From Zootoca vivipara (lineage: Eukaryota): a stretch of DNA of 64,000 nucleotides. The notes beneath the pieces were generated by a model that saw only the letters and a program-made list of their open reading frames with translations, searched no databases and was not told where the DNA came from. Where the stretch lies: NCBI RefSeq assembly GCF_963506605.1, contig NC_083288.1:29698001-29762000 (forward strand). The letters run 5' to 3'. Of this stretch, positions 1 to 64,000 are shown in pieces. Position 1 is the stretch's first letter, and every line of letters starts with the position of its first letter. Both the position numbers and the translations under genes were made by a program.

Positions 1-460
1 GGACGAGTGGATAACCAAAAGCCTAAGCCAACACTCGGATTAATTGGTGTAATTAAATAAAGTTGTGGCCTAAATTAATTGCCAAAAACCAAACCATAAT
101 TCTGGTGTCAGTTGTGAGTTATTTCAGGTAAATTTCTGGTAAGCCTCGACACACAATCTATTTTTGCTGTTACTGAATTTGAAAAATTAACTAGAAAACA
201 CTGTAAGTACTAATTTCTGATATGTTTGGTTTAGATATCTGTTCTTAATAATGTGTATAACTGAAATCAGTATTCTATTTTTGTTGTTAGTGAATCTGAA
301 AAATTAACAAGAAAACACTGTGGCCTAAGCCTAAATAAGAAACTGTACTTTCACTGTAAGTATTGCTTGTACAAATTTGTTTGTCCAAACACCATTTTAG
401 ATATTTTGTTTAAATACTAAAGAACTTAACTTGAATGTATTAAAATAACATAAAGAAGAA

Positions 461-524
461 GATACCACTGAAGAAGCCCAATACTGGGCGAAACAGGTCC
501 TAAACGCCGGCAACCTGTCTGTTG
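461..524 (+). ncRNA. Type I hammerhead ribozyme motif (canonical core)
   Basis: CTGAAGA (468-474), A, stem II GCCCA-atac-TGGGC (476-489), GAAA (490-493), stem III CAGGT...ACCTG (494-498/513-517), then TC (518-519, GTC cleavage triplet). Stem I is weak (TACCA/TGTTG, one mismatch). Confidence 0.75.
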
Positions 525-1192
525 CGTCATTGCTGACCCACCCTGTATCGCATGTACTTTGTGTTCACCTTATTTCCTGTCAATACATTTAGACTTTGGA
601 TATTTCTGTGCCTTCGTGTTCTGCCTGTGTTGTATCACATTTGAACTCTGCACGTTCTTTCAGAGTCCCCAGTTAATGGAAAAACTCTTCTCCCACACCG
701 TTCAAAGTACCAAAGTGTTTATTGTCTCCAGACACAAGAGATTCCTAAACACTACTATATGTACAGTTCTTCTGGATTTTGAAGTAAAGATACATACGTA
801 CAGAGATCTGCTAACACTATCACCATGCTAGCTAACACTGCTTTGTAAAAACCTACAACCTCTTCTCCTTTCTCTCACAGATTCAGACCCTGACACCCAA
901 GCAGGACAGCAACAGGACATGCACAGCAAATCCATAATGAAAGCAAAGCCCTAGAGATTATTATACATTTGTCTATGTGTAGACATGTTTCCTGAACCAA
1001 TGGCTCAGTAAGTCATACACTGGACCTCGTTGGTGTTGCCGTGGTAACAAAGTGCACCTGGTACCCTTATCTCAGAACATTCAGACATGGGGTATTTATA
1101 CCTTAAGACAGGAGCCCAAGCACTGTGTAATTTAACCTATTGTTCATATTACACCCACAAGATGGTGTATCACATTTCTAAAGGAATTCATG

Positions 1193-1275
<83 letters not shown>
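1193..1275. repeat. Compound (CA)n(TA)n microsatellite
   Basis: Read directly from the sequence. Confidence 0.95.
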
Positions 1276-1277
<2 letters not shown>

Positions 1278-1975
1278 CCTTACAGAACGTCATGAATGAC
1301 TACAGCAGGTTTTTGAAAAAGATCAGGTCACAAATAGAAACAGAGACTAGGCTAGTCCCCTAAATGTTCCCCTGGTGCCTCCTTTCCAAAGCCCAGGAAG
1401 CTTCTGCCCAGCTTAGGGATTGAGGCGCGGTGCTCACATGCCCGACATCAGGACGTCACAACATCACACACATGACATCGACCCCCCCATGCCCTTTGGA
1501 AGTTAGCGCCTCTGGCCCTAGCTGTTCCCCTATGGGAAATTTCACCGCATGCCACTGGAATAGTGGGCTCGATGAAAGCAAAATAAAAATTATAAAGGAT
1601 TTGCTGAAAAAAGCCTTTGACTTGAAACAGATCTTTATTTGGCATTACAAAATGACTGGACCATGTAACTAGAAAAAGGAAGATCCCCTGCTGAGCTCTT
1701 GTTTAATAGAAAACATAGGACCAGACTACAATGTGCCGAACACCTGCACTCCGACTTTACACAAGGTGTTCAGTCTCAGATACAAAAGAGACTGAGACAA
1801 AAATGTGTGATGGCACAGGGTTATGAGCACAAATCCCACCACAACCAAAGGTGATGGTCAAAAGGCATGATGGTATCATATGGACACGTAGGGCTCTTAA
1901 CAAAAAGTAACTTCCAGATCATATCAAATACAGACCTCAGATTGTCAAGTATTCAAATGCAAGAGAAAGCATCTA

Positions 1976-2553
1976 CCATATTTTTCACTCCATAAGACAA
2001 ACTTTTCCCGCCTAAAAAGGAGCGTAGGGTAGGCCCGCTCGCAAGAGCAGGCTTGGTAGCCGCCGCCACTTGCAAGTGCGGGGGTTAGCCGTGGTTGCCC
2101 TTGCGAGACCCGGCGGTAGGATCAGAGCCTCGATAGGGCTCCTTTCGGAGCGCTGATCCTGCCACCGCAACTCGCAAGTTGCCCCTGTGAGAGCCGGCGG
2201 CGGGATCAGCTCCTTTGGGGCACTGATCCCACCGCCACTTCTCGCAAGAGCAGGCTTGGTAGGTAGCCTTCCCCCCCCCTCTCTCACCCCTTCCTTCCTT
2301 CCTTCCTTCCTTCCTTCCTTCCTTCCTTCCTGTGACTGTCCTCAAGGTCTGCTTGCTTTACAGCGAGGCGAGAGGAGGGACAGACGGGAGCCCCTCTGCC
2401 CCTCCTCCCAGCTCACTGTAAAGCAAGCAAATGGAGAGCCGCTTACACACTCTGCAGGGCTCTCGCTAGAAAAGAATTTTTTTTCTTGTTTTCCTCCTCT
2501 AAAAATCAGGTGCGTCTTATGGTCAGGTGCATCTTATGGAGCGAAAAATATGG
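1976..2553. mobile_element. Non-autonomous Tc1/mariner (pogo-like) DNA transposon
   Basis: Terminal inverted repeats (TIRs) CCATATTTTTCACTCCATAAGAC / TCTTATGGAGCGAAAAATATGG, TA on the left, GC-rich interior with a (TTCC)n tract. Confidence 0.7.
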
Positions 2554-2719
2554 CATTTCAGATATCATAAAAGGGAGGGCATAATAGCAGAAGTAGGAGG
2601 AACACAGAAGGAGAGAGAGATACTGAGCTGGTCATATCTCACACAAGTATTTTGAATATTATATAATGAGCTGTTTTGAAACAGGAAGATATGTAAATAC
2701 ATATCTTCAATATTTGTGT

Positions 2720-3066
2720 TATACCCATGGGGCATTTTTTTTTAAAAAAAGAAAATGCTATGGTTGTTTTGTATGGGACTCCTGAGTCGAAGAATCCAGG
2801 AAAGCAATTGTTAATTTGTTTGGGGCTCTTGAGACCAAACTCCCAAGAACATAAATATAATAATAGTACTAATTTTTCACCCCATAGTAAAATCATCATT
2901 CTGCAAGTATATAAAAACATTTTCACTGTCTCAGAAGAAAAAGAGGGAGAGATTTTTCTTTAAAAAGAAAAAAAGATCCATGAGTGGCTAGAAGAATACA
3001 GAACATCTTAAAGTGATGAAGAAATCGCATTTGGAAATCTATTTTTTATTAAGAAAATAGTAAGAT
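2720..3066 (+). promoter_or_regulatory. Putative promoter and non-coding exon 1 of OR locus 1
   Basis: Block conserved with 9230-9576. O/E-like palindromes (CCCATGGGG, GACTCCTGAGTC 2777-2788, CTCTTGAG), TTAATT, and a splice donor GTAAGA at 3060. Confidence 0.5.
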
Positions 3067-3447
3067 ATTTATATTTTTATAACATTGGTTATACCTGGAT
3101 AGCTTTCAGAGAGCAAAATGCAAACAATGTTACCATAGGATATTGTGCAGAATGGGAAATCATGCTTGTTTTAAGTTTTTCCTGAAACGTGACATAGACT
3201 GCACATAGAAAAACCAGTGACATGGTTTGCATGACAAGCTAAGCCAAATTTCTTGCTGCTATAGTCACATACATGAATAAATTTCTATACAATTAGGGTA
3301 GTTCTGCCCCTATAATTACCAGAAGAAAAAGGACTACTTAGCAGTAGTTTATTTTAGGATAATGGTGCATTATCAACATGGAGCTGAAAGCTAAGTTCTC
3401 CTTCAGATGAAGATTTATTATTACACTATTTTGTTATCTTCTTTCTT

Positions 3448-4557
3448 ATTTATAATTTTTATTGATTTTATAACAAAATACAGAAAAGAAAACATAAAAA
3501 GAAAAAAAAATCAATCTCCATTATCCAATTCTAATTCTTAACATTATGGACTTCCCCACATCCCACTTCTTGAGTTCATCTTGATAACTAAATTTGCAGT
3601 ATTCATATATCTTAATTTTACATCACAATTTATCACTTAATCCTAATCTTAAACATTTATCCTTACTAATCATAAGCATTTGTCATCTTTTAATTCCCAT
3701 TCCTATATTACATCATTCTCTTCACTTTTATACAATTCAAAGCCATTATTCGCTACCCAAAAATATCCATAAATCCTTTTCTATATCTTCTTCTATAATC
3801 CCATTTTTAGCCTAATTCAACCCCCCTTCCCTTGGAATTGGGTCTCCAGAGATTTCAGCTAGCTCCTTAAAACTTTCCAGGTTCAGACCGTCTTTATCCA
3901 CTCCATGATCATTTAAACAATATTCTACCTTCACCCCACTCCCACTCTGTCCCACTCCAATCCTTGCTCTGTCCTCACCCCCTGCCGCTTTCCCATCTCC
4001 TTATCTTCTTTCTCCCTTTCCTTCTGTCCCCCACGTACATCCTTTCCCCCCTCTCTCACTGGGGTGACAACCTTTCTAATTTTCCCTTTTTCGGGGACTT
4101 TTGAATCGAAAACAACTCCTGTTCCCCCCCTCCCACCAGTGGAACAGTGGTCTCTCTCTCTCTCTCTCTCTCTCTTGTTCTTCTTCTTCTTCCTTTTCTT
4201 CCTGATCACCATATTTTCCAAGGTTCAAAATTACAGATTCCCTGTTCGTTTCTGATGGTTCAGCAGTCTTCTCCTCTAAAATTGATATTTTCCTGTTAGG
4301 GGTGGGCATCCCATCCTTCAAGCACATCTCCTCTTACATTTCCGAGATTTTTCCCAAGATTAAGTCCCAAAGAATATTTAACTCTTCGGAATCCAGAAAC
4401 TTCTCCACGATTTTGCTATTGTGCTCCTTTTCCGTAGCTACGACAGAGCCGGAAACAGTATTGTTGCTGTCTTAATTTTTTTATTTTCCAAGCTTAAAGG
4501 ATAAAGATCCATCCAAACTGGTTTCAACATCTATTTCTTTAATCATCCTCTTAATTA
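3448..4557 (-). mobile_element. L1-like non-LTR retroelement remnant in the presumed intron of OR locus 1
   Basis: 14-bp TSD TTATCTTCTTTCTT at 3434-3447 and 4558-4571, T-rich tail at the left end, absent from the paralogous region upstream of OR locus 3 (about 16400-16590). Confidence 0.6.
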
Positions 4558-4668
4558 TTATCTTCTTTCTTTGGAATCTATATCCCACAAAAACCACATC
4601 CAAAGCAGTATTGGATAACAAAAAATGTTTATCAGTAGAGAACTTAAACCTATGCTTTTCTTCTAGTG

Positions 4669-5706
4669 ATGAATGCAACGATTGGCAATGAATCCTCTGT
4701 CTCTGAATTTCTACTCCTGGAGTTTTCAGCTGTACGGGAACTGCAGATTCTACACTTCTTTCTGTTCCTGGTATTGTACCTGGCAATTGTATTTGGGAAT
4801 CTTCTCATCATCTCTGCTGTAGCCTTTGACCACCACCTTCACACTCCCATGTACTTCTTTCTGATGAACCTGGCCATACAGGACATAGGGGCTGTTTCAG
4901 TCACCATCCCCAAATCTATGGCCAATTCTTTCATGAATACCAGACACATATCTTATGCTGGATGCGTTGCTCAAGTTTTTTTCTTTTTCTTTTTCTTATC
5001 ATGTGATATTGCCCTTCTTACGGTTATGGCATATGATCGCTATGCTGCCATCTGCAATCCCTTACAATATGAAATGGTGATGAACACGGCAGCCTGCAAA
5101 CAAATGGTTGCTGGTGTGTGGGTTGCTGGAATTTTAAATGCAGTCATGCACACGAGTGCAATTTTTGCAACCCCTTTCTGCTCAAACATTGTCAATCAGT
5201 TTTTCTGTGAGATCCCACAGTTACTTAAACTTTCCTGCTCTAATTTATACCTTACAGAAATTGGAGTCTTGCTGGTGAGCATAACATTTGTGTTTGGTTG
5301 TTTTGTCTTCATCATTGTCACTTATGTACACATCTTTACTGTGGTTCTGAAAGTTCCTTCTCTTCAGGGAAGGAAAAAGGCTTTCTCTACTTGCATACCT
5401 CACCTTGTTGTCTTCTCCCTATTTTGTGTTACAGAATGTTTTGCTTACCTTAGGCCTCCCTCAAAAACTCCATCTAATGGGGACTTTGCAATAACTGTGA
5501 TGTATACCATTGTACCACCCATGTTCAACCCAATAATTTACAGCATAAGAAATAAAGAGATTAAAAATGCTGTATCAAAGCTCTTGGGTGTGAAGCACCC
5601 TTCTATGAATATCTTTTTCAGGTTTTTTTCTGAAAAGGTTACATTTCCCTTGGTAGGTCTAAGCATAGGGAACTGTGGAGATATCACAACCAGTTCCAGC
5701 TTCTAG
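4669..5706 (+). CDS. Olfactory receptor, class II, family 14-like (OR locus 1)
   Basis: Motifs LHTPMYFFL, MAYDRYAAICNPL, FFCEIPQLLKLSC, KAFSTCIPHL, PPMFNPIIYSIRNKE; N-glycosylation site NES; splice acceptor TTTTCTTCTAG ending at 4666. Confidence 0.95.
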   Translation: MNATIGNESSVSEFLLLEFSAVRELQILHFFLFLVLYLAIVFGNLLIISAVAFDHHLHTPMYFFLMNLAIQDIGAVSVTIPKSMANSFMNTRHISYAGCVAQVFFFFFFLSCDIALLTVMAYDRYAAICNPLQYEMVMNTAACKQMVAGVWVAGILNAVMHTSAIFATPFCSNIVNQFFCEIPQLLKLSCSNLYLTEIGVLLVSITFVFGCFVFIIVTYVHIFTVVLKVPSLQGRKKAFSTCIPHLVVFSLFCVTECFAYLRPPSKTPSNGDFAITVMYTIVPPMFNPIIYSIRNKEIKNAVSKLLGVKHPSMNIFFRFFSEKVTFPLVGLSIGNCGDITTSSSF

Positions 5707-6665
5707 ATAAATTTTGATATGCAGACTCAAAATCTGCCAGGTGTCACAATGACATCTTGGGTTCCTCCACCTTAAATGTACTATTAATAATTTTGCATCT
5801 TTGATCACACGGCCTATAAATCATACATTTAGTTTTTCATTTAGTGCATGCCTACCCTTTCTCTTGTCCCACTGCTTTCATCAGGCAATCAGCTTTTCTG
5901 TGGATTGTAATTTCTTTCTATTTGAAGCCAAAGAGTGGGTTTTCCTGGGGAAAGGAGCAGAGAAAGAAGAAAAAAACCACTCACATCCTTGGTTTCTAGC
6001 CATGGGAGTAGTAAAATTCTGGATGAACCCTTCTTTAGGAATCCCTTAGGCAAAGGTAAAAACCCTAGAACTTCATCACTCTGATACCTAAACCACAAAA
6101 GTTCATACAATCATTATACAGCAGAGCTCATGGAAAGTAATGAAGTTGTATTAAAGGAGACACTCTTGCAGGACCCAAAACAATGAAGGCACAAATGCTT
6201 ATAAAATACAGAGCATACTGGGACAGGGAAATTCAAGAAAGGAGCCAGAGAAATTTATGATGGCCTCAAGTGAATGAGGGTATAGATAAAAAGGTTAGAG
6301 GCTACCATATAAATCAGATATATCATGCAGGATGACATTAAGAATCTATGGATATTGAACAAGCAACAGTATGATTTGGGTCCAAGCTGGGAATACATTT
6401 GTTTACATGCTGGGGATGTGACTACTTGCTAGTCAGAGATTCTTACTCAAATTTGCTATGAAATACATTTACTGATTCACACTTCTGTGAATGAAATGGT
6501 TAATCTGAGCCCTGAAGTCAAGTTAGCAGGCTCCCAGCTGCTATTGCCCCTTCCCTCTTCTTTCTCTATGTGCTGTTTCCTGGAACAGGCTCAAGCTGCA
6601 GCACAGCTCCCAGCTGTAAAAGAAACCAAGAGACCTAAAGCTATTCAAAAAAGGATTTTACAGTA

Positions 6666-6891
6666 CAATGGTACCTTGGTTTAAGAACAATTTGGTTTAG
6701 AAACTCCGCAAAACAGGAAACAAGTGTCCTGGTTTGAGAACTTTACCTTGGTCTAAGAATGGAATCTTAACGGTGGAAGGGCACCGGCGGTGGGAGGCCT
6801 CATTAGGGAAAGGACGTCTCAGTTTAAGAATGGTTTCTGTTTAAGAACAAACGTCCGGAACGGATTAAGTTCGTAAACCAAGGTACTACTG
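6666..6891. mobile_element. Tigger/pogo-like MITE
   Basis: TIRs CAATGGTACCTTGGTTTAAGAAC / GTTCGTAAACCAAGGTACTACTG, TA on both sides. Confidence 0.75.
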
Positions 6892-7237
6892 TATACATCT
6901 TTGCTAACCAAAATATTGCATGTTCCTTTTTGCAAGGAAATGAAGCTCTTTTATTTTCAAGTCATTTAGAACACTTTTACTTCTTTAATTTTTGTACTGC
7001 CGATGGATAAAGACTTGCTTGTTGTAAGGTTTGAAACTTTGTGAGTAAATATCTTCACATATTTGCCAAGCTAAGTGTCTATGATTTCTTCTAGCTGAAG
7101 GATTTTCACAGGGAATCCAGGCATGTTTTAATGTGCTTGGAGAAATTGTAGAGAGTGATTTGCAAATTGTATTATTGAGCTAGATCGGATCCTATAGTTT
7201 GCATTGCCTGCATTGTATGAATTCTGACTGTATAGGC

Positions 7238-7836
7238 TGTAGCCCTGGGATGTCTTGTGTAAAATGCATTTTCCTTTGCCTCTCTCTGTGTGCCAAAGGG
7301 TAATGTAAACAAAACAGGATGCCCAGCTAAGCTATCAAGACCAAATGATTGTCTTGTCTGATGCTAGCAGTCTGATGCAAAGAGCAGCAAGATAGTCAAG
7401 GCTGTTGAGCCAGCATGTGTTTAGAGTCTACACCCAGAGATATGAATTCAACAGTAATTGACAATATGCATAGACGATGTGAAGGGGGGGGGGAGAGATG
7501 CGCAAATCACCATTGTTCCCTATAGTCCTGTTTATGTTACCATTGCCTAAGCCAGCATATGTTTACGCACAGAACATGTACTAGTGACCCCCTTGCGTGC
7601 GTGAACCCCTTGCGTGCGCACAGTTACAGGGAGGGGGAAAGAGCCCAAAAGAAGGGTATAAGAGAGCTTTGCAATTTGTGTTGCTTTACTCATGTCGTGG
7701 AACTAGCCACCTTGAGTCTCTTATTAATAAGAAATAAAATTCTTTCTCTGGAAGAACTCAACCCCGGTGTCATTTTGACTATCTTTTGTCCTTGCCTGGG
7801 TGCAACTAAGGACCCTTATCAGCAAATAAGGCTACA
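7238..7836 (+). mobile_element. Possible solo LTR
   Basis: Inverted termini TGTAGCC...GGCTACA, TATAA (about 7656) followed by AATAAA (about 7733). No TSD found. Confidence 0.35.
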
Positions 7837-8149
7837 AAATAAGCATTGTGCTAACTCAACCAAAAGTATCCTGAAATAGTTACACTTGAGGAAAACAATT
7901 GAGAGCTATCTTTTCACATGTACTTAAGAAGTATAGTATGATTTTTTTTCCCATGTTACTTCTTGTCTCCGAAGGTTCCAGTCTAGTGGCCTGGCAGAAA
8001 GTGCAATGAAAATTATAAATTATTTGCTGGAAAAAAGGGCCTTGGACTCAAAACGGATCCTTATTTGGCATTACAAAATTACAGGGCCACATAGTTAGAA
8101 CACAGGGAAGCTCCCCTGATAAGCTCTTGTTTCATAGAAAACTCAGGAC

Positions 8150-9060
8150 TAGGATACCATGTGTGTTATCAAAAATTAGTCCGAGGAGGTCCGGTTGAAA
8201 CAAGAAGGTTCCAGAAAGTCTTACCGTATATGGCATTGCATGGACAGGCGGAGTCCCCCAATCCCCCCCCCCCCGGTGACCCGCTGAGTGGGATAAAGAC
8301 GCATAACAACGTGCTATGGGATTAAAATTGGCCACAACTTTATTAAGATTCAGATGTAGGGAGACCTTGGCTCAGGCATTGGGCGTTATCCCTCCCAGTC
8401 CCCCGCCAGGGTTCTGGAAGGCTTCGGGGTTATCTACATGTATAGGGGTTGGGGCTGGGGCTGGAGAACATATGTTCAAGCAGCGAGAGCCTGCCACCTG
8501 TTCGCCGCCGCTGGAAGGGGGAAGTGATGATGCCTTTTGCCATGGTCAAGGCTTCACCCAATACCCCGCTCTTGTTGCCGCAAAGGGGGTGAGGTCTCCG
8601 CGTCATACCCCTCCCTCTAGGAAAATCGCCAAAGAATTCCGCCCAAGGCCTGACACCGCCAAAGTTGTGACGTATTGCTACGGGAAAGGCGAAACCTGCC
8701 AATGCAGGAAAATTCCTTTCCGACCCTTCAACAGCGACCCTGACGTAGCAGCGCCTGTGAAGCTGTAGAGAAAAGGTTAACCTGCAAAAGAACATGAATG
8801 AAGGGTGTGGAGGGTGGGCTAAGCTCTGGAACCAACTGGTGCTTGGAGGTAAGATTCAAATTCTCTTGTGTGAGCCGGAGAGTCCCTCCCCTTACCTGGC
8901 CATCCCCTGGCAACACCTCCCCAGGCAGGATTGGACGCTGGGCTTGGGTAGGCGGAGACCCCTGGCATCCTACCTGGGAAGGTGATGCCACCCCAAACTA
9001 CCAGGGAGTCACCCTCTGGGAGCAGGGGGCTGCGTGCGTCCATGCAAAAGTCGCCCCCCA
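8150..9060 (-). repeat. Unclassified dispersed repeat family (AATAAAGTTGTGGCC / CGTCACAACTT motifs)
   Basis: GGCCACAACTTTATT at 8330-8344 and AAGTTGTGACG at about 8662. It interrupts the homology between the OR1 and OR2 upstream units. Boundaries are approximate. Confidence 0.5.
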
Positions 9061-9229
9061 TTCATTTGTGGAGTGGTCATTAACATTACCATTTTTAAGA
9101 ATATCACATCGTATGTTCTTTAGAAACAGCAATGTAAGCAAAGATTAATATCGGTGGTTTATTCTAGTTTGAGTATTTTCATGAGCAATGTTTGTTTAAA
9201 GGTGGAAGTTTACATACTTTGATGGATTT

Positions 9230-9576
9230 GTGTTAGACTCCTGGGACCAAGGCTTAACAAACACTACTGATGCTTTTTGTGGGACTCCTGAGTCCAAGCA
9301 ACAAAGGAACACAATTGGTGATTTGTTTGAGGCTCTTGAGACCAAACTCCCAGGAACATAACTATATCAATAGTAATAAATTTCCACCCCAAGGTAAAAT
9401 CTCCATTCTGCAAGGGTATAGAAAGATTTTAACTTTCACAGAAGAAAATGAGCAGGTGATTTATTTATTTATTTGAAAAAAAAGGTCCATGAGTGGCTAG
9501 AAGACTACAGAACATGTCAAAGTGATGAAGAAATTGCACCTGGAAATCTATTTTCTATAAAGGGAAAGAGTAAGAT
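9230..9576 (+). promoter_or_regulatory. Putative promoter and non-coding exon 1 of OR locus 2
   Basis: Paralogous to 2720-3066. GGACTCCTGAGTCC (9282-9295), CTCTTGAG, CTCCCAGGA, splice donor GTAAGA at 9570. Confidence 0.5.
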
Positions 9577-10334
9577 GCTTATTTTTTTATATAACTTTAG
9601 TGAAACCTGGGTAGTTTTCGGAGAATTAAATGCAGACAATACTGCTATCGTATATTGTGTAGAATGAGAAATCCTGCTTGTTATGTGGTCTCTCCTGAAA
9701 CCTATATAGACTGCACATAGAATACCCATTGACCTGGTTTCCATGACAAGCTAAATCAAATCTTAACTTAATGAGACTGCACAAATGTGCCACCTCCTAG
9801 ATTACAGTAGCTTTCCTCCTCCGTAGTCTTTTTTACTGTCACCTTAAGCTATACCAGGATTTGACTGAGCACATCATCCAAACCATGACTAGTGGTTAGT
9901 CTCTCTCCTCACTAGCAATGGTCTATCAACCAAGAACAAACCTTCACTGCAGCTCCTAGTGAGTGAGGAGAGAGCTTTAGCACTTTGCTAGGTTTAGCAT
10001 TCTGTGATAGCAAAAAGATCTGGGAAGAAGTGAAGCAGCTGTAAGCTTCTCTCCAAGAGCCTATACATTTGTACATTCATAAGACTGAGGTCTGTGCACA
10101 GTCCACATTAAGGTTAAAAACATACAACAAAGATTAAAACAATTTAAACCTATGTGATCTCAACTAGGAAGGAGTTACAAAGCATTGGGCTCAGAATACT
10201 GAATACATGCCTCCTGGGAAGTATGAGCTATATTTCTGAGTCATGTGGAACCACTACTCAGTCAAAGACCTCGCTGATCAAACAGGGATATTAGGAATCA
10301 AGCTGTTACGGTATCCTGAACACAAGTTGTGATA

Positions 10335-10524
10335 CAAAAAAATAATAATCCTTCCAGTAGCACCTTAGAGACCAACTAGGTTTGTCATTGGTATGAGCTT
10401 TCGTGTGCATGCACACTTCTTCAGATACACTAAAACAGAAGTCACCAGACCCTTATGTGTAGTCAGAGGGTGGGGTGGGGGTGATGGGAATGGGTGATGG
10501 GCTGATAGGTGTGGTAAACCTGAA
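10335..10524 (-). mobile_element. Short Penelope-like element 3'/pLTR fragment
   Basis: Reverse complement matches 40135-40310 of the large Penelope copy. 13-bp flanking direct repeat ACAAGTTGTGATA at 10322-10334 and 10525-10537. Confidence 0.85.
10391..10428 (-). ncRNA. Minimal Penelope-type hammerhead ribozyme motif
   Basis: Reverse complement reads GTAT CTGAAGA A GTGTGCATGCACAC GAAA GC TC ATAC, identical to 40221-40258. Confidence 0.7.
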
Positions 10525-10778
10525 ACAAGTTGTGATAGGCATTGCACTAGAAATTAACACAAAAATTGAATTTGAGTCTGCATTATATGGGCATAATATG
10601 GGCAACTGATCATCCTCCTATATTTAAGTGTATACTTATACCCCAGCCAGATGGGCAGGGTATAAATAATAAATTATAATTATTATATTATTATAATTAA
10701 GTATCAAAATTGAAGAAACTATCAAATTACGTTTTGTAAATATGTAGATGATAGTGAGACGCATCTGCCCTCTGCATA

Positions 10779-10942
10779 CAGGGCTGCCATATGCCTGGAC
10801 ATTACCAGAATTTCAAAGGCGGAATTGATGTCCGAGGGGAATTTCCGAAAGGCGGTGCGAAGGCAATTGAAAAATCGTGGGTCTTTGGCTGAACAATTTT
10901 GGAGGTGTCCAGGTTTTTACTTTCTGAAATATGGCAACCTTA
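10779..10942. mobile_element. hAT-like MITE remnant
   Basis: Termini CAGGGCTGCCATAT / ATATGGCAACCTTA. Confidence 0.45.
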
Positions 10943-11321
10943 AGAAAGTATGGCAAGGATTGTGGTAGGACTCTGGTGTTACACCTCCAGGAGTGGCATC
11001 ATTCATTTTCAAGAGATTGAGGGCAGCACCATCTTCCAGTTTTGAAACAACAGTATTTAATTTTGAAATATTGTTGTATTATTTTTAAAGAATTAAAAAC
11101 TAAATCCTCCTTTGATGAGGATTTATTCTTACATTCTTTTGTTCAAGTCCTTCTCTTGCCTTCTATATCTCACAAAAGCTTTTCCAAAGTATTAAATATT
11201 TCTTATCAGAAGAGGATTTAAACCAATGTTTAAATGTTTATGCCAATAAAGGTCAATAACAACAACCAATGTTGATCTTCCTGTTGTGTTTTTCCCCCCA
11301 AAGGCAGCAAGCATCATAGTA

Positions 11322-23370: not shown

Positions 23371-24765
23371 CAAGTGCAGCCCTGTAGCCCCAAGCCAGAC
23401 ACATCTTTTGAGTTCTATGGTGGAGATACGTTTATAATGAGTGTTATTGGACTTGGAAGCATTGCTCTGAGTCTGACTTTGTTAATGTAATGGAACGTTG
23501 ACACCCTCACCCTCACCCTCATGTGGGAGTTGATGAGGAGCAGAGGTCTTCAGTAGGGTTGTTTGTTTGTGGCCCTTGGAAGATTGATTTGAATGTTGCT
23601 ATTTCAATCCCCCCCTTCACAAAAATCAATGCAACATGATTTACTATGTAACAGTAAATATTTCTTTTATAGAAACGTACCCACATTTTGTGCACAGTTC
23701 CTTGTTTCACTCCTCTCTTTGTCTAACAAGGTCACAAAACAAATGTTGATTTTTATTTTTATTTTTTTAAAAACTCCCCAAATAGAAATACTCCTTTTTG
23801 CTTCTTTGGTTACCTGCTAAGAATTGCGAGGGGGATGAACCTTCAAGGAAACAGCTCTGCTTGTGCTCAGTATGCAATCTGGCATTTAGAAGGTTTACCA
23901 GGCTACTAGGTCTATCCTGTGGCAGAATTACTAATGTTGTGCTATGGATGTACTAAGGAGTGGTAGACTTTAGGCTCTCAGTTGTGCCCTGTGGAACTCT
24001 AAAATTTGGTGCCTCTCCCACCTCTTGTGCTCCATTCTACAACATTGCTGTGGCACTCCCTGTGGTGTGGCACCCAGTGCAAGTGAAGCAGTCACACTAA
24101 AACCACCTCTGGGCTATGGTTGCATGCTAATTCCTCTTTACTAATCGACAGAAATGTCTCTAAGTTCAGATAGGAGGGTAATGAATGTATAGAAAACAGG
24201 AAAAAAATTGTGTGTGGCTTTGGAGACCCCCCCCTTTTTTTTGCTTGTTATTCTTCTTGGTCGGACAATGACCTGTTTCCCATTACAGACCAGCCGCCAT
24301 TGGGTTTTGCCCCAAACAAATTTTCTTAAAATAATAATAAAAAGGAAACACCAATAACATGAGATGCATCTTTGACTGATTTATTTATTTATAAAATTTA
24401 GAAACCATTTACTACAAAAAAATTGTCCAAGTGGTGCCCAAGTACAATTATATATAAAACACGCAGATCAAATACAAATATGCATAAGACCATATGTAAT
24501 CAATATATATTAAAAGAACAAAAGAAACCCCCAATGCATTTGATACAGTGCTTACAATGAACATAATGTCCATGTTTACTTTGCCATCCTCATTTACCTG
24601 TCTACAGTGAGCTTAGAGATGACTAGCGTTACTAGCAGAAGTACAAAACATGAAGTTAACATTTTTTTTCTTTGTGTATAAAATGGTGAAGCAATGACAT
24701 ATGAAAATGTATTATCTCTTGAAAAAGTACCATTTTTTTAATATTCTTATAGTGATGACCTGGGT

Positions 24766-24910
24766 AGAATGATAGGATCATAGACTAGTTGGAAAGGACC
24801 ACAGCAGTCATCCTGCCCAAGTCCCTGCAATGCAGGAATCTTTCACCCAACATGGGGCTTGAACCCACGATCCTGTGATTAAGTGTCTCAAGTTCTACTG
24901 ACTGAGCTAT
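24766..24910 (-). mobile_element. tRNA-Lys-derived SINE with CR1-type tail
   Basis: Reverse complement TAGCTCAGTCAGTAGAACTTGAGACACTTAATCACAGGATCGTGGGTTCAAGCCCCATGTTGGG resembles tRNA-Lys(CTT), followed by a CR1 3' tail. Confidence 0.75.
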
Positions 24911-25149
24911 GTGGCTCTCTGTCACAGCCTCTTCCTGCTCACTAAACCCTGTTGCCTCTTCAGCTTCTGACACATCCTCCTCCCAGTCTGCGCCTTCTTC
25001 TTCCTCTGACCATGCATCATCATCCCACCACCAATCCCCTGGCTCTGAGCCTTCTTCCCCTGGGGGTTCCTTTGTTGGTTCTCCAGCTGGTGCCTCCCAT
25101 CACTGCTCTGCATCTAGCCAGTCCATGGCAGCATACTTCACATAATTAG

Positions 25150-25303
25150 AAAACCTGTCTGTCTGCACTGTGTTTTATTTTTCTGTTGGAAACCACCCAG
25201 AGTGGCTGGGGAAACCCAGCCAGATGGGCGGGGTATAAATAAATTATTGTTGTTGTTATTATTATTATCATTATTATTATTATTATTAGTATTTTATTAT
25301 TAT
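25150..25303 (+). mobile_element. LINE (L2-like) 3' tail with (TTA)n
   Basis: CCCAGCCAGATGGGCGGGGTATAAATAAA(TTA)n; a shorter copy lies at about 10641-10700. Confidence 0.55.
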
Positions 25304-25382
25304 TCAGGGCCAAGATCCCAGTGGTCTTTCGTACTCTGGCTGACACCAGAGGCCATATTGGACTTGCTTTCAGCAGCATCAG

Positions 25383-25493
25383 TGTTATGTACTGAGCTGA
25401 ATCCTAGAACAATAGGATCCTGAATGCAGCAGTCTGATTGGTCCGCAGGAGCCACCCAATCCAGCTCCAGCTCTCGACTCCGAGTATATTTCA
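25383..25493 (+). mobile_element. Internally deleted Gypsy solo LTR
   Basis: TGTTATGTACTGAGCTGAATCC...CTCGACTCCGAGTATATTTCA, same termini as the LTR at 33003-33378. Perfect 5-bp TSD ATCAG. Confidence 0.85.
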
Positions 25494-25499
25494 ATCAGC

Positions 25500-26870
25500 A
25501 TTTTTGGTTCATCGGGTCCTCCCTAACAAGAGGGCAGGTGTTGTGGTGTGATCTGGCAACCAGACCCTGTGTTGTGGGTGGGAACGTTTGGATGCCACAA
25601 CACCCTACTGGAGGTCCCTTGATCCTGGGTGCAATCAGACCAATGGGATGCCAGCAAATTTGTATTGAGGGACCTCTATTTAAGGCCATGCACGTGTTCC
25701 TTAGCTTCCTCTTTTTGGCCAGTGCATTGGAACACCCGTCCACCTCTCCCTATATTTAGGGCTTGCACTTGACCTTGCTATGCCGTCATGTGTCGCCTGC
25801 CATTGGGACAGGGGCACGGCAGGAATTTTCCCCACTTGGCTGATTGGCTGGTGCCATTTGGGTTTCGCCTGCTACGTAGCAAATCGTCACAACTTGTAAG
25901 GATCTGGATAGGCTCTGGTTCAGGTGATAGGGGTGGCAGAGTGGTCTGGCCACCCCTAAGTGATGGGTATTCCATTAAAGGAATCATGGGAATCATGGGA
26001 TTCTTGGTTGGTCTTTCCTGAGAGGCCCGGAGCCAGAGTCTAGGGGGACATCTGGCTGGTGGACTGGTTGGACATCGCCTTCCACTATGCCGGGTGTTTA
26101 CCCAAGGCTGACCTATGGTGTGCCCAGGGTCAGCGCTGCCTGCAAGGGTGCAGGGAGCTAGTCGATCCAGAGCCTATGCAACCACTCACTTGATTGTAAT
26201 CAATAAAGTTGTGGCCTAAATTCTGCCAAAAACCAAACCTAAAATTTGAGTCTTGTCTGAATTTATTTGGGGAAGGTTAAAGGGTCTACACGCGCAAAGC
26301 CCATTACCCTCCATAGAGGATAATGGGGGTTGCAGAAGAGCTTAAAGAAATCTGGATGGGGGTGGGCTGCAGGTTAGGCTGAGTTATGTGGCGTGTAGCA
26401 GTATTTGATTGACAGGCTGACCCCTATTTAAGCCCAGCTACTTTCGATTCCAGCTCACTCTTGGCAAGCCTTCGAATCTCCCGCCCGCCTGCCACTTTTT
26501 ATATAGGCTTTAGCCTGACATTGCTTTGCCTTTTCAGGGGTCGCCTGTATTCAGGGGCCCAGTAGGAATTTTGCCACTTGGCTGATTGGCTGTTGCCATT
26601 TGGTTTTTGCCTACTGCTTAGAAAATCGTCACAACTTGTTAGGTTGGCCGTTAGGCTTTGGTTAATAAATTGGTTGTAGGAGGGGTATGGCATTAAATTG
26701 CCTACCCCCCTATTTTGCTCCTCATAGAAGTATTCCATTAAAGGAATCCTGGGGCTCAGGGACGATGGGCCATTACAGAGCCGAGCCTTGGGGAACATTC
26801 CTGGGTTGAGGGGAGAGTGCCTGTGAACAGTACCTCCACTCCCTTGGGGTGTTTACTTGACTTACCTACG
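25500..26870 (+). repeat. Two adjacent copies of the unclassified dispersed repeat family
   Basis: AAATCGTCACAACTTGT at 25881 and about 26623, AATAAAGTTGTGGCC at 26202-26216. Homologous to 52150-52730 and, inverted, to 31460-33560. Confidence 0.6.
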
Positions 26871-27241
26871 CATAGGTCCTGATGTAGAAGCATGGAAAGG
26901 TGTGAAAACAGAATCTTTGAAATTTTAACTTTGGTGAACTAAAACACAAGCCATAAGAAATGATTTGTTTGTGTGTGTTTCTTTTAAATCAGAGGCTGAT
27001 TAAGATAATCTGCTTTAAAGTAGTTTCCAAATGTCCCACTTTTAAACATTCTATTGCTTCCAAATGTGCAATATTAAAGCCACAATAATGCTTAGGTCTA
27101 AAGCAGGGGTGGAGTTTTCAGCCAAGCACCATATTACATCACTGGAAACCTTCAGGGGCCATGTACCATGTCTAGAGGGGAAAACAGCAAAATTGGGAGT
27201 AGCAATGACTGTGAATTTTACCTCTGCATAATAGTCTAGTT

Positions 27242-27563
27242 CAGGAGTCAGCGAACTTTTTCAGCAGGGGGCCGGTCCACTGTCCCTCAGACCTTGTGGG
27301 GGGCCGGACTATATTTTGAAAAATATATATGAATGAATTCATATGCCCTACAAATAACCCAGAGATGCATTTTAAATAAAAGGACACATTCTACTCATGT
27401 AAAAAAACAATGCAGGCCCCACAAATAACCCAGAGATGCATTTTAAATAAAAGAACACATTCTACTCATGTAAAAACATGCTGATTCCCAAACCGTCCGC
27501 GGGCCGGATTTAGAAGGTGATTGGGCCACATCCGGCCCCCAGGCCTTAGTTTGGTAGCCCCTC
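27242..27563. mobile_element. hAT MITE nested in an older repeat
   Basis: CAGGAGTCAGCGAACT...AGTTTGGTAGCCCCT, 8-bp TSD GTCTAGTT/GTCAAGTT, internal tandem duplication of about 70 bp. Empty site in related sequence at about 36205. Confidence 0.75.
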
Positions 27564-27845
27564 GTCAAGTTTCTACACTCTCACACAACCCTCTGTAAGC
27601 TCCAGCTACAAAAAAGGGGCATTATCAGATCTCAAGGACTCATTCCAGCCAGTGAAAGCATTCAAAGAATGTGTGAGTCAGGGTTGGGGAGGGAGTTTGG
27701 TTGGTGAGGATGTGCAGAGAGTTTCAAGAGCCAAGTAAAGAGGCATTGGCCTCCACAACTGAGTATCTAAAGGATATCCGTATAAAATCCTCTCATCTTC
27801 ATTTGGGGTATTAATGTGTGTTGTACTGTTATATCTCTCAGTTTA

Positions 27846-28916
27846 GAATAATAGAATCATAGAGTTGGAAGAGACCACAAGGGCCATCCAGTCCAACCCC
27901 CTGCCAAGCAGGAAATGCCATCAAAGCATTCCTGACAGATGGCTGTCAAGCCTCCGCTTAAAAACCTCCAAAGAAGGAGACTCCACCACACTCCTTGGCA
28001 GCAAATTCCACTGTCGAACAGCTCTTACTGTCAGGAAGTTCTTCCTAATGTTTAGGTGGAATCTTCTTTCTTGTAGCTTGAATCCATTGCTCCGTGTCCG
28101 CTTCTCTGGAGCAGCAGAAAACAACCCTTCACCCTCTTCTATATGACATCCTTTTATATATTTGAGCATGGCTATCATATCACCCCTTAACCCTCTCTTC
28201 TCCAGGCTAAACATACCCAGCTCCTTAAGCCGTTCCTCAGAAGGCATCGTTTCCAGGCCTTTGGCCATTTTGGTTGCCCTCCTCTGGACACGTTCCAGCT
28301 TGTCAATATCCGTCTTGAACTGTGGTGCCCAGAACTGGACACAGTATTCCAGGTGAGGTCTGACCAGAGCAGAATACAGTGGTCCTATTACTTCCCTTGA
28401 TCTATTGATGCAGCCCAGAATTGCATTGGCTTTTTTAGCTGCTGCATCACACTGTTGACTCATGTCAAGTTTGTGGTCTACCAGGACTCCTAGATCCTTT
28501 TCACATGTACTACTGTCAAGCCAGGTGTCACCCATCCTGTATTTGTGCCTTTCATTTTTTTTTGCCCAAGTGTAGTACTTTACATTTCTCCTTGTTAAAA
28601 TTCATCTTGTTTGCTTTGGCCCAGTTGTCAATCTGTTAAGGTCATTTTGAAGTGTGATTCTGTCCTCTGGGGTATTAGCCACCCCTCCCAATTTGGTGTC
28701 ATCTGCAAACTTGCTCAGGATGCCCTCAAGCCCATCATCCAAGTCATTGATAAAGATGTTGAATAAGACTGGGCCCAAGAGAGAACCCCGTGGCACCCCA
28801 CTAGTCTCTCCAGGATGAGAAGGAACCATTGATGAGCACCATTTTGATCTGGTCAGCCAGCCAGTTACAAATCCACTGAATGGTAGCATTGTCTAGCCCA
28901 CATTTTACCAGCTTCT
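27846..28916 (-). mobile_element. CR1 LINE, 5'-truncated (RT C-terminus and 3' UTR)
   Basis: ORF fragments [45 protein letters not shown]; CR1 tail at the left end. Confidence 0.92.
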
Positions 28917-29821
28917 GTTTAGTTAGACTGTGGTAAGCTTATTCTAGTCATGCTCCCCTATAAAACATTTAATCCCACTTTTCCAAGGATGAAGGCACAA
29001 TAGAAACCATGTTTGATTATTGTGCACCTGTTCTTCCCCAATGACCATTTGCTTATCCAGTCTCCACCTATGGCTTTACTGCCAATTCTGCTAAATATAA
29101 ACTGCACGGGAAGACCAGTGGTGGGATGTGGGGTCATTGGAAAGCAGGAGTAATGGCTACATAAGGACCATTCTGCATCCTGCTTTCTATATGTATATGG
29201 TTTTGTGAGGAGGGGAAAATAGCATCTATATAAAGGTACTCACAAATTGTGAATTAAAAACAAGTGAATAAGCCAAAATTCACAGCACCTACAGTAAAGG
29301 TGTACAAGCGTACAGGTAACCTGAAATAGATTACATTTTAACTATCAATTTGCATTTCCAAGGGATTATAATTAATTCAAATAATAATGAAAGAGAAAAA
29401 TGAAAATATGTTATTATTTGTCATTCAATACTAGCATTTGTGTTAAATCAGTTTTAGGTTGTCTTGATTTCAAATGGAAATTGCAGTCCTATCCACAATA
29501 ATCTGCCACTGTGCCTAGGTTTAAGAACAGCCCTGTTTACAAACGATTCTGTTTACGAACTCCGCAAAACCAGAAATAGTATCCCGGTGTAGCTATAGAG
29601 GCAGCGGTGGTACTTCAACAACATCTGCAGAGCTACAGATTAGTCACTGCTGGTATAATGCCTGATATACATAAATGAATTCAGCATGCAATATAAGGCT
29701 ACAATCCAATGTACACTTTCCTGGGATTAATTCCATTCAATCCAATGATACCTGTTTCTGAGAAAACAAATATACGGCAAACAAATCTTATGCAAACCAT
29801 TTAGGCAACTGAAACTGTTTC

Positions 29822-30775
29822 CTAAAATGAAGAGTGGATTTTCCCTAAGAACTGGGGGGAAATATTGACAAGCAGCTTCCAGAATGCCATTTTGAGCTCC
29901 CTGTTTCTTATACTATAGATGACCGGGTTCATTACTGGTGGCACCATGCAGTAGAACATAGAAACCAAGAGGTCAAATGCTGATGGGGATCCAGATGTTG
30001 GTTTTAGGTAGACAAACATGCCACTTACCATAAACAGGGAGATAACAAAAAAATGAGGCAAGCAAGTTGAAAAGACTTTTTGCTTCCCTTGACTGGATGG
30101 GATTCTCAGAACAGTTCTAAAGATCTGAACATAAGAAAAAACAATTAGAAAAAAGTAAACAAAGCCAAAACAAGACCCCAGAATCAGAACCCGGACTTCG
30201 TTGATATATGAGTCAAAGCAAGAAATCTTTAGTAGTTGTGGGATTTCACAGAAGAATTGATTGATGACATTAGAACAGAACTCCACAGTGAATGTAGTTC
30301 CAGTGTGCATTGCTGAATAGAAAAGTCCACCGATCCAGACACTGGTTGCCATCTGAATGCAGGCTTTCTTGTTCATGACAGTCTCATAATGCAGTGGATT
30401 GCAGATGGCAACATAGCGATCATATGCCATAACACCAAGGAGGAGGTAGTGGGAGATCAGGAAGAAAACTAGGAAGAAAACTTGACAGACACATCCAGAG
30501 TAAGAGATAGCTTGGGTCTTCATCAAGGAATTTGCAATGGACTTGGGAACTGTAACCGATATGGAACCAAAATCTTGCAATGACAGGTTGGCCAGAAAGA
30601 AGTACATGGGTGTATGAAGCTGGTGGCTATAGATGATGACTGTGATGATGAGAAGGTTTTCTATCAAGGCCACCAAATACATTGTGACAAAAAAAATAAT
30701 GTGGAATATCTGCAGCTCCTGAATTTCAGAGAATCCGAGCAGAAGGAATCCATTCACTCTTGACTGGTTCAACAT
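29822..30775 (-). CDS. Olfactory receptor, class II, family 14-like (OR locus 5)
   Basis: Intact 317-aa 7TM ORF with all OR motifs; close paralogue of locus 4. Confidence 0.95.
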   Translation of the reverse strand: MLNQSRVNGFLLLGFSEIQELQIFHIIFFVTMYLVALIENLLIITVIIYSHQLHTPMYFFLANLSLQDFGSISVTVPKSIANSLMKTQAISYSGCVCQVFFLVFFLISHYLLLGVMAYDRYVAICNPLHYETVMNKKACIQMATSVWIGGLFYSAMHTGTTFTVEFCSNVINQFFCEIPQLLKISCFDSYINEVRVLILGSCFGFVYFFLIVFSYVQIFRTVLRIPSSQGKQKVFSTCLPHFFVISLFMVSGMFVYLKPTSGSPSAFDLLVSMFYCMVPPVMNPVIYSIRNRELKMAFWKLLVNISPQFLGKIHSSF

Positions 30776-32061
30776 TGTATTGTTCAGAGTTCTATTTGGT
30801 ACCTGTGAAAAGAAAGATGCCAGGCGACTTCCTTTTTCATTTGATTGTATCTATTTGTGAAATTGAGTGGTGCTCTTTGGACAAAATATCTCTCCCTTTC
30901 TGGCAGTGGTGATGGAGATAAAAACTGTACTAATGAACTTTATTGATATCTCATTTTAATTGCACCCAGAAGGTTCAGTTCTCAGGAGTTAAGTGCAGCT
31001 CAGCAGCACTAAGTCAGACACCTTTTGGGAGTCATATGCTTATAATGACTGATTCAATGGCTATTATTGAACTTGGAAGCATTGTTTTGAAGATGACTCT
31101 GTTTATATGATTGAATGTTGACACCCCCACCCTTTGGAGGGAGCTGAGGAGTAGGAAAGGTCTTTGGTAGGGTTTGTGGTTTGTGGGTGGTATTCCTAGT
31201 TGGGGGGGGGGGGGAGACAAGGTCAAGGACCAGTCTGTATTTTGGGCATGGTGACGGACCTGGATTCGCCTAGCCTGTGGCACTGTGGTCCTAGTGTGAC
31301 TTAAGAATCAACCCTCCTGGTCAACTGACTAAACTGGGCCCATTCATTCATGTATATTGTTGAGCCTTAGGATGGTATTTATTGCTTACTTGACCCAGCA
31401 GGCTTTATATCTGACAGGCCTCTGAATGTATTTGTGTGTCAAGGCTTACCAGAAATCACCCTTAAATAACTCACAACAGACACAATAATTTAGGTTTGGT
31501 TTTTGGCATTAATTTTGGCCACAACTTTATTTAAATACATTTTTTAATCCGAGTGTTGGCTTAGGCTTTTGGTTAACCATTCGTCCCTCCTTAAGAAGGA
31601 CCAATCCCATCTGTCCACTTTGGACAGGACTCAACTCATCTGCCCTCTTGGGGCAGGACTCACATCATCTGCCCCCTTGGGGCAGGACTCACTTCATCTG
31701 TCCACTTGGGACAGGACTCACCACTGTCCACTTGGACAGTACCAGCTCCGACTTCCCCAAGGGTAAAGGGAAGTCAAGTGAACACCCCTGGGAGAGGAGG
31801 TAGCTGAGGCCAGACATTCTCTCCTCTCTTTTTCCAAGAATGTTCCCCAAGGCTCGTACTCTTATAATTGGCCCCTCCAGCCCCGCCTATGGTGGGGATG
31901 TAAGGATGAGAGCGTAAGCCCCGGGATTCCTTTAACGGAATACTTCTATGTGGAGCAACAAAAGGTGTGTGTGGGGGTAGGCATCTGGATGCCACACCCC
32001 TCTTCCAACCAATTCAGTAATCAAAAGCCTAACCGCCAACCTAACAAGTTGTAACAATTTG

Positions 32062-32874
32062 CTAAGCAGTGGGCGAAAACCAAGAGGCAAAGCCAATCAG
32101 CCTGAAATGTACTCGACACACCCGGGCGATGTGTCCCAATTTTCTGCACTGCCTGCACTCTGCGTTGCGGAAACGACAGGTCCTCCTCTCGTGGTTCTCC
32201 CCGCAGCTTGCACAGTTCCCTCCTTCTCGTCGAGGCTGCTGTGGTGTGTGTGCTGCTTGAGTGCGCCGCTGTACTCGGTGTACTTCCTCCCTGTCAGATT
32301 CGGATTCGTCGGTCAGGTCTTCGTGGTAGACCCTCGGTTGGGATGGCGGGGCCGGTCGTGCCTCTTGCGTTGACCTCTCGGCGGCTTCGGTTGCCAGGGC
32401 TTCCTCCAGAGCAATCTGGAACGTGAGGTCTTTTTTGGCGTAGAGGCGTCGTTGCAACATCTCGTCCCTCAGGCCACCGACGAGGCGGTCACGAAGCATG
32501 TTCTCCAACTCTGAGAAGTTGCATAACCGGGCGGCTTGGCGGAGGGAGGTCACAAACCCAGTTATGGTTTCCCCCGGGGCTTGCCGCTTTGCGTAGAAGG
32601 CATTTCGGCAAGCTACCACCGAGGGCTGTGGTGAGAAGTGCTCCTTCAGCCGTTCCATTATTGTTTTGTAAGAGACGGTAGCGACATCTCTAGGTGCAAG
32701 GAGAGCCCGGGCGATTTCAAACGTCTCCTCTCCACAGACGCTGAAGGATGTCGCCCTCTTCATGGCATCGTTGGTGACTTCTTTCGCTTGCAGGAGGAAG
32801 TTGAAACGGGCGGCGTACCCTTCCCAGTCTCCTGATGCTGGTTTGAATGGCGAGAAGCTGCTGTCGGTTGCCAT
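32062..32874 (-). CDS. Gypsy Gag-like ORF (truncated after the zinc knuckles)
   Basis: LRDRLVGGLRD motif and CxxCGxxH...C / CRQCRKLGHIARVC knuckles. The C-terminus runs out of the element into flanking DNA. Confidence 0.8.
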   Translation of the reverse strand: MATDSSFSPFKPASGDWEGYAARFNFLLQAKEVTNDAMKRATSFSVCGEETFEIARALLAPRDVATVSYKTIMERLKEHFSPQPSVVACRNAFYAKRQAPGETITGFVTSLRQAARLCNFSELENMLRDRLVGGLRDEMLQRRLYAKKDLTFQIALEEALATEAAERSTQEARPAPPSQPRVYHEDLTDESESDREEVHRVQRRTQAAHTPQQPRREGGNCASCGENHERRTCRFRNAECRQCRKLGHIARVCRVHFRLIGFASWFSPTA

Positions 32875-33378
32875 TCTGGGTTCCTTGGGTCCTGGAGCTG
32901 AAGCCTGGATGCACGGTGTGATGCAGCGGTGCAGCAGGTGGCGGTGCTGCGGTGCAGTGCGTGGTGGCGGTCAGCTCAGCAGGATCCCACCTTCGTCGCC
33001 AGTGAAATGTACTCGGAGTCGAGAGTGAATTTCATGCTCTTTATTCAGCTCATAGTCATCAAGGAGAAGAGGAGAAGAAGAATGGCTCTTTTCCCCAAAC
33101 CATCTGCTTATATACATTATTTACACAATGGGCCTTGCGTGATTGGCTACTTCAGGGCTACACCTGTGGGCCAATTATATTGTGGATTGACTTCTGCCTG
33201 CAGCCTGATTGGCTGCTCCTACAGGCCAATCAGGTAGCAGATTCACTTCTGCCAGCCGCCTGATTGGCTGCTCCAGCAGGCCAATCAGGTTGCGGATTCA
33301 CTTCCACCTGGAGTTGGATTGGGTAGCTCCCGCTGATTCTGAATCCTATTGTTCTAGGATTCAGCTCAGTACATAACA
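32103..33378 (-). mobile_element. Ty3/Gypsy LTR retrotransposon, internally deleted (5' LTR, PBS, gag, last 13 bp of the 3' LTR)
   Basis: LTR 33003-33378 (TG...CA), PBS 32984-33001 complementary to the tRNA-Ser(GCU) 3' end, perfect 5-bp TSD CAGCC (32098-32102, 33379-33383). Confidence 0.9.
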
Positions 33379-33972
33379 CAGCCAATTGGGAAAATTCCTA
33401 CTGGGCCCCTGAATACAGGCGACCCCTTGAAAGGCAAAGCAATGTCAGGCTAAAACCTGTAAAAGAAAGCGGCAGGTGGGAGGGAGATTCAAACGCCAAG
33501 GCAAGAGTGATAAGAAAATGGAGGAACTGAGTTTAAATGGGGGCCCCCTCCACCAATCCCATTACATGCATTTAAATAACCACACCCCTATTACTCAGCA
33601 AGAGCTGTGGCCTAGGCCCCAGCCAAACCCTTATTAGATTTCTTACCGGCCCTACCACAACTTGCTTTATATTTAATGATATAAAGCGCTTTTTGAGCTG
33701 GATAAGGCCCTCAAATGAACCAGGCCTACTAGAGGCCATCTAATTCCAGATAGGCTCCAGGTCTCGTTGGGGTCTCGTCCATTCACTATGTGGTAAGGAC
33801 CAGTCAGCATCGGGATTCATCCACCTATTAAGGGAGGTCTACCTCCTTTGAGGTTTTTTGGTGAGATCAAGAGTGGGCTCCTGGATTTTCTGGGATTGGC
33901 CTGACTTTCATTAGCAAGGGATCTTTCATTTGGAAAGATTCCCAATGTTGCACCTTTTCAGTGTGGCTATGT

Positions 33973-33975
<3 letters not shown>

Positions 33976-34030
<55 letters not shown>

Positions 34031-34033
34031 TGT
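33976..34033. repeat. Compound (CT)n(GT)n microsatellite
   Basis: Read directly from the sequence. Confidence 0.95.
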
Positions 34034-34134
34034 TTGCAAGTCCTGTTCATGAGTTCCCAGAAACTATAAGCAGCTAAATAGAACTCCTCCTCTCCCATAG
34101 ACCTCCTCCTCTCTAGCAGAGCACACAGCTGCAT

Positions 34135-34224
34135 CATAGCTGCCAAGTTTTCCCTTTTCTCACGAGGAAGCCTATTCAGCATGAGGGAAAATCCCTTAAA
34201 AAAAGGGATAACTTGGCAGCTATG
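34135..34224. mobile_element. 90-bp hAT MITE
   Basis: TIR CATAGCTGCCAAGTT, perfect 8-bp TSD AGCTGCAT, empty site at about 41869. Confidence 0.9.
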
Positions 34225-34443
34225 AGCTGCATTCATAATCTAACTCTCCAAATCAAGCCTCCAAACAGCCCAGAAAAGTGCCCACTCTGTTATTTTGAAT
34301 GAATAGCAATATATAAATATGCAAATAAATAAACAGCTGAAATGCTTATTCTTATTCTCCCCTTGCTATCAAAAGTTCAGCATGTGGGGCATGCCACTTG
34401 TTATATTCGAGTCTTATACAGACAGAACACTCAAGCATTCTGT

Positions 34444-35728
34444 GCTGTGGTGATTGCCCTACATTCTGTTCTTGCACATTTGGAGCAGTGGGGGAACTAT
34501 GCCAGACTGCTTTTTTGTAGACTTCAGCTCAGCATTTAATACCATTCTACTGCGACGCCTGATGTCTAAACTGGGAGATCTGGGGCTCCCACCATCACTT
34601 TGTGGGTGGATATTGGACTTTCTGTCAGATTGCCCCCAGAGGGTTCGGTTGGGCCCTTACACCTCTAATATGCTTGGGACTAACACAGGAACACCACAGG
34701 GATGTGTAGTCTGCTCCTTTATACTCTCTACATGTATGATTGTGTGGCTGCTTACCCTAGTAACAGAGTTGTCAAATTTTCAGATGACACAACCATGATC
34801 GGGCTCATCTCTGATAAGGAGGGTGAAACGGACTATAGAGATGAGGTGGAGCGGCTGACAGAGTGGTGCAGAGTTAATAACTTGCTCATAAATACAAAGA
34901 AAACAAAGGAGCTTGTGGTGGACTTCAGGAGACAGAAGAACAATGTCCAGCCACTTTTGATTGACGGAATCTGCATGGAGAGGGTAACAACGTTCAGATT
35001 CCTGGGCATCGAGTTACAGGAGGATCTGTCTTGGGGTGTCAACACAAGGGGGATTGTGAAGAAGGTGCAGCAGAGACTGCACTTCTTGAGAATTCTAAGG
35101 AAAAACCATCTTCCGCAAAAGCTGCTGCTTGCCTTCTATCACTGTGCCATTGAGAGTGCGCTCACTTATGGGTTATGCATGTGGTACGGGAGCTGTACTT
35201 CCCAGGATAGGATAGGGTTGTGCAGAATTATTCAAACAGCGCAGAGCATTATTGGCTGCTCACTCTCCACCTTAGAACAAATCTATATTACCAGGTGCCA
35301 CAAGAAATCACTAGACATATCAAGAGATCCATCGCATCCTGGTCACCGCTTCTTTGAGCTCTAGACATATCAAGAGACCCATCGCATCCTGGTCACCGCT
35401 TCTTTGAGCTCTAGACATATCAAGAGATCCATCGCATCCTGGTCACCGCTTCTTTGAGCTCCTTCCATCGGAACAGAGATACAGAATAATGAAGGCGAGA
35501 ACAAGCCGTCTCAAGAACAATTTCTTCCCTAGGGCAATTTCGCCTTTAATGGAAAGTCTAGACTTTGAAGTCATCTTATTTTTACTTGCCATTTCATATT
35601 GTATTGTTTAATTAATGTATTGTAGTTATTTTAAATTTATGTGGAGTGCCTTATATGAGTGGATGGAGCAACCGAGCAATTTCGTTGCTCCCACAGGGGG
35701 GCAATGACAATAAAGATTATCTTATCTT
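34444..35728 (+). mobile_element. Rex1/Babar LINE, 5'-truncated
   Basis: RT motifs FVDFSSAFNTI, GTPQGCV, VKFSDDTT, FRFLGI. Empty site in the paralogous unit at about 44280. Contains a 50-bp unit repeated three times (35311-35460). Confidence 0.85.
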
Positions 35729-36051
35729 AAATATGGATATGGGGTCCCACCTAGGCCAGCCCCAAACATTGCACATAGGAACTAACTCCCCCCCTCTTAT
35801 ATCCACTTGTAAACATTGGCTGAGAGGGAGCTGTAGATATGAAGGTGAAGATTTTCAGTGTAACTCTACTTCCCAACTATGTGCTGATAGACTGGGAGCA
35901 ATATGGCAAATGAAGGGGAGAAAAGGAACATGTCACATCCAGTACCGTACATGAGGATGCTTAGGTCTAAAGCAGGGTTGGGAAAACATTTTTCAGCCAA
36001 GCACCACATTACATCATTGGCAACCTTCAGGGACCACATGCCACTGCTGGA

Positions 36052-36141
36052 CATAGCTGCCAAGTTTTCCCTTTTCTCGCGAGGAAGCCTATTCAGCATA
36101 AAGTAATTTCCCTTTAAAAAAGGGATAACTTGGCAGCTATG
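36052..36141. mobile_element. 90-bp hAT MITE (second copy)
   Basis: Same TIRs as 34135-34224, perfect 8-bp TSD CTGCTGGA, empty site at about 44665. Confidence 0.9.
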
Positions 36142-37880
36142 CTGCTGGATGGGGCCAGACAACACTGGGGATAGCAGTGAATGCAAATTTTACCTCTGTA
36201 AAGTAGCCTAGTTTCTACACACACTCTCACACCTCTGCATCCCCATCCAGACAAAAAAAGGAGACAGAGCTCAAGGGCATGCTCCAGCCAGGGAAAACAC
36301 TCAAAGAATGTGTGAAAGAGGGCTGGAGATGGGATTTGCTTGGTAAGGATGTGTGGCCCAGGTAGAGAGGCCTGAAGGGTTGCATTTGACCCCCAGAATT
36401 GAGGATCTAAAGGATTCCAGTAAAAAATCATCCCATCTACATTGGGGGTAATAATGCAGGATACTTAGACTGTGGCTGGTTTATTCCAGTCACAAGCTCC
36501 CATTCCTTTATAAAGTATATAGAAAAAACATTTAATCCCACTTTTCCTAGGATGGAGGCACAATAGAAAGCACTTATTCTTCCACAATGACCCCTTTCTC
36601 TCCAATGTACACATTCTTCCAACTATGTGGCTCCACTCCCACTTCTGCTAAATATAGAATTATATGCATATCTGTCATATATGCAGGTTTATAGCATCTA
36701 GACACAAATGAATGATAAAAAATAAGTGAAAATCTATGGTACCTGCAAGAAATAGGTATATAGGTAAGGTCAGTTGAATAAAACTATGTTTTTATAAGCT
36801 TATGTCTCCAAGAAGTAAAAATTAATTCAAATATTAATAAATAGATGCTTTTGTGGAGATTAAGGTATTAGGTTTTCATATGTTCGTACTAGGGAATTCA
36901 GTTCAATCATCAGTGTTCATAGGTTTTAGGTCCTCTAGGTTTCAATAGGAAATTGCAGTGCTATACACAACAATCCCCATGATTCTTCAACACCACAATT
37001 ACTATCAGCTCCAGCATGTACGGCTAGGTCATAGGGAGAATGGATGTTGTGGGAAGCCACAGATATTCACACCTGGACTAAAGATCTATATAGATGAAGT
37101 AAACATGCAATGTAAACCTACAATCAAAGGTACACATTTCTGAAACTAATTCCCATTCAATGCAGTGATATCCACTTCTGAGTAAGAACAACAACAACCT
37201 AGGACTAGACATAACTTAGGCAAGCTATCTAGGCAACTGAAACTGATACCTCAATTGGAGATTGGTTTTTGCCTAAGAATAGAGGAAAATATTGGCCAGA
37301 AACTTCCAGAATGCCATTTTGAGTTCCTTGTTTCTTATGCTATAGATGATCGGGTTCATTACTGGTGGTACCATGCAGTAGAATGAAGAAACCGCAAGGT
37401 CAAATGCTGACGGGGAGCTGGAGGTTGGTCTGAAATAGACAAAGTTACCACTTACGAAAAACAGGGAAATAACAATAAGATGAGGCAAACAGGTTGAGAA
37501 GACTTTTTGCTTCCCATGACTGGATGGGATTTTCAGGACTGCTCTGAAGATCTGAACATATCAGATCTGAAGATCTGAACAAGATCTGGAACTCTCTGCA
37601 CTGGACAACTCTATCAGGAATCACCCAGCCTGGCAGGAGTTCCACAAGGAAAAACAAACCATTTACCACTCTCAACTGGAGTTACTGAAGAACCGGAAAA
37701 ATAAAAAACTCTGCAACCTTTCCAACCTACAAGCCACTAATCAAAACAAAGATCAACAACATTGATCAAGATCAAAACAAGATCAACAACATTGTCAATC
37801 TCTCACAGCAAACACTCAGCCCAGCTGAGGAATCCGTCCTCTCACGGGGTCTATCATTCTGCCCTGCTAAATCCCCACAC

Positions 37881-40067
37881 ATGATTCAGTTCTGCGGGGA
37901 CCTGGAAGCATTTTTCCGCCGTTTACGCCTGAAGGAGTATTTTCATCACAAACAAGAACAAGACAAAGTAGAACAAACTACATCCCCACAACACAACACC
38001 TCTCAACTTACTGGGGAACAACCATCACCCTCCAAACGCATTAATGAACAGAACATCGACCACCAACCACCACCGAAAAGATGTTACACAAAAAGGGACT
38101 CCACGTGGACCCCTCCTGATGGACGCAATACCACACTAGATCTGTACATCGACTGCTTCCGCCACAGAATCCAAACGGATGTGACCAGAAAACACCATCA
38201 CTTACAACAAAATCTAAACCATGCTGAAAGGAGAGCCATAGAAAATCTCAGGAACAACCCAGACATTATAATTAAAGAGGCAGACAAGGGTGGAGCTGTC
38301 GTCATCATGAACAAAACTGATTACATCCAAGAGGCCCACAGACAACTTTCCAATACTGCCTTTTACATGAAATTGGACTCAGACCCCACACAAGCATACA
38401 AAAAAGAACTGAACAAGATTGTCAAGGAGCTACCCCTACACATCCAAGAACAGATCCTCACAAACACACCAGCGGAACCTCGACCAGGAACTTTCTACCT
38501 TCTACCTAAAATACACAAACCAGGAAATCCAGGACGCCCCATCATCTCAGGTATTGGCACCATTACAGTGGGTGTTTCCGGCTATATGGACTCTGTTCTG
38601 AAACCATATGCTATCAGTGCTCCCAGCTACGTACGTGACACCACAGATTTTCTGAGGAAAATACAATCTTTGAACAATCTTCCTAACAATACTATACTAG
38701 CCACTATGGATGTGGAATCTCTATACACCAACATCCCACACAATGATGGTTTACAAGCCATAAGGAACACCATTTCAGATAAAACCACAGCGGACTTTGC
38801 TACCAAACTCTGCCACTTTGTCCTTACCCACAACCACTTCAAATTTGGTGATGACCTGTTCCTCCAGATCAGCGGCACAGCCATGGGCACCCGCATGGCC
38901 CCACAGTATGCCAACATCTTCATGGCAGACTTAGAACATCGTTTCCTAGACTCCTACCCACTCAAACCTCTCTTGTACCTACGATACATTGACGATATCT
39001 TTATTATTTGGACACATGGACAACAGACCCTGGAAACCTTCCACCAGACATTCAATGACTTTCACCCCACCATCAACCTAACAATGAACCAATCTATGCA
39101 AGAAATACATTTTTTGGACATTACTATAAAAATACAGGATGGACGTATAGACACCACCTTATACAGAAAACCAACTGACCGACAAACATATCTACATGCT
39201 TCTAGCTACCATCCCAAACATACCAAACAATCCATCGTATACAGCCAGGCCCTACGTTACAACCGTATCTGTTCCAACTCTACAGACAGAGAATCTCACC
39301 TAAGAGATCTACAGCAAACCTTTTTAGAACTAAAATATCCACCTGATGAAGTTAAACAACAGATCAACAGAGCCAGACTGATACCTAGGGAGAACCTGCT
39401 GCAAGACAGACCCAAAAAAGAAAATAACAGAACACCACTAGTCATCACATACAGCTCCCAAGTTAAAACAGTACAACGCATCATCAGAGATCTACAGCCT
39501 CTCCTGGACAATGACAGCTCCCTTTCTCAAGCTCTGGGAGGAAGACCTTTCATTGCCTACAGACAGCCACCCAATCTTAAACAACTCCTCACCCACAATA
39601 ATACAACCACCAGACTTAACATGGACACTGGTACCAGAGCCTGCAATAAACCCAGATGCCAACTTTGCTGCCACATACACCCGGACAACATCATTACTGG
39701 CCCCAACAACATCCAACATACCATCTCAGGACTATTTAATTGCTCATCTTCTAACATTGTGTATGCCATCAAATGCCAACGGTGCCCTTCAGCTCTCTAC
39801 ATTGGACAAACAGGCCAAACCCTACGCCAAAGGATAAATGGACATAAATCTGACATCAGGAACCATAAGACTGAAAAACCAGTAGGAGAACACTTCAATC
39901 TCCCAGGACATTCTATACAAGATCTCAAAGCAGCTGTTTTATTACAGAGAAATTTCAGGAACAGACTGGAAAGGGAAGTTGCTGAATTGGAAATCATTAC
40001 CAAGCTTAAAACCATGGAAGCACCTGGGATGAATAGAGATATCGGATTCTTATCTCATTATGCATGA
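37881..40067 (+). CDS. Penelope-like reverse transcriptase with GIY-YIG endonuclease (728 aa open)
   Basis: ADKGGAVV, YLLPKIHK, MDVESLYTNI, GTAMG, YLRYIDDIF, Cys linker CNKPRCQLC, VYAIKC...LYIGQT, HFNLPGH. Confidence 0.93.
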   Translation: MIQFCGDLEAFFRRLRLKEYFHHKQEQDKVEQTTSPQHNTSQLTGEQPSPSKRINEQNIDHQPPPKRCYTKRDSTWTPPDGRNTTLDLYIDCFRHRIQTDVTRKHHHLQQNLNHAERRAIENLRNNPDIIIKEADKGGAVVIMNKTDYIQEAHRQLSNTAFYMKLDSDPTQAYKKELNKIVKELPLHIQEQILTNTPAEPRPGTFYLLPKIHKPGNPGRPIISGIGTITVGVSGYMDSVLKPYAISAPSYVRDTTDFLRKIQSLNNLPNNTILATMDVESLYTNIPHNDGLQAIRNTISDKTTADFATKLCHFVLTHNHFKFGDDLFLQISGTAMGTRMAPQYANIFMADLEHRFLDSYPLKPLLYLRYIDDIFIIWTHGQQTLETFHQTFNDFHPTINLTMNQSMQEIHFLDITIKIQDGRIDTTLYRKPTDRQTYLHASSYHPKHTKQSIVYSQALRYNRICSNSTDRESHLRDLQQTFLELKYPPDEVKQQINRARLIPRENLLQDRPKKENNRTPLVITYSSQVKTVQRIIRDLQPLLDNDSSLSQALGGRPFIAYRQPPNLKQLLTHNNTTTRLNMDTGTRACNKPRCQLCCHIHPDNIITGPNNIQHTISGLFNCSSSNIVYAIKCQRCPSALYIGQTGQTLRQRINGHKSDIRNHKTEKPVGEHFNLPGHSIQDLKAAVLLQRNFRNRLEREVAELEIITKLKTMEAPGMNRDIGFLSHYA

Positions 40068-40220
40068 TCAAGCTTTCTTTAGCACCTCAGCCCAGGACTA
40101 ATTGCAGCCATCAGCAGCCATTAACACCCATCTACAGGTTTACCACTCCCATCAGCCCATCTCCCATTCCCACCCACCACCCTCTGTATATATATAGGGT
40201 CTGACACTTCTGTTTCTAGT

Positions 40221-40258
40221 GTATCTGAAGAAGTGTGCATGCACACGAAAGCTCATAC
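40221..40258 (+). ncRNA. Minimal Penelope-type hammerhead ribozyme motif
   Basis: Stem I GTAT/ATAC, CTGAAGA, stem II GTGTG-catg-CACAC, GAAA, palindromic AGCT in place of helix III, TC. Confidence 0.72.
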
Positions 40259-42436
40259 CAAAATATAAACTTAGTTGGTCTTTAAGGTGCTACTGAAGGA
40301 ATTTTCTTATTTTGCTTCGACTCAGACCAACACGGCTACCTACCTGTAATAAGAAAAGGCAATTAGAGCAAAGTAGATGAAGCCTAAACAAGCTCCAAAA
40401 GTTAGAACCCAAATCACAGTAATATCTGAGTCAGGGCAAGAGTTCTTCAGCAGTTGTGGGATTTCACAGAAAAACTGATTGATAACATTAGAACAGAACT
40501 CAATTTTGAATGTTGTTCCAGTGTACATTGTTGCATAGAAAAGTCCCCCAATCCATGCACTGGTTGCCATCTGAATGCAGGCTTTCTTGTTCATGACAGT
40601 CTCATAATGCAGTGGATTGCAGATGGCAACATAGCGATCATATGCCATAACACCAAGGAGGATATAATGAGACAATATGAAGAAAACAAGGAAGAATACT
40701 TGACAGGCACATCCAGAGTAAGAGATGGTTTGGGTCTTCATCAAGGAATTTGCAATGGACTTGGGAACTGTAACCGATATGGAGCCAATGTCTTGCAATG
40801 ACAGGTTGGCCAGAAAGAAGTACATGGGTGTATGAAGCTGATGGCTGTAGAAGATGACTGTGATGATCATGATATTTTCTGTGAGGGCCACCAAATATAT
40901 TATGATAAAAAGGTTGATGTGAAATACCTGCACCTCCCGAATATCAGGAAAGCCATGTAGTAGGAATCCACTTACTCTTGACTGGTTCATCATTGTGTCT
41001 CAGACTTTGATGCCTAGGAAAAGAAAGCTACCCACCCCTTTCTTCTCTTTCAGTTGTATCGGGAAATCCTTCTCTCTGTACTGAATGTGGTGAAGGGTGG
41101 GAATGTATAGCAATCGGCTTTATCGATGTCTCACTTCTAATTATACCCAGAAGGTTTAATTCTCATGAGTCTTCTACATACAGCTCAGCAGATGTGGAGC
41201 AGATGTGTACATATTTGAGGGTTGAAATGCAGCTATAATGACTATGATACAAAGTTCTGCTTTGGCTTATGAAAGGGGCTTGCACGAGAGTGGGTTGTTT
41301 ATGTTCCTAAATCAGTTTTCTATATGGCATAACCCTGTGGGTTGTTGGCTGCTGCTATTTACATTAACACATCTAGGACTGCAGTCCTATACAAAAATAC
41401 ATGGGATGAAGTCCTTTGGAACTCAATGTGACTCAATTCTAAGAAGACATGTATAGGGTTATGCTGTAAAATCCCCTTCTTCTACTCATGAAATTCGGTT
41501 TCTTTGTTGCCTAACCCCTGCCATGAAGTTCTAAATCAAAGTAAGTATTAACAGATCAATATTAGCAGCTGAATCCCACAACACTTCCATGTTGTATATG
41601 ATTGAAGGCTAGCATCCAAGGAACAATGTAGATTGATGTTTTATGCTCCATTGTGAGGGTTGTAGACCTACTTGCTGCATTAAAGCTGTGTCCATCTTTT
41701 TAATATAGCACAGAATGACGTCTAAGAGAGGATTCCAATTTCTACTTGTTCAATTTGCAGTTTTTGTAACCATTTTTTGGAATTATGAAAAACATTAATA
41801 AAAATCTCATTACACAGAAGTAATCAATCAAATTTTCCTTGGATTACTACTGATTCAGCAGATCCCACAGCTGCATTCACAATCTAACCCTCCAAATCAG
41901 GCCTCCAAACAGCCCATAAAAGCAACCAGCCTCAATTCAAAAGTCTTCTTCCATTTAGCTCTGTAATTATTGTTGGTTTAGTTATTCTCTTTATGTATAT
42001 CTTTCCATGAAAAGGCATAAAGAAAGGCATGCAAAGACTGTAGGATGTGCTTTTAATTAAAGTAGAGAGCAAGCTTTGTATCAGCATGTCGAGGGCTGGG
42101 ATGTTGGAACCAAATGAAAGCATATTATGGCTTCTTCTACCAGCCAGAATAGCAAGGCGCATTGGGAATCTAAACCCTCTGCCTCTGAGAATGTGTATAC
42201 TTTGTCTCTTCTTTTCTACACTTTCTACATCACAGTTCATCAACTCTTTTTAAGAATCAGTCCTGTGATAATCTTTTCTCAGAGACCAAGACTTGCTTAG
42301 TCATTTATCACCTCGTGTTTCTTCAGTGTCCTCATTTGGTTGCATGGTAGTGGGACCCACAGTTTTATGCTCACCCCAGACAGCAAAATGTCTTGGGCCA
42401 GCCCTGGGAACTACCTGAAACCAATCATTGATAGTA

Positions 42437-42835
42437 GGGACGCGGGTGGCACTGTGGTCTAAACCACCGAGTCTTTTGGGCTTGCCGATTGTCAGGTTGG
42501 CAGCTTGAATCCATGGGACGGGGTGACCTCCCAGTGCTTTGTCACAGCTTGTGTCAACCTAGCAGTTTGAAAGCATACCAGCACAAATAGATAAAAAGAT
42601 ACAACTGTGGCAGGAAGGTAAAATACATTTTTGTGCACTCTGGCACTCATTATGGTGTTCTGTGTTTAATCGTGGTTTAATCGTGGTGGCCACATGAAAA
42701 GCTGCCCCAGAAAAGCTGTCTACAGACAAATGCCAGCTCCCTTGACCTGAAAGTGGAGATGAGCACCATGAGCCTTATAGTAGAATTTGACTGGACTTAA
42801 CTGTATAATGGTCTTTTATCATTACCTACCTTTAC
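42437..42835 (+). mobile_element. Sauria SINE
   Basis: 5' GGGACGCGGGTGGCACTGTGGTCTAAACCAC, 3' ACCTTTAC tail, imperfect TSD ATTGATAGT/ATTGGTAGT. Confidence 0.85.
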
Positions 42836-43027
42836 TATTGGTAGTTACAACTTCCAGATAAATTTAGATAGGCAGATTCAAATTCACCCTGTGTCACAAA
42901 GTTTTCTTGCATTCCACCAGCTCAGCTGCGCCATTCACACTTTTGCATGTCAGATCACACAACCTGTTGATCACATTAATTTACTTCGAAGTTCTGTCAG
43001 TTGAATGATTCCCAATGTAGTGTCAGG

Positions 43028-43526
43028 TGTCAGAGGATCCAACCCCCCACAGTAGGTTGCCAGGAATGGATAAAACGAGGAAAGTTCTTATCAATGTTTT
43101 TTATTCAATATTCACAGAGAGAGGCTTAGAAATGCAGTCTCTTGGAGTAATGGTCTTGGAGTAATGGAGTGAAACCCCACCCCCTTTGTCTCTCCCACTT
43201 CCTCATGAGGCATCGCTACGGGTGCTGGAAAGGGCATTTTACCTTTGAGCTCATTGTTCTCCTACTTTCAAGGCCTGCTGTGTTCTGGGAGGGGGGAGTC
43301 TGGAATGCTTTCTAAAGACACTGAGTCCATCAGTTGTCTCTCCCATGGTGCTTCTTCTTCTCCCTCCTCTTCCTCTCCCATTATTTCCCAACTTTCCCCC
43401 TCATCCGCCTCTGAGCTGTAATTGCCCTCAAACCCCTGTTGTAATTCCGATCTATCTCCTTCTTCTTTGGAAGTGTCAGGCTGGGGATGCAGTCTCCACC
43501 ATTCCTCCTCTGCCCAGTCGCTGACA
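43028..43526 (-). mobile_element. Solo LTR (Gypsy-like)
   Basis: Inverted termini TGTCAG...CTGACA, 5-bp TSD TCAGG/TCTGG (one mismatch), AATAAA on the - strand at about 43100. Confidence 0.6.
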
Positions 43527-45864
43527 TCTGGCCTGGACCCACTCACCAGACCTTTCTTTCGTTCTGATCAGAGGAAGTTAAATTTGTTCAGTTCAGCTGC
43601 ATTTACATCACAGTGGGAGCAGAAAAAGAACGTATTTTCAAAGGATAGGTAGGTACTAGGGTGGGTGTGCACAGTGAAATGACCCTGAATTTAAAAGGCA
43701 AGACTTCTTTCTTACAACTTTTTGTTTTTGAACAGTTACAAATACAATGACCACTAAACATAGCATAGTAAACATTATCGTAAACATTTCAAAAGAAAAC
43801 ATTATTAAAAAGAGTCAAATATAAACTGCACGTTTCAAACAGCATGATCAGCAAGAAAACAAAATATTGTTATAACCTTTCTTCACAAGATTACTGGAGT
43901 GCTCCTTTCAACAAGAAACTGAGTTTTTAATGGAAGACACTGCCAATAAAGATACAGCTGACACATTGTGTTTCAACTTTTAAATTTCTGCTGGAAACTG
44001 TTCTACTCCATAAGGTTAATGCTGGCAATGAAGGATATATCATTCCATAATAGCTGATTTCAGATTTTAACATCTCTCTGTGGTTTTTATTGTATGATTT
44101 TATGCATATTTTTGTGAACAACTCTGTTATTTTGAATTAATAGCAATATATAAATATGCAAATAAACAAACAGCTGAGATGCTTATTCTTATTCTCCCCT
44201 TGCTATCGAAGGTTCAGCATGTAGGGGCATGCCACTTGTTATACCTGAGTCTTATACAGACAGAACACCCAAGCATTCTGTAAATATGGGTGTGGGGTCC
44301 CTAGACCAGCCCCAAACACTGCACATATCAACTAACTTTCCTCTCTTATATCCGCTTGTAAACATTGGCTGAGAGGGAGCTCTAGATATGAAGGTTTCCT
44401 CCCTACAACCTTCATATTTACATGTGGTTGACAGGAGGGGCAATCCGGCACATATGATGTAAGTGGTGAAGATATTCAGTGCAACTCCACTTCCCAACTA
44501 TGTGCTGATAGACTGGGAGCAATATGGAAAATGAGAAGAAGAAGAAAAAGGAATTTGTCACATCCAGTACATGAGGATGCTTAGGTCTAAAGCAGGGATG
44601 GGGAAAACATTTTTCAGCCAAGCACCACATTACATCATTGGCAACCTCCAGGGGCCACATGCCACTGCTGGATGGGGCCAGACAAAATCGGGTATAGCAG
44701 TGAATGCAAATTTTACCTCTGTAAAGTAGCCTAGTTTCTATCACACTCTCACACCCCTGTGTATCCCCCATCCAGAAAAAAAGGAGACATTATTAGAGCT
44801 CAAGGGCACATTCCAGCCAGGGAAAACATTTAAAAAATGTGTGAAAGAGGACTGGAGAGGGGATTTGGCTGGTGAGGATGTGTGGCCCATGGACAGTCTC
44901 AAGAGCCAGGTAGAGAGGCCTGAAGGGCTGCATTTGACCCCCACAATTGAGGATCTAAAGGATTCCAGTAAAAAATCCTCCCATCTACATTAGGGGTATT
45001 AATGCAGGATACTTAGACTGTGGCAGGTTTATTCCAGTCACAAGCTCCCATTCCTTTATAAAGTATATAGAATAAAACATTTAATCCCACTTTTCCTAGG
45101 ATGGAGGCACAATAGAAAGCACTTGTTCTTCCACAATGACCCTTTTATCTCCAGTGCACACATTACTTCAACAATGTGGCTAAATATAGAATTAATGCCA
45201 CATGCAGTGGAATCATAACAAAGGGGGAGTTGTGGCTGCATCAAAGCCATCTGCCACCTTACCTGTCATATATGCAGCTTTATAGCATCTAGACACAAAT
45301 GCTTGATTAAAAACAAGTGAAAAACTATGGGACGTGCAAGAAATGGGTATATACGTAAGGTCAGTTGAATAAAACTATGGATTTATAATCTTATATCGCC
45401 AAGAAGTAAAAATTAATTCAAATATTAATAAATAGAAGCTTTTGTGGAGATTAAGGTAGAATGTTTTAACATGTTCATACTAGGGAATTCAGTTCAATCA
45501 TCAGTGCTACATAGGTTAGAGATCCTCCAGGTTTCAATAGGAAATTGCAGTGCTATGCACAACAATCTCCACGATTCCTCAACACCCCAGTTACTATCAG
45601 CTCCAGCAAGTACGGCTAGGACATAGGGAGAATGGATGTTGTGAGAAGCCACAGATAGTCACCCCTGGACTAAAAATCTATATAGATGAAGTAAACATGC
45701 AATGTAAACCTACAATCCAAAGTATACATTTCTGAAACTAATTCCCATTCAATGTAGTGATATCCACTTCTGAGTAAAAACAACAACAACATAGGACTAG
45801 ACATAACTTATGCAAGCCATCTAGGCAACTGATACTGATACCTAAATTGGAGATTGGTTTTTGC

Positions 45865-57130: not shown

Positions 57131-57489
57131 TAACCCATTTGCTTAAAAAAGGCCATAACTAAAATGCCAAAACCATATAAAAACAAAGATGCATGAGACC
57201 ATTCTTGTTGCTTTTTTAGTATAATATCCATAAACCAATTTCTTAAAAAAGAAATTTTGTTTTTGATACAGTGGTTTAGATAAACACAGTGTCAATCTTT
57301 ACTTTATCTTCATCATTTAAGCAGAAGTTGGATGGACATCTGTCATGAATGCATTGAAGCGGGTTGGAGTAGATAACCCTTAGGGTCCCTTTCAACTATG
57401 TTTCTATGATTTACCTGCACTGGCCAAGGGCAGGCTGTTGGGGTGTTGAGTGCATGTGTTGTGGAAGCTCAGGCAAGCAGTAAAACTCA

Positions 57490-58440
57490 CCACAGAAAAC
57501 AGCCATTTAGCAGAGTGGTCTTCACTAGGCAAACACCAACATGTAAATACATACAGTATTTACAGGTGCTACAAGTTGTCTTCTCTCTCTGAGCCCAGAG
57601 AGGGTTCTTTGTTTCAAAGTCTATGCTGTGTTAAAGTCCACAGCCATGTCCTTAGTTCAGTTGCTCACAAAGTCCAGCAACTGATAAGAGTTCTGAAGTC
57701 TGGCAATTTTCCAACTTCATTGTGTCTGGACTTCAGTGTGGGGGAAACTGAAACTTCCTTTAAAATCGGTCTCAACCTTGCCAAAAAAGGTAATACTTGA
57801 AAGGGATATCTCATGCCTATACATTTACCCCACACTTTTCTTATTGAGCAAACTGCTGATCACCTTGTGGAATGTTTGCTCAAATCAGCATATGTGGTGG
57901 AGATGTGGGAGAGTGGTTCAGTTCTGGAAGGATTTGTTGAAATAAAATCAGTCCCTGGACAAAACACCTCCAGACCTGTCCAGACCTGGCACTGCTTCTT
58001 AACCTTTGACAGGAAATAACACTAGCTCAGAGACCCCTCAGAGGTTGTCTAGGAGCCAGGCTCATAATAACAATATACGAGAAAGGGGTTGCTTTTTAGA
58101 TAAACTGGTGAAATAAATTAGGGCAAGTAGCACTTGAGGGGAAAAAGAGAGCAATAAAATAAAATTGGCACAAAGATTGAAGCATAATGATTCAATTGCA
58201 ACTGATTGGTATGGTTTTATTAAGTACGTGGCTAAAAACTTAAACAGAGGACTCCCTTCACATTATAAAACCTTTGGGTTAGCATAATCTGTATATTGCC
58301 CTACGTGCAAATGTTTTCTGGAACTTATATCATATTTGGATGTTCTGATATATTCCCTAAACTTTATCATCTTGGTTAGGGTGGGATATTGTATGTTTGT
58401 GTGATGTTGTAATATGCTGTGAGGATTTAATTAAAAATTC
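57490..58440 (+). mobile_element. Decayed L1-like ORF2 3' fragment
   Basis: HMWWRCGRVVQFW resembles the L1 ORF2 C-terminal HxxWxC motif. Boundaries are approximate. Confidence 0.45.
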
Positions 58441-59157
58441 TTGTTTTAAAATGAGAGTGTTCTAAACCAGGTTACACGTCCTAGCTGAGTAGGCTTAGGG
58501 TACAGCCTAAGTGCCCCCCGGTCCTGCTTCTGCCATGCGCCCTGACTGCCCTCAATTTGGACTTACCTTTCAAACAGTTTTCTATGTCGGCTGCTAGGCC
58601 ATGAGACTGAGCGAAATAGGCTTAAAATACAGCGTAGCCCACTTCCCCCAGTCCTACCCCAAGCATGTCTGTGGAACAGCCCTTTTTTGAAATTTATGCC
58701 ACCCACAGCTCAACCAGCTTCCACTGAGTTGTCTGAGCATTTTATACTGGTGTGTCTTCAACAGAGGTGGGGTCAGGAACTAAACGTTGAAAAACAGTTG
58801 ACCAAACCATAGATACACTAAATCCCAAGCTGCTTATCTCTGAAGATCTTGCTATAGGGATGCCCCTCTTAAGTTATTTTCTTACTTCTATATTTTATTT
58901 GTTTTCATGCACTTTGAGGGACCTTCATGGGTGCTGAAAACATAATAAAAATGGATTTATTAAAAAACAAAAAGAAAAAATTTAACCTCCACGTGAGATT
59001 AGGGTGATCAGAGTATGAATCTTGGGGAAGAACATGAGATCCACCTTAGATTTAAAGTCAAGTATAGCTTATTCCCTTTCTCTATAAAATAATATGATTG
59101 TAAGTACAAACCAAACTATTGCTTAAAGAAAACAACAAAGAAAGCATTTTTAAAAGA

Positions 59158-60075
59158 TTACCTCAGACCTAAAAGTTTTGCCAGGGCAACCTTGAGGTCC
59201 TTATTTCTGATGCTGTAAATTAATGGATTCAGCATGGGAGGAACCATGGAATATAGTATAGTAAATACCAAATCCAGTTGTGGGGCAGTGTTAGAGGTGG
59301 GCCTGAGGTAAACAAAGCAAACTGTAAGTAAAAATGTGGAGAAGACAATGAGGTGGGGTAGACAAGTTGAGAAGGCCTTCCTTCTTCCCTGGGCTGAAGG
59401 GATTTTCAGAACAGCACTGAAGATGTGTACATAAGTAACAATGATGAAAATGAAACAGCCAACCCCAGTTGCAATACTAAACATAAGAATTCCAATTTCA
59501 ATTAGGTACAAGTCAGAACACACAAGTTTAAGTAACTGTGGGATTTCACAGAAGAACTGATTGACAACATTGGAACAGAAGGGCATTGAAAATGTTCCAC
59601 CGGTGTGTAAAGCTGCATTTAGAAAGCCACCAACCCACACACCAGCAACCATTTGGGTGCAAGCTCTTCTGTTCATTACCATTTCATATTGCAGGGGATC
59701 ACGAATGGCAACGTACCGATCATATGCCATGACTGTAAGGAGGTAAACATCGCATCCAACAAAGAGGAAGAACAAGAGGACCTGAACAACACAACCATAA
59801 TATGAAATGTGCCTTGTGTTCATGAGGGAATTGACCATGGATTTGGGAATAATGACTGAAACAGAGCCAAGGTCCTGCATTGCCAAATTCACCAGAAAGA
59901 AGTACATTGGGGTGTGCAGGCGGTGGTCAAAAGCTACTGCCAAGATTATGAGAAGATTCCCTGTCACAGTTGCCAAGAACATTCCAAGGAAGAGAAAGAA
60001 GTGTAGAACCTGCAGTTCCCGAACTTCTGAGAACTCGAAGAGAAGAAACTCAGACACCGATGTTTGATTATCCAT
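59158..60075 (-). CDS. Olfactory receptor, class II, family 14-like (OR locus 10)
   Basis: MDNQTSVSEFLL... with LHTPMYFFL, MAYDRYVAI, FFCEIPQLLKL, KAFSTCLPHL, PPMLNPLIYSIRN. Acceptor TTTTCTTCTAG at about 60108-60118 (-). Confidence 0.92.
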   Translation of the reverse strand: MDNQTSVSEFLLFEFSEVRELQVLHFFLFLGMFLATVTGNLLIILAVAFDHRLHTPMYFFLVNLAMQDLGSVSVIIPKSMVNSLMNTRHISYYGCVVQVLLFFLFVGCDVYLLTVMAYDRYVAIRDPLQYEMVMNRRACTQMVAGVWVGGFLNAALHTGGTFSMPFCSNVVNQFFCEIPQLLKLVCSDLYLIEIGILMFSIATGVGCFIFIIVTYVHIFSAVLKIPSAQGRRKAFSTCLPHLIVFSTFLLTVCFVYLRPTSNTAPQLDLVFTILYSMVPPMLNPLIYSIRNKDLKVALAKLLGLR

Positions 60076-61271
60076 TTTTTTAATTACTGATAAGTAGCAT
60101 GGCAACCCTAGAAGAAAACAACAACTTTGTATTTCAGTTTGAAGCGGTTCAATGAATAAATATCAAATCCTCTATGAAGACACAGTTAGAATCCATCACA
60201 CGAAATTTATAACACTATCATGCTCAACGCTAAATCTAGCTTTTCTTTGTAGTTATCAATATTTTGAGTGAGCCTTGGCCATTGAGGGATGGGCTTCATG
60301 AAGGACAAGTTTATTGGTTAGAGATAGCAGTAGGTTTTTGCAAAGGAATTGGATGTATCCTGAATCACCCAACCCACAGGAAATTATTCCTTCAGGGTTT
60401 ATGTTGGGTTTTAGGATCACCCTATGAAGTGTATCATTTCTTGAAAATCCCTCCAGAATGCCATCTTAGGGAGTTCTATGGCTGGTTGACACCCATCCGG
60501 ACATTCGGAAAGAATACATTGCCCCTGAATCTCTTTAAAAGGGTACCCTGAACATTTGACCAATGTATTGGAAGTGGTATTTCAAGCCACAACTCTGCCA
60601 GACTAAGTAGCCCACACAATACCTTTTTCTGTCACCTGAGTCGGCCCCACCATGTTCTGCCTTTCAGCAACAATGGGCCTCAGTGCATCACATTGTATTA
60701 TACTGTTAGTGTAGCTTCCCAACATGCAGTGTAGCACTATGGTTCAGTAAAATGTTCACTTTATTTGGGCTGTTTAGGAGATGCTGTTTTATTATCTAAA
60801 GGGTACCGGATATTCTTAGCCCACAATACAGCCTGAAATAAAATCACTGTTTGCTGGTGTATTTTGCTATGTATTCCAAAACAGTTTTTAATGATGATCA
60901 GTTCCCCTAGAAGCACTGTAGGTCTCAAGTTGTTCTTGTTTCCCTTTCACACAATGAAGGGAATGTTGGGATCACTTAAAGACTATTGCTATGTCTCTCT
61001 TCCCAGTCTTACCTCAGATGTAGAGGAGGATGTAGTCAAAGTGTACCAAAAGGAGAAGCAGCTTCCCTCCCCATTCATGCAAAATGGAATGGAGAATTCT
61101 GAGAGCTTCGACTTTGTAATCAGTTAATTTTTTCTTATATAATTCTAATTAATGTTCGACAAAGAGTCCCTCAGTTGGTCACAAACTTTCAGGATAACAT
61201 AAAATAAACAAATACGTAGTTTCTTAAGGTTGGATTGTAGTAACCAATGACTATAGTAAAGTCTTTTAATT

Positions 61272-62154
61272 CAATCAAAATTTTATTGCATTAGCCAGTT
61301 GGCCATAGCACATAACACATAAAACAATTATAATAATAAGAATAAGAATAAGAATAACGGTTACCGCTATTATACAGAACATATAAAACACTTACAAAAC
61401 ATTGTATATAAAAAGATGCGATATAAAACAGAATTTGGTAAAAACTAGGATGCATCATGCGTGTTTTGTCCACTGGGGAATGTTTAGTGCAATCTGCGTC
61501 TAGAGAAAGTTAGCCAGTCAAGAGAGCTCTGAGTTTCAGGGCCTGCAAGATATAAATGGCCACTCCGCGGGTAACCCTGGGGTTAGCGTCCACCAATAGA
61601 AATTTCATGTGGTTGTCATCCAAGGCGATAAGCGAAGGGATTAGTATGAGGAGCCTTGGTCTTATTGTGACGTATAAAGCGCAGTGAAAGAAAAAATGGA
61701 TAAAATCCTCTGTCTTTCCCTTGTTGCACGGGCATAGTCGGAGATCAGGGGGAGTGTTGGAGAATATACCCTGTAAAAATGCTGTGGGAATGGAATGGAA
61801 GCGGGCAAGTATGAAGGCCCTTATTTGTGAAGGGTTCGTCAGGTCGCCCAAATAGTGAGCCATAGTTCTTACTACCTTCACACGAGGATACCACGTGGAC
61901 AGGTTGGCCGCATTAGATAGGGTCAGGTCCAGCGCTTCGTCCCTATCTAGAATCCATTTACGGATTTTATCATTGTCCCAAGCGATCAGAGCGGAGAAAG
62001 TTGGGAGGGAATAGCGTTCACAGATGGCCTCCATGCCTTTTGACCAAATGTGGCTGCCAGTAAAGGCTAGAAAGGCTTGTTTGGCAAGAAGCGAGTTGGG
62101 GGCTTCTGCAAGAGATTTATAATAAGTGATTATCCTGATGTGAGCTCTTCCCAC
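61272..62154 (-). mobile_element. Non-LTR retrotransposon 3' fragment with C-terminal Cys/His motif (clade unresolved, possibly RTE-X-like)
   Basis: ORF 61510-62154 with RLCPC...EDFIHFFFHCALY, AATAAA + ATTG-like tail, 14-bp TSD AAAGTCTTTTAATT (61258-61271, 62155-62168). Confidence 0.75.
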
Positions 62155-63241
62155 AAAGTCTTTTAATTAAGGCAGATAAATATGTGTCCACTTGGATGAC
62201 ATATGACTACCCCTCTGGAAATGATCTGAATTCTGCATATTGTAGGAAATAGAATTAATCAGTATAACAGCCAATATCTCATATTTGGTTCTTAAATTAA
62301 AGTACTATTTACATTGCCAAAAGAAAGAATCCAATTATCAGTGCCTCTAAGGGCAGCTCACATGCTTTGATTTAAGTGGGACAATCATTTCAAGAGGGAA
62401 AATGTAGGGATTTGATGACTACTTAGTTAGTCATCAGAAAGAAAGACATAAATGTCCAGTCATTCAAGGTAAAATGGTATTAATAACTTACTGTTTTCCT
62501 GCATGCATTTCCCCCCCCTTCAAATTATGATGTGTCTTCCTCTCTGCTGTCTTTAGATGACGATCTAGCCATACGGGCACTGCTGAAATTTTATTTATGT
62601 TCTCTCACCCCACTCCATTGCCTCCCACCCTTCATGGCAGTGAAAAGTCTGTTTTCATTGGCAGTACAATATTGCCACTATATTGTTAAGTTTGTTGTGT
62701 TCCCTGGTACATGGTCCCAAGAGTTCAACACAACTGGGCAAAGAACTCCCCCAAGGAATATAGATTTTCTGCTATTTCTGAAAATATAATTAAAAGATAA
62801 TGAATGTCTTTGAAAGTTATAACTGGGGTTCTCTGAGCAATGAACAATTTAAATGATTTTAAATCACACAATCCAGTAACAGAATATTAAGTCCCTCTCT
62901 GATTGTTTTTAAAATGATGAAGATTTAGCAGGTTTTAGTTTTTGAATTTGTGCTTTTAAATTAAGCATTGTCTGTTATTAAATGCTGCAACAGCAAACCA
63001 GGATACAGTTCTATACACATTTAGATTCCATTTGCACTATCCATTTAAAACAGTATCATACCAGTAAAAAAATCATCACACAGCTACAATTCCCAGATTT
63101 CCCTGGCAATAGGTATTGTTAACCCACTATCAGAGTTTAAATTCTGTGGAGGTAATAATGGTATCCTAATGACCCTTAGGACCCCTGACAAACTACAGCT
63201 CCCCAGATTCTTTGGGGGAGTCTATGACTGTTAAAAGTGAT

Positions 63242-63594
63242 GTAAAGGTAAAGGGACCTCTGACTGTTAGGTCCAATCATGGACAACTTGGGGATTGCGG
63301 CTCTCATCTCGCTTTACTGGCCGAGGGAGCCGGCATACAGCTTCCAGGTCATGTGGCTAGCATGACTAAGCCGTTTCTGCTGAACCAGAGCAGCGCACAG
63401 AAATTCCATTTTCCTTCCTGCTGGAGAGGTACCTATTTGTCTACTTGCACTTTGAAGTGCTTTCGAACTGCTAGGTTGGCAGGAGCAGGGATCGAGCAAT
63501 GGGAGCTCTCCCTGTTGTGGGGATTCGAATTGCCGACCTTCTGATTGGCAAGCCCTAGGCTCAGTGGTTTAGAACACAGTGCCACCCGTGTCCC
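63242..63594 (-). mobile_element. Sauria SINE
   Basis: Reverse complement begins GGGACACGGGTGGCACTGTGTTCTAAACCAC and ends CCCTTTACCTTTAC; AAAAGTG flanks both ends. Confidence 0.88.
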
Positions 63595-64000
63595 AAAAGT
63601 GGTATAATACTGCTTTAGTTGCATGCTGCTGATGGGGTCTTGCTTGGAGTAAGACCAATTGAGTTCAACAGGTCTTCTAAGTAGACAGAAAAAGTTTTTA
63701 ATGCTTTACATTTTCAAAGGCGTTATGATTCTGCAGTAGATTGATTTCATCCCATTTTCTCTCCAGACAGATGGATGCCAATAGCAGCAGCAACAAAAAC
63801 AGTGCAAAAAAGATGCACATTGAAATTGTATATGTTTTCTAAAGCGCATATGGATATGAGTAGTAAGTATAGTCTCTTTCAAATGGATTTCAGTGTCTCC
63901 AAACATCTTCCAAATTTAGCAACTCAATTAATCGAAAGAAGGTTTTTGGCAGCTTTAACTGTTTTTTCCTTGCTGCTTTTTTACCAATTCCGGTGCAACT

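Follow-up and report, generated by a model that had tools for sequence, protein, structure and literature searches.

The 64,000-nucleotide stretch of Zootoca vivipara DNA analyzed here (hereafter the window) contains on its forward strand a hammerhead motif (468-519) that is almost certainly the pLTR hammerhead of a Penelope-like element (PLE). Comparison between families of the element indicates that the motif is under selection. The copy in the window, in contrast, is a dead insertion and has no role for the host. The motif combines a long helix III with a self-complementary hexamer in loop III, which is a candidate signal for dimerisation of the RNA.

The hammerhead motif and its host element

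All of the core nucleotides reported by a first-pass annotation of the window are in the sequence, namely CUGAAGA (468-474), GAA (490-492) and a GUC ending at C519. Position 9 is separated from position 10.1 by an additional A (475), and the core from C3 to A9 together with this A occupies 468-475. Helix I has a 5' strand of 2 bp (466-467, partner 520-521), as assigned from the sequence and from pairing across the family representatives. The 5-bp helix II that had been claimed, GCCCA/UGGGC (476-480/485-489), is present and includes the G10.1-C11.1 pair; with loop II it covers 476-489, and its pair probability in the predicted fold is 0.99. The remaining part (490-519) consists of GAA, helix III (493-498/513-518), a 14-nt loop III and C17 (519), as judged from sequence, fold and covariation. 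Helix III was found where it had been placed, with a length of 6 bp instead of 5 bp when the A15.1-U16.1 pair is counted. Loop III contains the self-complementary hexamer GCCGGC (506-511), a predicted dimerisation (kissing) site, and cleavage is predicted between 519 and 520. A further proposed helix between GAUAC (461-465) and GUAUC (545-549) is part of the predicted minimum-energy fold. The sister families, however, have other letters upstream, and their comparison gave no sign that this distal helix is conserved.

The motif has the CUGANGA/GAA/UH core, the three helices and the open end in helix I of a type I hammerhead. The annotation had called it canonical. Canonical type I hammerheads of animals, as in retrozymes or Schistosoma, with a helix I of approximately 6 bp, a contact between loops I and II and no insertion, do not fit this motif, since A475 is inserted between A9 and G10.1, helix I is only 2 bp and Rfam gave no match. 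An additional nucleotide separating position 9 from 10.1 is a feature that the text of PMC4209133 gives for PLE hammerheads. The extra A at 475 therefore marks the motif as a Penelope-type rather than a canonical hammerhead.

Taken alone in the window, the motif is unconvincing; the evidence for its reality comes from the genome. No Rfam hammerhead model matched the whole window at E<=1 or positions 300-800 at E<=10, an outcome that the annotation had counted against the motif. Within the window, a loose core pattern did not exceed chance, with 11 matches where shuffles gave 7.2 on average, and the fold z-score of the motif was weak (-0.7 to -1.7). In the genome, however, the exact core with helix II gave 20 matches and its reversed control 0, and a pattern for the general shape gave 303 matches against 3 in controls. 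The search with positions 400-700 listed 52 DNA matches, the best 30 of which showed 89-100% identity. The related copies anticipated by the annotation thus exist, and helix III covaries across families, as also anticipated. The motif is real despite the absent Rfam match, and we therefore consider Rfam to be the wrong test here.

The annotation stated that no ORF is attached to the motif. This holds inside the window. Upstream of it, a decayed RT-thumb, a CxxCxxC linker and a GIY-YIG domain were found on the same strand, approximately 1.1-2.1 kb before the window start (locus L031, 6882-7917), and this region ends approximately 1.5 kb upstream of the core. Inverted pLTR pieces precede it at the element's 5' end, and the same order was observed in other copies. 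The copy to which the window motif belongs is truncated on its 5' side and contains stops. An A+T-rich foreign stretch (L031, 6185-6752) interrupts its inverted 5' pLTR copy exactly at the core, removing C3-U4. Several loci carry two copies of the family in opposite orientation, separated by a few hundred bases. Near another family copy, an endogenous retrovirus is represented by integrase-like and envelope-like frames (L042, 4860-7106).

A protein search revealed a young sister family, the protein of which is 86-87% identical, with open 748-aa frames and 3,781-bp tandems carrying one hammerhead per unit. The same search of the genome found more distant families at 37-48% identity. RVT_1 and GIY-YIG of Pfam scored above the cut-off in the sister family, and GIY-YIG in the window family. 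The RT followed by GIY-YIG of an EN+ PLE, the pLTRs, the partial tandem or inverted structure and the optional tail were all found. A link between the hammerhead and PLE ORFs was seen for the window family, its sister and most of the distant families, and was not seen in the loci fetched for four families. The CX2-5CxxC linker was present in 19 of the 25 pieces examined, most of the rest being short; it is described as common to Neptune and Nematis and is not diagnostic alone. The Neptune-1_Ac row in the supplement of PMC8557442 resembles the window family by eye around the linker and the GIY-YIG domain. From the linker and this by-eye likeness, the element is putatively placed in Neptune. The tree of pieces showed only about five deep lineages, the branching order of which it does not resolve.

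The sister family has, in addition, an ORF1 of 252 aa from stop to stop without a Pfam match (L049, L051, L052, L053). The overlap between ORF1 and the 748-aa RT/GIY-YIG frame is 33 nt long and in the -1 frame, and the same frame relation was observed in a family of approximately 45% identity (L058). A canonical slippery heptamer is present in the ORF1/ORF2 overlap of the L058 family and absent from that of the L051 family. Relatives of ORF1 were found in toad and frog records, one of which continues in frame into the RT N-terminus.

According to the annotation, the motif belonged to a second family of ribozyme-bearing retroelements, separate from the Penelope at 37.6 kb. This is borne out: the latter (37.7-40.3 kb) shows 28% amino-acid identity to the young sister family and lies on a long separate branch, far from the window family in the tree. 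For comparison, it comprises an RT and GIY-YIG frame of a separate lineage (37689-40067, plus strand) and a minimal hammerhead with a loop-less palindromic helix III (40225-40254, plus strand), a second copy of which is located at 10395-10424 on the minus strand. Its frame is open over 792 aa, with no methionine ahead of the conserved N-terminal motif and with a CxxxxCxxC linker. This other element (37689-40254) interrupts an olfactory receptor (OR) gene on the opposite strand (40340-40999), and an OR cluster, some of whose genes are split and several of which are intact, spans 4648-60162. A further OR-like frame is located in L031 upstream of the window (4213-5091). The hammerhead-bearing element therefore sits between OR genes and not, as had been supposed, before the first of them; the nearby OR is incidental.

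The following anatomy is given in forward-strand coordinates of the window. Positions 1-156 are the 3' part of an unrelated high-copy repeat of approximately 1 kb, recognized from genome matches and inserted in the first pLTR intron of the window copy. This repeat begins approximately 840 bases before the window, showed 89-99% identity over query 2-996 in the 41 matches listed of 3070 candidates, and has ends elsewhere that differ from PLE ends. It occurs also at L001 263-1257 and holds an internal array of hairpin-like units of approximately 29 bases. An intron-like segment, GTAAGT...TAG (203-290), duplicates the first pLTR intron, with positions 202-273 repeating the stretch 907-836 bases before the window, and is absent from intronless copies. 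The pLTR exon that follows (291-355) is kept in those copies, where it is joined directly to 451/456. The last pLTR intron (356-451) is GTAAGT...ACAG in other copies, and its acceptor is AT in the window copy. The downstream sequence had been read as a pLTR end, which was confirmed: the 3' part of the pLTR covers 520-656 and the family repeat extends to 656. The window copy stops inside an optional tail of 30-40 bases, which other copies and the element's own inverted 5' partner carry further. The 3' ends of the copies fall into two groups approximately 40 bases apart, which is the known tail.

Precise GT-AG loss in genomic copies identifies the pLTR introns as spliceosomal. Among 30 rows, the last intron was retained in 11, precisely absent in 16, and other or truncated in 3; the first intron was also gone in 12 of the 16 rows without the last one. 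GT..AG joints were seen at matching places in RNA reads of the sister family, with 3 reads each, which transcribed intronless copies could yield as well. The intronless copies (L009-L026, L048; compared with the intron-retaining L001-L007, L011, L013, L025, L027) start near one point approximately 960 bases before the window's frame, often as short inverted pairs. They look as one would expect if a spliced RNA initiated in the pLTR had been copied into cDNA. That copies with introns and copies precisely without them exist side by side in one genome bears on why PLEs keep introns. In another family (L054-L056, L064, L068), a polypyrimidine tract and CAG abut C3, so that splicing would exchange the 5' strand in helix I for another, as described for D. 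virilis. The family has a near-palindromic helix III with a GGCC loop.

Conservation of the helices and of loop III

Approximately 16 families, grouped by eye, were distinguished among the loci examined. Of the 303 general-shape matches 100 were listed; 30 were taken as loci, and 20 more were chosen for distinct sequences. The 16 family representatives were filtered for at least 4 pairs in helix III. The core is partly imposed by the search pattern, and its invariance across distant families is not independent evidence. Between the window family and its sister, identity was 87% over C3-C17, compared with 59-73% in the neighbouring pLTR segments, 78% in the ORF and a shuffled baseline of 61%.

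Before filtering, all of the first 30 matches formed pairs 3 and 4 of helix III, and 28 of them formed pair 6; the pattern imposes none of these pairs. Pairs 3 and 4 each occurred as four pair types over the 16 representatives. Pairing ends after pair 6, pair 7 being formed in 5 of 16, and helix III is 6-7 bp in most families. In helix I, the 2.1-1.1 pair was formed in 15 of the 16 representatives with four pair types and the 2.2-1.2 pair in 9, while pairs 3-5 were formed in 5, 4 and 4, which is chance level. These facts suggest that a weak helix I is the normal state of the group. It had been regarded as damage in need of repair; instead, the entire group has 1-2 bp, and its first pair shows compensatory changes.

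Helix II is only 1-2 bp in the families L260-L274 and L245-L259. In the former, loop II UUAACC could pair with a downstream GGUUAA. Over 15 families, pairing of loop II with 20-base flanks was not above shuffles (Fisher 0.28 and 0.67); one family alone reached p=0.01, and a 6-bp option noted by eye in the L057 family was not scored significant.

A G+C-rich Watson-Crick hexamer palindrome was found in loop III of 22 of the 30 unfiltered matches, against 0.8 expected; P values from these matches overstate independence, since many are copies of one young family and the families are related. Loop III is self-complementary over at least 6 bases in 11 of the 16 families (in one of them only when G-U pairs are counted), over 4 bases in 3 and not at all in 2. 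The L057 family and L105/L106 have no Watson-Crick palindrome. The deep lineages differ in the palindrome (GCCGGC, CCCGGG/UCCGGA, UGGCCA and GGCC), and therefore self-complementarity rather than a fixed sequence appears to be kept. The bases flanking CCGG covary (G-C, C-G, U-A), GGCC replaces CCGG in two lineages, and the self-pairing extends to 8-10 bases in some families. The self-pairing energy of loop III was better than that of shuffles (Fisher 1e-5 over 14 families, which are not independent). A pseudoknot of loop III with 150-base flanks was unsupported (Fisher 0.89 and 0.52). Of 30 dead copies from the window family, 20 retain an intact hexamer, and in 8 it is CpG-decayed. A metagenome scan for the CCGG-loop shape gave 2 of at least 120 loci that pass loose helix tests, neither of them convincing. 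Taken together, the comparisons suggest that self-complementarity of loop III has probably been selected.

In the predicted folds helix I was never formed (pair probability 0.000), and helix III was displaced by other pairings in 4 of the 6 contexts folded. An extended homodimer was predicted to be 8-13 kcal/mol more stable than two hairpins.

RNA reads from three runs, approximately 6% of each, gave 33, 35 and 24 matches to a single sister-family unit and 5, 0 and 15 to positions 202-700 of the window. Six reads cross the tandem junction of the sister family. Among these few reads, no pile-up of ends was listed at the cleavage site. Some reads cross the site uncut; reads over the hammerhead are mostly in an antisense-like orientation, and the uncut site-crossing reads are probably antisense.

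Possible function and alternative explanations

On the basis of these sequence features, we lean slightly towards a conditional ribozyme in a Neptune-type pLTR, in which the dimer signal would be kept as a kissing loop. Two hammerheads, either 3,781 nt apart in a tandem or on two RNAs, would kiss through the loop III hexamer. The kissing loops may then exchange strands to give an extended duplex, in which helix III would be formed between molecules; this corresponds to the dimeric geometry described as a proposal for minimal Penelope hammerheads. Cleavage after C519 would be conditional, occurring in the dimer or with protein help, and assistance by a protein is probable, as reported in PMC11167929 for the anole element. 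As the full-length pLTR copies that were examined continue across the cleavage site and a helix I of 2 bp is unstable, cleavage would be slow or late, and uncut RNA would be reverse-transcribed. We would give dimerisation a modest preference as the purpose of the loop III palindrome.

A bolder form of this proposal, which we consider unlikely, is that a vertebrate branch of Neptune turned the third arm into a retrovirus-like dimerisation signal that unites kissing loop, dimer-only ribozyme and template pairing. The family-specific kissing loop would pair two element RNAs and would switch the ribozyme on only then, and the paired templates would allow jumps that yield partial-tandem and inverted insertions. 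The dimerisation initiation site (DIS) of HIV-1 is a hairpin loop with a G+C-rich self-complementary hexamer flanked by purines, which passes from a kissing complex to an extended duplex. The likeness is an analogy only, with no homology, and the hairpin here is one arm of a ribozyme.

Since the 6-bp helix III is stable in the monomer, a dimer is unnecessary to build the core. It is conceivable, if somewhat unlikely, that the ribozyme is competent as a monomer, like the long-helix-III type of fungi and protists, and that the palindrome is a leftover of an ancestral helix III or a contact for a protein. Such a reading would make sense of the stable helix III and the 5-6-bp helix II, and a fungal PLE hammerhead with a large helix III is described as cleaving as a monomer (PMC4209133). 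CCGG could also be inherited as sequence, and two families have no palindrome. Inheritance alone, however, fits poorly with the covariation around CCGG, the GGCC swaps, the pairing over 8-10 bases and the retention of CpG between families despite its rapid decay in dead copies (8 of 30). A helix I of only 1-2 bp also speaks against the monomer.

It seems quite improbable to us that the motif is kept mainly as a structure without catalytic activity, which would serve the element RNP as a signal for dimerisation or protein binding, with negligible cleavage in vivo. None of the 52 family matches listed begins or ends at 519/520, and the single alignment stopping at 520 is a diverged sister copy that continues. 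Since no match ends there, uncut or rejoined RNA appears to have served as template, in agreement with the account in PMC11167929. The reduction of helix II to 1-2 bp in several families would also fit a non-catalytic motif, as would two published observations: anole core mutants had no effect on insertion in vitro, according to the text of PMC11167929, and 8 of 9 Xenopus dimers are given as uncleaved in bioRxiv 10.64898/2026.07.22.740005. The catalytic core, however, is the best conserved part between the sister families, and the anole PLE hammerhead does cleave with protein according to PMC11167929. That the palindrome acts in DNA, as a promoter binding site of the pLTR with an incidental place in loop III, is highly improbable. 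Palindromes are common as DNA-binding sites, CCGGAA resembles an ETS site, and the pLTR of Drosophila Penelope is described as containing an internal promoter; the sequence of the palindrome nevertheless changes between families while self-complementarity stays, and its position is fixed relative to the RNA helix.

Comparison with known systems

The motif is close to the minimal hammerhead (min-HHR) of animal PLEs, for which a palindromic loop 3 and dimeric cleavage are a published rule in the text of PMC4209133. The motif shares with it the type I topology, the pLTR site, the extra nucleotide between 9 and 10.1, the G10.1-C11.1 pair, a short helix I, a palindromic loop 3 that would allow a dimer, and an intron that ends just upstream, as described there for D. 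virilis. It differs in helix III, which is absent or very short in min-HHRs. Among the 56 animal motifs of Cervera and De la Pena 2014 (PMC4209133), the longest helix III described is approximately 3-4 bp, with a 4-nt palindrome. Here, helix III is 6-7 bp with a loop of 13-17 nt, and the palindrome, rather than making up helix III, is contained in the loop. For helix I, mostly 3-5 bp are given there, against 1-2 bp here. The long-helix-III hammerheads of fungal and protist PLEs are likewise described with a large helix III and without a recognisable loop I-loop II contact (PMC4209133). They belong, however, to endonuclease-less telomeric elements, of which the one tested cleaves as a monomer, while the present element is an endonuclease-bearing one of a vertebrate; the text of that paper mentions no loop palindrome for them.

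The host element shares with the Neptune clade, as described in PMC8557442, the RT, the CX2-5CxxC linker, the C-terminal GIY-YIG, partial tandems, the inverted 5' pLTR and the tail of 30-40 bases. Intact copies here differ from the Neptune elements described by Craig et al. 2021 (PMC8557442) in an upstream ORF1 that overlaps the RT frame and in two pLTR introns; Figure 1 of that paper shows, clade by clade, hammerheads and an ORF1 that is optional. Poseidon PAc of Anolis carolinensis (Frangieh et al. 2024, PMC11167929) likewise has a pLTR hammerhead, tandems, a tail and an uncut RNA template. The hammerhead of this lizard element is reported to require the element protein to cleave, with uncut RNA as the main template. 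PAc belongs to another clade and its ORF is described as beginning inside the hammerhead, whereas ORF1 here begins approximately 340 nt downstream of C3.

The annotation had also considered retrozymes as a source. Non-LTR retrozymes have a type I hammerhead in a repeat and dimeric cleavage, as described in PMC7229834 and bioRxiv 10.64898/2026.07.22.740005. The present motif, however, belongs to a coding element, and it neither forms part of a short head-to-tail hammerhead array nor has a 6-bp helix I and loop contacts. The copies are dispersed, in inverted pairs or joined to PLE ORFs, and the tandem units of the sister family, which contain ORFs, repeat every 3,781 bp. A retrozyme origin was rejected on these grounds.

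Rfam misses the variant, and descriptors built on a minimal helix III would miss it too, so that reptile and amphibian genomes may contain overlooked examples. The shape with a long helix III and a palindromic loop was not found in the texts searched; the PLE hammerhead variants of Lunse, Weinberg and Breaker from 2016/17 may include related ones. We provisionally regard the variant of the PLE hammerhead with a long helix III and a loop palindrome as new. It bears on the role of PLE hammerheads, since the published motifs are described as cleaving poorly and core mutants as leaving insertion in vitro unchanged. Compensatory versions of the loop occur naturally in the genome, as does a sister family that is young, intact and arranged in tandem. 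The stable helix III and the palindromic dimer signal, which are fused in minimal hammerheads, are separated in this variant, and each can be mutated alone.
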